A stretch of DNA of 64,000 bases from an uncultured Gammaproteobacteria bacterium (GCA_964536975.1 CAZHYS010000001.1:34329-98328); one strand, 5' to 3'. Shown: positions 1-64,000, counted from the stretch's first letter. The notes: generated by a model not told the origin, from the sequence alone. Program-made: numbers and translations.

Positions 1-40
1 CTTGGGAAAAGCGGGCTCAAGATATTTTAAATTTGCTCAA

Positions 41-2908
41 ATGATCAAAAAATATTTTTATTCTTTGCGGAGGATATTTTATCGCTTGCCGTTGGCTTGG
101 CGTTTTGTTTTGGTCGCAGCCGTTTTGGCGGTTTTCTTAGTTTTTAGCCAGTTTTCTTTAGTTTTGGTTCGTGACGGAAAAATGGCTGCCATCAGGACGC
201 CGCTGGGACGGGCGCTTTTGACGCCCTATCACGCCGTAAAGAAGATTCCGGATCTTTGGTATGTTTTTTATTTTTTCAAGCATAGCGACTTGCCGGTCTA
301 CGAGCTGACAATAGATTCCAAAGATTTGAAGTTTTTAAATGAAAATTTGCCGGAAGCTTACGCCGAAGGCAGCCGGCTCACCGAAGAATACCGCCAGCCG
401 GTATCGGCGGTTTTCAGCTATCAGGGCAAGGAGTACAAAGTGAAAGTCAATTATCGCGGTTATGTCGGCAATCATTGGGCCAATCCCAAAAAATCCTGGG
501 ACATTGATTTTAAGAAAGGCAATTCCTTCAATGGTTTGGACGGCCTCAAATTGATTATCCCGGAAGATCGGGGAATTGTTTTGGAATATCTCAATCATTA
601 TCGGGCGAAGAAAATGGGGCTTTATCCGCTTCAGAGTTATTTTGCGGTATTAAAGGTGAACGGCCGCAACAATGGCGTTTATTTTGTCAATGAGCCTTGG
701 GATAAGGAATATTTGGCGAAGTATGAATTGTTGGATGAAACTGACATGTTTGCTTATGATGACAATTGGGAAAGAACGGATCGGGAGTTTGATTCTTTTG
801 AACAATTGGCGCTCTACGAAAAGCAAGCTGACAATCCTTTTGATCCATTTTCCAGTTTTTCGCCGCTGGACAAATTTTTTGATTTGGTTAATAACCGGCC
901 GGCGGATGTCTTTGCCAAAGAAATAGTAAAAATCGTGGATCTTGACAGTTTTTTGAATTGGCAAGCGATGCACATTTTGGGCAACAGCCCGCACAATGTT
1001 TATCGGAATATCAGATTTTTTGTTAATCGCGAGACCGGCAAACTGGTTTTTGTCCCCTGGGATGTCAATATCGTTGACCCGGATTCCGGACTGGAAAAAG
1101 TTACCAGTGATTTTTACGGCAAAATGATGCTGGTTGATGACTTCGCCTTTAAGCGGAATAAGATTTTATGGAATTATGTCAGCGCTGAAAATAATTTGGC
1201 CGATGATTTGAAATATTATGACGAGGCTTTTAAAGAGATTAAGCCGGCTCTCGCTCGGGATCGGCTGAAAGTGGAAAGCACCTGGTGGTTTTTTCGGAGT
1301 TATCGCGAAATCAGAGAACAGCTAATCGCTAATTTTGAAAATGTTAAAAATATTTTGAGCGATGCCCGGGCGGCGGCGGTTGTGTATTGGCAAAACGGCG
1401 CGCCGGTTTATTTTGATGTTGCCAATGACAAGGCGCCGGAAATTTCGTTAAAAACGGTGGCGCTGGAAGGCGTTAACCAGCCGATTAGTTTCGAAATTTA
1501 CGCCGACACCAACAGCGACGGCCTCTTTGACGCCGGTGATAAGATGTTGAAGGCTTCCGCTATAACCGAAGATAATAAATCCGCTGTTGAGCTGGCCGAT
1601 CAGATTATAAGCGCCAAGAGAACAATCAACCAATCCAATCAAGCGGGAGTTTGGGACACGATTGCTTATTCGCCAGGCAGCCGCCGATTTTTTATCAAAA
1701 TAAAAGATGCCGGTGAAATCAAAGATTTGAAGATAGAGCTGGCCAACGCGCTGTCCGGCGCCAAGGTTGAGCCGAAGGTTCAAAATATCAACAATGACAG
1801 CTATCAATATCTCTCTCTGATTGATCAGTCAGTGGCTGATTTTATCAGTCAGAATTATTCTTTTCAAAAAACCGGCGAGAATGAGCTACTGCTGCCCGCC
1901 GGCAATTATGTTTTTATCAGGGATGTAATCATTCCTCAAAAGACGAGGCTTACCATTGCCGCCGGCGCCAAAATTAATTTGGGTTCGGGCGTGTCTATCA
2001 TCAGCTACAGCCCGGTGAAAATTGCCGGCCGGCCGGAATCGCCGGTAATTTTTGACGCGATTGATCCGGATGCCCCTTGGGGAAGCTTCGGCATCAGCGA
2101 GGCGCCGCAAGAAAGCGAGATCAATTACGCGATTTTTAAGAATGGCCGTGACGACCACATCAATGGCGTTTATTACAGCGGCATGGTATCAATTTATCTT
2201 TCGGACGTGGTGGTTGTCGGCTGCCAATTTTCCGGCGCCAACGCCGACGATGCCATTAATTTTAAAAAGAGCAAAGTGCGTGTCGTCAAGTCAGTCTTTT
2301 CCGACAACAGCGCCGACGCGATTGATTTTGATTACATCAAAGACGGGTCGGTTTCGGAAAGCGAATTTTTTAGAAACGGCAATGATGCCATTGATTTGAG
2401 CGGCTCATCCGTGCGGATAGAAAATAATTATATTGAAAAATCCGGCGATAAATGCATCAGCATCGGCGAACAATCCATTGGTCCGGTTATTTATAATAAT
2501 ATTTTAAACGGTTGCAACATCGGCATTGAAGTTAAAGACGGTTCGGAAGTTTTCGCCAGCAATAACGTCATTGTAAATAATAGCATCGGCATCAACGGTT
2601 ATCGCAAAAAAGCGATTTTCCCTAATGGTTTTATTCAAGTTTACAACACCATCGTTTGGGGTAACAAGGAGTTGACCAAGGCCGACGATACCATTGCTAT
2701 TGATTTTTTTAATTCCGATTTGAGCCAAACCGATGGCCAAAATGGCAATTTTAGCGCTGAACCGCCTTTTGGCAACCCAAGCCGGAAAGACTTTACAATT
2801 AGGGCCGAAAATGGTAATATTTTATTTGCCAGCGGCGGCGAAGTTTCTATTCTTAAAGAAAAATTAGGCCTAGAGCAGAACCAAGCCCCGGTCGGTTTAA
2901 ACAGGTAA
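41..2908 (+). CDS. CotH kinase-like protein with N-terminal membrane anchor and C-terminal right-handed beta-helix (pectin-lyase-like) repeats; ORF is open to window edge (pos 2), ATG at 41 is first in-frame Met
   Basis: N-terminal hydrophobic anchor (LAWRFVLVAAVLAVFLVF); central region resembles CotH family (spore-coat-protein-H-like atypical kinase); C-terminal third has repeated NxxIxxNxxGI / GCNIGIEV / NNSIGINGY parallel beta-helix repeats. Confidence 0.6.
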   Translation: MIKKYFYSLRRIFYRLPLAWRFVLVAAVLAVFLVFSQFSLVLVRDGKMAAIRTPLGRALLTPYHAVKKIPDLWYVFYFFKHSDLPVYELTIDSKDLKFLNENLPEAYAEGSRLTEEYRQPVSAVFSYQGKEYKVKVNYRGYVGNHWANPKKSWDIDFKKGNSFNGLDGLKLIIPEDRGIVLEYLNHYRAKKMGLYPLQSYFAVLKVNGRNNGVYFVNEPWDKEYLAKYELLDETDMFAYDDNWERTDREFDSFEQLALYEKQADNPFDPFSSFSPLDKFFDLVNNRPADVFAKEIVKIVDLDSFLNWQAMHILGNSPHNVYRNIRFFVNRETGKLVFVPWDVNIVDPDSGLEKVTSDFYGKMMLVDDFAFKRNKILWNYVSAENNLADDLKYYDEAFKEIKPALARDRLKVESTWWFFRSYREIREQLIANFENVKNILSDARAAAVVYWQNGAPVYFDVANDKAPEISLKTVALEGVNQPISFEIYADTNSDGLFDAGDKMLKASAITEDNKSAVELADQIISAKRTINQSNQAGVWDTIAYSPGSRRFFIKIKDAGEIKDLKIELANALSGAKVEPKVQNINNDSYQYLSLIDQSVADFISQNYSFQKTGENELLLPAGNYVFIRDVIIPQKTRLTIAAGAKINLGSGVSIISYSPVKIAGRPESPVIFDAIDPDAPWGSFGISEAPQESEINYAIFKNGRDDHINGVYYSGMVSIYLSDVVVVGCQFSGANADDAINFKKSKVRVVKSVFSDNSADAIDFDYIKDGSVSESEFFRNGNDAIDLSGSSVRIENNYIEKSGDKCISIGEQSIGPVIYNNILNGCNIGIEVKDGSEVFASNNVIVNNSIGINGYRKKAIFPNGFIQVYNTIVWGNKELTKADDTIAIDFFNSDLSQTDGQNGNFSAEPPFGNPSRKDFTIRAENGNILFASGGEVSILKEKLGLEQNQAPVGLNR

Positions 2909-2911
2909 TTT

Positions 2912-3664
2912 ATGGCTAAACCCACCCTTCATTTTCAGCGTTACGAATTTAAATATTTTTTGCCCAAAAGCAAGGCCGACAAGATTATTCCCGCTCTTCT
3001 TAGCTATATGGAATGGGATCCCTACATCAAGGGCTCGGGTAGGGATTATTATCCGGTTTTGTCGCTTTATTTTGACAGTCCGGATTTTGGCTGTTTTTGG
3101 GACAAAGAAAGCGGCATTGCTGACAGGAAAAAGCTGCGTTTTCGTTTTTATCAGCAGGAGGTCGAAGGAGCCCCGATTTTTTTGGAGATAAAAAGGAAAA
3201 AAGACGCTTTGATAATCAAGGATCGGATAAAAATAGAGCCGGCTGATTGTGATGGGAATAAACTGGATGATAAATTAAGAACGCTTTTTTCGGCGGATCC
3301 GGACAATGATTTTTTGCGGGAGCTTATTTGGTTCAAGCGGCGCAATGTCCTGCGGCCAAAGATTTTTGTTTCTTATAACCGTAAAGCGCTGGTGGGCAAG
3401 ATAGACAAAAAGTTTCGCGTTACCTTTGATTATGATATCAAAGCGGCCGTTTCCAAGAGCATAAATTACGACGGCCGTTTGCGGGAAATTTATCCTGATG
3501 GCGTAGTATTGGAAGTGAAGTATAATAATGTTTTGCCTTTTTGGTTTCAGGAAATTATTCAGAAGTACCAGCTGGAGCGTTTGGCTTTTTCCAAATATTG
3601 CAATGCGGTGCGGCGCTTAGTGCCGGACTTTGATGATAATAATTATTCTCTAAAATTAAAATAA
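2912..3664 (+). CDS. VTC-domain (polyphosphate polymerase / CYTH-like) protein
   Basis: About 250 aa soluble protein immediately after CotH; 'FQRYEFKYFL', 'RFRFY', 'LEIKRK' pattern typical of bacterial VTC-domain proteins that co-occur with CotH and DUF4956. Confidence 0.55.
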   Translation: MAKPTLHFQRYEFKYFLPKSKADKIIPALLSYMEWDPYIKGSGRDYYPVLSLYFDSPDFGCFWDKESGIADRKKLRFRFYQQEVEGAPIFLEIKRKKDALIIKDRIKIEPADCDGNKLDDKLRTLFSADPDNDFLRELIWFKRRNVLRPKIFVSYNRKALVGKIDKKFRVTFDYDIKAAVSKSINYDGRLREIYPDGVVLEVKYNNVLPFWFQEIIQKYQLERLAFSKYCNAVRRLVPDFDDNNYSLKLK

Positions 3665-3676
3665 ATACCTAAAACT

Positions 3677-4363
3677 ATGATCTCCGATCTATTTAATCTG
3701 TCTTTTGGATCGCACACCCTAAATTGGCAGGCCATTATCGGCAGCATTGTTTTGTCATTCGTTCTTTCTTTGATCGTTGCCATCGCCTACAAGAATACCC
3801 ATCGGGGCCTTTCTTATTCGCAGTCTTTTACCACGGCGTTGATTTTCATCGGTACCTTGGTGGCGATTATAATTATGGTTATCGGCAATAGCTTGGCTGC
3901 CGCTTTTGGCGCTTTCGGCGTGTTTTCCATGGTTCGTTTTCGGACGGCGATCAAAGATACTAAGGATGTTGTTTTTATTTTACTGGTGGTCGCGATCGGC
4001 CTGGCGGTCGGAACAATGAATTATTTTATTGCCATTGTCGCCACGCTATTTTCCATCGGCGCGATTTATGCCTTATCCAGGCTGAATTTTGGTTCAATTA
4101 GAAAGTATGATTTTGTCTTGACTTTTACCGCCGAAGTCAGTAATTTTTCCAATGATAAAATGCGGGAAGTTTTTAATCAGTATCTTAAGAGTGATAATTT
4201 GTTGAATGTGACCGCCAAAGAAGGCGGACGGTTTATTGATTACGGCTTCAATGTCAAATTCATCAAGACTGACGAGATGCAAAAATTTGTTGCCGCCTTA
4301 AGTCAAATTCCGGGTGTGAGCGACTTGGAGGTGATTAGCGCCAAAAATGATATTGAATATTAA
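3677..4363 (+). CDS. DUF4956-like integral membrane protein
   Basis: Four predicted TM helices then a soluble C-terminal domain; conserved CotH-VTC-DUF4956 gene order. Confidence 0.5.
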   Translation: MISDLFNLSFGSHTLNWQAIIGSIVLSFVLSLIVAIAYKNTHRGLSYSQSFTTALIFIGTLVAIIIMVIGNSLAAAFGAFGVFSMVRFRTAIKDTKDVVFILLVVAIGLAVGTMNYFIAIVATLFSIGAIYALSRLNFGSIRKYDFVLTFTAEVSNFSNDKMREVFNQYLKSDNLLNVTAKEGGRFIDYGFNVKFIKTDEMQKFVAALSQIPGVSDLEVISAKNDIEY

Positions 4364-6296
4364 AATGGCTTTTTTGAAAAATATATATTTCCGGTTGGTC
4401 TCTCTTTTTTTCCGTCTTGGCGCCCATAAGCGTCTGCCCGTTTTGCTTTATCATTCAATTGCTGATGACGGCGGCCGTCTTTCTATGAGCGCGGCGGAAT
4501 TTGAGAAGCAGCTGGCTTGGCTCAAGGCAAACGGCTATCAGTCCGTCTTGCCGGATCAAGTGGATGGATTTTTGCAGTCCAAAAAAATTCCCGCTCGTCG
4601 AGTGGTGATTTCTTTTGATGACGGCTTCAAGGATAATTATCACACGGCCTTGCCCCTTTTGGAAAAATACGGGTTTAGAGCCGCTTTTTTTATCGCCGCC
4701 AAATTCGTCGGCGGCAAAGCGGATTATTGCCGGGATTCTCTTGACCGAAACAGGCCGATGATGAGCGCGGAAGAAATAAAGGATTTAAAAGCGCGCGGAC
4801 ATTTTGTCGGCAATCATTTCTATTCCCATCGCAATTTAAGCGAGCTGGCTGCCGCGGAAGTTGCCGCCGAATTTGAAGCGGGGGAGAATTTTTTATCAAA
4901 CTTATTATCAGCCGGAGAAGCGGCCAAGTTTGTCGCTTATCCGCGCAATCGCCTTAATGATACGGTGCTGGCAGTAATGAAAGAGCGGGGGGTGAGGCTC
5001 GCTTTCGCCGGCCAGCCGGGGCTGGTAGACAAAAATTCCTCGTCTCTGATGTTGCCCAGGATTGAACCTGGATCCGGTAAGCCATTGGCTGTTTTCAAAG
5101 CCGAGTTGGCCCCAGGCCATTATTGGTTGAAAAATATTTTTAATTTTTTCAGGAAAAATTTCGGCCGGGGCGGGTTTTATTTTTTTTCTATTCTGGTTTT
5201 TCTTAGAATTATATTTTTGTTTATTTCCTTGGCCGGTTGGCCGGCCGGAACCGGCTTAGCCGATTCGTGGTGGACGACCTATGGCGGCGATGAACTGGGC
5301 TATTATAATTCCGCCGCCGCCCTTTTGCGGGGGGAATTCTTGCCCAAAGCGCATCCCTTGGGTTACCCTCTTTTTTTGGCGCCCTTCATAAAATTTTTCA
5401 ATTTCGATTCCTTCCTGGCGCTTTCTTCCTTCAATGTGTTTTTTGGCGGAGTCATTTTGTCTGTTTTGGCTGCCGGCCTGGTTTACTTATTGGGTTTAAG
5501 GATTTTGAAAAATAAATTTTCAGCTTATTTGCTTTCCCTGTTATTCTGTATTTATCCTTATTTTTTCTTTTTTATCTTCAAGGTGTTTTCCGGCCACGAC
5601 GCGGTTATGAACCAATTTGTCAGCAGTCGTTTCGGCCAGTTGATGTTTTATTTCGTCGCCTCTGACCCTTGGTCTCTTATTTTAATGTTGATTTCTCTGC
5701 TTTGGTTCCTGGATATCTTTAAAAATAAGAAAGAAGCGGGAAATTTCGGCCTGGGGTTTGTTTCTTCCTGGGCGGCGATTTCCAGGATTCAAAACGCCGC
5801 TATTTTGCCTTTATATTTTTTATTTTTTATTCTTGCCAAAAGGTATCGATCCGCGGCCGTATTTTTTGCCGGTTCTTTGCCGCTATTGTTTTTTCAAGCC
5901 TGGGCGAACCTGGCCGGACAGGGGTCATTATGGAGCACCGTCTACGGCCTCAAAAAGGGCTCTGATTTGTCAATCCCAATGATTAGTTGGTTTTATCCCC
6001 TAAGAGTGATAAAATACCCCTTAGACCATGGGCCGCTCCTGTTGGTAATTTTAGTGGTTTTTTTAGCTCTGATTTTTTTGGGCGGTCGCCGGTTGATAAA
6101 AAGAGACCGTTTATCCGGGTGGATTATTATTGCTTATCTTTTATCTAATTCCATTCCCTTATTGCTTTTGGAGCCGACCATGAGGAACCCCCGTTATTTT
6201 TTACCGGTGATTCCGGTGGTTTTTCTTCTGTTGTTTGTCGGTTTGGAAAATTTATCAATATTTTTAAAAGAAAAAATATGGCTGACAAAAAAATAA
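4347..6296 (+). CDS. Polysaccharide deacetylase (NodB homology) domain fused to a multi-pass GT-C/ArnT/PMT-like membrane domain
   Basis: N-terminus 'VVISFDDGFKDNYHTALPLLEKYGFRAAFF', 'HFYSHRNL' (NodB motifs); C-terminal 400 aa has at least 9 hydrophobic helices, Phe/Leu-rich. Confidence 0.65.
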   Translation: MILNIKMAFLKNIYFRLVSLFFRLGAHKRLPVLLYHSIADDGGRLSMSAAEFEKQLAWLKANGYQSVLPDQVDGFLQSKKIPARRVVISFDDGFKDNYHTALPLLEKYGFRAAFFIAAKFVGGKADYCRDSLDRNRPMMSAEEIKDLKARGHFVGNHFYSHRNLSELAAAEVAAEFEAGENFLSNLLSAGEAAKFVAYPRNRLNDTVLAVMKERGVRLAFAGQPGLVDKNSSSLMLPRIEPGSGKPLAVFKAELAPGHYWLKNIFNFFRKNFGRGGFYFFSILVFLRIIFLFISLAGWPAGTGLADSWWTTYGGDELGYYNSAAALLRGEFLPKAHPLGYPLFLAPFIKFFNFDSFLALSSFNVFFGGVILSVLAAGLVYLLGLRILKNKFSAYLLSLLFCIYPYFFFFIFKVFSGHDAVMNQFVSSRFGQLMFYFVASDPWSLILMLISLLWFLDIFKNKKEAGNFGLGFVSSWAAISRIQNAAILPLYFLFFILAKRYRSAAVFFAGSLPLLFFQAWANLAGQGSLWSTVYGLKKGSDLSIPMISWFYPLRVIKYPLDHGPLLLVILVVFLALIFLGGRRLIKRDRLSGWIIIAYLLSNSIPLLLLEPTMRNPRYFLPVIPVVFLLLFVGLENLSIFLKEKIWLTKK

Positions 6297-7162
6297 AATT
6301 CAGTGTCATTATTCCGGTTTTTAATGAGAGTGAGATAATCGGCCGCGTCATTGGCGAGCTGGGTTCTTTTTTGGAGAGTAATTATTCGGGGGATTACGAA
6401 ATTATCGCCGTCAACGACGGTTCGCGCGACGAATCATTGATGGTCTTGGAAAAGATAACTGCCTCTAATTTTTATTTTTTGAACAACATCTACAATAAAG
6501 GCTATGGCTCGTCCTTGAAGCGGGGCGCCAAGGAGGCGAGGGGTGAATGGCTGGTTTTTTATGACGGTGACGGCCAGCACACTCCCTTGGAATTGAAAAA
6601 ATTGCTTGATAATCTTGATAACTGCGATATGGCCGTCGGGGCGCGGAAGAAATACAATGGCCCGAAGTGGCGTCAGCCGGGAAAAAGGTTTATCTCCGCT
6701 TTGTCCAACTATTTGGTGAAATTCAAAATCCCGGATATTAATTCCGGCTTGCGGGTTGTCCGTAAGGAATGTTTTGACCGTTTTTCCCATCTTTATCCCA
6801 AAGGATTTTCTTTGAGCACGACCATCACCCTGGCCTTTCTGAAAGAGGGTTATACGGTTAAATATATTCCTGTTAATGTTGAAAGCCGGGTGGGGAAGAG
6901 TTCGGTGAAAATCGCCGACGGGTTTAATACGGTCAACTTAATCGTCAAATTGATAATGCTTTTTGCCCCATTAAGGATTTTTTTTCCCGCTTTTGTCGTT
7001 GTTTTTATCCTGTGCCTGGTCTCTTTATTTGTTGATTTGTTTGTTTACAGCTTTAATTTGAGCGAAAGCACGCTCATTCTTTTACTTAGCTCGATTTTGT
7101 TTTTATTTCTAGGTTTGATCGCCGATCAAATCGCCTCGCTCCGGCGGGAAATTAAGTCATAA
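6278..7162 (+). CDS. GT2 glycosyltransferase, polyprenyl-phosphate sugar synthase type (DPM1/ArnC/GtrB-like) with C-terminal TM helices
   Basis: 'FSVIIPVFNESEII...YEIIAVNDGSRDES', 'FYDGDGQH' DxD region, two C-terminal TM helices. Confidence 0.75.
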   Translation: MADKKIKFSVIIPVFNESEIIGRVIGELGSFLESNYSGDYEIIAVNDGSRDESLMVLEKITASNFYFLNNIYNKGYGSSLKRGAKEARGEWLVFYDGDGQHTPLELKKLLDNLDNCDMAVGARKKYNGPKWRQPGKRFISALSNYLVKFKIPDINSGLRVVRKECFDRFSHLYPKGFSLSTTITLAFLKEGYTVKYIPVNVESRVGKSSVKIADGFNTVNLIVKLIMLFAPLRIFFPAFVVVFILCLVSLFVDLFVYSFNLSESTLILLLSSILFLFLGLIADQIASLRREIKS

Positions 7163-7189
7163 CCGTCGCAGAAAGAATAAATTTAGCTT

Positions 7190-8911
7190 ATGAAAATTTT
7201 AGGCATTCACAATGGTCATGACGCCGGCGCCGCCCTGATTGAAGACGGCCGAGTTTTGGCGGCGGTCAACGAAGAGCGGATGAACCGGAAAAAGATGTAT
7301 TGGGGCGATCCGGTCTTGGCGATTGAAGAAGTTTTGCGGATTTCCAAAGTTAATCCGAAAGATATTGATTTTGTCGCTGTTTCCGGCATTACCAAGGGGG
7401 GCGGAATCAGCCCTGAGTTTGATCGAGTCAAGCCGATTAAAAAACTCGCCGACTATCTTTCTTTCATTCCATTTTTTAGAGGCCACTTGATAAAAAATAT
7501 TTATTGCTTTATTTTTTCCCGCCTAAGGAATGAAAAAAGCTTAACGGTGATAATCAGGGAAAAAATAAATTCTTCAGCGCCGTTGGAGTTTATTGAACAT
7601 CATGAGAGCCATGCCGCCGGAGCTTATTATTTTTCTCAATTCGGCGATAAACCGGAAGAAGATATTTTGATCGTTACGGTTGATTCGGCCGGCGACGGAT
7701 TATGTGCCACCATTTCGGTCGTGGAAAACGGACTAGTCAAGAGAAAAAATGAAACGGTTTTTTTCCATTCTCCGGGAGCGATTTATTCTTATGTCACGCA
7801 TAATCTTGGCTTCAAATATGGCCGGCATGAGGGGAAGATAACCGGCTTGGCCGCTTATGGCGATTCGGCTAAAACAGTCGGCATTTTCAGGAATATCTTA
7901 TCAGTGGATAAGGAAAAATTGGAATTTCGTTCGCGATTGGGGTGCTGGGGGAGACCCGGAGCGAGACGGCTCCATCTTTTGATGCAAGCGAAGAAGCGGG
8001 AAGATATCGCGGCCGGCGTTCAGAAAATAATTGAAGAGGTGACGGCCGATTTGGTTGAGGCGGCGGCCAATCGTTATAATAAAAAATTTGTTTGCTTAGC
8101 CGGCGGATTATTCGCCAATGTCAAGCTCAATCAGCGGATTTTGGAAATACCGAAAGTGAAAGATATTTATATCCATCAAAATATGGGCGATGGCGGCCAG
8201 GCGTTGGGCGCGGCTGTTTCCCTTTATGCCAAAAATAAAAATGGAATAAAACCGCTGGCCCTGAGCCATGTATATTTGGGCTCTGATTATGGCGACAGCG
8301 CGATCGTTGAGGCGCTTCAGGCCAGCAGTTTGGTTTTCAAAAAAGCGGATGACATTCATCGTCAAGTAGCGGAATTGCTAGCGGCGGGAAAAATTGTTGC
8401 CCGTTTTGCCGGCGCGATGGAGTATGGCCCGCGAGCGCTGGGCCATCGCAGCATTCTTTATCAAACCAGCGACAAGACAGTCAATGATTGGCTTAATAAG
8501 AAGTTAAAGAGAACGGAGTTTATGCCCTTCGCCCCGATTATTTTAAGAGAACGGGCAAATGAATATTTTGAAAATTTTGATCAGGACTGCTCCCACGCCG
8601 CCGATTTTATGACCGTCACTTATAATGTTTCCAAACAATGCGACGCTGATTCCCCGGCTATTACCCATATTGATAAAACCGCCCGGCCGCAAACCGTTGA
8701 TGCTGAAAATAATCATGATTCTTATCGCATCCTGGAAGAATATGAAAGGTTGACGGGCAAGCCGATACTTATCAATACCAGTTTTAACATGCACGAGGAG
8801 CCGATTGTCCGGACGCCGTCAGAGGCGATAGAAGCTTTTAGGGCAAGCGGATTGGATGTCTTGGCCATTGGCGACTATTTGGTTCTCGCCGCTGAAAATA
8901 AAATAAAATAA
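7190..8911 (+). CDS. Carbamoyltransferase, NodU/CmcH/TobZ family
   Basis: N-terminus 'MKILGIHNGHDAGAALIEDGRVLAAVNEER' (Kae1/YgjD-like carbamoyltransferase N domain), about 570 aa, C-terminal carbamoyltransferase domain. Confidence 0.8.
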   Translation: MKILGIHNGHDAGAALIEDGRVLAAVNEERMNRKKMYWGDPVLAIEEVLRISKVNPKDIDFVAVSGITKGGGISPEFDRVKPIKKLADYLSFIPFFRGHLIKNIYCFIFSRLRNEKSLTVIIREKINSSAPLEFIEHHESHAAGAYYFSQFGDKPEEDILIVTVDSAGDGLCATISVVENGLVKRKNETVFFHSPGAIYSYVTHNLGFKYGRHEGKITGLAAYGDSAKTVGIFRNILSVDKEKLEFRSRLGCWGRPGARRLHLLMQAKKREDIAAGVQKIIEEVTADLVEAAANRYNKKFVCLAGGLFANVKLNQRILEIPKVKDIYIHQNMGDGGQALGAAVSLYAKNKNGIKPLALSHVYLGSDYGDSAIVEALQASSLVFKKADDIHRQVAELLAAGKIVARFAGAMEYGPRALGHRSILYQTSDKTVNDWLNKKLKRTEFMPFAPIILRERANEYFENFDQDCSHAADFMTVTYNVSKQCDADSPAITHIDKTARPQTVDAENNHDSYRILEEYERLTGKPILINTSFNMHEEPIVRTPSEAIEAFRASGLDVLAIGDYLVLAAENKIK

Positions 8912-9855
8912 TGGCTGGAAATTACAAAAAAATATTTTCTCAATTTTTTTCTTATTCCTTGGCGATTATTATTTTTTTAATCCTAGTCAGGATTGTTTGG
9001 CATGATTGGCAAGAGATAACCAACTATAGTTTTATCTTCAATCCATTTAATTTACTTTTTGCTTTAATTTTTGGAATACTCAATGTCTACGCCTTGGCCG
9101 CGCTGTGGCGTTACCTTTTTGGGATCGTTGAAAAGGGGACTGTCTTGAGCGGTTGGGCCGGTTTTCGTATTTTTTTCTATGCTTGGTTTTCCCGTTATTT
9201 ACCCGGCCGGTTCTGGGCTCCGCTAAGCAAAATTTATATCGGCGCCAAAGAGGGTGTAGGCAAAAAATCGCTTGGCCTTGCTTCTGTTTTGGAGCTTTTG
9301 CTCTCCACGGCCAGCCAATTTATCTTGGTCTGGATTATTCTGGTTTTTATTTTCCGCGATCGCTTTCCGATTTTTTATTATACCATCGCCTTCGTCGCCG
9401 GCATGATAGCGATGATTTTTCTGCTTCATCCTCGCGTCCTGTCCTCAATTATCAATTTCGGGTTGAAAAAAATAAAGAAGAATCAGATTGACGTAAAGAA
9501 TTTTCCCGGCTATGGCGGATTAGTCAAGGTGACGGCATTATATTTTCTGCCGAACTTTTTTGTGGCCCTGTCTTTTGTTTTTTTGGCTCGGTCATTTTAT
9601 GATTTTACTTTTTCCCAGTCTATTTTTATGGTTGCTTCTTTTATTTTGGCTAATTTTTTGTCAAAGGTGGCTTTTTTTGTGCCGGTCGGCATCGGAGTCA
9701 GGGAGGGGCTTCTGGTCGCCATCCTGCAATTTTTTCTTCCGCTTTCCCTGGCGACGATGGTTTCCCTTTTATCTCGGGTTTGGTTTATTGCCCTTGATTG
9801 CCTGATTCTTGGCGGTGTTTTCTTGGCAGATAGATATTTTGTTGTTAAAAAATAA
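8911..9855 (+). CDS. Flippase-like / lysylphosphatidylglycerol-synthase-TM-region family membrane protein
   Basis: 314 aa, about 8 TM helices, commonly partnered with DPM-like GT2 genes. Confidence 0.45.
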   Translation: MAGNYKKIFSQFFSYSLAIIIFLILVRIVWHDWQEITNYSFIFNPFNLLFALIFGILNVYALAALWRYLFGIVEKGTVLSGWAGFRIFFYAWFSRYLPGRFWAPLSKIYIGAKEGVGKKSLGLASVLELLLSTASQFILVWIILVFIFRDRFPIFYYTIAFVAGMIAMIFLLHPRVLSSIINFGLKKIKKNQIDVKNFPGYGGLVKVTALYFLPNFFVALSFVFLARSFYDFTFSQSIFMVASFILANFLSKVAFFVPVGIGVREGLLVAILQFFLPLSLATMVSLLSRVWFIALDCLILGGVFLADRYFVVKK

Positions 9856-9863
9856 TTTTAAAT

Positions 9864-10751
9864 ATGGCCTATCTATTGAAAATATTTTTTAAAAAAGGGC
9901 TCAAGGAGCCGGGCAAGATTGTCGCCAACCTGAAGAATGTTTACCGTAATTTTTTTGTTGGCACGATGGTTGTTTCCTATCCCAAAACCGGCCGAACCTG
10001 GTTCCGGGTAATGCTGGGGAAATTTTTGGCGGACACCTACGCGCTTGATTCTGGTTTGCTGCTAAAAACTTATGAGCTTTCCCGAGCCGCCAAATTAGCG
10101 CCGATTAATTTTTCCCACGGCGGACGGTTTAATTTGATGGATGGCGGAGATTGGAAAAAGCTGCGGTTTAATCGGCGGTTATACCGGAATAAAAAAGTGA
10201 TTTTTATTATCCGCGATATCAGGGATACGCTGGTCTCTTCCTTTTTTCAAGAGAGCAAGCGCAACAAGGTATACGGCGGCGATATTAAGGATTTCTTGCG
10301 GGATGATAATTTGGGCATCAAAAAAATCATTTCTTTTTACCGCCTTTGGTTCAAGAATCAAAATCAGCCGAAAGCGTTTCTGCTTTTGCGATACGAGGAG
10401 ATGAGAAAAAATCCGGCTCTATCTCTCCGCCAGGCGGCGGAATTCATCGGTGTCGGCAATATCAGCGAAGAGAATATCGCGGCGGCGGTTGATTTTGCTT
10501 CTTTTGAAAATATGAAAAAAATGGAATCCCAGAGCGAGTTCAATGACAGTATGCTAAAGACCGGCCAGAGCGGTGACAGTGAAGCGTCCAAGGTGAGAAA
10601 AGGGAAAATCGGCGGTTTCAAAGAATATTTGGATGAAGACGACTTGCGTTTTATTGACGAGGCCTTAAGAGAACAGGCGGCGGAGGATTGCGATTGGTAT
10701 TTTTATCAAGAAAATAATCACGATGAATCAAATGGAACAGACAAATTATAA
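9864..10751 (+). CDS. PAPS-dependent sulfotransferase
   Basis: 5'-PSB-like motif 'YPKTGRTWFRVML' and 3'-PB-like 'RDIRDTLVSSF'; about 295 aa. Confidence 0.7.
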   Translation: MAYLLKIFFKKGLKEPGKIVANLKNVYRNFFVGTMVVSYPKTGRTWFRVMLGKFLADTYALDSGLLLKTYELSRAAKLAPINFSHGGRFNLMDGGDWKKLRFNRRLYRNKKVIFIIRDIRDTLVSSFFQESKRNKVYGGDIKDFLRDDNLGIKKIISFYRLWFKNQNQPKAFLLLRYEEMRKNPALSLRQAAEFIGVGNISEENIAAAVDFASFENMKKMESQSEFNDSMLKTGQSGDSEASKVRKGKIGGFKEYLDEDDLRFIDEALREQAAEDCDWYFYQENNHDESNGTDKL

Positions 10752-11427
10752 TACCTTTTCTTCGTCCTTGGCGCAGAAAGAATATGATAAATCATATCTC
10801 AAGGATTATGAGAAGATTGTTTTGAAAAAATATTTTCGGCCGGGGATGAAGGTGCTGGATCTTGGTTGCGGTGCCGGTCGGACAACGCAATTTATTAAGG
10901 ATTTTGGCTGTGAAGTGATTGGAGTAGATATTTCCAGGGAGCTTATTGATTTGGCCAAGGTCAGATATCCGAATATTGATTTTCGCGTCGGCAACGCCGC
11001 TGCTCTTGATTTTTCGCCCGATTGCTTTGATATTGTTTTCTTTTCTTTTAACGGGATTGATTACCTCTATCCCAGGGAAAGGCGGTTGGCGGCGGTTGGC
11101 GATATTGGGAGAGTCTTGAAAAAAGGCGGGTTGTTTATTTATTCGTCTCATAACAAATTCAATCTGCCTCGCAATGGTTTTGCCGTTAAGACTTTTTTGG
11201 AAAATATTTTTACGCTTAAAATATTTGGCGACTATCGGCTTGAACGGCATGCCATGGGTGATTTGGTTACTTATTATGGCAGTGTTCAAAGCGAAAATAG
11301 CGACTTAAAAAAAAAGAACTTTTTGCTGCTTGAAGCGATTGGAGTGGGCCGTTTTCGTAAAATAAAAAACAGATTTTTACTTTCTTTTTTTTCCAAACAC
11401 ATAATGTATATCGCTAAAAAATCATGA
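10723..11427 (+). CDS. Class I SAM-dependent methyltransferase
   Basis: Motif I 'VLDLGCGAGRTTQFI', motif II 'IVFFSFNGIDY'. Confidence 0.75.
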   Translation: MNQMEQTNYNTFSSSLAQKEYDKSYLKDYEKIVLKKYFRPGMKVLDLGCGAGRTTQFIKDFGCEVIGVDISRELIDLAKVRYPNIDFRVGNAAALDFSPDCFDIVFFSFNGIDYLYPRERRLAAVGDIGRVLKKGGLFIYSSHNKFNLPRNGFAVKTFLENIFTLKIFGDYRLERHAMGDLVTYYGSVQSENSDLKKKNFLLLEAIGVGRFRKIKNRFLLSFFSKHIMYIAKKS

Positions 11428-13490
11428 TTTTTGAAAAGAAAAAATTATTTTGGCGCTCCATTCGTTATATTTTAGAACCCTGGCCCGACTGGGAAGCTCT
11501 GAAAAAGAAATATTCGGCTATTTTTATTTTGAGCTATGACAAAAAAGAATTGGCCGGTTTTTCCGTCAAGGAGAAACAAACGCCGGTAATCTATTTGGAC
11601 AAAAGCCTGGAAGAAATTTTTCACGACTTCAATGATACGACCAGGAACGAAATCAGAAAAACTCTGGACGATAAGATAAAAGATTTGAGGTTTGTCAGCG
11701 ACGATTCCGATTTGGCGGCTAATTACCGCCTTAGCCGAGATTTTGAAAAAAGCCAAGGCCGCCGGCCCGATCCCATCAGCCAATATCGCGGTTGCAAGAT
11801 TTTTTCCGCGTATTACCGGGATGAATTAATTTCCAGTGTCATTTGTTTTGACGCGGATAGGGTATTGCGAGCCAAGGCCATTTGTTCCAGGCGCTTGACG
11901 GTTGAGGACAAAGAAAAATATAAGATAATTTCCCACGCGACTAGGCGGCTTATTTATGAAATTTGCCGCTTTGGCTGGGAAAATGGCTATGAACTGGTCG
12001 ATCTCGGCTCGGTTAATTTCAACAAGCCGAATTTGGCGAAATTTAAAATGAGCTTCACCAGCGACCTGAAGCCGGAGCATACTTATACCTGGAAGAGCCG
12101 ACAATTTTTAATTTATGAGCGAATGACAAAATTTTTTAAAAAAATAAAATCACTCCCGATTAAATTGTTGAATATCAGGAAGAAGAAATTTGTAAAAGAC
12201 GCCGCTGTCCTTCAGGTTGGCTCATTTTTTTCCACCGGACTTTCTTTCTTGGCGTCAATCGTTTATGCGCGAATCTTAGGCATTGACGGTTACGCTGATT
12301 ACTCCTTGATTTTCATTTTTGTGGGCGTAATCAGCATTTTTATGGATTGGGGAACCAACCAGACTACGATTATGTTTTTGGCCGAAGCCTATGCCCAGGG
12401 CGACCGGAAGAAGTTTCTTGATGTCTTGTCGTATTATATAAAATTGACTCTGGCTATTTCTCTGGTTGTCGGCGTGGCGATAGTGGCTGTTTCGCCGCTA
12501 CTCACCGGCCGTTTTTACAATAGCCGGGAAATCGGCAATCTTGCCAGAGTGATTATTTTGTCGGATGTTTTGAAGGTTTTCTTTGGCATGTATACCATTG
12601 TTCTTCAGGCGGTTAGAAGAATAAAAAAGCTTACAGTGGTTGAAAATATAAATAAGATATTTTATGTCGCCATACCGGCAACCCTGGTTATTTTTGGTTT
12701 TGGGTTGCGGGGATTGGTTTGGGGCCATTTATTGAACGCGGCGATTTTTGCCGTTTTCGCCTGGGTGGCTTATGCCCGGCTATGCCGTCAGGATAATTTT
12801 TTGCCGGCGTGGCGCAAGATTATCTCTAATCGAGTAGAAATAAAAAGATTCATTTATTTTTTTAAATTCGGTTTCCTGATTGCCGTGGATAAGAATTTGG
12901 GAAGTTTGTATTCAACCTTGCCATTGTTCTTCCTTGGTATGTTTAATAAAGAAGCTGTCGCCTGGGTCAAAATCGCCATTGCTTATGCCGGCCTTCCCCT
13001 GATGCTCATTGGTCCCATTTCCCGCCTCCTAATGGTCCAGTTGCCAAAATCAAAAGTTTACAGTCTGGCAATTTTGAAGCGCGATTTTATTCGCTCGGCC
13101 TTAGGCAGCGTGGCCATTTGTTTTGTCGTCGCCGTAATGTTGATGCCCTTGGCTCAATTTTTAGTTCCCTTGGTCTATGGCCAAGAATATTTGCCGGCGG
13201 TTAATTTTTCCTATTTATTTTTAGTTGCTTCAATCGTGACGGCGCTTGGTGTTGGCAGTGGCTCTCTTTTTAGGGTTTTGCATCTAATGAAAAAATCCAT
13301 CGCCATCAACATTGCTTTACTTGCCGCCGGCTCGGCAATCACCATTTATTTTTTAATAGAGTTGCCTTTATCTTTGTCCATTTGTGCTGTTGCGTTGTGG
13401 TTGCCCTTGGCGACATTGGTGGTTTTCACTTATTTGACCAGAAAATTAAATAAAATGATAAAAGCCGGCCAAGAAGAAGTCATTCACTAA
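11424..13490 (+). CDS. FemAB/GNAT-fold acyltransferase-like N-terminal domain fused to Wzx/MOP-type polysaccharide flippase
   Basis: N-terminal about 250 aa soluble domain; C-terminal about 430 aa with about 12 TM helices typical of 'polysaccharide biosynthesis protein' (Wzx) family. Confidence 0.5.
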   Translation: MIFEKKKLFWRSIRYILEPWPDWEALKKKYSAIFILSYDKKELAGFSVKEKQTPVIYLDKSLEEIFHDFNDTTRNEIRKTLDDKIKDLRFVSDDSDLAANYRLSRDFEKSQGRRPDPISQYRGCKIFSAYYRDELISSVICFDADRVLRAKAICSRRLTVEDKEKYKIISHATRRLIYEICRFGWENGYELVDLGSVNFNKPNLAKFKMSFTSDLKPEHTYTWKSRQFLIYERMTKFFKKIKSLPIKLLNIRKKKFVKDAAVLQVGSFFSTGLSFLASIVYARILGIDGYADYSLIFIFVGVISIFMDWGTNQTTIMFLAEAYAQGDRKKFLDVLSYYIKLTLAISLVVGVAIVAVSPLLTGRFYNSREIGNLARVIILSDVLKVFFGMYTIVLQAVRRIKKLTVVENINKIFYVAIPATLVIFGFGLRGLVWGHLLNAAIFAVFAWVAYARLCRQDNFLPAWRKIISNRVEIKRFIYFFKFGFLIAVDKNLGSLYSTLPLFFLGMFNKEAVAWVKIAIAYAGLPLMLIGPISRLLMVQLPKSKVYSLAILKRDFIRSALGSVAICFVVAVMLMPLAQFLVPLVYGQEYLPAVNFSYLFLVASIVTALGVGSGSLFRVLHLMKKSIAINIALLAAGSAITIYFLIELPLSLSICAVALWLPLATLVVFTYLTRKLNKMIKAGQEEVIH

Positions 13491-13500
13491 TTAAGTTTTT

Positions 13501-14910
13501 TTGATTATGCCCGAAGCGATACTTATTAACCGACCGCTACACCTGGATAAAAGATTGCCGATCCCCAGTCGAAAATGGCAGCCTTTGGATTTGCTTTACG
13601 TTGGCACTTTTTTGAAAAATAACGGCCTGACGGTGGAAATTATTGACGCCAGGGCGCTTGATTATTCGGTGGCAGATATAAAAAGAATATTAGCCCAAAA
13701 GCAGCCGAAAATTGTTTTAATCGCCAGCGATCCCTATGATCTTTATCAATGCCCCAGTATTTTAATGGATAGCTTTTATCAAACCATTGAAGCGGTTCAG
13801 CAGACGCCGTCAGTCAAGCATATTTTAGCAATCGGTCCGCAAGCCGCCATATTTGATCAGGAATTATTAAACAAGACTGCCCTTGGCTATATCATCAAAG
13901 GCAACAACCCAATCGCCGCCGCTAATTTGATTCTTGATTTAAGCAAGAATCAACTTGATGATTTGGCCGGTAAATATGCCAATTTGAGCTGCAAAAAAAT
14001 AGACGGGACTGTAAATATCGGCGTCCTGCAGAATCTGGAGGATTTGGATAAATTGCCGATCGGGGATTATTCCTTATTGCCGATGGAAAAATATAGCCCG
14101 CGGATGGAATTTTTTCGGCCGGATAATTTTTCCATAATGTTTACCAGTTGCGGTTGTCCTTATAATTGCAAGTTTTGCTTCAAGGAATTAATCGGTTCAA
14201 AAGTAAATTCAATGAGCTTGCCGAGATTTAAGCAGGAGCTGGATGTTTTGGTTGGGGAGTATTTCATAAAGAATATTTATTTTATTGACGACTTTTTTAC
14301 CTTTGATCGCGAACGTGTCAAGCAGATCTGCCGGATAATCAAAGAAGAGAACGCCGATATCCAATGGGGGTGTCAAACTCGGCCGGAAAGAGTGGATGAG
14401 GAGTTGTTAAAAATAATGAAGGACAGCGGCTGCATTTATATCTCTTACGGCATTGAGAGCGGCAGCCAGGCGATTGTTTCCTCCAGCGGCAAGGGGTTAA
14501 ATCTTGAAGAAGCCGCCAAGAATTATAAGCTGACAAAAAAAATCGGCATTGAGGCTCACAGCAATATGATGTATGGCTATCCCGAGGAAACAGCCAAGGA
14601 TTTCAACCAGACCATTGATTTGCAGATCGAGCTCAACGATTTTTCCTTTCCTTGCGGTCTTTGCTTTTTTCCCCAAACAAAATATTATAACGAGCTGCTG
14701 CCGGGGAAAAGCCCGGAAGAGGCGCGAAAAATATCGGTTGATTTGGGACTAAGCCGGTTAACGCGCGAGACCATTGAGGCGGGATTGGCAAAGTTGGTTT
14801 TCTTTAAAAGGATTAGGGAGAAAAAAATAGATTTCAAAACTTTTTATTTTTTGTTAAAATATATTTTTCCGGCATTGGTTAAAAAAACTAAACAGCTTAT
14901 TAAAAAATAA
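13501..14910 (+). CDS. B12-binding domain radical SAM protein
   Basis: N-terminal Rossmann-like B12-binding region; CxxxCxxC 'CPYNCKFC' radical SAM motif. Confidence 0.75.
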   Translation: MIMPEAILINRPLHLDKRLPIPSRKWQPLDLLYVGTFLKNNGLTVEIIDARALDYSVADIKRILAQKQPKIVLIASDPYDLYQCPSILMDSFYQTIEAVQQTPSVKHILAIGPQAAIFDQELLNKTALGYIIKGNNPIAAANLILDLSKNQLDDLAGKYANLSCKKIDGTVNIGVLQNLEDLDKLPIGDYSLLPMEKYSPRMEFFRPDNFSIMFTSCGCPYNCKFCFKELIGSKVNSMSLPRFKQELDVLVGEYFIKNIYFIDDFFTFDRERVKQICRIIKEENADIQWGCQTRPERVDEELLKIMKDSGCIYISYGIESGSQAIVSSSGKGLNLEEAAKNYKLTKKIGIEAHSNMMYGYPEETAKDFNQTIDLQIELNDFSFPCGLCFFPQTKYYNELLPGKSPEEARKISVDLGLSRLTRETIEAGLAKLVFFKRIREKKIDFKTFYFLLKYIFPALVKKTKQLIKK

Positions 14911-14914
14911 AGTT

Positions 14915-15568
14915 ATGTATATTCCCCAACCGGATAGGATTCTGCTAAAAGAACAAATCAAGAAATACGCGCGCCATATTCATGGCCGGGTGCTGGATGT
15001 CGGCGCCGGCGGTTTTAGCCGTTATCAAAATTTTTTTGATTACAGCCAGTATGTTAAAATGGATGTTTTTGAAGACAAAAATATTGACGTGGTCGGATCG
15101 GCGGATGATATTCCTTTTGTCGACGAGAGCTTTGACTCAATTATTTCAACCCAAGTCCTAGAAGACGTTAAGGATATTTTCAAATCAGCGCGAGAATTTT
15201 ATAGGGTTTTAAAACCGGGCGGCACCGCTTTGATTACCACTACCTTTCTGGTTTCGGTCTGCGATGAGCCGGATAATTTTTGGCGCTTTACCGGTTATGG
15301 CTTGGAATACTTATACAAGAATACCGGGTTTGAGATTGTAGCCAAAGAAAGACGGGGCGGATTTTTTTCCGTCCGGGCGCAAAGCAATCTGCGCTATCTG
15401 ATTGAGAGGCTTAATTTGTATTCTCATCGGTGGACAAAAGTTTTTAATCCGGTATTTAAAGCATACGGTTTGATTGCCATTTGGTTGGACAAAATTGATC
15501 GCAGTCCCGTTAACCAGAAATTTTCGCTTGGCTGGGGGATTGTAATAAGAAAACCGGAGTTAAAATAA
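14915..15568 (+). CDS. Class I SAM-dependent methyltransferase
   Basis: 'VLDVGAGG' motif I, 'LKPGGTALI' post-I. Confidence 0.7.
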   Translation: MYIPQPDRILLKEQIKKYARHIHGRVLDVGAGGFSRYQNFFDYSQYVKMDVFEDKNIDVVGSADDIPFVDESFDSIISTQVLEDVKDIFKSAREFYRVLKPGGTALITTTFLVSVCDEPDNFWRFTGYGLEYLYKNTGFEIVAKERRGGFFSVRAQSNLRYLIERLNLYSHRWTKVFNPVFKAYGLIAIWLDKIDRSPVNQKFSLGWGIVIRKPELK

Positions 15569-15576
15569 AATATTTT

Positions 15577-16335
15577 GTGACAAATTCAAAAATAATTTTT
15601 ACCACCAGTTGGGACGACGGCCATGTCCTGGATTTGAGATTGGCTGATTTGCTTGACCGTTACGGCATCAAGGGCACTTTTTATATCGCTCGCGAAACCA
15701 AGGATCGTTTGAGCGAGAACGATATAAAAAATATCGCCGCTCGCCATGAAATCGGCGCGCATACCATCACCCACCGCAATTTAAATGAGATTTCTATTAC
15801 TGAAGCAGGGCAGGAAATTAATGAGTCAAAAGAATGGCTGGAGGGGGTTGTCGGATCCGCGCCAAAAGTTTTTTGTTATCCGCGAGGGAGCTACAACGAG
15901 GAAGTGAAAAAAATAGTTCAAGCGGCAGGATTTGTCGGCGCGAGGACAGTTGAAAGAAATATCGGTTCCGGCGGTGATAACTTCGCCCTGCCGGTCACTT
16001 TGCAGGTTTATCCTTTTCCTTGGCGGATGAGGGATAGCCGCCGTCTCCATCTGTCGCGGCATCTTTGGGAACCGCTTTTTGGCCACCGGAGCCAGATTAA
16101 AAATCTTTCCTTGCCAATGACAAGCTGGCTAAATTGGAACGCGCTGGCGGAAAATATTTTATTATCACCAAATAATGGCAGCTATTTCCACTTATGGGGA
16201 CACTCATGGGAGATTGAGAAGTACGACCTTTGGGAGAAATTGGAAAAATTTTTACAGTTTGCCGCCAACCGGAAAGAAATTATTTTTTTGACCAACAGTG
16301 AAACAGTAGAATATTATGAAAATTTTAATTCTTAG
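15577..16335 (+). CDS. Polysaccharide deacetylase (NodB family), GTG start
   Basis: 'FTTSWDDGHVLDLRLADLLDRYGIKGTFYI', 'HTITHRNL'. Confidence 0.75.
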   Translation: MTNSKIIFTTSWDDGHVLDLRLADLLDRYGIKGTFYIARETKDRLSENDIKNIAARHEIGAHTITHRNLNEISITEAGQEINESKEWLEGVVGSAPKVFCYPRGSYNEEVKKIVQAAGFVGARTVERNIGSGGDNFALPVTLQVYPFPWRMRDSRRLHLSRHLWEPLFGHRSQIKNLSLPMTSWLNWNALAENILLSPNNGSYFHLWGHSWEIEKYDLWEKLEKFLQFAANRKEIIFLTNSETVEYYENFNS

Positions 16336-17557
16336 CGACGGTTTTCCGCCGGCTGGCGGCGGTGGAGCCGAAATAATCGCCCTTCGTTTTTCCCAAGGCC
16401 TGATCGCTTCCGGCCATGAGGTAAAAGTTTTTTCCACTTGCCAGCAGCCAGCGGCGGCGGGGCAAACTGTTGTTGATGGCGTTGAGGTGATTCGTCATTA
16501 TTGCGATTATGATTTACGTTGGCGCGGTATTGTAGCCTTGAAAAACAAAAGATGCCTCAAGCCACTAAACAATTTATTGGCTGATTATCGGCCGGATATC
16601 GTCCACGCTCATAATGTCCACGCGTATATTTCTTACGCTTCTTTGAAGTTGGCCAAAAAAAAAGGAGCCAAGGTTTTTCTGACCGCTCATGACGTTGACG
16701 CTTTCCATCAGGACAAGTTTTTTTCTTTCATTGACCAGTTGAATCCGTCTGTTCCAAAGACTTTTAATTATCGTTTGGGTTTTTGGGAAAGTCTGCGGCA
16801 GTTGAAAAAAACAAAAAATCCTTTGCGTAATTTGATGGTTAGACATTATCTGTCTTTTGTTGACAAAATTTTTTCGGTCAGTGAGGCGCTCAAGGAGGCC
16901 TTGACGCAAAATGGCATCAAAAATACAGAAGTGGTTTATAACGGTTTCGCGCCGATGTCGCTGGTCAAAAATGCTAGGGAAACAGTTGGCGTTAAGTATG
17001 GTTTGGGAGTGGGGACAGGCATAATATTTATGGCGGGCCGTTTCGGTAGTTTGAAGGGCGGCAATTTATTGGTGCCGTTAATAAAAGCGCTTAAAGAGCG
17101 GGGAAACGACTTTGTGATGGCGGTGGCAGCCAAAAAAGGCGGCTACAGTGAAAAAATAATGGCTCAAGCAGAAAAAGAAGGCTTGTCTCATCAGTTGCTT
17201 TTTACTGGCTGGCTTCATGAGGACGCCTTGGCCGAATGGTATTCGGCCTGCGATATTTGTCTGGTCCCTTCGGTTTGCTTTGATTCTTTCCCCAATAATA
17301 ATCTAGAGGCGATGGCTTATGGCAAGCCGGTAGTCGGCACTTGTTTTGGTGGAACCAGAGAGGCGGTTGTTGATGGACAAACTGGCTTCATTGTCAATCC
17401 TTATGACATAGAAAAAATGGCCGAGATAATAAGCGGAATTTTGGTGGATAAAAATAAGGCGCGCCAGTTGGGTGCGGCCGGGTACCAGAGATGGAAAGAT
17501 AATTTTACCCTTGATAAACAAGTAGCTCGGACACTGGAGTTTTACTCTAATTCGTAA
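16316..17557 (+). CDS. GT4 glycosyltransferase
   Basis: GT-B fold, EX7E region 'FPNNNLEAMAYGKPVV', 'GGAEI' N-terminal motif. Confidence 0.8.
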   Translation: MKILILSDGFPPAGGGGAEIIALRFSQGLIASGHEVKVFSTCQQPAAAGQTVVDGVEVIRHYCDYDLRWRGIVALKNKRCLKPLNNLLADYRPDIVHAHNVHAYISYASLKLAKKKGAKVFLTAHDVDAFHQDKFFSFIDQLNPSVPKTFNYRLGFWESLRQLKKTKNPLRNLMVRHYLSFVDKIFSVSEALKEALTQNGIKNTEVVYNGFAPMSLVKNARETVGVKYGLGVGTGIIFMAGRFGSLKGGNLLVPLIKALKERGNDFVMAVAAKKGGYSEKIMAQAEKEGLSHQLLFTGWLHEDALAEWYSACDICLVPSVCFDSFPNNNLEAMAYGKPVVGTCFGGTREAVVDGQTGFIVNPYDIEKMAEIISGILVDKNKARQLGAAGYQRWKDNFTLDKQVARTLEFYSNS

Positions 17558-18624
17558 TTTTTCAGATAGTCAGTGGCGGCCTTTTGCCAAGTGAAATTTT
17601 CAGCGAATTTTTTAGCCGCCGTGCCCATGCTTTTTTTCTTTTCTTCATCTGTCAAGATGGAGATTATTTTTTCTGCCAGAATTTCGGCGTTATTTTGTTC
17701 TATTAGGTAGCCAGTTTGATTATCAATGATTGCGTCTTCGGCACCGCAATTTTTTGAGCCGATTGCCGGCACGCCAAATAAACCCGCTTCAATATAGCTG
17801 AGGCCGAAACCTTCAAAGTGCCGGCCGTCATTAATTGACGGCATGATATAAAGCGACGCATGACGATAAATCTCCGCCAGTTTGTCATCACCGATGTCAC
17901 TAAACCAAATGACGTCATCAGCGAGACCATTGTCGTCGATTATTTGTTGCAATTTCTCGCGGTATGGTTTGTTGAATTGGTAGCCGACGATAACATACTT
18001 AAGAAAGGGGATTACTTTTTTAACCGCCGTCAAAGCGGTCAGTGAGATATGGTATCCCTTTCTCGGCTTGACATCACCAACAGTCAAAAGATAATTTTCT
18101 GGCAAGTTTAATTCGGAAGAAGATAAAGACAGGATGTTATTTTCCACTCCCAAGTGAACCACAGCGATATTGTTCAGCTCAAATTTTTGGCGAACCCTTT
18201 CCGCGGTATATCGGCTGATAGCAAAGATTTTTTGCGAGTTCCTAAGGGATTTTTTCATCAGCCACGACAGAAAAAAATTTTTTCCCGGGGTGATACTGTA
18301 TGTGCCAATGGCGCTTATAAAAAATTTTTTGCCCTTGCCAACGGTTGCCAACCAAGCGATAATGCCATAAGGATAAACATCTAAAGCGTGTACAACATCA
18401 AATGATTTGGCGACTTTTCTGATCACCAAAGCATTTTTAAGCAGTGCCACAATTGATCGCCAACTTTTTCCAGTCGCCAAAGCAAAATCGCCACTGTTAT
18501 CTTCGGCGGCGATTTTTACTTCCTGGCTGGTTTGTTTTTTTAATTCAGCGGATATTTTAGCTGAATATCTGGCCCAGCCGCCATAGCCATCGCGAATTGA
18601 ATAGGTGATAATCAATATTTTCAT
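17542..18624 (-). CDS. GT4 glycosyltransferase
   Basis: 'GGWARY' N-terminus, 'EGFGLSYIEAGLFGVPAIGS' EX7E region. Confidence 0.8.
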   Translation of the reverse strand: MKILIITYSIRDGYGGWARYSAKISAELKKQTSQEVKIAAEDNSGDFALATGKSWRSIVALLKNALVIRKVAKSFDVVHALDVYPYGIIAWLATVGKGKKFFISAIGTYSITPGKNFFLSWLMKKSLRNSQKIFAISRYTAERVRQKFELNNIAVVHLGVENNILSLSSSELNLPENYLLTVGDVKPRKGYHISLTALTAVKKVIPFLKYVIVGYQFNKPYREKLQQIIDDNGLADDVIWFSDIGDDKLAEIYRHASLYIMPSINDGRHFEGFGLSYIEAGLFGVPAIGSKNCGAEDAIIDNQTGYLIEQNNAEILAEKIISILTDEEKKKSMGTAAKKFAENFTWQKAATDYLKNYELE

Positions 18625-18683
18625 AATCCATCTGCGATTTAAGTTGCCGCTCCGCCGAACGGTCGGCTGCGGTAATTTTATAT

Positions 18684-20021
18684 TTACTGTCCTTTGCCAC
18701 CCAAAACAACCTTGATGGTTTTGAGCATTATACTGGTATCGAGAAAGAGGGAACGATTTTTCAGATAATACAAATCGTATTTTATTTTTTCCAGGGTTTC
18801 CTCTTTTGAACCGCCATAGCTGGGGCCGTTCAGCTGCGCCCAGCCGGTTAGCCCCGGTTTCACCAGTAGCCGTTCCCGATAGAAGGGGATTTCCTTTTCC
18901 AGTATTTCAATAAACTCCGGCCGTTCCGGACGCGGGCCGACAAAACTCATTTCGCCGCGCAAGACATTAAGAAGCTGCGGAATTTCATCAATTCTTGTTT
19001 TGCGCATCAGCCGGCCGAAGCGGGTGATGCGGGGGTCGTCCTTGATCGCCCATTGTGGCCCGTTTTTCTCCGCGCCAACAATCATGGAGCGGAATTTTAC
19101 CGCCAAAAACGGCTGGCCATTTTTGCCTGTGCGGACTTGTTTGAATAATACCGGTCCAGAGCCGTCAAATTTGATTAATAGAGCAATAAACGGTAGAAAT
19201 GGAGAGGTAGCAATAAGTCCCAGGGATGCTAAAATAATATCAAAAAATCTTTTTATAATTTCGTAATTTTTTTTGGAATGTTCTGAGAGATTTTCCAGGA
19301 ACCAGCCGTGTTCGATATTTTCAATAGGAATTTTATTGGTTACCTGTTCATAGAGTCCGCTGATATTGCAGACGGTAATGCCCAAAGCAAAGCAGCCGAA
19401 TATTTTTTTTATCACCTCCTGGTTGTTTTTAAACTCATCCTCGCCAGCCAGAATATCAATATTATTTTTCCGGCAGTATACTTCCAGATTGTCTGGTAGG
19501 GTAGGAATGATTTCCGCGCTGTAACCCAATTGCGGCCTTTTTTGAATTTCCGCCGCCAGAAGCTTGGCCAGTGGCGAATCGCCGACAATCAGAACTTTAT
19601 TGGTGATGGCCGTTGATTTTATAAAGTTGTAAAAAATTGTTCGCCAGCCGAATAGTAGAATTAAAGAAGCGGCCACCTGGATTATTAATACTCGTTGTGG
19701 CCTGATACTATCCAGAAACGGCGTGAAGAAATAAAACATTGCCACCGCAATAAATAAATTTACGGCAAACAACTTAATAATAGTATTAGCCAGATTGCTG
19801 GCATTATAACTTATCTTCAAATCATAAAAATCATTAATAAAGAACACTATTAGCCAGACAATAAAAACCAAAGAAAACGGCTTTAGATGCCTGTCCCAAT
19901 TGCCGCTTAGGCTGTCTGATCCGTAACGTAGGATTAGGGTCAGCCACAAAGCCAAATAAAGGAAAATAACGTCCCCGATTAGCAAGATTATTTTTTTTGT
20001 TTTGATGATAAAATCGGACAT
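18684..20021 (-). CDS. Priming polyprenyl-phosphate sugar phosphotransferase (WbaP/bacterial sugar transferase family)
   Basis: N-terminal TM helices, CoA-binding-like middle region, C-terminus 'KFRSM...PQLLNVLRGEMSFVGPRPE...VKPGLTGWAQLNG'. Confidence 0.8.
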   Translation of the reverse strand: MSDFIIKTKKIILLIGDVIFLYLALWLTLILRYGSDSLSGNWDRHLKPFSLVFIVWLIVFFINDFYDLKISYNASNLANTIIKLFAVNLFIAVAMFYFFTPFLDSIRPQRVLIIQVAASLILLFGWRTIFYNFIKSTAITNKVLIVGDSPLAKLLAAEIQKRPQLGYSAEIIPTLPDNLEVYCRKNNIDILAGEDEFKNNQEVIKKIFGCFALGITVCNISGLYEQVTNKIPIENIEHGWFLENLSEHSKKNYEIIKRFFDIILASLGLIATSPFLPFIALLIKFDGSGPVLFKQVRTGKNGQPFLAVKFRSMIVGAEKNGPQWAIKDDPRITRFGRLMRKTRIDEIPQLLNVLRGEMSFVGPRPERPEFIEILEKEIPFYRERLLVKPGLTGWAQLNGPSYGGSKEETLEKIKYDLYYLKNRSLFLDTSIMLKTIKVVLGGKGQ

Positions 20022-20123
20022 AGTAAAAAAAGTAATTATTTAAAGGATACAATAAAATTGAAAAAAAATCAAGTTTTTTCGTCACTTCCTTTTTCGGGTT
20101 TTTTGTGATAAAATTGCCAAGTA

Positions 20124-21047
20124 ATGCGTATTACTTTTAATATGGGCAATTATAATTTTAATTATCTGAGCAGTTTGGAGGCGGAGAGCATCTATATCAT
20201 CAGGGAGGCCTGGGCGGAATTTAAGAATCCGGTTATGCTTTATTCAATCGGCAAAGATTCTTCGGTTCTTGTCCATCTGGCCAAGAAAGCTTTTTTTCCG
20301 GCGCCGCTTCCCTTTCCCCTGCTTCATATTGATACCGGTTTTAAGTTTAGAGAAATGATTGAATTTCGGGACTGCTATACCAAGAAAATCGGCGCCAAGC
20401 TTATTGTTTATCAGAACCGTGAATCCAGAGCGCTGGATTTTAAAGCTGAAGACGCGGCGACAGACAGCTATATTTATTACAAGAAAACCAAACCGCTCTT
20501 GGAAGCGATTGCTCATTATGGCTTTGATGCCGCTATTGGCGGTTCGCGGCGTGAAGAAGAAAAATCTCGCGCCAAAGAAAGGATCTTTTCTGTCCGGCGG
20601 GAGCAAGGAGGTTGGGACCCCAAAAATCAGCGGCCGGAATTATGGAATTTGTACAATCCATGTCTCTCCGCCGGCGAGACAATGCGGGTCTTTCCTTTAT
20701 CTAATTGGACGGAAGCCGACATCTGGGCTTATATTAAACAAGAGAATATAGAAGTGGTCCCCCTTTATTTTTCCCAGGTCAGAAAAGTCGTTAAAAGAAA
20801 CGGCATTTATATTCGGCTAGATGAGTTTACCCAGCCACGAGAAGGGGAAGAGGTATTGGAAATGGAGTGTCGCTATCGGACTCTTGGCTGCTCGCCTTCT
20901 ACTGGAGCGGTACCATCAACGGCAAAAAATTTAGATGATATTTTAGATGAAGTTTTGGCGGCCGAAAATTCTGAACGAGAAACAAGAGCGATTGACGCAA
21001 CTTCCGCGGCAGCAATGGAGGAAAAGAAAAAAGAAGGATATTTCTAA
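20124..21047 (+). CDS. cysD: Sulfate adenylyltransferase subunit 2
   Basis: 'LEAESIYIIREAWAEFKNPVMLYSIGKDSSV' PAPS-reductase-like fold typical of CysD. Confidence 0.85.
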   Translation: MRITFNMGNYNFNYLSSLEAESIYIIREAWAEFKNPVMLYSIGKDSSVLVHLAKKAFFPAPLPFPLLHIDTGFKFREMIEFRDCYTKKIGAKLIVYQNRESRALDFKAEDAATDSYIYYKKTKPLLEAIAHYGFDAAIGGSRREEEKSRAKERIFSVRREQGGWDPKNQRPELWNLYNPCLSAGETMRVFPLSNWTEADIWAYIKQENIEVVPLYFSQVRKVVKRNGIYIRLDEFTQPREGEEVLEMECRYRTLGCSPSTGAVPSTAKNLDDILDEVLAAENSERETRAIDATSAAAMEEKKKEGYF

Positions 21048-21052
21048 AATCA

Positions 21053-22894
21053 ATGAATCAAATTACAAATTCAGACAAAGAAATTTTGCGGTTAGTCATC
21101 GCCGGCAGCGTTGATGATGGCAAGTCCACCCTGATCGGGAGATTATTTTTTGATTTGGATGAGATTTATAATGATCAACTGAATTCATTGCGAGAGTTGA
21201 GTCGGAAGCAGGGATTTGATGGATTAGATTTTTCCTTGTTTACCGATGGTTTGTCCGCCGAACAAGAGCAAAAAATTACCATTGATGTGGCTTATCGTTA
21301 TTTTTCTACTGATCGGCGCCGTTATATTATTGCTGATGTTCCGGGCCACGAACAATACACCCGTAACATGATCACAGGGGCATCCAATGCCAATCTGGCT
21401 TTGATTTTGGTTGATGCCAGAAAAGGATTGTTGCCGCAGTCGCGCCGCCATTTATCAATCGCCGCCCTGTTGGGAATAAAGCATATTTTAGTAGTGATAA
21501 ACAAAATGGACTTGGTTGGTTATCAAGAAAGCCGCTTTATTGAAATCAGGGAAGGTTTCTCTGATTATGCGGCTAAGCTAGGAATTTCTGATTTACAGTT
21601 CACCCCCATTTCCGCCACTACTGGCGAGATGGTTGTCAATCGAGGAGAGAATATGGGCTGGTATCAGGGACCGACGGTATTAAGCTATTTGGAAAACGTT
21701 TCTATCGCTGGTGACTATAACTTAATTGATTTTCGTTTTTCAATTCAGGGAGTAGTGCGCCCCAATCAAGATTTTCGCGGTTATCTCGGCCGAGTCTTGA
21801 GTGGTGAGATAAAAATCGGAGAAGAAATATTGATTTTGCCTTCCAGCCGCCGGACAAAAATCAAATCAATTATTTATGACGAAAAAGATCAGTCAGATGC
21901 GGTTGTGCCGCAATCAGTTTTATTGTCTTTTACCGATGAGGTTGACGCTAGTCGCGGCGATGTTGTGGCGCGGATTAATAATTTACCCGATGTCGCCAGT
22001 GAATTTGACGCTGATATCTTTTGGCTTTCATCAATGCCGCTTGATCCAGCCAGAAGCTATCTAATAAAACATTGTGCCATTAAGACCCGTTGTGTGGCGG
22101 AAAAAATCTATTATCGTCTTAATATCGAAACTCTGCATCGGGAAAACGCCGACAGATTGGAGATGAATGAAATTGGGAAGTTAAAGATAAAAACCGTCCA
22201 GCCGCTCGTCTTTGATGCTTACAAGCAAAATCGCCAAACCGGCTGTTTCATTTTGATAGATGAGATTAGCGGTGAAACAGTAGCGGCGGGAATAATTATC
22301 AAAAAAACCGTTTCTGCCAGCTCCTCGGCCGAGTCATTGGTTTCTAATTTATCATGGAAGGCGGATCATGACGGAGCGGTGATATGGTTTACCGGTTTGT
22401 CTGGATCCGGCAAGAGCACGATTGCTGATGAAACTTATCAGCGTCTAAAATCATCCGGCTATAAGGCAGAACGGCTTGATGGCGATTTATTGAGAGAATT
22501 TTTATGTCGCGATCTTGGTTTTTCTAAGGAAGACCGCGACAAAAACATTGAACGGGCAGCTTTTATCGCCGGCCTTTTGGCTAAACACGGGATTATTGTG
22601 CTGGCAACATTCATTTCACCTTATTATAAACATCGATCCTTGGCGAGGCAATTGGCCAGTGAAAAATTTTTGGAGATTTTTGTTGACACCTCATTAGCCG
22701 AATGTGAACGGCGCGACGTCAAGGGGCTTTATCAAAAAGCCAAGCGCGGCGAGATAGAAAATTTTACCGGCGTTAGTGATGTTTATGAAGCGCCGAAAAA
22801 TCCTGACTTAGTGTTGGCGACGGAAAAATCATCTTTGGCTGAATGCGTGGAAAAGACACTCCTTCTATTAAAGGAGAGGGGAATTATCAAATAA
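21053..22894 (+). CDS. cysNC: Bifunctional sulfate adenylyltransferase subunit 1 / adenylylsulfate kinase (CysN-CysC fusion)
   Basis: GTPase motifs 'AGSVDDGKST', 'DVPGHEQY', 'NKMD'; C-terminal APS kinase P-loop 'WFTGLSGSGKSTIA'. Confidence 0.85.
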   Translation: MNQITNSDKEILRLVIAGSVDDGKSTLIGRLFFDLDEIYNDQLNSLRELSRKQGFDGLDFSLFTDGLSAEQEQKITIDVAYRYFSTDRRRYIIADVPGHEQYTRNMITGASNANLALILVDARKGLLPQSRRHLSIAALLGIKHILVVINKMDLVGYQESRFIEIREGFSDYAAKLGISDLQFTPISATTGEMVVNRGENMGWYQGPTVLSYLENVSIAGDYNLIDFRFSIQGVVRPNQDFRGYLGRVLSGEIKIGEEILILPSSRRTKIKSIIYDEKDQSDAVVPQSVLLSFTDEVDASRGDVVARINNLPDVASEFDADIFWLSSMPLDPARSYLIKHCAIKTRCVAEKIYYRLNIETLHRENADRLEMNEIGKLKIKTVQPLVFDAYKQNRQTGCFILIDEISGETVAAGIIIKKTVSASSSAESLVSNLSWKADHDGAVIWFTGLSGSGKSTIADETYQRLKSSGYKAERLDGDLLREFLCRDLGFSKEDRDKNIERAAFIAGLLAKHGIIVLATFISPYYKHRSLARQLASEKFLEIFVDTSLAECERRDVKGLYQKAKRGEIENFTGVSDVYEAPKNPDLVLATEKSSLAECVEKTLLLLKERGIIK

Positions 22895-23037
22895 TGCTGG
22901 CTCTCTTTTTTTTGACAACCGCGGACGGCTAAATTGACAACAACTCATTATATTTTCCGGTCTTGACAAAAATTGACCGAAAATTGTTTTAAAATTATAA
23001 TTAAATCAGTAAGCATCTGATCAGGACTAATATCTAA

Positions 23038-24708
23038 ATGAAAAAATATCTTTTATTTTTTTTATTGTTGCTGTCGGTAGTTTTTTTGCCGACACTGGAG
23101 GCGGCGGCCTATGTGCCTTCCGACCCGCTTTATCCGTCGCAGGCGTATCTAAGTCAGATTTACGCTCCTTCGGCCTGGGAAGAGGCGCGAGGCAAGGGAG
23201 TGGTGGTGGCGGTTTTGGACTCTGGCGTTGATGTTGATCATCCTGATCTGGAGTTTAATATCTGGAAGAATTCCGATGAGAAGGCCGGCGACGGAATTGA
23301 CAATGACAATAACGGTTATATTGATGATATAAATGGTTGGGATTTTGTTGCCGAAGCCGCCGATCCTCGGCCCAAGCTTGACGAAGGATATTCTATGGCT
23401 GGTGTCAACCATGGCACAGCGATCGCCGGACTAATTGGCGCGGTGGCCAATAACGGCAAAGGCATTGCTGGTGTCGCTTTTTATTCCAAGATAATGCCGA
23501 TCAGAATTTTGGGCAGTGATGGCACTGGCGATGTCGCCAATCTGATCAAAGCCATTCGTTATGCCGTCAACAATGGCGCCGATATTATTAACCTAAGTCT
23601 AGTGGGCTATGACTACAGTGCCGAATTGCAGGAGGCGGTTATCTGGGCGAAGAACAAGGGCGTTTTAATTGTTGCTTCGGCCGGCAATAGCAGCGAGAAT
23701 GGGGGAATAGATTTGGACAATCAGCCGGCTTATCCGGCTTGCTATGGTGATAATCAGACAAATAATTTGGTTATCGCGGTTTCAGCGGTTGATGGGGCGG
23801 ACAAAAAATCATCCTTCACCAACTATGGCCATTGCATTGATGTCAGTGCGCCCGGCCAGAGCTTGGTGAGTTTGGCTCATTATGACCCGGCCAATGGTTT
23901 TAACAATTATTATTCTTATGATTGGCAGGGGACGTCTTTTTCCGCCGCGTTAGTTTCCGGCCTGGCCGCGCTTATTAAGTCAAAAGATCTTTCCTTATCG
24001 CCAGCCGAGATCGCGGAAATATTATTGCTTGGCACCGACGATATCTATACTTGGAATCCAAGCTTTATGGACGAGTTGGGAACCGGCCGAATAAATGCCG
24101 GCTTGGCGCTCGGCAGCGACTTGATTTCTGGTAACGGTTATCTGGCCAAACTGGCAAGCGGGCCGGCAGTATATTTTGTAGACGGCCGAGGTCAACGGCA
24201 CCTTTTTTCCAACGAGGCGACTTATTGGAGTTGGCATCAGGGCTCTTGGTCAAAACAGGATATCAAAACTATTTCCCAAGATGAGTTTGACAGTTTGGAG
24301 GCTGGTGTCAATATTACCGTCCGCCCGGGAACCAATTTGATCAGATTTGAAAACAGTCCGCGGGTGTACGCCGTCGGGACAGAAAGAGATATCTATTATC
24401 TTGATACGGAAATGGCAGCGCGTCTCTACGGCGCCGATTATCTCTCCCGCACGGTTGTCGTTCAGAATGCCTTTGAGACAGATTATGATAGAATGGGTCA
24501 ATGGTTGAATATTTTTTATCCACCCGCGACGATTATTGCCGTTGGCTCTGATCGGTATTATATTGACGGATTGACAAGGCGGCCGGTCAGTGAAGCGATT
24601 TTTACGGCCAATAAATTTGATGCTAATTATGTGATTGGCGACCCGGACGACTCTTTTAATTATCAGAATGGCTTGGATTTGGGAATATTGCCGACTTATG
24701 AAATATAG
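23038..24708 (+). CDS. Secreted S8 (subtilisin-like) serine peptidase with C-terminal extra domain
   Basis: Signal peptide; catalytic Asp 'VAVLDSGVD', His 'HGTAIAG', Ser 'GTSFSAALVSG'. Confidence 0.8.
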   Translation: MKKYLLFFLLLLSVVFLPTLEAAAYVPSDPLYPSQAYLSQIYAPSAWEEARGKGVVVAVLDSGVDVDHPDLEFNIWKNSDEKAGDGIDNDNNGYIDDINGWDFVAEAADPRPKLDEGYSMAGVNHGTAIAGLIGAVANNGKGIAGVAFYSKIMPIRILGSDGTGDVANLIKAIRYAVNNGADIINLSLVGYDYSAELQEAVIWAKNKGVLIVASAGNSSENGGIDLDNQPAYPACYGDNQTNNLVIAVSAVDGADKKSSFTNYGHCIDVSAPGQSLVSLAHYDPANGFNNYYSYDWQGTSFSAALVSGLAALIKSKDLSLSPAEIAEILLLGTDDIYTWNPSFMDELGTGRINAGLALGSDLISGNGYLAKLASGPAVYFVDGRGQRHLFSNEATYWSWHQGSWSKQDIKTISQDEFDSLEAGVNITVRPGTNLIRFENSPRVYAVGTERDIYYLDTEMAARLYGADYLSRTVVVQNAFETDYDRMGQWLNIFYPPATIIAVGSDRYYIDGLTRRPVSEAIFTANKFDANYVIGDPDDSFNYQNGLDLGILPTYEI

Positions 24709-25129
24709 TTTAAGACAAATATTTTTTTTCCTGCTTGGCTGGATCCTGCTTAGGCAATTTGTCAAATTTTGCCTGGTTGGCTTTACTAATCTATTGGTTG
24801 ATTTTTCAATTTATTGGTTGTTGACTAGGGTTTTTGACTGTTTTTATATTGTCGCGGCAATACTTTCTTTTCTAGTGGCGGTAACTTGGAGTTTTTTTAT
24901 CAATCGCCGCTGGACCTTTCGGCATTTTTGCGGTGACATCAAAATTCAATATCTAAAATTTTTTACCGCCAATCTGATCAGTCTGGGCTTAAATTTGCTT
25001 ATTTTTTACGCGCTGGTGGAATACGGCCAGCTGAATGATTTATTAGCTAAGCTTATCGTGGCAATAATTGTCGCTTTTTTCAATTTTGCCATCAATCGTT
25101 TTTGGACCTTCCGTCGGGAAAATCCTTGA
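24698..25129 (+). CDS. GtrA-family membrane protein
   Basis: 'FVKFCLVGFTNLLVDFSIYWLL', four TM helices, about 140 aa. Confidence 0.7.
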   Translation: MKYSLRQIFFFLLGWILLRQFVKFCLVGFTNLLVDFSIYWLLTRVFDCFYIVAAILSFLVAVTWSFFINRRWTFRHFCGDIKIQYLKFFTANLISLGLNLLIFYALVEYGQLNDLLAKLIVAIIVAFFNFAINRFWTFRRENP

Positions 25130-25203
25130 TTTTTCCGGTTGTTTTTGGTCGGTTTTTTTGGTACAATGTTGATAACTTTTTAAGATTAATTTAACTTTTA
25201 TTT

Positions 25204-26214
25204 ATGCCCAAAGAAGTGATTTTTGACAAGAAAAATATCTTAGTGGCTGGCGGCGCGGGATTCATCGGCTCTCACCTTTGTGATGAATTGGTCAATGGAA
25301 ACAAGGTAATCTGCTTGGACAATTTATTGACTGGCGATGACGCTAATATCGCCCATTTGCTTCAAAATCCCGATTTCAAATTCATCAACCACGATATTAC
25401 GGTGTCAATTGACCTAGCCAAGCAGCCCGAGCTCCGCGACTTTAAAGTGGAATTTCAAGGATTGCAGGAGATTTACTTTTTGGCATCGCCGGCTTCTCCG
25501 CGAGACTATGAGCGTTATCCGATAGAGACAATGGCCGCCAATTCTCTCGGCTTGAAAAATGCTTTGGATATGGCGGTAAAATACAAAGCGCAGTTTTTGT
25601 ATGTTTCCGGCCCGGCGGTTTATGGAGCGCCAGAAAGCAAAAAGCCGATCCGGGAAGATTATGTCGGCCGAGTTGACCAATTATCCGCTCGCGCTTGCTA
25701 CGCCGAAGCGCAGAGATTTGGCGAAACGCTGGTCAATAACTATCGCCTCAAAGAGAACATTGACGCCAAAATAGTCAGGGTGTCCAATTGTTATGGTCCG
25801 CGAATGCGTTTGGATGACGGCCGGCTTATTCCTGACATTGTCCGGCTGGCGGTCAAGGGTGAGCCAATAAATTTGGCCGGTCGAGCCAAGGATAAAGGCG
25901 CTTATTTTTTCATTTCTGATCTTATTAGGGCGCTAATCAAGGCGATGGAAGTCCCCGAATGGGGGCCGTTTAATTTGGCTTCAGAGTGGGAAATGACAAT
26001 GAAGGAAGTCGCGGAAAAAATCATTAAGACAGCCGGATCCGTTTCGGTCATAAGTTATCAAGAGTCAGGCGATACGTCTGTTCAGCCGATGCTGGATATT
26101 TCCACCGCCAAAGAAAAACTCGGCTGGTTTCCGGTAGTCTTGTTTGACGAGGGAATAAAGGCGACAGTGGATTATTTGAGCGCTCAAAAAGATATTTTGC
26201 GGCCGAAAGAATAA
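25204..26214 (+). CDS. UDP-glucuronate decarboxylase (UXS)-like extended SDR with substituted catalytic residues
   Basis: 'ILVAGGAGFIGSHL' Rossmann; near-collinear with UXS through 'ARACYAEAQRFGE' and 'GPRMRLDDGR', but expected T/E/K positions read G/A/Q. Confidence 0.7.
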   Translation: MPKEVIFDKKNILVAGGAGFIGSHLCDELVNGNKVICLDNLLTGDDANIAHLLQNPDFKFINHDITVSIDLAKQPELRDFKVEFQGLQEIYFLASPASPRDYERYPIETMAANSLGLKNALDMAVKYKAQFLYVSGPAVYGAPESKKPIREDYVGRVDQLSARACYAEAQRFGETLVNNYRLKENIDAKIVRVSNCYGPRMRLDDGRLIPDIVRLAVKGEPINLAGRAKDKGAYFFISDLIRALIKAMEVPEWGPFNLASEWEMTMKEVAEKIIKTAGSVSVISYQESGDTSVQPMLDISTAKEKLGWFPVVLFDEGIKATVDYLSAQKDILRPKE

Positions 26215-26233
26215 TTTTTTAATTTTTTTACTT

Positions 26234-26268
26234 CCCAAAATGCCCCCGATCACCGGGGGCGTTTTGGG
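26234..26268 (+). terminator. Hairpin downstream of UXS-like gene
   Basis: 'cccaaaatgcccccgatcaccgggggcgttttggg'. Confidence 0.5.
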
Positions 26269-26313
26269 ATTAGTTGGGTTGTTTTTTATCTTTAAAAATG
26301 TCATAATTCAGTT

Positions 26314-26973
26314 ATGAAAACACTGGTTATAATACCCGCCAAAGATGAAGCGGAAAAAATTTTTTCAGTCGTTGAAGGAGTTCATCAAAACGGTTTTGAA
26401 GTCTTGGTCGTGGATGACGGCTCTTGCGATAACACCGGTGAATTGGCCAAGTCTGCCGGAGCAAGAGTGGTCCGCCATCCCATCAATCGCGGCCAGGGCG
26501 CGGCAATAAAAACAGGAATTGATTATGCCTTGAAAATGGATTATGATGCGGCGGTTTTTTTTGATGCCGACGGCCAAATGACGGCAGCGGAGATAAGTAA
26601 AATCCTTATTCCTCTTGAAAAAGGCAGTCAGGTGGCGCTGGGATCGCGTTTTTTGGGCTTAGCCGAAAACATTCCCTGGTCCAAGTGGCTGACTTTGCGT
26701 CTGGCTTTGATTTTTACCCGGCTCAACACCGGCCTCCGGCTTACTGATACCCACAATGGTTTTCAAGCTTGGTGCCGCGATGCGCTTTTAAAAATCAATT
26801 TGACTCAAGATCGCCAGGCCTATGCCTCGCAGCTACTTCAAGAAATTGCTCGCAATAAAATAGCTTATCAGGAAGTGCCAGTTACTATTGTTTACACCGA
26901 TTATTCCAAGCGTAAAGGGCAGAGCATTTTCAATGCTTTCAATATTTTGTGGGATTTAATCATAAAAAAATAA
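26314..26973 (+). CDS. GT2 glycosyltransferase (DPM1-like)
   Basis: 'VIIPAKDEAEKI...VLVVDDGSCDNT', 'FFDADGQ'. Confidence 0.75.
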   Translation: MKTLVIIPAKDEAEKIFSVVEGVHQNGFEVLVVDDGSCDNTGELAKSAGARVVRHPINRGQGAAIKTGIDYALKMDYDAAVFFDADGQMTAAEISKILIPLEKGSQVALGSRFLGLAENIPWSKWLTLRLALIFTRLNTGLRLTDTHNGFQAWCRDALLKINLTQDRQAYASQLLQEIARNKIAYQEVPVTIVYTDYSKRKGQSIFNAFNILWDLIIKK

Positions 26974-26977
26974 TTTT

Positions 26978-27310
26978 ATGCTCATCCAGTTGATTTTGGT
27001 CGCGGCAATCATTCTTATTATTCTCCGGCTCATAATTCAGCTTAAGCGCCAAAGAATCTCTGGCGGAGAATTTGCCGGCTGGATTATCATCTGGCTGGCG
27101 GCAGCAGTAGTCATTTTGTTCCCGGATATAACCAGTTTTTTGGCGATAAAAGTCGGCGTTACCCGCGGCGTAGATTTGGTGATCTATGTTTCGGTGGTAT
27201 TGGTATTTTATTTGCTATTTAAGCTGTTGATGCGGATTGAAAAAATAGAAAGGGATATTACCGAACTGTGCCGCCGGATCGCCTTGGGTGATAAAGAAAA
27301 AAAAGATTGA
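26978..27310 (+). CDS. DUF2304-like small membrane protein
   Basis: 110 aa, two TM helices plus charged tail, classic GT2 partner position. Confidence 0.5.
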   Translation: MLIQLILVAAIILIILRLIIQLKRQRISGGEFAGWIIIWLAAAVVILFPDITSFLAIKVGVTRGVDLVIYVSVVLVFYLLFKLLMRIEKIERDITELCRRIALGDKEKKD

Positions 27311-28188
27311 CTATGTGTCCTATTTGCTTGGGCCAATCAAAGCTTTATCTTGATTACCAAAAAATCAGCAAGGGTGATTATCGTCTCTGGCGATGTGAAA
27401 AATGCGGCTTGATTTATACCGAGCCGTTGCCGTCACCCGGCTTCCTGGCGGATTTTTATCAGACTTATGACAGTTTTGGCGCTCAAGACAATTATTATAG
27501 AGATTTAAAAAATTATGGTAAAACGCGAGCGGGTCGGGAATTGACCCAAGAATTTTCCCGATTAGCCAAGCAGTATGGCTTCCATCGCGACCGGAAAATT
27601 TTGGACTTGGGGAGTGGCGGCGGAATGTTTTTGGACATCGCTACCCGGGCAGGGTTTACGGCATTGGGAGTAGAAGTCAGCTATCCGGCCGCGGAATTCG
27701 CTATAAATAATTTTGGCGTGGACTGCATGGTTGGCGATGTCTCGTCGTTTGAAACAGCAGAAAAATTTGGCGCGGTGTTCATGTGGGATTTATTGGAGCA
27801 TTTGCCGCGGCCAGATGAACTTTTGGTCAAAATCAGCGGCTGGCTCGATCGGGGCGGCTATCTGATTTTTGAAACGCCAAACAGTGAAGCATTGATAAAT
27901 AAAATTATAATTTTGTTGTTAAAATTAGGCATTACTTGGCCGGCTGGCTGGATGTTCGGCTATCATCATTTGTTTTGGCATTCGCGGCAGTCGTTGGAAT
28001 TGATGCTGACGCGTTGTCATTTTGAAATTTTGGAAGTAAGATTATCAAATACTTTGCCGGAACGGATCTTTCCTTGGAGCTTGAAATTTTTTCTTCCTCG
28101 CTTGGCTCTTATCGCCGTAAACGCGGCCGCCGCGGTAGTCGGCCGAAAAAATAAGATATTAATAATCGCCAGAAAAAGTGAAAACTAA
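27307..28188 (+). CDS. SAM-dependent methyltransferase with N-terminal Cys4 zinc-ribbon
   Basis: 'CPICLG...CEKCG'; motif I 'ILDLGSGGGMF'. Confidence 0.7.
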   Translation: MTMCPICLGQSKLYLDYQKISKGDYRLWRCEKCGLIYTEPLPSPGFLADFYQTYDSFGAQDNYYRDLKNYGKTRAGRELTQEFSRLAKQYGFHRDRKILDLGSGGGMFLDIATRAGFTALGVEVSYPAAEFAINNFGVDCMVGDVSSFETAEKFGAVFMWDLLEHLPRPDELLVKISGWLDRGGYLIFETPNSEALINKIIILLLKLGITWPAGWMFGYHHLFWHSRQSLELMLTRCHFEILEVRLSNTLPERIFPWSLKFFLPRLALIAVNAAAAVVGRKNKILIIARKSEN

Positions 28189-29233
28189 TCCCAAAATTAC
28201 TATTGTTATTGTCACCCACAATGCCAGGCACTATATCCAAGATTGTTTGGAGAGTGTCTGGCATCAGAATTATCCGTCAGCTGCGGTCAGGGTAGTGGTG
28301 GTGGATAATGATTCATCTGATAGCACGGTCGGGTTTATCCGCGAGGTTTTTCCGTGGGTTAAAGTGATAGAAAATCGGACCAACCGCGGCTTTGCCGAGG
28401 CCAATAATCAGGGATATTTTTTGGCGTTGAAGAACGGCTCGGAGTATCTGGCTCTCCTCAATCAAGATACAATCGTCTCCCGCGACTGGCTGAGGCGATT
28501 GGTTGACGCGATATCCTCGCGGCCAAAAATTGCCGGTGTTCAGCCGAAAATCCTGCTTCATCCCGAAACTAGCCTGATCAACAGCTTTGGCAATAGTTTG
28601 CATTTTTTAGGATTCGCTTATTGCAATAAATACCGCCAGCCGGACAAGGAACGGGAAACGGCGCCGTTTGAAGTGTCTTACCTTTCCGGCGCCGCTTGCC
28701 TTTTGAAAATGTCTACGCTCAGAGAAACCGGCCTATTTGATGAGCGGCTGTTTATGTATCATGAGGATGTTGATCTTGGTTGGCGCCTGCGTCTTTATGG
28801 CCAGCGGCTGCTGGTTGATCCATTGGCAGTCGTTTATCACAAATATTCCTTTAGTAAAGCCAAGTACAAGTTCTATTACATGGAACGTAACCGGCTAGTT
28901 GTGACTTTGGAGATTTATCATTTGGCGACGCTGATTTTGTTTTTTCCGGCGTGGTTGGCGATGGAGGCGGGGATTATCGCTTTGGCCGTTAAAAACGGTT
29001 GGTGGAGAGAAAAACTTAAAGGTTATCGCTGGGTAATATTTCATTGGCCGTCCATCCTGAGCCGGCGGCTGGATTATCAATTCAAATTGCGCCGCGTCAA
29101 GGATCGGGAGATTTTGCGATTATTCACCGGCTCAATTAAGTTTCAGGAAGTCAGTTATTGGCCGTTGACTTTGGTTATTAATCCACTGATGGAGCTTTAT
29201 TTCTGGCTGGCAAAAAAAATAATTTTTTGGTAA
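28178..29233 (+). CDS. GT2 glycosyltransferase (rhamnosyltransferase-like)
   Basis: 'ITIVIVTHNARHYIQDCLESV...VVVVDNDSSDST', 'GACLLKMSTL'. Confidence 0.75.
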   Translation: MKTNPKITIVIVTHNARHYIQDCLESVWHQNYPSAAVRVVVVDNDSSDSTVGFIREVFPWVKVIENRTNRGFAEANNQGYFLALKNGSEYLALLNQDTIVSRDWLRRLVDAISSRPKIAGVQPKILLHPETSLINSFGNSLHFLGFAYCNKYRQPDKERETAPFEVSYLSGAACLLKMSTLRETGLFDERLFMYHEDVDLGWRLRLYGQRLLVDPLAVVYHKYSFSKAKYKFYYMERNRLVVTLEIYHLATLILFFPAWLAMEAGIIALAVKNGWWREKLKGYRWVIFHWPSILSRRLDYQFKLRRVKDREILRLFTGSIKFQEVSYWPLTLVINPLMELYFWLAKKIIFW

Positions 29234-29265
29234 CTTGTCTTTCAGGTAGGCTTGGTTGTGGACTA

Positions 29266-29300
29266 AACAAAAAACAACCCCGAATATTCGGGGTTGTTTT
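29266..29300. terminator. Bidirectional hairpin terminator between convergent genes
   Basis: 'aaaaaacaaccccgaatattcggggttgtttt'. Confidence 0.7.
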
Positions 29301-29309
29301 GTATCATGA

Positions 29310-30017
29310 TTAATTTTCGTATCCGGTAAAATTTTCTTTTTTTATTCTTTCCGGCGGCACGCCGATTTCAACCAAGGCGCCAACAGCGGCCTCAACCATG
29401 GCCGCCGGTCCGGCGATCATATAGCAATCAGATCGCGTGTTGGTCCGATTACTGATGAGATTGGCGCTGATTTTTCTTTTTTCTCCCGGCCAATTTTTTT
29501 CTTCGGTCATTGTAAAAACAATTTCTATGTTTGGGTTGTTTTTTGCTAACTCGGTCAATTCGTCAAAAAAGGCGGTTGATCCTCGGTTGCGGTTGGAATA
29601 AATCAAGACGATTCGGTGGCCGGTTTTTTCGGCCGCGACATATTTTATCATACTCATAAAAGGCGTGATGCCGATTCCGCCGGCGATAAATGCCAGTCGG
29701 CAGCCGGTTTCGGCGGGTAGGATAAAATCTCCGCCAACATTACCAACTTCCACTTCTTCGCCCAAGGCCATTTCCGCCAAGGTTTTTTTGAATCCGCTGC
29801 CAGTCAACCGGGTGGCGATGGTTATTAAGCCGCTTTCTTGCGGTGTGGAAACAATTGAAAAAATTCTATTATTGCCGCGCGAGTCGGAGTATTTCAATTG
29901 CGGTATTGTCATAGTCAGATATTGTCCGGGCAAAAAAGACAAGGTTTCTTTTGCGCCAAAACTCGCCGCCAATGTATCGCGGGCGATAATTTTTTTGTCT
30001 TTGAGTATTGCTATCAT
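29310..30017 (-). CDS. FAD/NAD(P)-binding oxidoreductase (ferredoxin-NADP reductase / PyrK-like fold)
   Basis: 'RIFSIVSTP' FAD-binding, 'FIAGGIGITPFMSM' NAD-binding; start set at Met 30017 to avoid overlap. Confidence 0.6.
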   Translation of the reverse strand: MIAILKDKKIIARDTLAASFGAKETLSFLPGQYLTMTIPQLKYSDSRGNNRIFSIVSTPQESGLITIATRLTGSGFKKTLAEMALGEEVEVGNVGGDFILPAETGCRLAFIAGGIGITPFMSMIKYVAAEKTGHRIVLIYSNRNRGSTAFFDELTELAKNNPNIEIVFTMTEEKNWPGEKRKISANLISNRTNTRSDCYMIAGPAAMVEAAVGALVEIGVPPERIKKENFTGYEN

Positions 30018-30018
30018 A

Positions 30019-30495
30019 TTAGGCAGTAAAGCCCCTAATAGCGTTGCCGATGAAATAACTGGCGACAATCACCAAAATAGCAATGATAAGATGCTCGGCA
30101 ATTACTGGCAGGGGATGGTGATGATTATTTTTGGCCATCAGATAGTTGGCGATTATTAGGACCAGAATTCCCCAACCAATGCAGATGCCGACCGCTATTG
30201 GCAGAGAAAAGGCAAGAATTGGCACGACAAAAGTCAAGGCAAAAATAAATTTTGCCAAGAAAGTGAAAATAGTTGCTTGCCAGATTTCTTTGGCCGAGTG
30301 GACATTTTCTGCTTCTTCGGATACATGGATGCCCAGCGCGTCCGATAGAGCGTCGGACACGGCGATGATGATAATGCCGCCAATGACGACCAGCGCCGAC
30401 TGAGTGCCGGAATTAAGTCCGACAATAAGTCCCAGGGTTGTGATAATGCCGGAGGTAAGCCCGAAGCCCACTCCTTTTTTGACGGAGAGATTCAT
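30019..30495 (-). CDS. Small integral membrane protein (possibly VIT1/CCC1-like)
   Basis: 158 aa, 4-5 TM helices, Gly-rich; family assignment tentative. Confidence 0.4.
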   Translation of the reverse strand: MNLSVKKGVGFGLTSGIITTLGLIVGLNSGTQSALVVIGGIIIIAVSDALSDALGIHVSEEAENVHSAKEIWQATIFTFLAKFIFALTFVVPILAFSLPIAVGICIGWGILVLIIANYLMAKNNHHHPLPVIAEHLIIAILVIVASYFIGNAIRGFTA

Positions 30496-30516
30496 GGGAA
30501 TTTTTGGTTAAGTAAA

Positions 30517-31119
30517 TTATAATAACCTATTTTTTTGCAAGAAGCTTTTTATCGCCAGAAATATCTTTTTGTGTCCTTGAGAATTAGAATGCAGGCCGTC
30601 ATCCAAGTCATCAATAGTCAAAAGATCAAAAATTTCCAAAAAATAGACTTGGTTTTTCTCGGAAAGCTCTTTCAGTTTTTGGTTGTATAAAGAAAGATGT
30701 TTGTTAAAATAGTGATAATCCGTTTCCCAGGGAATCGGCGCGGCCTTTGATTCGTCAACTTTTTTACAGCCGCAAAAAACTATTTTATCGGTAAACTTTT
30801 TTGACTTATCTATGAGCTGCTGGATATTCTTTTCAAATTCCTCAGCGGCGACCATTTGCCGGTTTTGCGATTTTATGAAGATGGAGTCATTGTCGCCGAT
30901 TGAAAAAATAATAACCGCCGGCTGCCTAGCTTCTGCTTCCACATCAAACCTGGCCAATAATTCTCTGGTCGTATCTCCGGAGACGCCAAGATTGTAGACA
31001 AACATGTCTTTGTCTTGGGAATCAATAAATAATCGCAAACGATTGACCCAGCCGCCTTTTTCTTTGTCCCACGCGCCCCAGGTTGAGCTGGCGCCAAAAA
31101 TGCAAATATTCTGTTCCAT
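30517..31119 (-). CDS. SGNH/GDSL hydrolase
   Basis: 'ICIFGASSTWGAWD' block I, 'GDND' block III, 'DGLHSN' block V. Confidence 0.75.
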   Translation of the reverse strand: MEQNICIFGASSTWGAWDKEKGGWVNRLRLFIDSQDKDMFVYNLGVSGDTTRELLARFDVEAEARQPAVIIFSIGDNDSIFIKSQNRQMVAAEEFEKNIQQLIDKSKKFTDKIVFCGCKKVDESKAAPIPWETDYHYFNKHLSLYNQKLKELSEKNQVYFLEIFDLLTIDDLDDGLHSNSQGHKKIFLAIKSFLQKNRLL

Positions 31120-31133
31120 GCGATAGTATTACT

Positions 31134-32459
31134 TTAATAAATATCCGAATATTTTTTTCTTTCCCAATCAGTCACTTGTGTAGCAAATTCATTCCACTCT
31201 TTATTTTTGACATAGAGATATTTTTCCAACAAATCTCGGCCAAGCACCTTTTCAATCAGCGGATCTCTCGCCATCTCGCCGAGCGCTTCTTTGAGCGAAG
31301 TCGGCAAAGTGTCAATATTTTTCCGACTCAAATCGTCGCCGTCAAAATCATAAACATTTTCTTCTACTGCTTCCGGCGCTGCTGATTTTTCTCGGATTCC
31401 TTCCAGGCCGCTGGCAATCATCACGGCGAAGGCCAGATAGGGATTGCAAGTCGGGTCGGGACAGCGCAATTCTATCCGGGCGGCATCTTGCTTGTCGGCG
31501 TGAAAGCGGGGGACGCGGATAAGCGCCGAGCGGTTCATTCCCGCCCAAGTGATATACACCGGCGCTTCAAAGCCGGAAACCAGCCGCTTGTAGGAATTGA
31601 CCGTCGGGCACAAAATGGCGCTCATTGCTTTGATGTGCTTCATCTGTCCGGCGATAAAGCGGTAGGCGGTTTCCGACAGCCGGTATTTGTTGTCTTTATT
31701 ATAGAACAAATTCTGGTTTTTTTCTTTGTCAAACAGGCTCTGATGGATGTGCATGCCCGAGCCGGCCGCGTTCATGATCGGCTTGGGAATAAAAGTCGCT
31801 TTAAGACCGTGCCGCTGGGCAATTTTTTTGACCGTGTATTTCAGCGTCAGAACTTTGTCGGCGATATTCAGCGCGTTGCCATATTTGAAATCTATCTCGT
31901 ATTGCCCTTGGCCGACCTCGTGGTGGGAAGTCTCCACTTCAATGCCGAATTGTTGCAAGGCGGAGGCAACCTCTTTAATGAATTTATAGCCCTCATGGGA
32001 AGAAAAATCAAAATAGCCGCTGTAATCAATCGGCGCGTCTTGGCCGCCATCATCCTTAAACAAATAAAACTCCGCCTCCGGGCCGACCTTCGCTTCGTAT
32101 CCAGCCGCTGTCGCGTCGGCGATGATTTTTTTCAGAATAAAACGCGGGTCGCCGGCAAACGGCTGTCCGTCCGGGCTATAAATGTCACAGATTATTCGCG
32201 CGGTTTTGCCGTTTTCCGCCAGCCAGGGCACGGGCGAATAAGTGGCCAGATCCGGTTTCAAAAATAAATCGCTTTCTTGAATGCGGGCAAATCCTTCTAC
32301 TGACGAGCCATCAAACCAGACGCCGTTTTCAATGGCGTTTTTGGCGCCGGCCGCCGGGATGATTATTTCTTTGACGACTCCCAATAAATCGGTAAATTGC
32401 AGGGTAATGAATTCAATTCCATCCTCCTTAAGACGAGACAAGATTTCTTCAGTGCTCAT
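31134..32459 (-). CDS. glnA: Glutamine synthetase type I
   Basis: 441 aa; GS beta-grasp N-terminus 'IEFITLQFTDLLGVVKEI', 'NGSGMHIHQSL'. Confidence 0.85.
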   Translation of the reverse strand: MSTEEILSRLKEDGIEFITLQFTDLLGVVKEIIIPAAGAKNAIENGVWFDGSSVEGFARIQESDLFLKPDLATYSPVPWLAENGKTARIICDIYSPDGQPFAGDPRFILKKIIADATAAGYEAKVGPEAEFYLFKDDGGQDAPIDYSGYFDFSSHEGYKFIKEVASALQQFGIEVETSHHEVGQGQYEIDFKYGNALNIADKVLTLKYTVKKIAQRHGLKATFIPKPIMNAAGSGMHIHQSLFDKEKNQNLFYNKDNKYRLSETAYRFIAGQMKHIKAMSAILCPTVNSYKRLVSGFEAPVYITWAGMNRSALIRVPRFHADKQDAARIELRCPDPTCNPYLAFAVMIASGLEGIREKSAAPEAVEENVYDFDGDDLSRKNIDTLPTSLKEALGEMARDPLIEKVLGRDLLEKYLYVKNKEWNEFATQVTDWERKKYSDIY

Positions 32460-32515
32460 ACTTTGACGAAAATGTTTTAAAAATATTATACTTAAACCAT
32501 ACTAATCTTACTTTA

Positions 32516-33682
32516 ATGGAAGCAAAAAATCAACTTCCCCGGGTCGCCATTGTCGTTTGCGCTTGGCCGCCCCAGGGCGGCGGTATCGGCAATAATGCCT
32601 ACTATCACGCTAAGCGCCTGCCTGCCCTCGGCTACCGGACGACGGTATTCACGCCGGATTTTCCCAAGATCAAAAAACTCAAAGCGGAAAGATTTTCGCT
32701 GGAATATCTGCCGGTCGTTCTGCCGCTCGGTAAGGCGGGGTTTCTTTTTTCGCTAATGAAAAAATTGGCGGATTTTGACATCATTCATCTTTACTATCCG
32801 TTTTTTGGCACTGACCTGATCGTTTGGTGGTTTAAGATTTTTAATCGCCGGCCAAAATTGGTACTGCATTATGAAATGGATCCGGTCGGCCGCGGCGGCA
32901 AGAAGATTCTTTTTTGGATTTATATCAAATTATTTCTCGGAGTAGTCGTAAAAGCCAGCGACGCGGTCGGTGTTCTGTCGTGGGACAATGCCAGGAATTC
33001 TTATCTCAAAAAATATCTCAAGAAATATCCGCGGAAATTCGTTCATCTGCCCAACGGCGTGGATGTTAATATCTTTCGACCCGGCCTGAAATATTCAGCG
33101 CTCAAAGATGGGCTGGGCATTGCCGCCGGGGAAAAAGTGATTGCTTTTGCCGGCGGCTTGGGGCGACTTCATTTTTTCAAGGGCGTGGATGTCTTGTTGC
33201 GGGCGTTTAAAAAATTGCCCGGCCGGAGAAACAAATTGCTCATCATCGGCGATGGCGATAAGCGGGCTGATTACGAAAATTTGGCGCGAGAGCTCGGCTT
33301 GGCTGATCGGGTGATTTTTACCGGCTGGGTGGCCAATGAAGATTTGCCTGGCTACTACAATCTGGCGGATGTTTTTGTCCTGCCGTCTACGGCGCGGACA
33401 GAAAGCTTTGGTATTGTCGCGGCCGAAGCCCAGGCCTGCGGCGTGCCGGCGATTGTCAGTGATTGGCCGGGAGCACGGGAGACGATTATTGACGGTCAGA
33501 CCGGCCTTTTGGCTCGGCCGAAAGACGAAGACGACTTGGCGGCCAAGATTTCCCGATTGCTGGCCGACAAAGATTTGCGGCGGGAAATGTCTCTGGCCGG
33601 CCGTCGGCGAGTGGAGGAGTCGTATGATTGGGACAAAGTGATCAAAAAGATAGACGAGGTTTATAGAAAATTATTGAACTAA
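32516..33682 (+). CDS. GT4 glycosyltransferase
   Basis: 'GGGIG' N-terminus, 'ESFGIVAAEAQACGVPAIVS' EX7E. Confidence 0.8.
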   Translation: MEAKNQLPRVAIVVCAWPPQGGGIGNNAYYHAKRLPALGYRTTVFTPDFPKIKKLKAERFSLEYLPVVLPLGKAGFLFSLMKKLADFDIIHLYYPFFGTDLIVWWFKIFNRRPKLVLHYEMDPVGRGGKKILFWIYIKLFLGVVVKASDAVGVLSWDNARNSYLKKYLKKYPRKFVHLPNGVDVNIFRPGLKYSALKDGLGIAAGEKVIAFAGGLGRLHFFKGVDVLLRAFKKLPGRRNKLLIIGDGDKRADYENLARELGLADRVIFTGWVANEDLPGYYNLADVFVLPSTARTESFGIVAAEAQACGVPAIVSDWPGARETIIDGQTGLLARPKDEDDLAAKISRLLADKDLRREMSLAGRRRVEESYDWDKVIKKIDEVYRKLLN

Positions 33683-33687
33683 TAGGC

Positions 33688-33748
33688 CGTACCCTCCCCT
33701 TTTACAACCTGCCTGCCGGTAGGCAGGGGGGAGGGTCAGGGAGGGGTA
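33688..33748. repeat. GC-rich palindromic mini-repeat, copy A (intergenic)
   Basis: 'accctcccct...ggggagggtcagggaggggt'; shares 'cctcccc/ggggagg...agggggt' core with copies at 38451, 51594, 63493. Confidence 0.7.
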
Positions 33749-33817
33749 ATTGAGGTAAGATTAAAAGGAAACCAAAAGAGCAAAATATTATTTATAATCA
33801 TAAAAATTTGAAGTCAT

Positions 33818-34222
33818 ATGATATCTTCTAGTATTAATTTCAAAGCATTGATTTTATGGCTGACCGCGGTCGTTTGGATGGGATTGATTTTTTATCTTTC
33901 CTCCATTCCCAGTTTTCCGGTGGATTTGACGGACGAAGGATATGATATCACTTCTTCCATTGTCCATGTGGTGATTTATTTTGTCTTGGCTTGGCTGTTT
34001 ATTGCCGCTTTGCGGTCGTCCGGCGTCAGAGCCGGCCGCGCTTTTTTTGGCGGATTTCTTTTGGCCATTGTTTACGGCGCGACAGACGAATGGCACCAGT
34101 CTTTTGTTATTGGCCGCGAAGCGCACTTGAGCGATTGGCTGCTGGACGTCGCTGGCGCTTATATAATTTTGAGTTTTTATACCTATCGCCACCGCCGGAA
34201 AAATCAGTTAAAATCGCATTGA
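33818..34222 (+). CDS. VanZ-family membrane protein
   Basis: 'GATDEWHQSFVIGREAHLSDWLLDVAGA' VanZ-like motif, four TM helices. Confidence 0.7.
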   Translation: MISSSINFKALILWLTAVVWMGLIFYLSSIPSFPVDLTDEGYDITSSIVHVVIYFVLAWLFIAALRSSGVRAGRAFFGGFLLAIVYGATDEWHQSFVIGREAHLSDWLLDVAGAYIILSFYTYRHRRKNQLKSH

Positions 34223-34353
34223 CATTTTCCTCTTTTGGCGTTAAGATATGGCGATTGGGAGGAAATGTTCCTTTCACTACGCAATATGGGAAACAATCAC
34301 TATCCGCTTGGCGCGGCTGGTGAGGTAACAGGGAAAATAGGAGGATAGGTTCT

Positions 34354-34926
34354 ATGTCCGAGGGAAAAGATGGTGCAAGTAACGCGCAGGGAAATCAAGA
34401 TGGAAGATTGGCTCCGGCAGAATACATTAAGGGTATCTTTGCGCAGTTTGAGCAAGAACCACAAGATGAAAGGAGAAAGATCTCCAGTTTATTGGTTGGT
34501 GCCATTGGAGACAAAAGAGCAGCACAGGAGGAGGCGTTGGCCGCCATGCAGGCGGCTTGCTTCGTTGATGTGTTTCAGTTGTTGGTTAAGGAGGGGGTTC
34601 TAAACAAAATCCACTCGGAACGGGATCCGGTCGGGGAATGTGATGAACCGGGTTGGCGTGCCCACTACCTGCTGACTCATGGCAGAATTCCGGTATTTCC
34701 TCTTGAGGAAAGGTTTACGGGCCGGGAGCACGACGAAAGCGAGTTCAAACAGCCACGATGGCTGCAGATAGTGATGGATGAATTGCGAGGTAGGGATTGG
34801 GATCCTTCCATTCTGGTTTATGTTTTTGCCGAATCTGGTATCGGCAATCATCGCATGGTTGATTTATGCGTCGCCGACCCGAGACAGCCGGCCACGGAAC
34901 AACCAGGGAAGCAAGAAGGAGAATGA
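34354..34926 (+). CDS. Hypothetical protein (orphan; higher-GC block)
   Basis: Strong RBS AGGAGG upstream; no recognisable domain. Confidence 0.55.
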   Translation: MSEGKDGASNAQGNQDGRLAPAEYIKGIFAQFEQEPQDERRKISSLLVGAIGDKRAAQEEALAAMQAACFVDVFQLLVKEGVLNKIHSERDPVGECDEPGWRAHYLLTHGRIPVFPLEERFTGREHDESEFKQPRWLQIVMDELRGRDWDPSILVYVFAESGIGNHRMVDLCVADPRQPATEQPGKQEGE

Positions 34927-35378
34927 CAATGCCAACTAGAGAATTGCTAAAAGTGGTAGCTCGGGGGGCATCTCGACCCGCCAGTACCAGAAGAAGCAGA
35001 AGGCCGGTCAAAGACATTGACCCGGCTGTTACGACTAGTCAGTACTTTTGGCCATTTTTTAGTCCTGATGCGGCCGCGCAGTTTCCTAGTAATCTGGAAG
35101 TCAACGACAAGATCAATATGCTTGAGTGGCTATTGGCCATCGCCAAAGCCATGCGGGAAAAGACCGAGACGGGATATCGGGCCGATAAGCCCTTAACCAT
35201 CATCAACCCAAGTCTCGGTGGCGTGGGACGAATTCCGGAATCGGTTAAGGAAATTCTCCAAGCCAGCGGTTGGCCAGTGGAGGAGAAAGAAGGTGGAGAA
35301 TATACCACCCACATTATCTTGACGCCGATCGGCTTGGCTGAACCAAAACAACAAGAGGAGAAAGGAGATGGAGTATGA
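34923..35378 (+). CDS. Hypothetical protein (orphan)
   Basis: RBS 'AAGGAGAATGACAATG'; translationally coupled to neighbours. Confidence 0.5.
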   Translation: MTMPTRELLKVVARGASRPASTRRSRRPVKDIDPAVTTSQYFWPFFSPDAAAQFPSNLEVNDKINMLEWLLAIAKAMREKTETGYRADKPLTIINPSLGGVGRIPESVKEILQASGWPVEEKEGGEYTTHIILTPIGLAEPKQQEEKGDGV

Positions 35379-35716
35379 GTGGGACTATTAACTCAAAGCC
35401 CAATCTGCCAACGGAACTATTTCCGGCGTCGTGGGTTGTCCGTAACAGTGGGGCGGAGGGCTGCAAAATTATCGTGGACATTTTGGCCATACTATGGATT
35501 CTCGCTGAGAGGTTGCTGTATGAGGCAACCCAGGACTACAAAGGAGAAAAGCCTGTCCGTCTCCCGCCTCTCCCGGATGACATGTCAAAACTGTGGGATC
35601 AGCTGAACATCCCGACGCTGTTTGCTCAGCGATTCGGCTGGTTCGCGGAAATGCAAGAGGACGGCAGCATTCTCTTGACGCCGATAACGATCGAGCCAGA
35701 GGATTTGGAGCCATGA
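35375..35716 (+). CDS. Hypothetical protein (orphan)
   Basis: RBS GGAGAAAGGAG; ATGA overlap with upstream gene. Confidence 0.5.
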   Translation: MSGTINSKPNLPTELFPASWVVRNSGAEGCKIIVDILAILWILAERLLYEATQDYKGEKPVRLPPLPDDMSKLWDQLNIPTLFAQRFGWFAEMQEDGSILLTPITIEPEDLEP

Positions 35717-35739
35717 CGATCGGCTCCGCTTTAGATATT

Positions 35740-35776
35740 CGCCCCGACGCGCAGTTTGCGTCGGGGTTCTTTTTTA
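35740..35776 (+). terminator. Rho-independent terminator
   Basis: 'cgccccgacgcgcagtttgcgtcggggttctttttt' GC stem + T-run. Confidence 0.7.
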
Positions 35777-35804
35777 TAAAATTTTAATCTGTGATTTTTC
35801 ACCC

Positions 35805-35833
35805 TTGACTATTTGCTGTATTTTTGTTAAACT
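35805..35833 (+). promoter_or_regulatory. Sigma70-like promoter (TTGACT-17-TAAACT)
   Basis: -35 TTGACT at 35805, 17-nt spacer, -10 TAAACT at 35828; about 60 nt upstream of next ORF. Confidence 0.5.
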
Positions 35834-35891
35834 AAGAAGTTGAAAGTCGTTCCTTAAACCATGGATGGAACATTATTGGGAGGGCCTGATT

Positions 35892-36215
35892 ATGTCGAGA
35901 AGAATGATTGTTTGTTCCGATGAAGATCGCCAAACGATTGGGATCAGTGATCTTTTGGCAATCAACTTTGACGGCGGGTTAGTCGTTTTTCAAGGTCAGC
36001 GTTGGCGAGTCAAAGTTCGTCCGCCCGGAAGCGATAAGGGGAGCTGGCAGCATGTCGCTTTTTTCTTTGATGAGGAGAAGGCGAATGAATGTCGCGATTG
36101 GATTAATCGTTTGGATCCCCATTGGGAGGCCGAGGTGGTGGAATTGGGAAAAACCGCGCGGGAAATCGCCGGACACAATAGTAATCGGAAAGGAGAGAGG
36201 TGTCATGTCGGATAA
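35892..36215 (+). CDS. Hypothetical protein (orphan)
   Basis: RBS GGGAGGG 7 nt upstream of ATG 35892. Confidence 0.5.
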   Translation: MSRRMIVCSDEDRQTIGISDLLAINFDGGLVVFQGQRWRVKVRPPGSDKGSWQHVAFFFDEEKANECRDWINRLDPHWEAEVVELGKTAREIAGHNSNRKGERCHVG

Positions 36216-36945
36216 GAAAAGATTTCGGAGGGTGTTGATCGTTGGTCGGGTCGTGGATGGCGACGAAAAGCTACTCGAGGTGGTTAAGTCGTCTCTGGGT
36301 GAATGGTATAAGACTCGTTTTCTCGAAGTCCTTTTGCTTGCGGTTTTGCAGGCAGAGAGAAAAGAGGTAGATTGCGTCGTTTTGTCCTTGATTGAGTCAC
36401 CTTGGACAACACGTGAACGGCAAGTTATTATACCAACCTTTAAGTGTTTTGACTCAGGTGCACCCGAAGAGGCTTTGCCGGACAACGGTCTTCGGGCGGC
36501 GATCGCGGTCAGGTCCATTAACCCGAGCTTGCCGATCGTACTGATCGTGCCGACAGAGGAGATCGCGGCCGAGCTGAAAGAGTATTGCGACGGCAATTCA
36601 ATCCAACTCTTTGCCAAGCCATTTGATCCGAAGGTGTTAGCCAAAGCGATTGAAAGAGAGACAGAGCGCGGGGAGACCTTCAACCTTCATCTTTCAGATG
36701 GACTTTGGGGCCTTTCTTACCACGCTGCTACTGATCACGGGACACGAATTTTGGACGAACTTCCTCCCGGTCGGCATGTCGCCTTGAGGGTTCCCGATCC
36801 ATTCGGCCAAGGCGATGCGTGTTTGGTGGTACCCGGGTCTGACTGGTTCTTGCCAGAGGCAATGCTCCAGTTCTACGCCGATGGTAACATTGGATTCGCC
36901 GGGGCGTATCCTCTTGTGGAAATCAAACCGGCGAAAACAGTATGA
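36205..36945 (+). CDS. Receiver (REC)-like domain protein with uncharacterised C-terminal domain
   Basis: 'RVLIVGRVVDGDEK...VDCVVLSL...PIVLIVP...FAKPFDPKVLAKAIE' resembles CheY-like receiver (KPF motif); RBS GGAGAGAGG. Confidence 0.45.
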   Translation: MSDKKRFRRVLIVGRVVDGDEKLLEVVKSSLGEWYKTRFLEVLLLAVLQAERKEVDCVVLSLIESPWTTRERQVIIPTFKCFDSGAPEEALPDNGLRAAIAVRSINPSLPIVLIVPTEEIAAELKEYCDGNSIQLFAKPFDPKVLAKAIERETERGETFNLHLSDGLWGLSYHAATDHGTRILDELPPGRHVALRVPDPFGQGDACLVVPGSDWFLPEAMLQFYADGNIGFAGAYPLVEIKPAKTV

Positions 36946-37080
36946 CGTCGTTGACTGTCGGCGCGCAAGCGAACGCGTGCCGGCAGTTTTTTTGTTTGTC
37001 ATATCCAATTATAATTTAATAAAACTTTCAATCTCCAATAATTGTATTTTTGCATCCCTATGCGACCATTAATAAATATT

Positions 37081-37160
37081 GTGCTAATTTTATGCGAAAG
37101 CGAGCGCTAAAAATTTTCGCAAGCGAAGCGTCAGAAAATTTTAGCGAGCGAAGCATAAAA
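37081..37160. repeat. Iteron-like tandem direct repeats (about 25-bp unit x3) followed by palindrome gccacttttctagaaaagtggc (37196-37217)
   Basis: 'gcgaaagcgagcgctaaaaatttt / cgcaagcgaagcgtcagaaaatttt / agcgagcgaagcataaaattt'. Confidence 0.6.
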
Positions 37161-37367
37161 TTTAGCCATGATTTATTACCGGTCGCGACTTTTGCGCCAC
37201 TTTTCTAGAAAAGTGGCATAAAAAAATAATTTATTTTTAAAATAAGATCGCCACGTCTACCACGGCACCCATATCCACCACAGGCGGACATGCCCTCATA
37301 TTCCATTTCCTAATTCCTAACTCCCTCCCCATTTCTCTTTTCTTCCAAAATAAGTTAAAATAGCCGT

Positions 37368-38636
37368 ATGAAAATCGTTGTTATTCATCCAATTTTTCAG
37401 CCGGAAACTCGCGGCGGCGCCGAGGTCGCCGTTGATAATATTGTCAACGGTCTTCTTGCCGCCGGCCACAATGTCGTCGTAATTTGCGTTGGCCGGAAAG
37501 ACGTTTCCGAAATCTCGGCTAATTATTTTCCCGATCAAAATGAAAGTTTGACGGTTTACCGTATCAAGCCGTTTAATCTTTTCAATTTTTTGGATATCAA
37601 TTCCCAGCCGGCTTGGCGCCGTTTGCCCTGGCACATTATTGATATGTTCAATATCAATCAGGCGTGGCGAGTCAAAGATATTTTATGCCAAGAAAATCCG
37701 GATTTGGTATTGACGCACAATCTCAAGGGCCTCGGCTACCTGATTCCTCGCGCCATTAAAAAATTAAAATTAAAACACGCCCATACCATTCACGATATGC
37801 AATTGTTGCATCCGTCCGGCCTGCTCGTAGAGACGGGGCATGCCCCGTCTCTACCAGTGGCCATTTATCGCTGGTTTTGCCGCTGGCTATTTGGTTCGCC
37901 GGAGACAGTGGCGTTTCCTTCCGAGTATATCAAAGCGGTTTACGAGCGTTACGGTTTTTTCAAAAAATCTTATAAGGTAGTCATCGGCAATCCGATTCAA
38001 TTTCCAATTTTTAATTTAAAATTTTCAAAAAAAACCGAAATTCTAAATTCTAAATTTCAAATTCTTTTCCTCGGTCAGGTGGAGGCCTACAAAGGCATTT
38101 TTGAGCTCATTGAGGCGCTAAAAGGGGTAACGGGCGATTGGGCACTGAATGTCGTGGGCGATGGCAAGGCCTTGCCAAAGGCCAAAATTTTGGCCCAGGA
38201 GGCCACTCCTGATGCCCTTTCTGGGGCTCTGGCTGGCCCCAGGATCAAGTTTTGGGGGCGCCTTGGCCAATCAGAGCTGGAGGAGAAAATCTGGCCGCGA
38301 ACAAATATTTTGGTCAACCCCAGCCTCACTAATGAAAGTTTTGGCATGGTGGTGGTTGAAGCGTATGCCCATGGCGTGCCGGCGCTGGTTTCGGGTAGGG
38401 GCGCTCTGCCGGAATTGGTGCGAGAAGGGGAGACAGGGTTTGTTGTTTCTTCCTCCCCCTTTAAAAGAGGGAGGCTGGGAGGGGGTGATTCCGCAGAATC
38501 ATGGCGGGAGAAAATAGATTGGTGTTTGACGCACCGCCGCGAGATAGAGGGGATGAGAGAGAAATGTATAAAAGAAGCGGAGAAGTATAAATTGGAAAAT
38601 TATTTGAATAGATTATTAAATTATATCAATAATTAA
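37368..38636 (+). CDS. GT4 glycosyltransferase (carries in-frame mini-repeat insertion)
   Basis: 'GGAEV' N-terminus, 'ESFGMVVVEAYAHGVPALVS' EX7E; insertion 'SSPFKRGRLGGGDSAES' encoded by GC-rich palindromic element. Confidence 0.75.
   Translation: MKIVVIHPIFQPETRGGAEVAVDNIVNGLLAAGHNVVVICVGRKDVSEISANYFPDQNESLTVYRIKPFNLFNFLDINSQPAWRRLPWHIIDMFNINQAWRVKDILCQENPDLVLTHNLKGLGYLIPRAIKKLKLKHAHTIHDMQLLHPSGLLVETGHAPSLPVAIYRWFCRWLFGSPETVAFPSEYIKAVYERYGFFKKSYKVVIGNPIQFPIFNLKFSKKTEILNSKFQILFLGQVEAYKGIFELIEALKGVTGDWALNVVGDGKALPKAKILAQEATPDALSGALAGPRIKFWGRLGQSELEEKIWPRTNILVNPSLTNESFGMVVVEAYAHGVPALVSGRGALPELVREGETGFVVSSSPFKRGRLGGGDSAESWREKIDWCLTHRREIEGMREKCIKEAEKYKLENYLNRLLNYINN
38451..38487. repeat. GC-rich palindromic mini-repeat, copy B (in-frame inside GT4 CDS)
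   Basis: 'tcctccccctttaaaagagggaggctgggagggggt'. Confidence 0.75.
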
Positions 38637-38691
38637 AATAACGCTCCGACAAAAACTGTTGTCGGAGCGTTTCCTCTTGCGCGCGAATGTG

Positions 38692-39327
38692 CTATGCTTT
38701 TTTTCGCCGTTTGGCGACTGCCAATCCGGCGAGACCCAGACCGAGCAGTGTCATCGTCGCCGGCTCGGGGACGATTGAGGCCGGGCCCGTGGCAGTGATG
38801 GAGATATGACTGACCCTATCTGCCATTAGTAGCGGGTCGTCGTAGATAATTGGCGACTCTTGTCCGTAGTAGTTGATATTGAAGTCAACTGTCCACCCGG
38901 GCAACGATGACGAGACGGAATCCAAATGGTAGTCCAGCCGGTATCCTCCCCAGATATCGTCCGGGTGGTTATATTCAAATACCCGCGCCGTGATCTCATC
39001 AAACTCCGCCGTCCTTCCGGCCAGTAGTCCCCAAATCTCATTATCACGAAACTCCAGCAGGCCGTTCCCAAGAGTCACATCATATGTCCTGGTGCCGGCC
39101 ACATCTGATACGAGTTCAATGTCGATCAAGTCGGCAGTAAAATCATAGTCGGCGCTTTGGATTCCCATCCCCACCGACTCTCGGACGGAGTAGAACCACT
39201 CGCCCGAATCAATATTACCTCCGCCATAGCCGGCCCCTGACCAGTGGTAGGTGATCATATCCGCGGACGCGATGCCGCAGAAAATAGTCATGACCGCCGT
39301 GGTTGCAAAGAACATACTGCTTCTCAT
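38692..39327 (-). CDS. Secreted PEP-CTERM sorting-domain protein
   Basis: Signal peptide 'MRSSMFFATTAVMTIFCGIASA'; C-terminus 'VPEPATMTLLGLGLAGLAVAKRRKKA' (PEP + TM + basic tail); GC noticeably higher than neighbours. Confidence 0.75.
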   Translation of the reverse strand: MRSSMFFATTAVMTIFCGIASADMITYHWSGAGYGGGNIDSGEWFYSVRESVGMGIQSADYDFTADLIDIELVSDVAGTRTYDVTLGNGLLEFRDNEIWGLLAGRTAEFDEITARVFEYNHPDDIWGGYRLDYHLDSVSSSLPGWTVDFNINYYGQESPIIYDDPLLMADRVSHISITATGPASIVPEPATMTLLGLGLAGLAVAKRRKKA

Positions 39328-39434
39328 CCAAAAACCTCCTTATTTTGGTTGTTTCTCGGTTTCAGTATTGCGGTATAATAATAGCATGTTATTATAATCC
39401 TGTCAAGCATTTTTAAAATAAATGATTTATTTTT

Positions 39435-39462
39435 TTGACATTTTATATTTATATGGTATAAT
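39435..39462 (+). promoter_or_regulatory. Near-consensus sigma70 promoter (TTGACA-16-TATAAT)
   Basis: TTGACA 39435-39440, 16-nt AT-rich spacer, TATAAT 39457-39462; followed by a 36-codon ORF and hairpin ccttgcaagtcgcaagg before MFS gene. Confidence 0.5.
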
Positions 39463-39729
39463 ACATTTACCATTAGATTTTATTAATATGGAACAAAAAT
39501 TTAAACAAATTCACTTGGCCTACAGAACCGATCGCGGCATGGATGTCGTCTCCGGCGTCTTTTCTTATGGTTTGGCCAAGGCAGTGTTTAAATTTTGAAT
39601 AATTCCCAACTTCAAATAATCAAAAACTTCCTCGGCCAGACCGCCGAGTTTTTTGTTTTTCGCCGGTCGGGATTGCACCTTACAACCGTCCTTGCAAGTC
39701 GCAAGGGCCAAACAGCAGGAGGAAGTGAC

Positions 39730-40926
39730 ATGGATACGAAACAGGCGCAAAGAAATGTGGCGTTGTATTACTTTTTTCAGCTTCTGCGGGAGCCGTTGTT
39801 CTGGGGACCGATTCTAATAAGTTATATCATGGCGGTTTCGCGAATGACGCTGTCGGAGATTTACGCGATGGAGGCGATCTGTCTGGTCGGAATAATGCTT
39901 TTGGAAGTGCCTTCCGGCGCGCTGGCCGATTTGCTCGGCCGCCGCCGGACCATCTTTATCGGCTCGGCGTTGTTTATCGCCGACAATCTGGTTTTTGCCT
40001 TGGCCGATAGCAAGCTGATGATTTGGTCAGCTAATCTGATTTGGGTCGTCGGTTTTTCTCTGGTATCCGGCGCGGACAGCTCACTGCTTTATGACAGCCT
40101 GAAAGTGCTGGGACAAGAAGACGATTACAAAAAGATAGAAGGCCGTTCCACTGCCTATCGTTTTTTGCTAGCGGCGGCGTGTTCGGTTTTTGTCGGCTAT
40201 CTGACCAGTTACAGCTGGCGCTTGCCGGTCGGATTGGGAGTTGTTTTTATCGCCGCCAATTGTCTAGTGACTTGGTTTTTTGTTGAGCCGCCATTTGCCG
40301 GCGGCAAGAAATACAGCGCCGCCGGACATTGGCAATTGATGAAGTTGAGTGTGTTATTTGTCGCTAATCATCGCCCGGTCAAATGGGTGATCGTTTTTTC
40401 GGTTCTGGTGGGGGTGGTGTCCAAGATTTGGTTTTTCACCTACAACCCCTATTTTGAACTAGTCGGATTGCCGCTTCATTATTACGGCTGGTTGTTTTTC
40501 GGGCTCAATTTGGTCGCGGCGTTTTTTTGCCATCAGGCCGATCGCTTGTATAGAAGGCTGGGCGACTTCGGCAGTATCGTGATGATGCTCTCGGCAGTCA
40601 GTTTGCCGATTTTGGCGATGGGCCTTGTCGTCTCTAAGCCGCTGGCGCTGTTGGTGATTATGCAGAATGTGGCGCGCGGTTATTACAACCCGTTCATTGG
40701 CCACTTTCTCCATCGTTATCTGGACTCGGCCAATCGGGCGACGGTCGTCTCTATTAAGTCGGCAGTCCGCGGCTTGGGGGAATTCGTCATGCTCGGCGCT
40801 TTCGGGCTCTTGCTCAAGGCAGTATCATTGCCGGTCGGGTTGGAAATTTTGGGAGGAATTTCCCTGGCCGGCGGCGTTTGGCTGATTGTTTCGTATCGAC
40901 GGATTTTCGTTGATACAACCGATTAA
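39730..40926 (+). CDS. MFS transporter
   Basis: 12 TM helices, 'GALADLLGRRR' MFS motif A-like; start chosen at ATG with AGGAGG RBS (ORF opens at 39595). Confidence 0.7.
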   Translation: MDTKQAQRNVALYYFFQLLREPLFWGPILISYIMAVSRMTLSEIYAMEAICLVGIMLLEVPSGALADLLGRRRTIFIGSALFIADNLVFALADSKLMIWSANLIWVVGFSLVSGADSSLLYDSLKVLGQEDDYKKIEGRSTAYRFLLAAACSVFVGYLTSYSWRLPVGLGVVFIAANCLVTWFFVEPPFAGGKKYSAAGHWQLMKLSVLFVANHRPVKWVIVFSVLVGVVSKIWFFTYNPYFELVGLPLHYYGWLFFGLNLVAAFFCHQADRLYRRLGDFGSIVMMLSAVSLPILAMGLVVSKPLALLVIMQNVARGYYNPFIGHFLHRYLDSANRATVVSIKSAVRGLGEFVMLGAFGLLLKAVSLPVGLEILGGISLAGGVWLIVSYRRIFVDTTD

Positions 40927-41060
40927 AATCCGTTCGCGCCGCTCAAGTCTCATCGGAGATTTGGGCGGCTTTTTTATTGCTGTTAAAGTGGAAATTAAGA
41001 GAATCAGTCTTGGGATAAGTGCCGAAAGTTAAAAAATAATTTTTTAATAAAAAAATAAAC

Positions 41061-41107
41061 CCCCGCTCCGATTCTTTCCCGAGACAGTCGAGAAAGTCGG
41101 AGCGGGG
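41061..41107 (-). terminator. Hairpin terminator between convergent MFS and ankyrin genes
   Basis: 'ccccgctccga...tcggagcgggg' stem with A-run on + strand (T-run on - strand) at 41041-41060. Confidence 0.55.
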
Positions 41108-41123
41108 CGTGGAGTGGGGGCAG

Positions 41124-41900
41124 TTATTCGTGGCCGCCATGGCGTTTGAGGAAATTGACGACCCGGGCAAGATAGGCATCGGTTCCAGTGAAGAATAATC
41201 CGGGGTTGGCGGCAGTATTGACAGCCAGCGCAAGAGGCGTTTTACCGTTCGTAGTCCGGCTGTTGATTGGGATGCCGGCCTTTACCAGCATTCTTGAAGC
41301 CGCCAATTTGCAACTTTCGGCGGCGGCATGAAGGGCGTTATAGCCGCGGCCATCTTTGGCTTGCAACTCTGCGCCGCTACGCAACAAAATGCGCATTGCT
41401 TTTGTTTGGTTGCATCTAGCCGCGAAGTGAAGCAGTGTCTCTTTTCGGTTGGTGTCGCCATTGACGACAGTGGCATTGACGTCGGCTCCGTGTTTAATCA
41501 GCAGGCGCAGAGTGCTCTGGTCATGATTGGCTATCGCGCATTGGAGGAGTTGGCCAGAGTTTTTGACTTTAGCGCCACACGCGATGAGCCGGCGGCAGAA
41601 GTCGGTTTTTTTCTTAGACACGGCGTAGCCGAGCAGGGTTGTTGCCGCCGGAGCATAAAGGTTGGTCATCAGCGGTACGATGTTGTCGTTGATGTTATCC
41701 AAACAAAACGGCAAAATCGCCTCAAATGACTCATTGTCTCCGCGCTCAATTGCCATCATCAAAATATGGGCGGGTGTGTTGCCGGTCAGTTTCTCCACGG
41801 CTTTTTGGAGACACTGATACTGTACGACCTTCTCGATAAGTATGGCGATCTTGTCAAGAAGCTCCTCCTTAATAGGTGGCTTTTTTTTGGTTGTCTTCAT
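41124..41900 (-). CDS. Ankyrin-repeat protein
   Basis: Several 33-aa repeats 'LLHFAARCNQTKAMRILLRSGAELQAKDGRGYNALHAAA', 'TPLALAV'. Confidence 0.75.
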   Translation of the reverse strand: MKTTKKKPPIKEELLDKIAILIEKVVQYQCLQKAVEKLTGNTPAHILMMAIERGDNESFEAILPFCLDNINDNIVPLMTNLYAPAATTLLGYAVSKKKTDFCRRLIACGAKVKNSGQLLQCAIANHDQSTLRLLIKHGADVNATVVNGDTNRKETLLHFAARCNQTKAMRILLRSGAELQAKDGRGYNALHAAAESCKLAASRMLVKAGIPINSRTTNGKTPLALAVNTAANPGLFFTGTDAYLARVVNFLKRHGGHE

Positions 41901-42059
41901 TTCCCTTCTTCCTCCTTTACCAAGGGTTTGGCCAGTCGGCCGTTATTCCCAAGTAATGAAAAAGTGCGAAAAATTCTGTCCCAAGCTTACCAAGAATATC
42001 AGTTTTTGTCAATCTTTTGACTTATTGAGCCAAGAAGACTAAAATAATAAAGAAGTTAA

Positions 42060-43133
42060 ATGTTTTACATTATGGAACTCCTTCTTATTATTCTGACCGC
42101 AGTTTTGATTGCCGGCGTCATCGGTTTGTTTTTATTTTTTAATAAAAAATTTGCCGAGCTCACCGGCGCCAAAAAAGACGATCAATCGTTTTTGATGCTT
42201 CAAGAGCGGATCAAAGAGCTCAATCAGACAATGGACAACAAACTGGCTGAGTCAACCCGGCAGATTCAGATGCATTTCGGCCAGAGCGCCAAAATCATTG
42301 AGTCGGTGACCGAGAAGCTCACCAAACTGGATGAGACCAATCGTCAGGTGGTCAACTTTGCTGATCAACTCCAGCGTTTGCAGGATATTCTCAAAAATCC
42401 CAAACAGCGCGGCATTTTCGGCGAGTATCAATTGGAGATGCTGCTCAAAAACGCTTTTCAGCCCAATCAGTACAAGATGCAATATTCGCTCGGCAAAGAT
42501 TCCAAGACCGGCCAGGATTTGATCGTTGATGCTGTTTTGTTTCTCGGCGATAAGGTCATTCCGATTGATTCCAAATTTTCTCTGGAAAATTACAACAAGA
42601 TAATAGAAGAGAATGATCCGGCCAAGCGCGAGCAATTGGAGTTGGCGTTCAAAAACGATCTCAAAAAGAGGATTGACGAAACCGCCAAGTACATCCGGCC
42701 GGACAAGGGGACGCTGGATTTCGCTTTTATGTTTATTCCGGCGGAGGGAATCTTTTATGATCTGCTCATCAACAAAGTCGGCGTCATCAAGGTGAACACT
42801 CGTGATTTGATTGACTATGCCGTCAATGAGAAAAAGGTCCATATCGTCTCGCCGACTACTTTTTATGTGACGCTCCAATCGCTCTGGCATGGCATGCGCG
42901 CCTTCCAGATCCAGGAGCAGACCAAGGAAATTTTGAAAAACGTCGGCCAATTGGACAAACATTTGAAATCTTACGAAGAATTTTTGCAGAAGCTCGGCGG
43001 GCATTTGGGGACGACGGTCAATATGTACAACAGCGCGTATCAAGAATTCAAAAAAATAGACAAAGATGTGGTTCGCCTGGTCGGCGGTGACAGCAAGGTT
43101 GACCCGTTGCAGATTGACAAGCCGCAGGCGTAA
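42060..43133 (+). CDS. rmuC: DNA recombination protein RmuC
   Basis: N-terminal TM helix, long coiled-coil, C-terminal 'FAFMFIPAEGIFYDLL' RmuC nuclease-like domain. Confidence 0.7.
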   Translation: MFYIMELLLIILTAVLIAGVIGLFLFFNKKFAELTGAKKDDQSFLMLQERIKELNQTMDNKLAESTRQIQMHFGQSAKIIESVTEKLTKLDETNRQVVNFADQLQRLQDILKNPKQRGIFGEYQLEMLLKNAFQPNQYKMQYSLGKDSKTGQDLIVDAVLFLGDKVIPIDSKFSLENYNKIIEENDPAKREQLELAFKNDLKKRIDETAKYIRPDKGTLDFAFMFIPAEGIFYDLLINKVGVIKVNTRDLIDYAVNEKKVHIVSPTTFYVTLQSLWHGMRAFQIQEQTKEILKNVGQLDKHLKSYEEFLQKLGGHLGTTVNMYNSAYQEFKKIDKDVVRLVGGDSKVDPLQIDKPQA

Positions 43134-43153
43134 TTGTTTTCGCGTCGCTTATC

Positions 43154-44506
43154 ATGCCGCTTAACGCCGCGCCAATGACGATAAAAAACACAAAACCGAC
43201 AATCATTTTGACGCTTTTTGTCGTCGCCAGTTTTTGTTTATTTTTGCTTCTCAATATCCGCGCGCCGCTCAAAATCCAGGGTGACGGCGTTTTTTATTAT
43301 TCTTGGCTTCATTCGGCGGCGTGGGACAAAGATTTGGATTTTTCCAATCAGTTGGCGCATTTTGCCGACTATGATTTTTTCAGCCGGAAATTCACCGAAG
43401 AAAATGTTAGGACTGCCATCGGAATGACCCCCAATCCGTATGCGCTTGGGACAGCCATAATGTGGTTGCCCTTTGTCGCTGTCGCGCATTTTTTGACTTT
43501 ATTTTGGCCGGGAGATTTTTTGACCGATGGTTATTCTTATTTTTATGTCTTGGCGGTGAACTTTGCCTCGTGGTTTTATGGTCTAGCGGCTCTGTGGCTA
43601 TTGTGGCGGATGCTGAAAAATTTTTTTAGCGAGCGAGCGGCGCTACTGTCATCTCTGTCATTGTGGCTGGCGACGCCCTGGGTGTATTATCAATTTTTTG
43701 AGCCGTCAATGTCGCATTCGGCCTCGTTGTTTCTGTCAGCGGCCTGGCTTTGGCTGCTGGTAGAATTGTGGCGGGGGAGACGAATCGGAAAATTGAGATT
43801 CGTCACGATAGTTTTTCTGCTGGTCGCCGTCCGCTGGCAGAATGTTTTATTTCTCATCGCTTTTTTGCCGTTTGCCGGCCGATTATCCAAACCGCAAATT
43901 CCTTCGCCGACGCAGGATTTTATTTGGCCGCGATTGGGGGAGTCAGGGCAATGGAAATCGGCAATCAAGGATTTGATAATTTTGTTATTGCCGCTCGTGG
44001 CGTTTATTTTTCTGCAAGCGGCTGTCTGGAAAACGATTTATGGCGAATATTTTTTGGTCCCGCAAGGGCATACTTTTGTCCGGCCGGAGTTTCACGGGCT
44101 TTATACTTTGTTTTCTACTGACCGCGGCTTGCTGTTGTGGTCGCCGGTGCTAGTCGCGGCTTTTGTCGGCCTGGCTTGGCTGTGGCAAAAATCAAAATTT
44201 TGGACAATCATCGTTTTTTCGGTTTTCGCGTTGCAGTGGCTGATAAACAGCTCGCTCAATGACTTGGGCGGAGGCGACGCTTTTGGCGGCCGGCGGTTTA
44301 TTGAGACTTTGCCGTTTTTGGCTTTACCTCTCTCGGCTTTGTTGGACCGATTCAAAAAGATATATCTTCCGGCGGTTGCCGTAGTGATCATCTTGATCTT
44401 TTGGAATCTGCTTCTCATTCAAAATTATCGGCTGGGCAATATTCCCCATTCGGGGGAATTTGAAATCAGGCGATCTTTAATTGATGCATTGTCTCTTGAC
44501 AATTGA
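43154..44506 (+). CDS. Multi-pass membrane protein, possible GT-C-fold glycosyltransferase
   Basis: 450 aa, about 10 TM helices, Trp/Phe-rich loops; no firm family. Confidence 0.4.
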   Translation: MPLNAAPMTIKNTKPTIILTLFVVASFCLFLLLNIRAPLKIQGDGVFYYSWLHSAAWDKDLDFSNQLAHFADYDFFSRKFTEENVRTAIGMTPNPYALGTAIMWLPFVAVAHFLTLFWPGDFLTDGYSYFYVLAVNFASWFYGLAALWLLWRMLKNFFSERAALLSSLSLWLATPWVYYQFFEPSMSHSASLFLSAAWLWLLVELWRGRRIGKLRFVTIVFLLVAVRWQNVLFLIAFLPFAGRLSKPQIPSPTQDFIWPRLGESGQWKSAIKDLIILLLPLVAFIFLQAAVWKTIYGEYFLVPQGHTFVRPEFHGLYTLFSTDRGLLLWSPVLVAAFVGLAWLWQKSKFWTIIVFSVFALQWLINSSLNDLGGGDAFGGRRFIETLPFLALPLSALLDRFKKIYLPAVAVVIILIFWNLLLIQNYRLGNIPHSGEFEIRRSLIDALSLDN

Positions 44507-44518
44507 ATTTCGCCACCT

Positions 44519-44930
44519 TTGTCATTGCGAGTCCGCCGCGGCGGATATGGCAATCCCATATTGATTAAGAGTAACCATTCTAAAAACATGGGATCGCCAC
44601 AGTCGTCCGCTTTCGTATTAACAAAATCGTCCTCCCTCGCGATGACACAGTCTTTCGGGTTACCGACTATTCCGAGTTCCGTAGAGACGTCCCGAGCGTT
44701 CGGGGCGTCTCTACAATTATTACTGATTACTTGTTACTTATTACGGTTTCATAGACTTTATGAACTTTACGGACTTTATAGACTTTTGACTACTAAAATT
44801 CCATGTTATGCGTTACGTGATTTCCGAGTTACGAGTCGCGAGTTCCGGGTTGCGGATAGACGCGATAAATCGCGTCTCTACAAATCCCTACATCCTAATT
44901 CCTAATTCCTAATCCCTGTGCTATAATATA
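44519..44930. repeat. Composite intergenic repeat block (palindromic 'gtcattgcgag...cgcgatgacaca', 'ccgagttacgagtcgcgagttccg', 'cctaattcctaa' arrays)
   Basis: Related copies at 50100-50310 and 62150-62300; ORF 44519..44905 here is repeat-derived. Confidence 0.6.
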
Positions 44931-44936
44931 CTCATT

Positions 44937-45899
44937 ATGGAAGGTGAAATCAAAAAATTTTTACGCCGTTTGTCACAGGAATTTTTTTTGTTCGCGCCGC
45001 AGAAAAACGGCCGGATTTTAAAGATCAAAGAAGTCCGCGACATTGACGATATTGATTGGTCGGGAGCGATTCCGCAAAACACTTGGAAGGAGCTATTTTT
45101 GCCGGCGAGAGAAAAACTTTTTGACATCTCGGCCGATCGGCTTGTTTCAGCTGGAAAGAGCGGGCCGAAAGTTGCCGCTATTGGGGTCAATGTCGTTGAC
45201 CTCAAAGCAATTACCTTGTTTGAGTTGGTATTTAGCCGCGATGTTTATTATCAGGCGCGTCGGCGCAATACTCTGATTGTCGGTTATAGCTCATCGTGGC
45301 CCAATGATTACAAAAAATACAAAGTCTTCAGCCACAATTTTGAAGAGGATATTTTGGAACACTTGATTTTTGATATTTTTATCGCTCATTTTGCCGACGG
45401 CCGATTGAAGATTTATTCCGGTTCGGAAAAGGGCCAGCGGGCGCTGGAATCTGGCGGCATCAAAAATTATGAACACATAGAATTTGCCGGACCGATTTCC
45501 GAAAAGGGTCCGGACAAAAGGATGTTGCTGCTCAAGAAAAAAATGGAATCGTCAGAAGGCAGAAAAGTTTGGGATGAATTAGGCAAGACTTGCATCGCTT
45601 GCGGCAAATGTTCCATCGCTTGTCCGACTTGTTTCTGCTTTGACTTGGAAGACAAAATGGATCCGGACAATTCCGGCCGGAATAGAAAATGGGGCAACTG
45701 TTTTTATAATGATTTTTCACTGGTGGCCGGCGGCGGCAAAGAGCTGGACACAGTCAAGAAAAAAATATTTTTTTGGTATTTTCACAAGTTCGTCCGCATT
45801 CCTTTTGAATATATGATTCCCGGCTGTGTCGGCTGCGGCCGGTGCAGCCGCGCCTGCCCGGTCGGGATAAAGATAGAAGAAGTGTTAAAGAAAATTTAA
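44937..45899 (+). CDS. hydB: [NiFe] hydrogenase group 3b-like beta subunit (4Fe-4S dicluster; HydB/AsrA-like)
   Basis: 'CIACGKCSIACPTCFCF' and 'CVGCGRCSRACPVG' ferredoxin-type motifs; first gene of B-G-D-A order. Confidence 0.65.
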   Translation: MEGEIKKFLRRLSQEFFLFAPQKNGRILKIKEVRDIDDIDWSGAIPQNTWKELFLPAREKLFDISADRLVSAGKSGPKVAAIGVNVVDLKAITLFELVFSRDVYYQARRRNTLIVGYSSSWPNDYKKYKVFSHNFEEDILEHLIFDIFIAHFADGRLKIYSGSEKGQRALESGGIKNYEHIEFAGPISEKGPDKRMLLLKKKMESSEGRKVWDELGKTCIACGKCSIACPTCFCFDLEDKMDPDNSGRNRKWGNCFYNDFSLVAGGGKELDTVKKKIFFWYFHKFVRIPFEYMIPGCVGCGRCSRACPVGIKIEEVLKKI

Positions 45900-45914
45900 A
45901 GCTAAAAATGAAAA

Positions 45915-46289
45915 ATGCAAAATAACAGCGCAAAATTTAAAATTGATCTGAAAAAGAGGTCATATCTATATGCTTTGGATATCATAAAATTTTTAGACAA
46001 TTTAGATAAAAAAGATTTTTTCGTTGAGGTGATTATTAAACAACTTTTAAGAAGTGCTACAAGTATCGGCGCCAATATTATTGAGGCCCAAGCCGGAAGC
46101 AGTAAGAAAGATTTTACTAATTTTTTCAGTTATGCCTTAAAATCAGCAAATGAAAGTAAATTTTGGCTGGCTCTGCTTAGGGATTCAGCCAAGTCTAAGA
46201 GAAATGAAGTAGATGATTTGCTGGCGGAGACAAACGAAATAGCAAATATTCTCGGTTCCAGTATTTTGACTTTGAAAGGCAAAAGGTGA
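45915..46289 (+). CDS. Four-helix-bundle protein (23S rRNA intervening-sequence protein family)
   Basis: 'LLRSATSIGANIIEAQAGSSKKDF' signature. Confidence 0.7.
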   Translation: MQNNSAKFKIDLKKRSYLYALDIIKFLDNLDKKDFFVEVIIKQLLRSATSIGANIIEAQAGSSKKDFTNFFSYALKSANESKFWLALLRDSAKSKRNEVDDLLAETNEIANILGSSILTLKGKR

Positions 46290-46369
46290 TTTATATTTTA
46301 AGTTTTTATTTTTAATTTTTCATTTTGCGTTTTTCGCTTTACGCTTTCCGCTTTACGTCTTACGTTTTT

Positions 46370-47188
46370 ATGCTCAACATCTACCAACCCCATCAAGCCA
46401 AGATCGTTTCGGCGGTTCAAGAATCAATTGACACTTGTCTTTTTAGATTCAAATTTGTTGACCTTGGCGTCCAGGACGATTTCCGTTTTTTGCCCGGCCA
46501 ATTTGTCCAAATCGGTTTGCCCGGTTGGGGAGAATGTCCGATTAGCATTTGTTCATCGTCTGCCGATAGCGAAGATTTTTTTGAATTGGCCATTAGGGAT
46601 GTCGGGACACTCACTCACAAATTGAATAGCTTGAGGGCCGGCGATATCGTTGATGTGCGCGGGCCGTTTGGCAATGGTTTTGACGCGGACTTATTCAAAG
46701 GCAAGCCGCTACTGCTCATTGGCGGCGGTTGCGGTTTTATTCCTTTGCGGTCGCTAATAATTGATCATCTTCATAGTCGGCTGAAGAATACCAGCCTGCA
46801 GATTCTTTATGGTTGCGCCAGTGAAAGCACGATGCTGTTTAAAAAAGATCACGCCGCTTGGAATCGGCGCGCCGAGCTGAAAGTCATCTTGGAGCATCCA
46901 TCAAAGGAATGGAGGGGCGAGCGGGGATTGGTCACGGACCTAATCGGCAAAATAAAAATTACCAGCGATACGGTCGCGGTGCTGGTCGGGCCGCCGGTAA
47001 TGTACAAATTCGTCATCAAAGAACTCAAAAAAAAGAAAATCAGCGCGGAAAATATTTTTGTGTCGCTGGAAAAAAGAATGTATTGCGGCGTCGGCGTTTG
47101 CCAGCATTGCGCCATTGGTCCGTTTTATGTCTGTAAAGATGGCCCGGTTTTCCGGTGGTTAGATATTGAAAAGTATTATAGTCAATAA
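46370..47188 (+). CDS. hydG: Hydrogenase gamma subunit (FAD/NAD(P)-binding + C-terminal 2Fe-2S; HydG/AsrB-like)
   Basis: 'FLPGQFVQIGLPGWGECPISICS', 'LLLIGGGCGFIPLRS', C-terminus 'CGVGVCQHCAIGPFYVCKDGPVF'; ORF opens at 46325 within repeat-like sequence. Confidence 0.65.
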   Translation: MLNIYQPHQAKIVSAVQESIDTCLFRFKFVDLGVQDDFRFLPGQFVQIGLPGWGECPISICSSSADSEDFFELAIRDVGTLTHKLNSLRAGDIVDVRGPFGNGFDADLFKGKPLLLIGGGCGFIPLRSLIIDHLHSRLKNTSLQILYGCASESTMLFKKDHAAWNRRAELKVILEHPSKEWRGERGLVTDLIGKIKITSDTVAVLVGPPVMYKFVIKELKKKKISAENIFVSLEKRMYCGVGVCQHCAIGPFYVCKDGPVFRWLDIEKYYSQ

Positions 47189-47236
47189 AGTCAAAAGTCA
47201 AAAGTCTATAAAGTCCGTAAAGTCCATAAAGTCAAA
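47182..47236. repeat. Inverted-repeat partner of 44748-44793 (about 38 bp core, 1 mismatch)
   Basis: 'agtcaaaagtctataaagtccgtaaagtccataaagtc' is reverse complement of 'gactttatgaactttacggactttatagacttttgact'. Confidence 0.7.
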
Positions 47237-47321
47237 TTGACAAATTGTTATATTGTTAAATTGTCCGCTGCCGTTTTAAAATTAAAAATTGTTTTGAAAT
47301 TTTAAATTTAAAATTGGAAAT

Positions 47322-47362
47322 TTTATTAGACATTAGAAATTAGACATTAGAAATTTTATTAG
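47322..47362. repeat. 'tagaaatt/tagacatt' repeat array; inverted partner at 52751-52781, related copy 57310-57350
   Basis: 'ttttattagacattagaaattagacattagaaattttattag' vs 'tctaatttctaatgtctaatttctaataaaa'. Confidence 0.65.
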
Positions 47363-47436
47363 TCCCTAATCGCTAAATGCTACTTGCTATACGCCATAAG
47401 CCATAAGCTATTCGCTATTTGCCATAAGCCATTCCT

Positions 47437-48687
47437 ATGTGTCTTACTATCCCTCTCCAAATCAAAAATATTTCCAACGGCCGGGCCGAGCTGTCCGATG
47501 GCCGTCTGGTTGTCGCGCCGTTAATCTCTGATTTGAAAAAAGGGGATTGGGTGCTCCACACTGGCGATTTTTTGATAAAAAAAATAGAGGCCGAAGAAGC
47601 TCGGGAGATTCTGGAACTGATTGATTCGTATCCCGGAATTAATTTGGATGAATTTCCGCCGAAGTTCAAAAATATTTTGGAGTCAACCGCCGAGCGGGAA
47701 TTGTCCGCGCAGGAGATTGAATACTTGCTCGGCATTGAAGACGAGCAGCTGCTCCGGGCGATTTATTCCCAAGCCAATACGATTAGAAAATTGAGCATCA
47801 AGGATCATATTTGCATCCACGGCATTATTGAGTTTTCCAATCATTGCCGCAACAACTGTTTGTATTGCGGATTGCGGAGTGACAATGATATCCGGCGTTA
47901 TCGGATGAGCGTGGAGGAGATTGTTGATCGGGCGGTTTGGGCGGCCGAAGATAAGGGCTATAAAATTCTGGTACTGCAGTCGGGTGAGGACGAATATTAT
48001 GATGAAGAAAGATTATTGCAAATCGTGAGAGGCATCAAATCCCGTTGCCGAGTATTTATCTATTTGAGCATCGGCGACAAGCCAATGGAGACTTACGCCA
48101 AATTGAAAGTAGCGGGCGCGAGCGGGGTATTGTATCGGTTTGAAACTTCCAATAGCGAATTGTATGCAAAATTGCATCCAGGCGACAACTTGGCGGAGCG
48201 ACTGGACAACATCAGAAAAATGAAAGCGCTCGGCTACATCATTTCTTCCGGGCCGATCATCGGTTTGCCCGGCCAGACCATTAAGGATTTGGCGAATGAT
48301 GTGGAGCTGATGCGGGGGTTGGGCGTATTTATGCCGTCAATGGGGCCGTTTATTCCGGCCGGCGGGACGCCGCTGGAGCAGGCAAAGAGCGGTGATTTTG
48401 AACTGTCGCTCAAAATGATCGCGGTGACGCGGCTGGCAATGCCCAAGGCGCGGATTCCGGTGACGACGGCGATGGAGACAATCGGCCCGGCCGATGCCCG
48501 CCATTTGGCGTTTATGGCCGGCGCTAATAGCGTGATGTTCAATCTGACGCCGGAAAAATACCGCAAGGATTATTTTATTTATAACAACAAATTTTTTGAT
48601 CGTGAAAGAAGATACGAGAAATGGGCACTATTTAAGGGAGAGCTTAGTTATAAAATGTTGGAAGACGAGATTGGAGTGAAAATATAG
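47437..48687 (+). CDS. HypC-like domain fused to BioB/HydE-family radical SAM domain
   Basis: N-terminus 'MCLTIPLQIKNI...GDWVLHTGDFLIKKIEAEEAREILELI' collinear with HypC/HupF; 'CRNNCLYCG' CxxxCxxC plus BATS-like region. Confidence 0.65.
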   Translation: MCLTIPLQIKNISNGRAELSDGRLVVAPLISDLKKGDWVLHTGDFLIKKIEAEEAREILELIDSYPGINLDEFPPKFKNILESTAERELSAQEIEYLLGIEDEQLLRAIYSQANTIRKLSIKDHICIHGIIEFSNHCRNNCLYCGLRSDNDIRRYRMSVEEIVDRAVWAAEDKGYKILVLQSGEDEYYDEERLLQIVRGIKSRCRVFIYLSIGDKPMETYAKLKVAGASGVLYRFETSNSELYAKLHPGDNLAERLDNIRKMKALGYIISSGPIIGLPGQTIKDLANDVELMRGLGVFMPSMGPFIPAGGTPLEQAKSGDFELSLKMIAVTRLAMPKARIPVTTAMETIGPADARHLAFMAGANSVMFNLTPEKYRKDYFIYNNKFFDRERRYEKWALFKGELSYKMLEDEIGVKI

Positions 48688-48782
48688 TTAAAATAATGAT
48701 AAAATTAAAGGGATTCCTCCGCTTTCGGTCGGAATGACAATGGGAACAGTAAATCATAAAGAATGTTTGTAATTTTTACAAT

Positions 48783-49595
48783 ATGAAATTGAAAAGTAAA
48801 ATCAAAAAACCGCGGATTGCGATTATCGGCCTTACTTCGTGCGAGGGTTGCCAATTTGTGATGCTGGATCAGGGCAAGAAATTTTTGGATTGGCTGGACA
48901 AAGTGGAAATGGAGGAGTTCCGTTTGATAGAGGACGAGCCAATGTTGGCGTCGCATTACGATATTTGTTTTGTGGAAGGCAATCCTGTCACTCGCGCCAA
49001 CATCAAATTGCTCAAAGAGATGCGGCAGAAATCGGACAAACTAGTGGTAGTTGGCAATTGCGCCGCCTTGGGCGGGGTGTGGGAGCTCAAAAATTACGCT
49101 TCCAAAACCAAAGCGATCAGGGCGGTGTACAAAAAATTGAAAGTCCCGAATCCCGACATCAAAGAAGTGGACAATTTTGTCAAAGTGGATTATGTCATTC
49201 CCGGCTGTCCGATTGACGGGGATGAATTTATTGAGCTGGCCAATCAGCTTTTGGCCAAGAAGACTTTCCGTCTCTCGCAAAATCCGGTTTGCGATGAATG
49301 TCAAAAAGCCGGTTATGAGTGCCTGCTCCAAAAAGGTGAGATTTGTCTCGGACCGATTACGCTCGGCGGTTGTCATGCGGTCTGCTTGAAATCAAAACAG
49401 GCCTGCTGGGGTTGTCGCGGGTTGTTTGATGGCGCGCAAGTGGAAAATTTTATGGAATATCTGCTGAAAAATTTTTCTCGCGAACAAGTCTATCGGGTAA
49501 TGGAGGTATTTGGCGCGCGCGATACGATTTTGAAGCGATTGAAAGAAATGCAGGCGGGAGAGGATGAAAAATCAAAAATAAAATTTAAAAAATAA
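48783..49595 (+). CDS. hydD: [NiFe] hydrogenase small (delta) subunit
   Basis: 'RIAIIGLTSCEGCQFVML', 'VVVGNCAALGGV', 'GCP' motifs of NuoB/HydD-type small subunits; Cys-rich C-terminus. Confidence 0.7.
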   Translation: MKLKSKIKKPRIAIIGLTSCEGCQFVMLDQGKKFLDWLDKVEMEEFRLIEDEPMLASHYDICFVEGNPVTRANIKLLKEMRQKSDKLVVVGNCAALGGVWELKNYASKTKAIRAVYKKLKVPNPDIKEVDNFVKVDYVIPGCPIDGDEFIELANQLLAKKTFRLSQNPVCDECQKAGYECLLQKGEICLGPITLGGCHAVCLKSKQACWGCRGLFDGAQVENFMEYLLKNFSREQVYRVMEVFGARDTILKRLKEMQAGEDEKSKIKFKK

Positions 49596-49596
49596 T

Positions 49597-49636
49597 TCAC
49601 GTCAGTACGCGCGTACTGACGTTCGTACTGACGTCA
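49597..49636. promoter_or_regulatory. 24-bp perfect palindrome 'acgtcagtacgcgcgtactgacgt' plus extra half-site
   Basis: Immediately upstream of AbrB-like small ORF; candidate operator or hairpin. Confidence 0.5.
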
Positions 49637-49641
49637 AATAT

Positions 49642-49809
49642 ATGATAAAATACATTAGAAAGCTGCAAAAAGCGAGCACCCACAGCTACGTTATCACAAT
49701 TCCCAAGGAGTTGATAGAAAAGTTTCGTTGGAAAGAAAGACAGAAATTGGAAATCGCTTGCGACGGCAAAACCGCCAAATTGACAATTAAGGATTGGCGT
49801 AAAAAATAA
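49642..49809 (+). CDS. AbrB/MazE (SpoVT-AbrB) family small DNA-binding protein, 55 aa
   Basis: 'THSYVITIPKELIEKFRWKERQKLEI...KLTI' swapped-hairpin-like; below ORF-track size cut-off. Confidence 0.45.
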   Translation: MIKYIRKLQKASTHSYVITIPKELIEKFRWKERQKLEIACDGKTAKLTIKDWRKK

Positions 49810-49820
49810 TCGGCAAAAAT

Positions 49821-50075
49821 ATGTCGGTAGAAATCTTAGAACAGCCGCAAATAGATCGGCTGGATTTGGAGCATCGGGATTACCTCCAGCGCGAAGTGAT
49901 GCGGCAAATGCTCGGAGAAGAGCCGGGTTATGAAACTCAGCTTGACTGGGTACTTAAATACGGCAAAAAAGTCAGTGATTTGATTGATTTTCACGAGCAT
50001 GACGAAATTAGGGGCTTGGCCATGGATGGCAATTATGAAGAGGCGGCGCAGAGATTAATTGAGTTGTTGGATTGA
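49821..50075 (+). CDS. Hypothetical acidic 84-aa protein
   Basis: ORF only. Confidence 0.4.
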   Translation: MSVEILEQPQIDRLDLEHRDYLQREVMRQMLGEEPGYETQLDWVLKYGKKVSDLIDFHEHDEIRGLAMDGNYEEAAQRLIELLD

Positions 50076-50384
50076 TGGGGGATGGAATACTGGGATCGTA
50101 GGCAGTAATCAGTAATTGGTAACGGGATTTTGGTTCGGAACTCGTAACTCGCGACTCGTAACTCGGAATAGTCCGTGATGTGGAGTACTGCGTCATCCCG
50201 AGCGAAGTCGAGGGATCCCTCCACGGAGTTTACCCTGAGCGTAGTCGAAGGGATCGGGATGACAAAATGGAAATGGGATTGCTTCGTCCGCTTGAGGCGT
50301 CCTCGCAATGACAGTGCTAAGCGGATTGGAAATTTATTGTAAATTTTAAATTGAAAACTTGTGGTGAACGAAGCTGAACCATTA

Positions 50385-50642
50385 AAAATTTGTAGCTATG
50401 CGCATCCAAATTAATCATATTGGCAAGATGTCCGCCTTCGCTCCGTTGAGCTTTGGCGAGACGAATATTTAGATAATTAATTATTTTTTTAAAATTTGTA
50501 GCTATGCGCATCCAAATTAATCATATTGGCAAGATGTCCGCCTTCGCTCCGTTGAGCTTTGGCGAGACGAATATTTAGATAATTAATTATTTTTTTAAAA
50601 TTTGTAGCTATGCGCATCCAAATTAATCATATTGGCAAGATG
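50385..50642 (+). repeat. 106-bp tandem direct repeat (about 2.3 copies), each copy containing the first 33 nt of hydA and its upstream region
   Basis: 'aaaatttgtagctatgcgcatccaaattaatcatattggcaagatg' recurs with ATGs at 50398, 50504, 50610; first two copies continue 'tccgccttcgctccgttgagctttggcgagacgaatatttag'. Confidence 0.85.
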
Positions 50643-51941
50643 GAGGGGCACGCTGATTTTGTGGCCGAGATTTTGCGTGGCGATGTAAAATCAGCCAAAA
50701 TCATCACCACCGAAGGCGCGCGGCTGATTGAAGGCATCTTGATCGGTCGGCATTTTTCCGAGGCGCCGATAATCACCTCTCGCATTTGTGGCATTTGTCC
50801 GGTCGTCCACAAATTGTCATCAATCAAAGCGATTGAAAACGCCTTTGACATTACGCCCAGAGAACAAATCGTCAAACTCCGCAAATTGATCAATTTGGCG
50901 CAAGTCATCCATAGTCACGCGCTTCATCTTTTCTTCTTGTCTTTGCCGGATTTTTTTGACATTGAAAACGATCTCAACTTTGTCAAAAAATATCCTCGCG
51001 AAACAGGGTGCGCCATCAAGACGAGGGATTGGGCGCTCAAAATCATTGAGGTCGTCGGCGGCCGGGCCGTTCATCCGATTGCCTGCGAGGTCGGCGGTTT
51101 CAAAGTTTGGCCGGAAAAAAACGAATTGAAAAATCTAGCCGATCAATACGAAACGATTTTGAAAAATGCTTTGAGTCTGGTCAATTTTGCCATCACGATA
51201 AAATATCCGAGGTTTCGCCGGCCAACCGCGTTTGTCAGCTTGACAAACAAAGACGAGTACGCGCTGTACGACGGCGATGTCAAAATAACAGAACCGGACG
51301 GCGGGAGCCGGATAATCAAAGCGGAAAGATATACCAAAAATATCAAAGAGATAGAGGAGCCGTATCGGGCGGCTAAGTCGGCGACTTTAGACGGCAAGCC
51401 GTTTATGGTCGGCGCTTTGGCGCGAATAAACAATAATCGCGACCAGCTCAATCCGTTGGCCAAGGGATTGCTCAAAGGATTAAATTGGAGATTTCCGCAG
51501 TACAACACTTTTGAAAACATTACCGCTCAGGCGATTGAAATAGTCCATTGCATTGAAGAGGCAAAGAAGATTTTGGATGATTTGGTGTCTGACTCCTCCA
51601 CCTTACGGAGGGGGAGGCTGGGAGGGGGTAAAACGCAAAAGGAAGAACAGCTATCATTGGATGTCATCGCCGGCGCCAATCCACTCGGCCGGGAAGCAAT
51701 AGGCGTAGACGCGATTGAAGCGCCGCGGGGCACCTTGTATCATTATTACAAGATCGATAAGAATGGCTATATCGCTGATTGCAACATTATCACGCCGACC
51801 GTTTCTTATCTGAAAAATTTGGAAGCGGATGTTTTGGCCTATCTCCCCAACGTGATGAAACTGCCTACCAAAAAACGGGCGATCAAAATCCGTGGCCTTA
51901 TCCGCGCTTACGATCCGTGTATTGCGTGTGCGACACACTGA
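50610..51941 (+). CDS. hydA: [NiFe] hydrogenase large (alpha) subunit, group 3b-like, without C-terminal processing extension
   Basis: N-terminal 'RICGICPVVH' and C-terminal 'DPCIACATH' nickel-binding motifs; protein ends at the His. Confidence 0.8.
   Translation: MRIQINHIGKMEGHADFVAEILRGDVKSAKIITTEGARLIEGILIGRHFSEAPIITSRICGICPVVHKLSSIKAIENAFDITPREQIVKLRKLINLAQVIHSHALHLFFLSLPDFFDIENDLNFVKKYPRETGCAIKTRDWALKIIEVVGGRAVHPIACEVGGFKVWPEKNELKNLADQYETILKNALSLVNFAITIKYPRFRRPTAFVSLTNKDEYALYDGDVKITEPDGGSRIIKAERYTKNIKEIEEPYRAAKSATLDGKPFMVGALARINNNRDQLNPLAKGLLKGLNWRFPQYNTFENITAQAIEIVHCIEEAKKILDDLVSDSSTLRRGRLGGGKTQKEEQLSLDVIAGANPLGREAIGVDAIEAPRGTLYHYYKIDKNGYIADCNIITPTVSYLKNLEADVLAYLPNVMKLPTKKRAIKIRGLIRAYDPCIACATH
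51594..51629. repeat. GC-rich palindromic mini-repeat, copy C (in-frame inside hydA)
   Basis: 'tcctccaccttacggagggggaggctgggagggggt' encodes 'SSTLRRGRLGGG'. Confidence 0.75.
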
Positions 51942-51945
51942 AATG

Positions 51946-52056
51946 GCATATGGCTAATAGCTTATAGCATATAGCTTATAGCTTATAGCTTATAGCTTAT
52001 AGCTTATAGCATATAGCATATAACATATAGCTTATAGCATATAGCATATGGTATAT
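51946..52056. repeat. Microsatellite (agcttat / agcatat heptamer array)
   Basis: 'agcttatagcttatagcttatagcttatagcttatagcatatagcatat'; reverse-complement motif 'ccataagc' arrays at 47385-47430 and 52455-52480. Confidence 0.85.
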
Positions 52057-52081
52057 AATGAATAAATTATAATGATACTTC

Positions 52082-52435
52082 ATGTTTAGGTTTGAAAGTT
52101 TGGAAATATGGCAGGAAGCCATTAAATTTTCTAATTTAATTTATAATATAACAGGAAAGTTTCCCAAAGAAGAATTATTTGGATTGGCCAGTCAATTAAA
52201 TAGAGCGGCGGTTTCGGTTTCTGCAAATATAGCCGAAGGATCAGCAGCTGCCTCGGTAAAAGAATTTACTATGTTTCTTGGCTTTTCAATCCGCTCGGGA
52301 GTTGAAGTTATTTCGGAATTATTTATCGCAAAGGAGAGGGGATATATTAAAGATCAAGAATTTCAAGAATTATATTCTATCGGGGAAATATTAATAAAAA
52401 GAATAACTTTTTTCAAAAACAATTTAAAAAAATAG
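52082..52435 (+). CDS. Four-helix-bundle protein (23S rRNA IVS protein family)
   Basis: 'LASQLNRAAVSVSANIAEGSAAASVKEF'. Confidence 0.7.
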   Translation: MFRFESLEIWQEAIKFSNLIYNITGKFPKEELFGLASQLNRAAVSVSANIAEGSAAASVKEFTMFLGFSIRSGVEVISELFIAKERGYIKDQEFQELYSIGEILIKRITFFKNNLKK

Positions 52436-52485
52436 GCAGATGTCATGTGTTATGAGCCATATGCCATTAGCCATAAGCTAATTTT

Positions 52486-52740
52486 ATGCACGATTTCCAT
52501 CTCGCCGACCAAATCTACAAGACGATTATGGATTACGCGGCGAAAAACAACCTGAAAAAAATCACCAAAGCGACGATTGAACTCGGCTCAATTGTGGAGC
52601 ATGGCGAAGAAATTTTGCCGGAGAATTTGGTTTTTAACATTAAGATGTTGGCCGAAGGCGGACTAGCGGAAGGCCTGGAAGTGTCTGTCGCCAAAATCGC
52701 CGGCGACAGTTGGATACTTAAGGAGATAGAAGGAGAATAG
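52486..52740 (+). CDS. HypA-like N-terminal domain protein lacking Zn-finger
   Basis: 'MHDFHLADQIYKTIMDYAAKNNLKKITKATIELGSI' resembles HypA MHE N-terminus; no Cys in 84 aa. Confidence 0.4.
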   Translation: MHDFHLADQIYKTIMDYAAKNNLKKITKATIELGSIVEHGEEILPENLVFNIKMLAEGGLAEGLEVSVAKIAGDSWILKEIEGE

Positions 52741-52869
52741 GAATGAAGTTTCTAATTTCTAATGTCTAATTTCTAATAAAATTCAAATTTTTAAATTTTA
52801 TTTGTTTTTTTGTAGTTTTTGATTTTGAATTTTATGCGGCTATCTTAATCTATGTTATAATATGTTCAG

Positions 52870-54045
52870 ATGAAAATAAAATCCATTCGCCAAGTTAAGA
52901 ATCTGCGAGGCAAGCGCGTACTCATTCGCGTTGATTTCAACGTGCCGCTTGGCGCCAATGGCAAAGTTGATCCCGAAGAAGAGTACCGGATCATTCAGAG
53001 CTTGCCGACGATAAAATATTTGATCAAGAAAAAAGCCAAAGTAATCATCATGGCTCATTTGGGCCGGCCGGATGGCAGGGTGGTGGAAAAATTCCGCTTG
53101 GATCCGGTGGCGGCTCGCTTGGCGCGGCTATTGGGTAAAAGCATTTACAAAAGCGACATCGTCATCGGCAAGGATGTGGAAAAAAAGATTGCCGAGATGA
53201 AAAAGGGCGACGTCTTGATGCTGGAGAATGTCCGGTTTGATCGTCGCGAAGAGACGGGAAACAAGACCTTTGCCAGACAGCTGGCTAAGCTTGGTGATAT
53301 TTTCGTCAACGACGGGTTTGCTGTATCTCATCGCGAGCATGTTTCAGTGGCGACAATCCAAAATTATCTCCCTAGCTACGGCGGTTTCCTTTTGGAACAA
53401 GAAATTGATAACTTGAGCGGAGTTTTTGATCGATCGCCCAAGCCGCTGGTGGCCGTTATCGGCGGCGCCAAAATTTCCACCAAAATAAAAGTCATCGGCA
53501 GATTTTTGGATTCGGCTGATTATGTCCTCCTCGGCGGCGCGCTGGCCAACACTGTTCTAAAAGCGCTTGGCGTGGCTGTCGGCAAATCAATGATTGAGCC
53601 CAAGATGGTAGATGAAATAAGAAAAATAAAATTGACTGATGATCAGTTGCGCGTGCCGGTGGACGGAATTTTCGCGTCCAGCTTCAAGGCCATCAAGGGC
53701 CGAATTGACGCGCTCGGCGATATCCGCAAAAACGAGGTGATTTTGGATATCGGGCCGGATACGATAGAATTATATCGGCATATCATCAGTCAAGCCAAGA
53801 CGATCGTGTGGAACGGGCCGATGGGACTGGTTGAAACGCCGTTTTTTGCCCGCGGCACCAGGGAGCTGATCAAGATTTTGGCCGCTTCCAAAGCCAAGAC
53901 TATCGTCGGCGGCGGCGAGACAGTGCAACTGATTCGGAAAATGGGTTTGGAAAAAAAGTTTACCTTTATTTCCACCGGCGGCGGCGCGATGCTGGAATTT
54001 TTGGAAGGGAAGAAGCTACCAGGGCTTAAAAAAATAGTTTCTTGA
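52870..54045 (+). CDS. pgk: Phosphoglycerate kinase
   Basis: 'VLIRVDFNVPL', 'MAHLGRP', 'GGGA' hinge motifs. Confidence 0.9.
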   Translation: MKIKSIRQVKNLRGKRVLIRVDFNVPLGANGKVDPEEEYRIIQSLPTIKYLIKKKAKVIIMAHLGRPDGRVVEKFRLDPVAARLARLLGKSIYKSDIVIGKDVEKKIAEMKKGDVLMLENVRFDRREETGNKTFARQLAKLGDIFVNDGFAVSHREHVSVATIQNYLPSYGGFLLEQEIDNLSGVFDRSPKPLVAVIGGAKISTKIKVIGRFLDSADYVLLGGALANTVLKALGVAVGKSMIEPKMVDEIRKIKLTDDQLRVPVDGIFASSFKAIKGRIDALGDIRKNEVILDIGPDTIELYRHIISQAKTIVWNGPMGLVETPFFARGTRELIKILAASKAKTIVGGGETVQLIRKMGLEKKFTFISTGGGAMLEFLEGKKLPGLKKIVS

Positions 54046-54268
54046 TAAAATTTTTAATTTTTATTTTTCAATCCGTCACCGTGGATAATTATCAGTTTTT
54101 AAAAAATAATTATTGTTTAATTGTCCCCACCACAGGCGGGCAGGCGCCGCGGCGGATTGTAAAATTGTTTGGTACCCCCAATTATAGAAGCGGCATAAAA
54201 ACAATATAACAATATAGCCATTTAGCAACTTTTATTATAACAACTAAATAATAAATTAACAGACTCCT

Positions 54269-55078
54269 ATGAATGAAAATTTTTCCGGTGGTACCCCCAA
54301 GTATCACGTCAAATTGGTTTTTTCAGTGTTCGCGATAATCGTGATGATCTTTTTGTCCGCTTATCTCGTCAGCCTGACGCGAAACGCCTGGGAAAATTAC
54401 AATTATATCGGTAAGAGTCCCGAATACCAGGATCGGGTCAGTGTTTCCGGCCTTGGCGAGGTGACTGCCAAACCGGATGTGGCGTTGGTAAATGTCGGCA
54501 TTATCACCCAGAAGTCAACTGTGGAAGAAGCGCAGACGGAAAATAACAACAAAATGAACGCGATTATCACCGAGCTAAAGGGCCAGTACAAGATTGCCGA
54601 AGAAGATATTAAAACCAGTTATTATCAGATTAACCCTCGTTATGATTGGACCGAAGGTCGCCAAAGGATAATTGGTTATGAAGTTAGCCAGTCAGTGGAG
54701 GTGAAGGTGCGGAATTTTGACAATATCGGCAAGATTGTTTCCATGGCCGGTGAAAAAGGCGCCAATAGCGTCAGTGGTCCGAATTTTACTATTGATGATC
54801 CGGAAGTTTACAAAGCTGAAGCAAGAAAAGAGGCGATCGCTCAAGCCAAGGAAAAGGCCAAGTCATTGGCCGATGAAGTCGGTATCAATCTTGGTCGGAT
54901 AGTCGGCTTTTCCGAGGATATGGCCACGCCGTCATATTATGCCGGCGATTACGCTTACGGAATGGGTAGTTCAGTGGAGGAAAAAGCACTTTCTTCGGCG
55001 GTGCCGCAAGCAGATATCCAATCCGGCAGCCAGGAGGTCAAGGTCAATGTGTATATCACTTACGAGATTGGGAAATAG
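54269..55078 (+). CDS. SIMPL-domain (DUF541) protein with N-terminal TM anchor
   Basis: 'VSGLGEVTAKPDVALVNVGI...AEEDIKTSYYQINPRYDW' SIMPL pattern. Confidence 0.6.
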   Translation: MNENFSGGTPKYHVKLVFSVFAIIVMIFLSAYLVSLTRNAWENYNYIGKSPEYQDRVSVSGLGEVTAKPDVALVNVGIITQKSTVEEAQTENNNKMNAIITELKGQYKIAEEDIKTSYYQINPRYDWTEGRQRIIGYEVSQSVEVKVRNFDNIGKIVSMAGEKGANSVSGPNFTIDDPEVYKAEARKEAIAQAKEKAKSLADEVGINLGRIVGFSEDMATPSYYAGDYAYGMGSSVEEKALSSAVPQADIQSGSQEVKVNVYITYEIGK

Positions 55079-55095
55079 TTTTTCAAACCAACTTT

Positions 55096-55125
55096 TAAAA
55101 ACAGTCCGCCGCGGCGGACTGTTTT
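55096..55125 (+). terminator. Rho-independent terminator
   Basis: 'aaaaacagtccgccgcggcggactgttttt'. Confidence 0.7.
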
Positions 55126-55218
55126 TAAAATCCAATGCTTTTGTGTTATAATAAATCTGCTATTTTTATCCTAGTGGATATTTTTTAATATTATAAATAA
55201 ATAAGTAAAAAATCGTTT

Positions 55219-56466
55219 ATGTCAAAGATCAAGTCAATCAAGGGTCGGGAAATATTGGATTCTCGGGGTAATCCGACTGTAGAAGTGGAAGTGGTCTTGT
55301 CGAGTGGCAAGAAGGCCTGGGCGGCAGTACCCAGTGGCGCCTCCACTGGCAGCTATGAAGCACTGGAGCTTCGTGATGGCGATAAAAAAAGATACGGTGG
55401 CAAGGGAGTCTTGAAAGCGGTCAAAAATATCAATGAAAAAATAGCCCCCAAACTGAAAGGAATGGAAGTGGCCAAACAAAGGGAAATTGATAAAATGATG
55501 CTTGATCTTGATGGCACGGAAAACAAATCAAAATTGGGCGCCAACGCCATTTTGGGCGTATCATTGGCAGTGGCGCGAGCCGCGGCGATTGACGCCAAAA
55601 AGCCGCTTTATGCTTATCTCAATAAGAAATTCTGGTCCAAGAAAAAGATGTCTTTTCCGGTGCCGATGATGAATATTATGAATGGCGGCGCTCATGCCGG
55701 CTGGTCCATTGATATCCAGGAGTTTATGGTCACCCCTCAGCAGAATAATGTCAAAGAAGCAGTGCGTTGCGGCGCGGAAATTTTTCACGCTTTGAAAAAG
55801 ATTTTGAAAGACAAGGGCTATCAGACCACGGTTGGCGATGAGGGCGGTTATGCGCCGAAATTGCCCGGCAATGAACAGGCGCTCAAGGTGATCTTGGAGG
55901 CGATTGCCGCTGCTGGCTATAAAGCAGGCAAAGACGTCAAAATCGCCATTGATGCCGCTTCCTCAGAATTCCATAAGGACGGCGTTTATGATATGGTGGC
56001 GGACAAGAAAAAGAGAAGCGCCGCGGATATGGTGGCAATGTATGGCGATTGGATTACTCGTTATCCGATTGAGTCATTGGAAGACGGCTTAGCTGAAGAT
56101 GATTGGGACGGTTGGAAGACCTTGACCGGCAAGCTCGGCAAAAAAATCGCTTTGGTCGGCGATGACTTGTTTGTGACCAATGTCAAGAGATTGAAAAAGG
56201 GCATAGAACAGGAAGTCGGCAATGCCATTCTGATAAAATTGAACCAAATCGGCAGCTTGACTGAAACTGTGGAAGCGATCAAGCTGGCGCAGGAGCATGG
56301 TTACAAGATCGCTGTGTCGCACAGGAGCGGCGAAACGGTTGATGACTTTATTTCTGATCTGTCTGTCGCTTGCGGCGCCGAGTATATCAAGACTGGCTCG
56401 CTTTGCCGCAGCGAACGCATCGCCAAATACAATCGGCTGATGGAAATTTGGGATGAAATAAAGTAA
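55219..56466 (+). CDS. eno: Enolase
   Basis: '[22 protein letters not shown]', 'SHRSGETED'-like '[11 protein letters not shown]'. Confidence 0.9.
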
Positions 56467-56472
56467 GGCCGC

Positions 56473-57297
56473 ATGGAAAAATATTGTTTTTTAAATGGTC
56501 GGACCGTGTCTTTGAAAAACGCGAAAATACCGATAGATGACATCGGCGTTTTGCGCGCTTATGGCGTTTTTGATTTTCTTCGCACTTATCATGGTCGGCT
56601 GTTTCTTTTTCGTGAACATTGGCAACGGTTTTGCCGATCGGCCAAGACATTGGGTGTAAAAATTCCGACTTCGGAGGCGCAGACCAAGAAGATAGTTTAT
56701 GATTTGATGAAGAAAAATGAGCTGTCAGATGCGACTGCCCGTCTGGTCTTGACTGGCGGCTCAAGTCGAGATGGCATGCATTTTGGCGATAGCCAGCCGA
56801 ACTTTTTCATTCTGCTTGGCAAAATTCCGCCGCGAAAAGAGAAGGATTATATCAATGGCGTGGAATTATTACCGGTAGAACATCAACGGGAATTTCCGAT
56901 CGCCAAATCAAATAGTTATTTGACCTCCATAAAATTCAAAAATTTTCCCCATTCAGATAAAATATTGGATTTGCTGTATTGCGACGATGGAAAAATCTTG
57001 GAGGGATCGACTTGCAATTTCTTTCTGATCAAGGGAAATAATTTGATCACAGCCAAGGATGGCATTTTGTCTGGTGTAACGAGAAATTTTGTCATCAAGC
57101 TGGCCAAGAAGAAAATGAAGGTGAAGGAAAGAGAGGTCTTGTTTGAAGAATTAAAACAGGCCGATGAGACGTTTATTACTACCACCACCAAAGAAATCCT
57201 GCCTGTGGTCAAAGTGGGAAAAGTCAAAGTCGGCTCTGGGAAAGTAGGTGAGAAGACAAAAATGTTGATGGGATTGTTTAGAGAAGCGGTTGGATAG
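56473..57297 (+). CDS. Class IV (fold type IV) PLP-dependent aminotransferase (BCAT/DAAT/ADCL family)
   Basis: About 270 aa; 'YGVFDFLRTY', 'EGSTCNFF', 'GVTR' motifs. Confidence 0.65.
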   Translation: MEKYCFLNGRTVSLKNAKIPIDDIGVLRAYGVFDFLRTYHGRLFLFREHWQRFCRSAKTLGVKIPTSEAQTKKIVYDLMKKNELSDATARLVLTGGSSRDGMHFGDSQPNFFILLGKIPPRKEKDYINGVELLPVEHQREFPIAKSNSYLTSIKFKNFPHSDKILDLLYCDDGKILEGSTCNFFLIKGNNLITAKDGILSGVTRNFVIKLAKKKMKVKEREVLFEELKQADETFITTTTKEILPVVKVGKVKVGSGKVGEKTKMLMGLFREAVG

Positions 57298-57373
57298 AAA
57301 ATTGTAATTATTAATTAGAAATTAGGATTTAGAAATTAGAAATTTAATGAGTAATTATTTTTTTTAAAATCCA

Positions 57374-58933
57374 ATGTCTTATAAAATCAGAAATAATTCA
57401 GAAACAAAAAAGGTTGTCCTGCTCATCCTTGACGGCTGGGGTTTGGGCGAGCAAAACGAAGGCAATCCGATTTATCTTGCCAAGACGCCTTTCATTGACT
57501 CGCTTTATCGCGATTATCCCTGGACAACTATTTGCGCCTCCGGCAAATGCTCCGGTTTGCCGCCGAATCAAGTCGGCAACAGTGAAGCCGGACATATCAA
57601 TCTTGGCGCGGGCCGGATAGTTGATCAGGACGTGGTTAAGATTTCCAAACAGATAAATACCGGCGAGTTTTTCAAAAATCCTGCCTTTTTGGCGGCGATA
57701 AATCACGCCCGCAAAAATAGAGCCGCCATTCATCTGATGGGGATGCTGTCTAACGGCCAGAGTCCGCATAGCGACCCCGATCATTTGCTGGCGCTACTCA
57801 CGTTATTGAGAACCAAGAGAGTAAAAGATATTTATTTGCATCTTTTTACTGACGGCCGCGATTCGCCGCCGCGTTCTTCGCTCAAATCAATGATGGCACT
57901 AGAAAGATTTTTGAAGCCAAATGAAGTCATTGCCACGGTAATAGGCCGGTTTTACGCTATGGACAGGAAGAAGTCCTGGGAGCGGACGCTGTGGGCGTAT
58001 GACGCGATGACATCCGGCCGGGGTCATGTTGGCAAAAGCCCGCAAGCCGGCATCACGCGAGCATACAACGCCAATGTGACTGATGAATTTATTGAGCCGG
58101 TCGTGATATATAAGAGAGGCAAGGCGGTGCGGCGGATAAAAGATGGCGATAGCGTGATTTTTTTCAATTTGCGGAGCGACCGCGCCAGACAGCTGGCCAA
58201 ACCGTTTGTGCAAAAAGAATTTGAAAAGAAAAATCCCGGCGCGCCCAAGCGCAAAGAAGTTTTGCAGGATGTTTCTTTTGTCGCCATGACTGATTTTGGT
58301 CCGGACTTGGACAGTATCCTGACGGCTTACCCTTCGGAGGATTTACGCAATACTTTGCCGATGTTGCTTCATGACAAACGCCAGCTTTATATCGCTGAGA
58401 GCGAAAAATACGCCCACGTCACTTTCTTTTTCAATGGCGGTTACGCTGATCCCGTGGCGGGCGAGAGGAGAGTCAAGATTCCTTCGCCGAAGGTGAAGTC
58501 TTATGATCAAACGCCGGCAATGTCTATGCCCAAAGTCGCCCAAAAACTAATTGCCAGCCTCAAAACCAGTGATTTTATCTGCGCTAACTTTGCTTGTCCG
58601 GACATGGTCGGGCATACCGGCAACATTAAAGCAGGAATAAAAACCGCCGAAGCAGTTGACAAATACGTCAAAAAAGTGGCTCAAGCTTGCATCAGAAATA
58701 AGGCTATCTTGATTATTACCGCCGATCATGGTAATCTTGAGCTTATGCTGAATATTGAAACAAACGAAATAATTACCGAGCACACGACCAATCCGGTGCC
58801 GCTAATTATTATTGATAAAAAGTTTAAAAACAAAAGGATAAAACGGGGCTATCTCGGCGATATCGCGCCGACTATTTTGGATATTTTTGATATTGCTAAA
58901 TCGGCTGAAATGACCAGAAGGAGCCTGCTTTAA
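57374..58933 (+). CDS. gpmI: 2,3-bisphosphoglycerate-independent phosphoglycerate mutase, paralog 1
   Basis: 'LLILDGWG', 'GNSEAGHINLGAGR', 'TADHGN'. Confidence 0.8.
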   Translation: MSYKIRNNSETKKVVLLILDGWGLGEQNEGNPIYLAKTPFIDSLYRDYPWTTICASGKCSGLPPNQVGNSEAGHINLGAGRIVDQDVVKISKQINTGEFFKNPAFLAAINHARKNRAAIHLMGMLSNGQSPHSDPDHLLALLTLLRTKRVKDIYLHLFTDGRDSPPRSSLKSMMALERFLKPNEVIATVIGRFYAMDRKKSWERTLWAYDAMTSGRGHVGKSPQAGITRAYNANVTDEFIEPVVIYKRGKAVRRIKDGDSVIFFNLRSDRARQLAKPFVQKEFEKKNPGAPKRKEVLQDVSFVAMTDFGPDLDSILTAYPSEDLRNTLPMLLHDKRQLYIAESEKYAHVTFFFNGGYADPVAGERRVKIPSPKVKSYDQTPAMSMPKVAQKLIASLKTSDFICANFACPDMVGHTGNIKAGIKTAEAVDKYVKKVAQACIRNKAILIITADHGNLELMLNIETNEIITEHTTNPVPLIIIDKKFKNKRIKRGYLGDIAPTILDIFDIAKSAEMTRRSLL

Positions 58934-58936
58934 TCT

Positions 58937-60523
58937 ATGGAAAAAGAACGTCCCAAACCGGTAGTTCTCATTATTCTTGACGGCTGGGGTATTGCGCCGC
59001 CTTCCCGGAGCAATGCCATTTCTTTGGCCAAGACCCCGGCTATTGATAATCTTATCAAGACTTATCCGGCTATGACGCTTCAGGCCTCCGGTGAAGCGGT
59101 TGGTTTGTCATGGGGAGAAATGGGCAACAGCGAAGTCGGCCATTTGAATATCGGCTCCGGCCGGTTGGTTTATCAGAATTTGCCGCGGATCAATAAAGCG
59201 ATCACCGACGGCGATTTTTTTGACAACAAAAAATTTCTCGCCGCCATTGAACATGTCCGAAAAAACAGTTCCAATCTCCACCTCGTCGGATTGGTATCTT
59301 CCGGCGGAGTACATTCATCAATTGATCATTTGTACGCCTTATTTGAGTTTTGCCGCAAAGAAAAATTGAAAGACAAGGTTTTTCTCCACGCTATTTTGGA
59401 TGGCCGCGACATGCCGTATAACTCCGGCGCTGATTTCATCAAAGAAGCGGCCGCCCGACTCAATGATTTGAAAGTGGGCCGCATCGCTTCTGTTTCCGGC
59501 CGTTTCTATGCTATGGACCGAGATAATCACTGGGAGCGCATTTCTCTCGCCTACAATGCCATGGTTCGGGGAGAGGCGGAAAGCCGTTTTGCTGATCCGG
59601 TAGAAGCGGTCCGGACGTCTTATGAAAAGAAAATTTATGATGAGGAATTTGTTCCGGCCGTTATCACCGAAAACGGCCAGCCAGTCGGGCGGATTAAGTC
59701 CGGTGACGCGGTGATTTTTTTCAATTTTCGCGCTGACCGCGCCCGAGAGCTGACCAAAACTTTTGTCTTGCCCGGTTTTTCCAAATTTCCGCGGGAGTAT
59801 TTGCGGAATTTGTATTTTGTGACAATGACCGAATACGAAGATGATCTGCCGGTGGAGGCGGCCTTTCCGCCGGAAACGATTGACACGCCCTTGGCCAAGG
59901 TTATCGCCGATGCCGGTTTGACCCAGCTCCATATCGCCGAGACGGAAAAATACACCCATGTCACATTTTTTTTAAATGGCGGGACAGAGACGGCATTTGC
60001 CGGCGAGGAAAGGATCTTGGTGCCTTCTCCTCGGATAAAATCCTACGCTGAAAAGCCGGAAATGGCCGCTCGGGAAATCACTCAAAAAGTAGCCAAAGAA
60101 ATTATTGATGATAAATACGATTTTATCGCGATTAATTTTGCCAATGGCGACATGGTCAGTCACACTGGCGATCTCAAAGCGACCGTCAAAGCCTGCGAGG
60201 TGGTTGATGATAGCGTGAAAAAAATCGTGGAGGCGGTTTTGGCTCATGACGGAGTGGCGATTATTACTTCTGATCACGGCAATGCCGAGGAGTTGATCAA
60301 TATGCAGTCCGGCAATATTGACAAGGAGCATAGCACCTATCCGGTGCCGTTTATTGTGGTCGGCAAACAATGGGAAGGCCGGACTGCCGGCAGTGTGGAC
60401 AGTCCGAATTCTGATTTGAGCTTGGTCAAGCCGTCAGGCCTCCTGTCCGATATCGCGCCGACAATTCTGAAAGTCATGAATCTGCCCAAACCCGAAGAAA
60501 TGACTGGCAAAAGCTTGATCTAA
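58937..60523 (+). CDS. gpmI: 2,3-bisphosphoglycerate-independent phosphoglycerate mutase, paralog 2
   Basis: 'LIILDGWG', 'GNSEVGHLNIGSGR', 'TSDHGN'. Confidence 0.8.
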   Translation: MEKERPKPVVLIILDGWGIAPPSRSNAISLAKTPAIDNLIKTYPAMTLQASGEAVGLSWGEMGNSEVGHLNIGSGRLVYQNLPRINKAITDGDFFDNKKFLAAIEHVRKNSSNLHLVGLVSSGGVHSSIDHLYALFEFCRKEKLKDKVFLHAILDGRDMPYNSGADFIKEAAARLNDLKVGRIASVSGRFYAMDRDNHWERISLAYNAMVRGEAESRFADPVEAVRTSYEKKIYDEEFVPAVITENGQPVGRIKSGDAVIFFNFRADRARELTKTFVLPGFSKFPREYLRNLYFVTMTEYEDDLPVEAAFPPETIDTPLAKVIADAGLTQLHIAETEKYTHVTFFLNGGTETAFAGEERILVPSPRIKSYAEKPEMAAREITQKVAKEIIDDKYDFIAINFANGDMVSHTGDLKATVKACEVVDDSVKKIVEAVLAHDGVAIITSDHGNAEELINMQSGNIDKEHSTYPVPFIVVGKQWEGRTAGSVDSPNSDLSLVKPSGLLSDIAPTILKVMNLPKPEEMTGKSLI

Positions 60524-60609
60524 GGCCGGTTTTGGCCGATTGTCTCGGCTTTTCGCCCCCTTTCGACGGGGTTGTTTTTTTTGGGAAAAAATGTTATTTT
60601 AATTATATT

Positions 60610-62100
60610 ATGAAAAAGATTTTTTCCAGCCGAACACTTGATTTTATTCCGGCGATGACGGTTTGGCTGACCCTTGTTGGCGTAGTGATTTTGTCATTTA
60701 TCCGTCCATTATGGGCGATTTATTTTGTTATTATCTTTGTAGTTTACTGGATTACCAGATTATTTTATATGATGGTTTGGCTGTTTATTTCTTGGTTTAG
60801 ATATTACCGCGACCATCGGATAAACTGGAGCGATAAATTAAAAACTCTGCCCAAGGATTATTGCGAGTATTACCACGTCGTCACTTATCCGACTTATAAA
60901 GAGCCATATGAAGTGGTTCGTCGATCATTTCAAAAACTGGCTGAGACAGATTATCCCAAAGACCGGATGATCATCGCTTTGGGCGGCGAGGAGCGTGATC
61001 GGGATAATTTTTTGCTTGTTGCCGAAAAAATCAAAGCTGAATTTGAAGATAAATTTTTCAAATTGCTTATCACTGTTCATCCGCCGGCGCCGGACGAGCT
61101 TCCCGGCAAAGGTTCCAATGTCAATTATATGGAACGCAATCTCCAGCGGGAGCTTGACGCCCTCGGCCTGGATTATGGCAAAGTGATCGTCTCTTGTTTT
61201 GATATTGAGACCTTGCCGCACCCGCAGTATTTTTCCTATTTGACTTATAAATACCTCACTCATCCCAATCCGGAGCGGGCAAGTTATCAGCCCCTCATTC
61301 TGTACAACAATAATATTTGGGAATCAAATCCGATTATCCGTGTCGTGGCGTCATCAACGACCTTTTGGCTATTGACCGATTTGTCTCGGCCGGAGAGGTT
61401 GCTCACTTTTTCTTCGCACAGCATGAGCTTTAAGATGCTGTCCGATGTCGGCTTTCATGACAAAACGATTGTGACTGAAGATTCGCGGATCTGTTTGCAG
61501 GGTCTGGTCAAGTATGACGGCGATTACGAAGTGGTGCCGATGTTTATCACTCTTTCAATGGACACGGTTTATATCGGATCTTTTTGGAAGAGCCTGTTTG
61601 ACCAATACAAGCAGATGCGGCGCTGGGCGTGGGGCGTGGAACATTTCCCTTGGATGTGGAAGAATTTTTTCGGGGCGGAAGCCAATCGGAAGATTCCGCT
61701 CAAGAAACGGCTGTTTTATTTCTGGAATCAGTTTGAAGGGATGTATTCTTGGGCGACTGCGCCGCTTCTTATCGCCATTGTCGGCCGTCTGCCTCTATGG
61801 CTGGCGTCTGATACTGATAGGGCGACGGCGTTTTTTCAAAACGCGCCATACACTTTGGAAAATTTGATGATGGTCGGCATGGTCGGATTAATAATTAACT
61901 CAATCCTTTACACTTTTATGTTGCCGACTCGGCCGAAGGGTTATCGCTGGTATAATTATTTGATTATGATGGCGCAATGGGTGATGTTCCCCGTGACAAT
62001 GGTGATATTCGGTTCTATTCCGTCAATAGACGCCCAGACGCGGCTAATGCTCGGCGGGAAACATCGCCTCGGTTTCTGGGTGACGAATAAGAAAGCTTGA
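60610..62100 (+). CDS. Membrane-embedded GT2 glycosyltransferase with QxxRW motif (processive synthase-like)
   Basis: N- and C-terminal TM helices; 'QMRRWAWG'; ORF opens at 60532, start set at MKKIF. Confidence 0.6.
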   Translation: MKKIFSSRTLDFIPAMTVWLTLVGVVILSFIRPLWAIYFVIIFVVYWITRLFYMMVWLFISWFRYYRDHRINWSDKLKTLPKDYCEYYHVVTYPTYKEPYEVVRRSFQKLAETDYPKDRMIIALGGEERDRDNFLLVAEKIKAEFEDKFFKLLITVHPPAPDELPGKGSNVNYMERNLQRELDALGLDYGKVIVSCFDIETLPHPQYFSYLTYKYLTHPNPERASYQPLILYNNNIWESNPIIRVVASSTTFWLLTDLSRPERLLTFSSHSMSFKMLSDVGFHDKTIVTEDSRICLQGLVKYDGDYEVVPMFITLSMDTVYIGSFWKSLFDQYKQMRRWAWGVEHFPWMWKNFFGAEANRKIPLKKRLFYFWNQFEGMYSWATAPLLIAIVGRLPLWLASDTDRATAFFQNAPYTLENLMMVGMVGLIINSILYTFMLPTRPKGYRWYNYLIMMAQWVMFPVTMVIFGSIPSIDAQTRLMLGGKHRLGFWVTNKKA

Positions 62101-62158
62101 ATTAATTTTCAATTTTCAATTTAAAATTTACAATAAATTTTCAATCTGCTTTCATGTT

Positions 62159-62300
62159 GTCATCCCGACCCCTTCGACTACGCTCAGGGTAAACTCCGTG
62201 GAGGGATCCCTCCACTCGTCCGCTTGGAGGCGTCCTCGGCCGGAATGACACAGTATCCCGAATTCCGAGTCGCTAGTCCCGGGTCCCGTTACTGGTTACT
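62159..62300. repeat. Dispersed palindromic element (inverted copy of 50188-50310 element)
   Basis: 'ttgtcatcccgaccccttcgactacgctcagggtaaactccgtggagggatccctcc...cgtccgcttggaggcgtcctcg' matches 50188-50310 in opposite orientation. Confidence 0.75.
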
Positions 62301-62441
62301 CGTCACTAATTGTCTTGCATTATTCGTATTATTAGTCCGCCTCGGGCGGATTCGTATATTAGCATCGTATTCCATTCCATTAGTATCATTAGTATAAATT
62401 AGTATATTAGCATTGTATTTAGTATATTAGCATCGTATACC

Positions 62442-63476
62442 GTGAAACTACCAAAAGTCACAATTCAAATCGTCACCTGGAATAGTCTGAAATTTTTGCC
62501 GTTTTGCCTCAAAGCGATTTTCAATCAGACTTATCGCGATTTTCAGGTACTCGTGATTGATAATAATTCCCAAGACGGAACAGTTGATTTTTTGCGCCGG
62601 AATTATCCCGAGGTGACGGTTTTTCAGAACAAAAAAAATCTCGGTTTTGCCAAGGCCAACAATCAAGGCATCAAGCTGTTCAACTCGTCTTTTGTCGTGG
62701 TTTGCAATCCTGATATCGTGATGGCGGAGACTTGGCTGGAAAAAATAATGGCCCAGGCCGAAAAAAAGCAGTACGAAGAATGCGGCAGCTTCGGCGGAAC
62801 GCTATTAAAGCTCCGGGCGATTAATTCTGATTTGGGCGAATTTGAGCAAACCAGCGCCATTGATTCGCGCGGACTGGTGATTTTCAAAAGCCATCGCATC
62901 GCCGAGATCGGCGCTGGCCAAAAAGATGACAAGATTGGCGATAGCGAGGTATTCGGCCACTCCGGCGCGCTAGTGATGTATCGGCGCTCGGCGCTGGAAG
63001 ATTGCCTCTACCGATCCAAAAGAAATCCGACCGGCGAATATTTTGACGAAGATTTTTTCTTTTACAAAGAAGACGCGGATTTGGCTTGGCGGCTTCGTTT
63101 GGCCGGCTTCAAGTCGCTGTTTGTCGCCGGCGCCCGCGCTTATCATATCCGTTCTTTGGCGGAAAACAACGCCAAGACAACAGGGGAGATTGTCAAAAAC
63201 CGGCGCCAGCAGTCGGCCCTGGCTCGCCGGCACTCCTATCGCAATCATTTGTTTGTCTTGATAAAGAACGAATCTTGGAAAAATTTATTGAGATATTTCC
63301 CGTTTATTTTTTTCTATGAATTAAAAAAAATAATTTATATCCTGATTTTTGAGTGGACCACTTTGCCGGCGATAGGCGATTTTTTCCGCCTGCTGCCGCG
63401 GATGCTTAAAAAACGCCGGAACAATCTGAAGCAGGCGCGAGTCAGTCCGCAAGAAATCAGAAAATGGATAAAATAA
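62442..63476 (+). CDS. GT2 glycosyltransferase, GTG start
   Basis: 'VTIQIVTWNSLKFL...VLVIDNNSQDGT', 'DEDFFFYKEDADLAWR'. Confidence 0.75.
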   Translation: MKLPKVTIQIVTWNSLKFLPFCLKAIFNQTYRDFQVLVIDNNSQDGTVDFLRRNYPEVTVFQNKKNLGFAKANNQGIKLFNSSFVVVCNPDIVMAETWLEKIMAQAEKKQYEECGSFGGTLLKLRAINSDLGEFEQTSAIDSRGLVIFKSHRIAEIGAGQKDDKIGDSEVFGHSGALVMYRRSALEDCLYRSKRNPTGEYFDEDFFFYKEDADLAWRLRLAGFKSLFVAGARAYHIRSLAENNAKTTGEIVKNRRQQSALARRHSYRNHLFVLIKNESWKNLLRYFPFIFFYELKKIIYILIFEWTTLPAIGDFFRLLPRMLKKRRNNLKQARVSPQEIRKWIK

Positions 63477-63492
63477 AAGCAAGCCGTTCCAT

Positions 63493-63531
63493 TCTTCCCT
63501 CTCCTTGTCTGAAGGAGGGGGTAGGGGGAGG
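63493..63531. repeat. GC-rich palindromic mini-repeat, copy D (intergenic)
   Basis: 'ccctctccttgtctgaaggagggggtagggggagg'. Confidence 0.65.
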
Positions 63532-63553
63532 TCCAAGGGAATTAAATAATTTA

Positions 63554-64000
63554 TGGAAATTTCAATTATTATCAATAATTACAAAACCAGAGGACTACTC
63601 AAGCAGTGTTTGAAGGGGATTTATCTTTATCCGCCAAAAGTTGGGTTTGAAGTAATAGTGGTGGACAATAATTCCGGCGATGGCAGCGCGGAGATGGTCA
63701 AAGAAAAGTTTCCCCAAGTGAAGCTGATAGAAGCCAAGGCCAATCTCGGCCATCACAAAGGCAACAATCTCGGCATCAGGAATTCCTCGGGAAAATATAT
63801 TTTGATTTTGAATACTGACATCGCCATTTTGGATCATTCTATTGATCGGATTTATGATTTCATGGAAGCTAATCCTGAAGCGGCCTTGGTCGGTCCCAAA
63901 CTCAAAAATCCCGATGGCTCCATCCAGATGTCATGCCTAAGGTTTCCTGGCAAATTCGTGCCTATTTACCGCCGGACATTGCTCGGCCGTCTGCCCTTTG
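63554..64000 (+). CDS. GT2 glycosyltransferase (partial, runs off window)
   Basis: 'ISIIINNYKTRGLLKQCL...VIVVDNNSGDGS', 'ILILNTD'. Confidence 0.7.

What the first reader, a model, noticed from the sequence alone, without database searches (positions are those of the whole stretch)
50385..50642. 106-bp tandem triplication of the hydA translation start region
Seen in sequence: the 33 nt 'atgcgcatccaaattaatcatattggcaagatg' that begins hydA, together with about 45 nt of upstream sequence ('aaaatttgtagct', including the likely RBS context), appear three times with a 106-bp period (ATGs at 50398, 50504, 50610). The first two copies diverge after codon 11 into 'tccgccttcgctccgttgagctttggcgag acg aat att tag' and hit a stop. 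So there are two decoy start sites, each encoding a 25-aa peptide (MRIQINHIGKMSAFAPLSFGETNI), ahead of the real gene. This could be a uORF/leader-peptide-type regulatory arrangement, a recombination hotspot for on/off switching of hydrogenase expression, or an assembly artefact of a repeat.
Basis: seen in the sequence. Interest (0 to 1): 0.55.

Follow-up and report, generated by a model that had tools for sequence, protein, structure and literature searches.

The report
Tandem duplication scar at hydA start
A 106-bp stretch holding the first 11 codons of a hydrogenase gene is repeated head-to-tail just before the real gene in one uncultivated bacterium; it looks like a very young scar of an insertion and duplication at a recombination-prone gene junction, not a conserved regulatory device.

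Summary
The repeat is real in the sequence: window 50385-50642 is a 106-bp unit repeated 2.43 times at 100% identity. The layout is A-B-A-B-A. A (46 nt) is 13 nt of upstream sequence plus hydA codons 1-11. B (60 nt) carries an in-frame stop. This gives two 24-aa decoy ORFs ahead of the true start at 50610, whose N-terminus (M[KR]IQINHIGKMEGH) is conserved across the family.

The array is not conserved. None of 108 related hydA loci has it, and all 13 close relatives have one copy and no B. B matches nothing in the window, the related loci, or the public genome, metagenome, viral, phage and plasmid collections. No RNA structure, Rfam family or terminator was found.

The hydD-hydA junction is an insertion hotspot in Patescibacteria. 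One distant relative (L103) has an independent, diverged (88%) 90-nt duplication of the same junction flanking a PIN toxin cassette, and it also creates a decoy hydA start.

Best reading: a young insertion and duplication scar, with the uORFs as a by-product. A k-mer test shows that B and both its junctions must be in the reads, but a short-read assembly gives only a lower bound on copy number. This is ordinary and of low interest.

The parts
50385..50430 (+). A copy 1 (46 nt): AAAATTTGTAGCT plus hydA codons 1-11 (ATG at 50398). Its 5' flank is the ancestral upstream sequence.
   Evidence: L003 shows the same upstream motif running directly into a single A.
50398..50472 (+). Decoy ORF 1, 24 aa (MRIQINHIGKM|SAFAPLSFGETNI), stop TAG at 50470-50472.
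50431..50490 (+). B copy 1 (60 nt). It has a G+C-richer first part (52% G+C over its first 42 nt) that can form a small imperfect hairpin, followed by an AT-rich tail ending in T7. Its origin is unknown.
   Evidence: fold -13.5 kcal/mol, z = -1.95. No match anywhere.
50491..50536 (+). A copy 2 (ATG at 50504).
50504..50578 (+). Decoy ORF 2, identical 24-aa product. Its stop lies 31 nt before the real ATG.
50537..50596 (+). B copy 2, identical to B copy 1.
50597..50642 (+). A copy 3. It is continuous with the rest of hydA and so is the functional start region.
50610..51941 (+). hydA, [NiFe]-hydrogenase large subunit of group-3b (sulfhydrogenase-like) type, 443 aa. 50610 is the true start.
   Evidence: PF00374, E = 9.4e-39. 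Best NCBIfam matches are sulfhydrogenase HydA/ShyA, below their cut-offs. The N-terminus M[KR]IQINHIGKMEGH has EGH at residues 12-14 in 91 of 120 homologs.
50468..50495 (+). Promoter-like match TTTAGA-16-TAAAAT created across the B/A junction. The second hexamer ends 8 nt before the ATG at 50504.
   Evidence: 9 of 12 matches; 6 sites found in the region against 3.2 +/- 1.8 in shuffles, so this is weak.
50574..50601 (+). The same promoter-like match at the second B/A junction, 8 nt before the real ATG at 50610.
50358..50381 (+). 24-nt extra segment (CTTGTGGTGAACGAAGCTGAACCA) relative to L003, lying between the AT-rich upstream motif and A copy 1.
   Evidence: No source found.
50325..50357 (+). 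AT-rich, heptamer-periodic 33-nt motif. It is part of a dispersed repeat: an inverted copy lies at 62113-62145, and it also sits upstream of hypC-rSAM in L004/L035/L036/L105 and of hydA in L003.
50136..50318 (.). Mosaic of dispersed short repeat and hairpin elements filling the enlarged intergenic region. Inverted copies lie at 44627-44854 and 62150-62216.
   Evidence: Fragments also hit unrelated Patescibacteria loci.
48783..49595 (+). hydD, the small (delta) subunit. It is separated from hydA by 1014 nt here.
49642..50075 (+). MazE/AbrB-like 55-aa ORF (49642-49809) plus an 84-aa ORF (49821-50075). The pair is conserved between hydD and hydA in the close clade.

Best explanation
The array is a very recent, lineage-specific structural scar at the 5' edge of hydA, not a conserved regulatory element.

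The ancestral state was upstream motif - A - hydA, with one copy of A and no B. A 60-nt piece of foreign or unplaced DNA (B) became inserted together with a direct duplication of the 46-nt start region, giving A-B-A-hydA. This is the topology expected from single-crossover (Campbell-type) integration, or from a duplication-plus-insertion repair event. Unequal or slipped recombination between the identical A (or A-B-A) copies then added a second unit.

Because the 3'-most A copy stays continuous with the gene, hydA remains intact. The upstream copies are left as two self-contained 24-aa decoy ORFs. Their local initiation context is the same as that of the real start, since this genome rarely uses Shine-Dalgarno sites. 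They are therefore probably translated as incidental uORFs with at most a modest effect on hydA expression.

Shown: the repeat, its exact boundaries, its absence from relatives, the conserved true start, the lack of RNA structure, and the hotspot nature of the junction. Inferred: the order of events, the recombination mechanism, and the neutrality.
For: (1) Perfect array: 2.43 units at 100% identity.

(2) Derived state. All 13 relatives at 81% or more have one start copy and no B. L003 shows the window's upstream motif joined directly to a single A, so copy 1 keeps the ancestral 5' flank and copy 3 the ancestral 3' flank. No array was found in any of the 108 relatives that include the N-terminal region.

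(3) The three A copies are identical, while the nearest relative differs at 4 synonymous sites within the same 33 nt. The event is therefore much younger than the split between these lineages.

(4) 50610 is the real start: MKIQINHIGKMEGH is conserved with EGH at residues 12-14 in 91 of 120 homologs.

(5) There is an independent precedent with the same topology. In L103, a 90-nt direct repeat (88% identical) made of the hydD 3' end plus hydA codons 1-16 flanks a 75-aa ORF and a PIN_3 toxin (E = 2.9e-20). It also leaves a decoy start, VKITVPHIHKIEGEAG|LGKYGKKSENLTF*. Diverged copies in a separate assembly cannot be an assembler artefact.

(6) The junction is an insertion hotspot. The hydD-hydA gap is 30 nt or less in 31 loci, 31-150 nt in 11, 151-400 nt in 15 and over 400 nt in 32, out of 89 loci, and the inserted genes are heterogeneous. 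The window's own intergenic region is a mosaic of dispersed repeats.

(7) No signature of a regulatory RNA: fold z-scores of -0.27 to -1.95, no + strand terminator between 50076 and 50609, no Rfam match.

(8) The k-mer test shows that a single-copy locus can never give the assembled k-mer set, so B and both junctions are present in the reads.
Against: The origin of B is unknown. It has no nucleotide or peptide match in the window, in 114 related loci, or in the genome, metagenome, viral, phage and plasmid collections. The claim that it is an inserted piece therefore rests on comparison with relatives alone.

No mobile gene is associated with the insert here, unlike in L103.

There is only 2 nt (TT) of microhomology at the left boundary, which does not identify a mechanism.

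The contig is known from a single assembly, and no reads are available, so neither the copy number nor its heterogeneity is verified.

Neutrality is inferred. A promoter-like site does arise at each B/A junction.
Confidence: 0.6

Rival explanations
1. Assembly artefact: the locus really holds one copy of the start region (or one A-B-A), and the assembler or scaffolder created or expanded the tandem array.
For: The units are 100% identical. The period (106 bp) is in the size range where short reads cannot count copies. The contig is known from one assembly only. The k-mer test shows that c = 1 and c = 2 are indistinguishable for k of 47 or less, and that all c of 2 or more are indistinguishable for k of 153 or less. 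Tandem repeats are a documented source of copy-number errors in de Bruijn assemblies (PMC6868369).
Against: A single-copy locus (c = 0) never yields the assembled k-mer set at any k tested. B, the A|B junction and the B|A junction must all exist in reads. For k of 48 or more, which covers the usual final k values, c = 1 is also distinguishable, so the assembled B-A-B junction implies at least 2 units. Collapse, not expansion, is the usual error for repeats (PMC6868369). There are no Ns and no other perfect long repeats in the window. L103 shows that this kind of structure exists naturally.
Confidence: 0.15
2. Copy-number-variable expression module. Each B/A junction supplies a sigma-70-like promoter (TTTAGA-16-TAAAAT) 8 nt before an ATG. 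It would give hydA its own promoter after repeat elements were inserted upstream, and gain or loss of units would tune expression.
For: The promoter scan flags exactly the two B/A junctions. B contributes the T that turns AAAAAT (copy 1, 4 of 6) into TAAAAT (copies 2 and 3, 5 of 6). pgk (52870) and hydB (44937) have perfect TATAAT hexamers 8-9 nt before their ATG. The 24-nt insertion separates the ancestral upstream motif from A copy 1.
Against: Promoter-like matches are not enriched: 6 found against 3.2 +/- 1.8 in shuffles. The -10-like hexamer at 5-10 nt before the ATG occurs in 7 of 50 genes, against 4-5 of 50 at control offsets. Nothing is conserved in relatives. Such AT-rich hexamers arise easily in AT-rich spacers. 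There is no evidence of copy-number polymorphism.
Confidence: 0.1
3. Leader-peptide or uORF regulation: translation of the 24-aa decoy ORFs controls hydA through attenuation, ribosome stalling or re-initiation.
For: There are two uORFs whose initiation context (13 nt upstream plus 11 codons) is identical to that of the real start. The second stops 31 nt before the hydA ATG. The genome rarely uses SD sites (9 of 52 ORFs), so the decoys should initiate about as well as the real start.
Against: No relative has it. L103's decoy has a different sequence and origin. There is no terminator or alternative hairpin and no Rfam hit. The peptide tail has no homolog and no runs of regulatory codons. 100% identity between the copies implies there has been no time for selection to shape it.
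Confidence: 0.05
4. CRISPR-like mini-array made by off-target spacer integration (repeat = A, spacer = B).
For: The geometry fits: a 46-nt repeat and 60-nt spacers, with the repeat duplicated on each side of an insert of unknown origin.
Against: The two 'spacers' are identical, which points to unit amplification and not to separate acquisitions. The repeat is the start of a conserved protein-coding gene. No other array is present in the window. B has no match in viral contigs or phages.
Confidence: 0.02

Closest known systems
Tandem duplication and amplification by unequal or slipped recombination between direct repeats (VNTR-type loci)
   Same: Head-to-tail identical units. The state is derived relative to related genomes. 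Once two A copies exist, copy number is expected to be unstable.
   Different: The unit is not a simple duplication of ancestral sequence. 60 of its 106 nt (B) are absent from the ancestral locus, so an insertion must have preceded or accompanied the duplication.
Insertions flanked by a duplicated target segment (Campbell-type single-crossover integration). Seen here in L103, where a PIN toxin cassette is flanked by a 90-nt repeat of the hydD/hydA junction.
   Same: Direct repeats made of native hydA start sequence flank non-native DNA. The left copy joins the native upstream sequence and the right copy joins the intact gene. A truncated decoy hydA start is left behind.
   Different: In the window the insert is only 60 nt, carries no gene, has no identifiable source and is itself repeated. 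In L103 the insert is 696 nt with two genes, and the repeats have diverged to 88%.
Leader-peptide attenuators and regulatory uORFs (trpL, ermCL type; from general knowledge)
   Same: Short ORFs lie immediately upstream of a structural gene on the same strand.
   Different: Those are conserved, have specific regulatory codons or stalling motifs, and have alternative RNA hairpins. None of these features was found here.
Phase-variable contingency loci (repeat-number switching; from general knowledge)
   Same: A tandem repeat lies at the 5' end of a gene.
   Different: Contingency repeats change the reading frame or the promoter spacing. Here each unit is self-contained, and the last A copy always keeps the same 73-nt upstream context and an intact frame.

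Membership tests
Leader-peptide attenuator / regulatory uORF | The uORF is conserved upstream of the orthologous gene in related genomes | tested here: not met
   0 of 108 relatives have a tandem copy. 13 of 13 close relatives have a single start. The motif search finds decoys only in the window and L103.
Leader-peptide attenuator / regulatory uORF | Alternative terminator/antiterminator hairpins, or hairpins that sequester the start site | tested here: not met
   No + strand terminator between 50076 and 50609. Fold z-scores are -0.27 for the whole leader, 0.11 around the real start and -1.95 for B alone. No Rfam match at E of 1 or less.
Leader-peptide attenuator / regulatory uORF | Translation of the uORF changes expression of the downstream gene | not testable with these tools
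   Needs ribosome profiling or reporter fusions.
Phase-variable contingency locus | A change in repeat number alters the reading frame or the promoter spacing of the gene | tested here: not met
   Each unit has its own ATG and TAG. Building arrays with 0-8 units always leaves A joined to hydA with the same junction (the construction used).
Phase-variable contingency locus | Copy-number polymorphism within the population | not testable with these tools
   No reads are available, and the contig is on record from one assembly only.
Simple tandem duplication (VNTR) | Head-to-tail identical copies that are absent from relatives | tested here: met
Simple tandem duplication (VNTR) | The whole unit is present once in the ancestral sequence | tested here: not met
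   B is absent from L003 and the other close relatives and from all 114 loci.
Insertion flanked by a duplicated target (Campbell-type / L103-type) | Direct repeats consist of native target sequence, with the outer flanks native on each side | tested here: met
   A is the hydA start. The copy-1 5' flank matches the L003 upstream sequence, and copy 3 continues into hydA.
Insertion flanked by a duplicated target (Campbell-type / L103-type) | The insert is identifiable as foreign or mobile DNA | tested here: inconclusive
   B has no match anywhere. In L103 the insert is a PIN_3 cassette.
CRISPR / neo-CRISPR array | Repeats are separated by different spacers | tested here: not met
   B1 and B2 are identical.
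CRISPR / neo-CRISPR array | cas1/cas2 are present in the genome | not tested
   The window's ORFs were not screened for Cas proteins, and the rest of the genome is unavailable.
Assembly artefact of a repeat | The assembled sequence can be derived from a simpler true sequence with the same k-mer content | tested here: inconclusive
   c = 0 is never equivalent. c = 1 is equivalent only at k of 47 or less. c of 3 or more is equivalent at k of 153 or less. The presence of the array is therefore supported, but the copy number is only a lower bound.
Group 3b [NiFe]-hydrogenase operon (context) | Large subunit together with delta, gamma and beta subunits | tested here: met
   PF00374 and PF01058. The best NCBIfam matches are to sulfhydrogenase HydA/ShyA, HydD/ShyD, HydG/ShyC and HydB/ShyB, all below the equivalog cut-offs. 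CPR hydrogenases are reported as group-3b-related (PMC7304191).

The most novel reading that the evidence does not exclude
The window's array and the L103 duplication may be two footprints of one recurrent process that delivers small cassettes to the translationally coupled hydD/hydA junction of Patescibacteria hydrogenase operons. For example, circular DNA carrying a copy of the junction could integrate by a single crossover. Each event would leave a duplicated hydA start, and the resulting copy-number-variable units (each with a promoter-like site and a decoy ORF) would retune hydA expression.
Probability: 0.08. Interest if true: 0.5.

Novelty: new member of a known kind. Interest (0 to 1): 0.18.

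Why it matters
On its own it matters little. It is one strain-specific structural variant upstream of a hydrogenase gene, and it warns annotators that the first two ATGs are not the gene start and that the copy number in this short-read MAG is unreliable.

The wider context is mildly useful. The hydD/hydA boundary of CPR group-3b-type hydrogenase operons turns out to be a hotspot where unrelated genes and small repeats are inserted. At least two independent events duplicated the hydA start. If these duplications prove common and affect expression, they would bear on how these streamlined genomes rewire operons.

Tried and rejected
- **Source of B inside the window.** blastn-short and gapped Smith-Waterman against shuffles found nothing above chance: best score 22, shuffles averaging 22.8. 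A by-eye resemblance of B to the element at 50283-50306 was therefore rejected.
- **B as an imported 3' gene end.** The idea was that B came from another lineage's region upstream of hydA. Six-frame peptides of B were compared with the 300 nt upstream of hydA in 85 distinct relatives, and all scores fell within the shuffle range.
- **B in public collections.** The exact 25-mer is absent from genome contigs, metagenome contigs and viral contigs. blastn of the unit against phages and plasmids gave no match.
- **Independent assemblies of this contig.** HydA and a gene near the window's end are not on record. The cluster look-up gave no accession or name.
- **Riboswitch or attenuator.** Rfam and folding were negative.
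- **Genome-wide leaderless-promoter geometry.** This would have made A a portable promoter plus start, but the positional enrichment is not significant.
- **CRISPR-like reading.** Rejected because the spacers are identical.
- **Database search with B's peptides.** A protein-database search with B's 15-20-aa peptides was considered and not run, because even a perfect match would be borderline significant at that database size.

Full report
**Observation.** Tandem Repeats Finder reports window 50385-50642 as a 106-bp unit in 2.4 copies, with 100% matches, no indels and a score of 516. A script confirmed that unit 1 equals unit 2 and that the final 46 nt equal the start of the unit.

The unit has two parts. 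A (46 nt, 50385-50430) is AAAATTTGTAGCT followed by the first 11 codons of the gene (ATGCGCATCCAAATTAATCATATTGGCAAGATG). B (60 nt, 50431-50490) is TCCGCC...TTTTTTT and contains an in-frame TAG. The layout is therefore A-B-A-B-A-gene, with ATGs at 50398, 50504 and 50610.

The first two ATGs open identical 24-aa ORFs, MRIQINHIGKM|SAFAPLSFGETNI. The 33-nt start occurs three times and the B core twice, and no shuffle of the window gave any match to either.

Three small corrections apply. The peptide is 24 aa, not 25. Only 13 nt of upstream sequence, not about 45, are common to all three copies. The array is 2.43 units, not a full triplication. It is the only long perfect repeat in the 64-kb window, which contains no Ns.

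**The gene and its true start.** ORF 50610-51941 is a [NiFe]-hydrogenase large subunit (PF00374, E = 9.4e-39). Its best NCBIfam matches are the sulfhydrogenase alpha subunits HydA/ShyA. The neighbouring ORFs match the beta (44937), gamma (46325) and delta (48783) subunits, all below the equivalog cut-offs.

Homologs carry Patescibacteria or Buchananbacteria names. CPR bacteria are reported to carry their own clades of group-3b-related hydrogenases (PMC7304191). So the label "hydA" is reasonable.

Among the 120 best homologs, 91 start M-[KR]-I-x-[IV]-N-H-[IL]-x-K-M-E-G-H, with EGH at residues 12-14. All 13 relatives at 81% identity or more begin with the same codons as A and continue into GAR-GGN-CAY. 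Copy 3 at 50610 is therefore the real start. The breakpoint between A and B falls just before the conserved EGH.

**Comparison with relatives.** The closest relatives (83-86% protein identity: L001-L004, L035-L037, L057, L104-L106, L108, L114) each have one start region and no B.

L003 is the most informative. Its sequence reads aaattcattgtaaattttaaattgaaaa|ttaaaaatttgtagtt|ATGCGT... This is the window's AT-rich upstream motif (50325-50357) joined directly to a single A that continues into the gene.

So A copy 1 keeps the ancestral 5' flank, A copy 3 keeps the ancestral 3' flank, and 212 nt, that is 2 x (B + A), are new. A 24-nt segment (50358-50381) is also extra relative to L003.

Across the 108 related loci that include the N-terminal region, none has a tandem copy of its own start. 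The three A copies are identical to one another, while L003 differs at four synonymous positions in the same 33 nt. The event is therefore far younger than the split between these lineages.

**Where B comes from.** This is unknown. B has no counterpart in any of the following:
- the rest of the window, by blastn-short and by a gapped local alignment whose best score of 22 equals the shuffle mean of 22.8;
- the 114 related loci, at nucleotide level or as peptides in any of six frames;
- the genome, metagenome and viral contig collections, as an exact 25-mer;
- phage or plasmid records.

B consists of a G+C-richer part (52% G+C over its first 42 nt) that can form a small imperfect hairpin (-13.5 kcal/mol, z = -1.95), followed by an AT-rich tail.

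**No sign of a regulatory RNA.** There is no Rfam match at E of 1 or less in 49000-53000. There is no + strand terminator-like site between 50076 and 50609. Folding of the unit, of the region around the real start and of the whole 361-nt leader gives z-scores of -0.57, 0.11 and -0.27.

A sigma-70-like match (TTTAGA-16-TAAAAT) does arise at each B/A junction and ends 8 nt before the ATG. However, such matches are not enriched in the region: 6 were found against 3.2 +/- 1.8 in shuffles.

The genome rarely uses Shine-Dalgarno sites; only 9 of 52 ORFs have an SD-like motif. A few genes have a perfect TATAAT 8-9 nt before the ATG. Even so, the positional signal that would indicate widespread leaderless transcripts is not significant: 7 of 50 genes, against 4-5 of 50 at control offsets. 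The idea that each unit carries its own promoter stays a minority rival.

**The junction is an insertion hotspot, with an independent precedent.** The window's 534-nt spacer before hydA compares with about 68 nt in L001 and L002. It is a mosaic of dispersed short repeats that also occur in inverted orientation at 44.6-44.9 kb and at 62113-62216.

Across 89 loci where hydD lies upstream on the same strand, the hydD-hydA gap is 30 nt or less in 31, 31-150 nt in 11, 151-400 nt in 15 and over 400 nt in 32, reaching 2.2 kb. From their sequences, the inserted ORFs look heterogeneous and include AspRS, radical-SAM, GIY-YIG, NUDIX and 23S-IVP-like genes (only the PIN protein of L103 was scanned against Pfam).

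A protein-motif search for extra hydA N-termini found exactly two sources with decoys, the window and L103. In L103, a 90-nt direct repeat (458-547 and 1244-1333, 88% identical) consists of the last ~40 nt of hydD plus the first 16 codons of hydA. It flanks a 75-aa ORF and a PIN_3 toxin gene (PF13470, E = 2.9e-20). The upstream copy is left as a decoy, VKITVPHIHKIEGEAG|LGKYGKKSENLTF*.

This is the same topology as in the window: native start, insert, native start, gene. Here, though, the insert is intact and the copies have diverged, in a separate assembly. The structure is therefore a natural kind of event and not something only an assembler produces.

**Assembly question.** No reads or independent assembly of this contig could be reached. 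A k-mer computation sets limits on what an artefact could explain:
- A single-copy locus never has the k-mer set of the assembled sequence, at any k tested. B and both of its junctions must be in the reads.
- A one-unit locus (A-B-A) is indistinguishable from the assembled two units only for k of 47 or less.
- All arrays with two or more units are indistinguishable for k of 153 or less.

With usual final k values, the assembled form is therefore the minimal path consistent with a B-A-B junction, and the true copy number could be higher or heterogeneous. This agrees with the general point that de Bruijn assemblies cannot resolve repeats longer than k and tend to collapse them (PMC6868369).

**Interpretation.** The best-supported reading (about 0.6) is a very young scar. 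B was inserted together with a duplication of the 46-nt start region, as in single-crossover integration or a duplication-insertion repair event. Unequal or slipped recombination then added a second unit.

hydA stays intact, and the decoy ORFs are by-products. Copy-number change cannot switch hydA off, because every unit is self-contained and the last A copy always keeps the same upstream context.

The rivals are:
- an assembly artefact (about 0.15, mainly concerning copy number);
- a copy-number-variable promoter module (about 0.1);
- a leader-peptide regulator (about 0.05);
- a CRISPR-like mini-array (about 0.02, rejected because the two "spacers" are identical).

**Verdict.** This is an ordinary, strain-specific structural variant at a junction that is unusually prone to insertions in this phylum. 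Interest is low (0.18). Novelty: a new member of a known kind.

Noticed in passing
L103:458-1333 (JGI contig Ga0172364_10058030): A 90-nt direct repeat (88% identical) made of the hydD 3' end plus hydA codons 1-16 flanks an inserted 75-aa ORF and a PIN_3 toxin. It leaves a 29-aa decoy hydA start that overlaps the hydD stop. This is an independent analogue of the window's structure.
   Followed up: yes
89 related loci (L001-L114), hydD-hydA spacer: The hydD/hydA junction is hypervariable in Patescibacteria. The gap is 30 nt or less in 31 loci and over 400 nt in 32 (up to 2.2 kb). From their sequences the inserted genes look unrelated to each other (AspRS, nitroreductase-like, radical SAM, GIY-YIG, HD, NUDIX, 23S-IVP, PIN).
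   Followed up: partly
window 51594-51629 (inside hydA) and 38451-38486: A 36-nt G/C-rich palindromic motif (TCCTCC..GGAGGCTGGGAGGGGGT) occurs twice at 83% identity. Inside hydA it lies in frame and coincides with the ~9-11 extra residues (TLRRGRLGGG) that make this clade's HydA 443 aa instead of 432-433. A similar hairpin sits upstream of hydA in L108. It looks like a small repeat element inserted in frame into a coding region.
   Followed up: partly
window 51941-52073, 46303-46373, 47180-47432, 44717-44917, 52749-52777, 57295-57357, 62104-62145: Many intergenic spacers are filled with 7-bp-period tandem arrays whose heptamers differ from spacer to spacer (for example TATAGCT x14 after hydA). 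Relatives carry other heptamers right before hydA (L001 TAATCGC/TAACAGC; L104 and L108 TTTTGAC/TTTTGAA).
   Followed up: partly
window 50136-50357 versus 44627-44854 and 62113-62216: Dispersed short repeat elements in inverted orientation (67 nt at 94%, 39 nt at 95%, 33 nt at 91%). The copy at 50 kb carries an extra 46-nt piece (50273-50318). The hairpin 'GTCATCCCGAGCGAAGTCGAGGGATC...' also hits unrelated Patescibacteria loci (L042, L086, L088, L089).
   Followed up: partly
window 47437-48687 (+): HypC (PF01455) is fused to a radical-SAM/BATS domain that scores above NCBIfam's cut-off for the [FeFe]-hydrogenase maturase HydE (TIGR03956, 266 bits against a cut-off of 254.6). It sits inside a [NiFe]-hydrogenase operon. 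A gene with a similar start (MCLAIPLQIKN...) is present in L004/L035/L036/L105.
   Followed up: no
window 49821-50075 (+), and homologs right before hydA in L004, L005, L045, L104, L106 and probably L025 and L044: A small (~85 aa) acidic protein family with no Pfam or NCBIfam match recurs immediately upstream of hydA in many Patescibacteria loci, often preceded by a MazE/AbrB-like 55-aa ORF. It may be an unrecognised hydrogenase-associated protein and not a toxin-antitoxin pair.
   Followed up: partly
window 52082-52435 (+), flanks 51942-51970 and 52440-52468: A 23S-rRNA-IVP-family four-helix-bundle gene (PF05635) lies between hydA and hypA, bracketed by inverted heptamer arrays. L003 has hypA directly after hydA, and L001 has a different 210-aa ORF there. 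L104 has a similar-looking gene upstream of hydA instead.
   Followed up: no
window, upstream regions of 52 ORFs: An SD-like motif occurs in only 9 of 52 ORF upstream regions. pgk (52870) and hydB (44937) have a perfect TATAAT 8-9 nt before the ATG, suggesting some leaderless or very short-leader mRNAs, but no significant genome-wide positional signal was found.
   Followed up: partly
window 50325-50357 plus 'TTAAAAATTTGT'; L004/L035/L036/L105:512-546; L003:1-40: The same AT-rich, heptamer-periodic motif followed by TTAAAAATTTGT lies immediately upstream of hydA in L003 and in the window, and upstream of the hypC-rSAM gene in four relatives. It may be a portable upstream element.
   Followed up: partly
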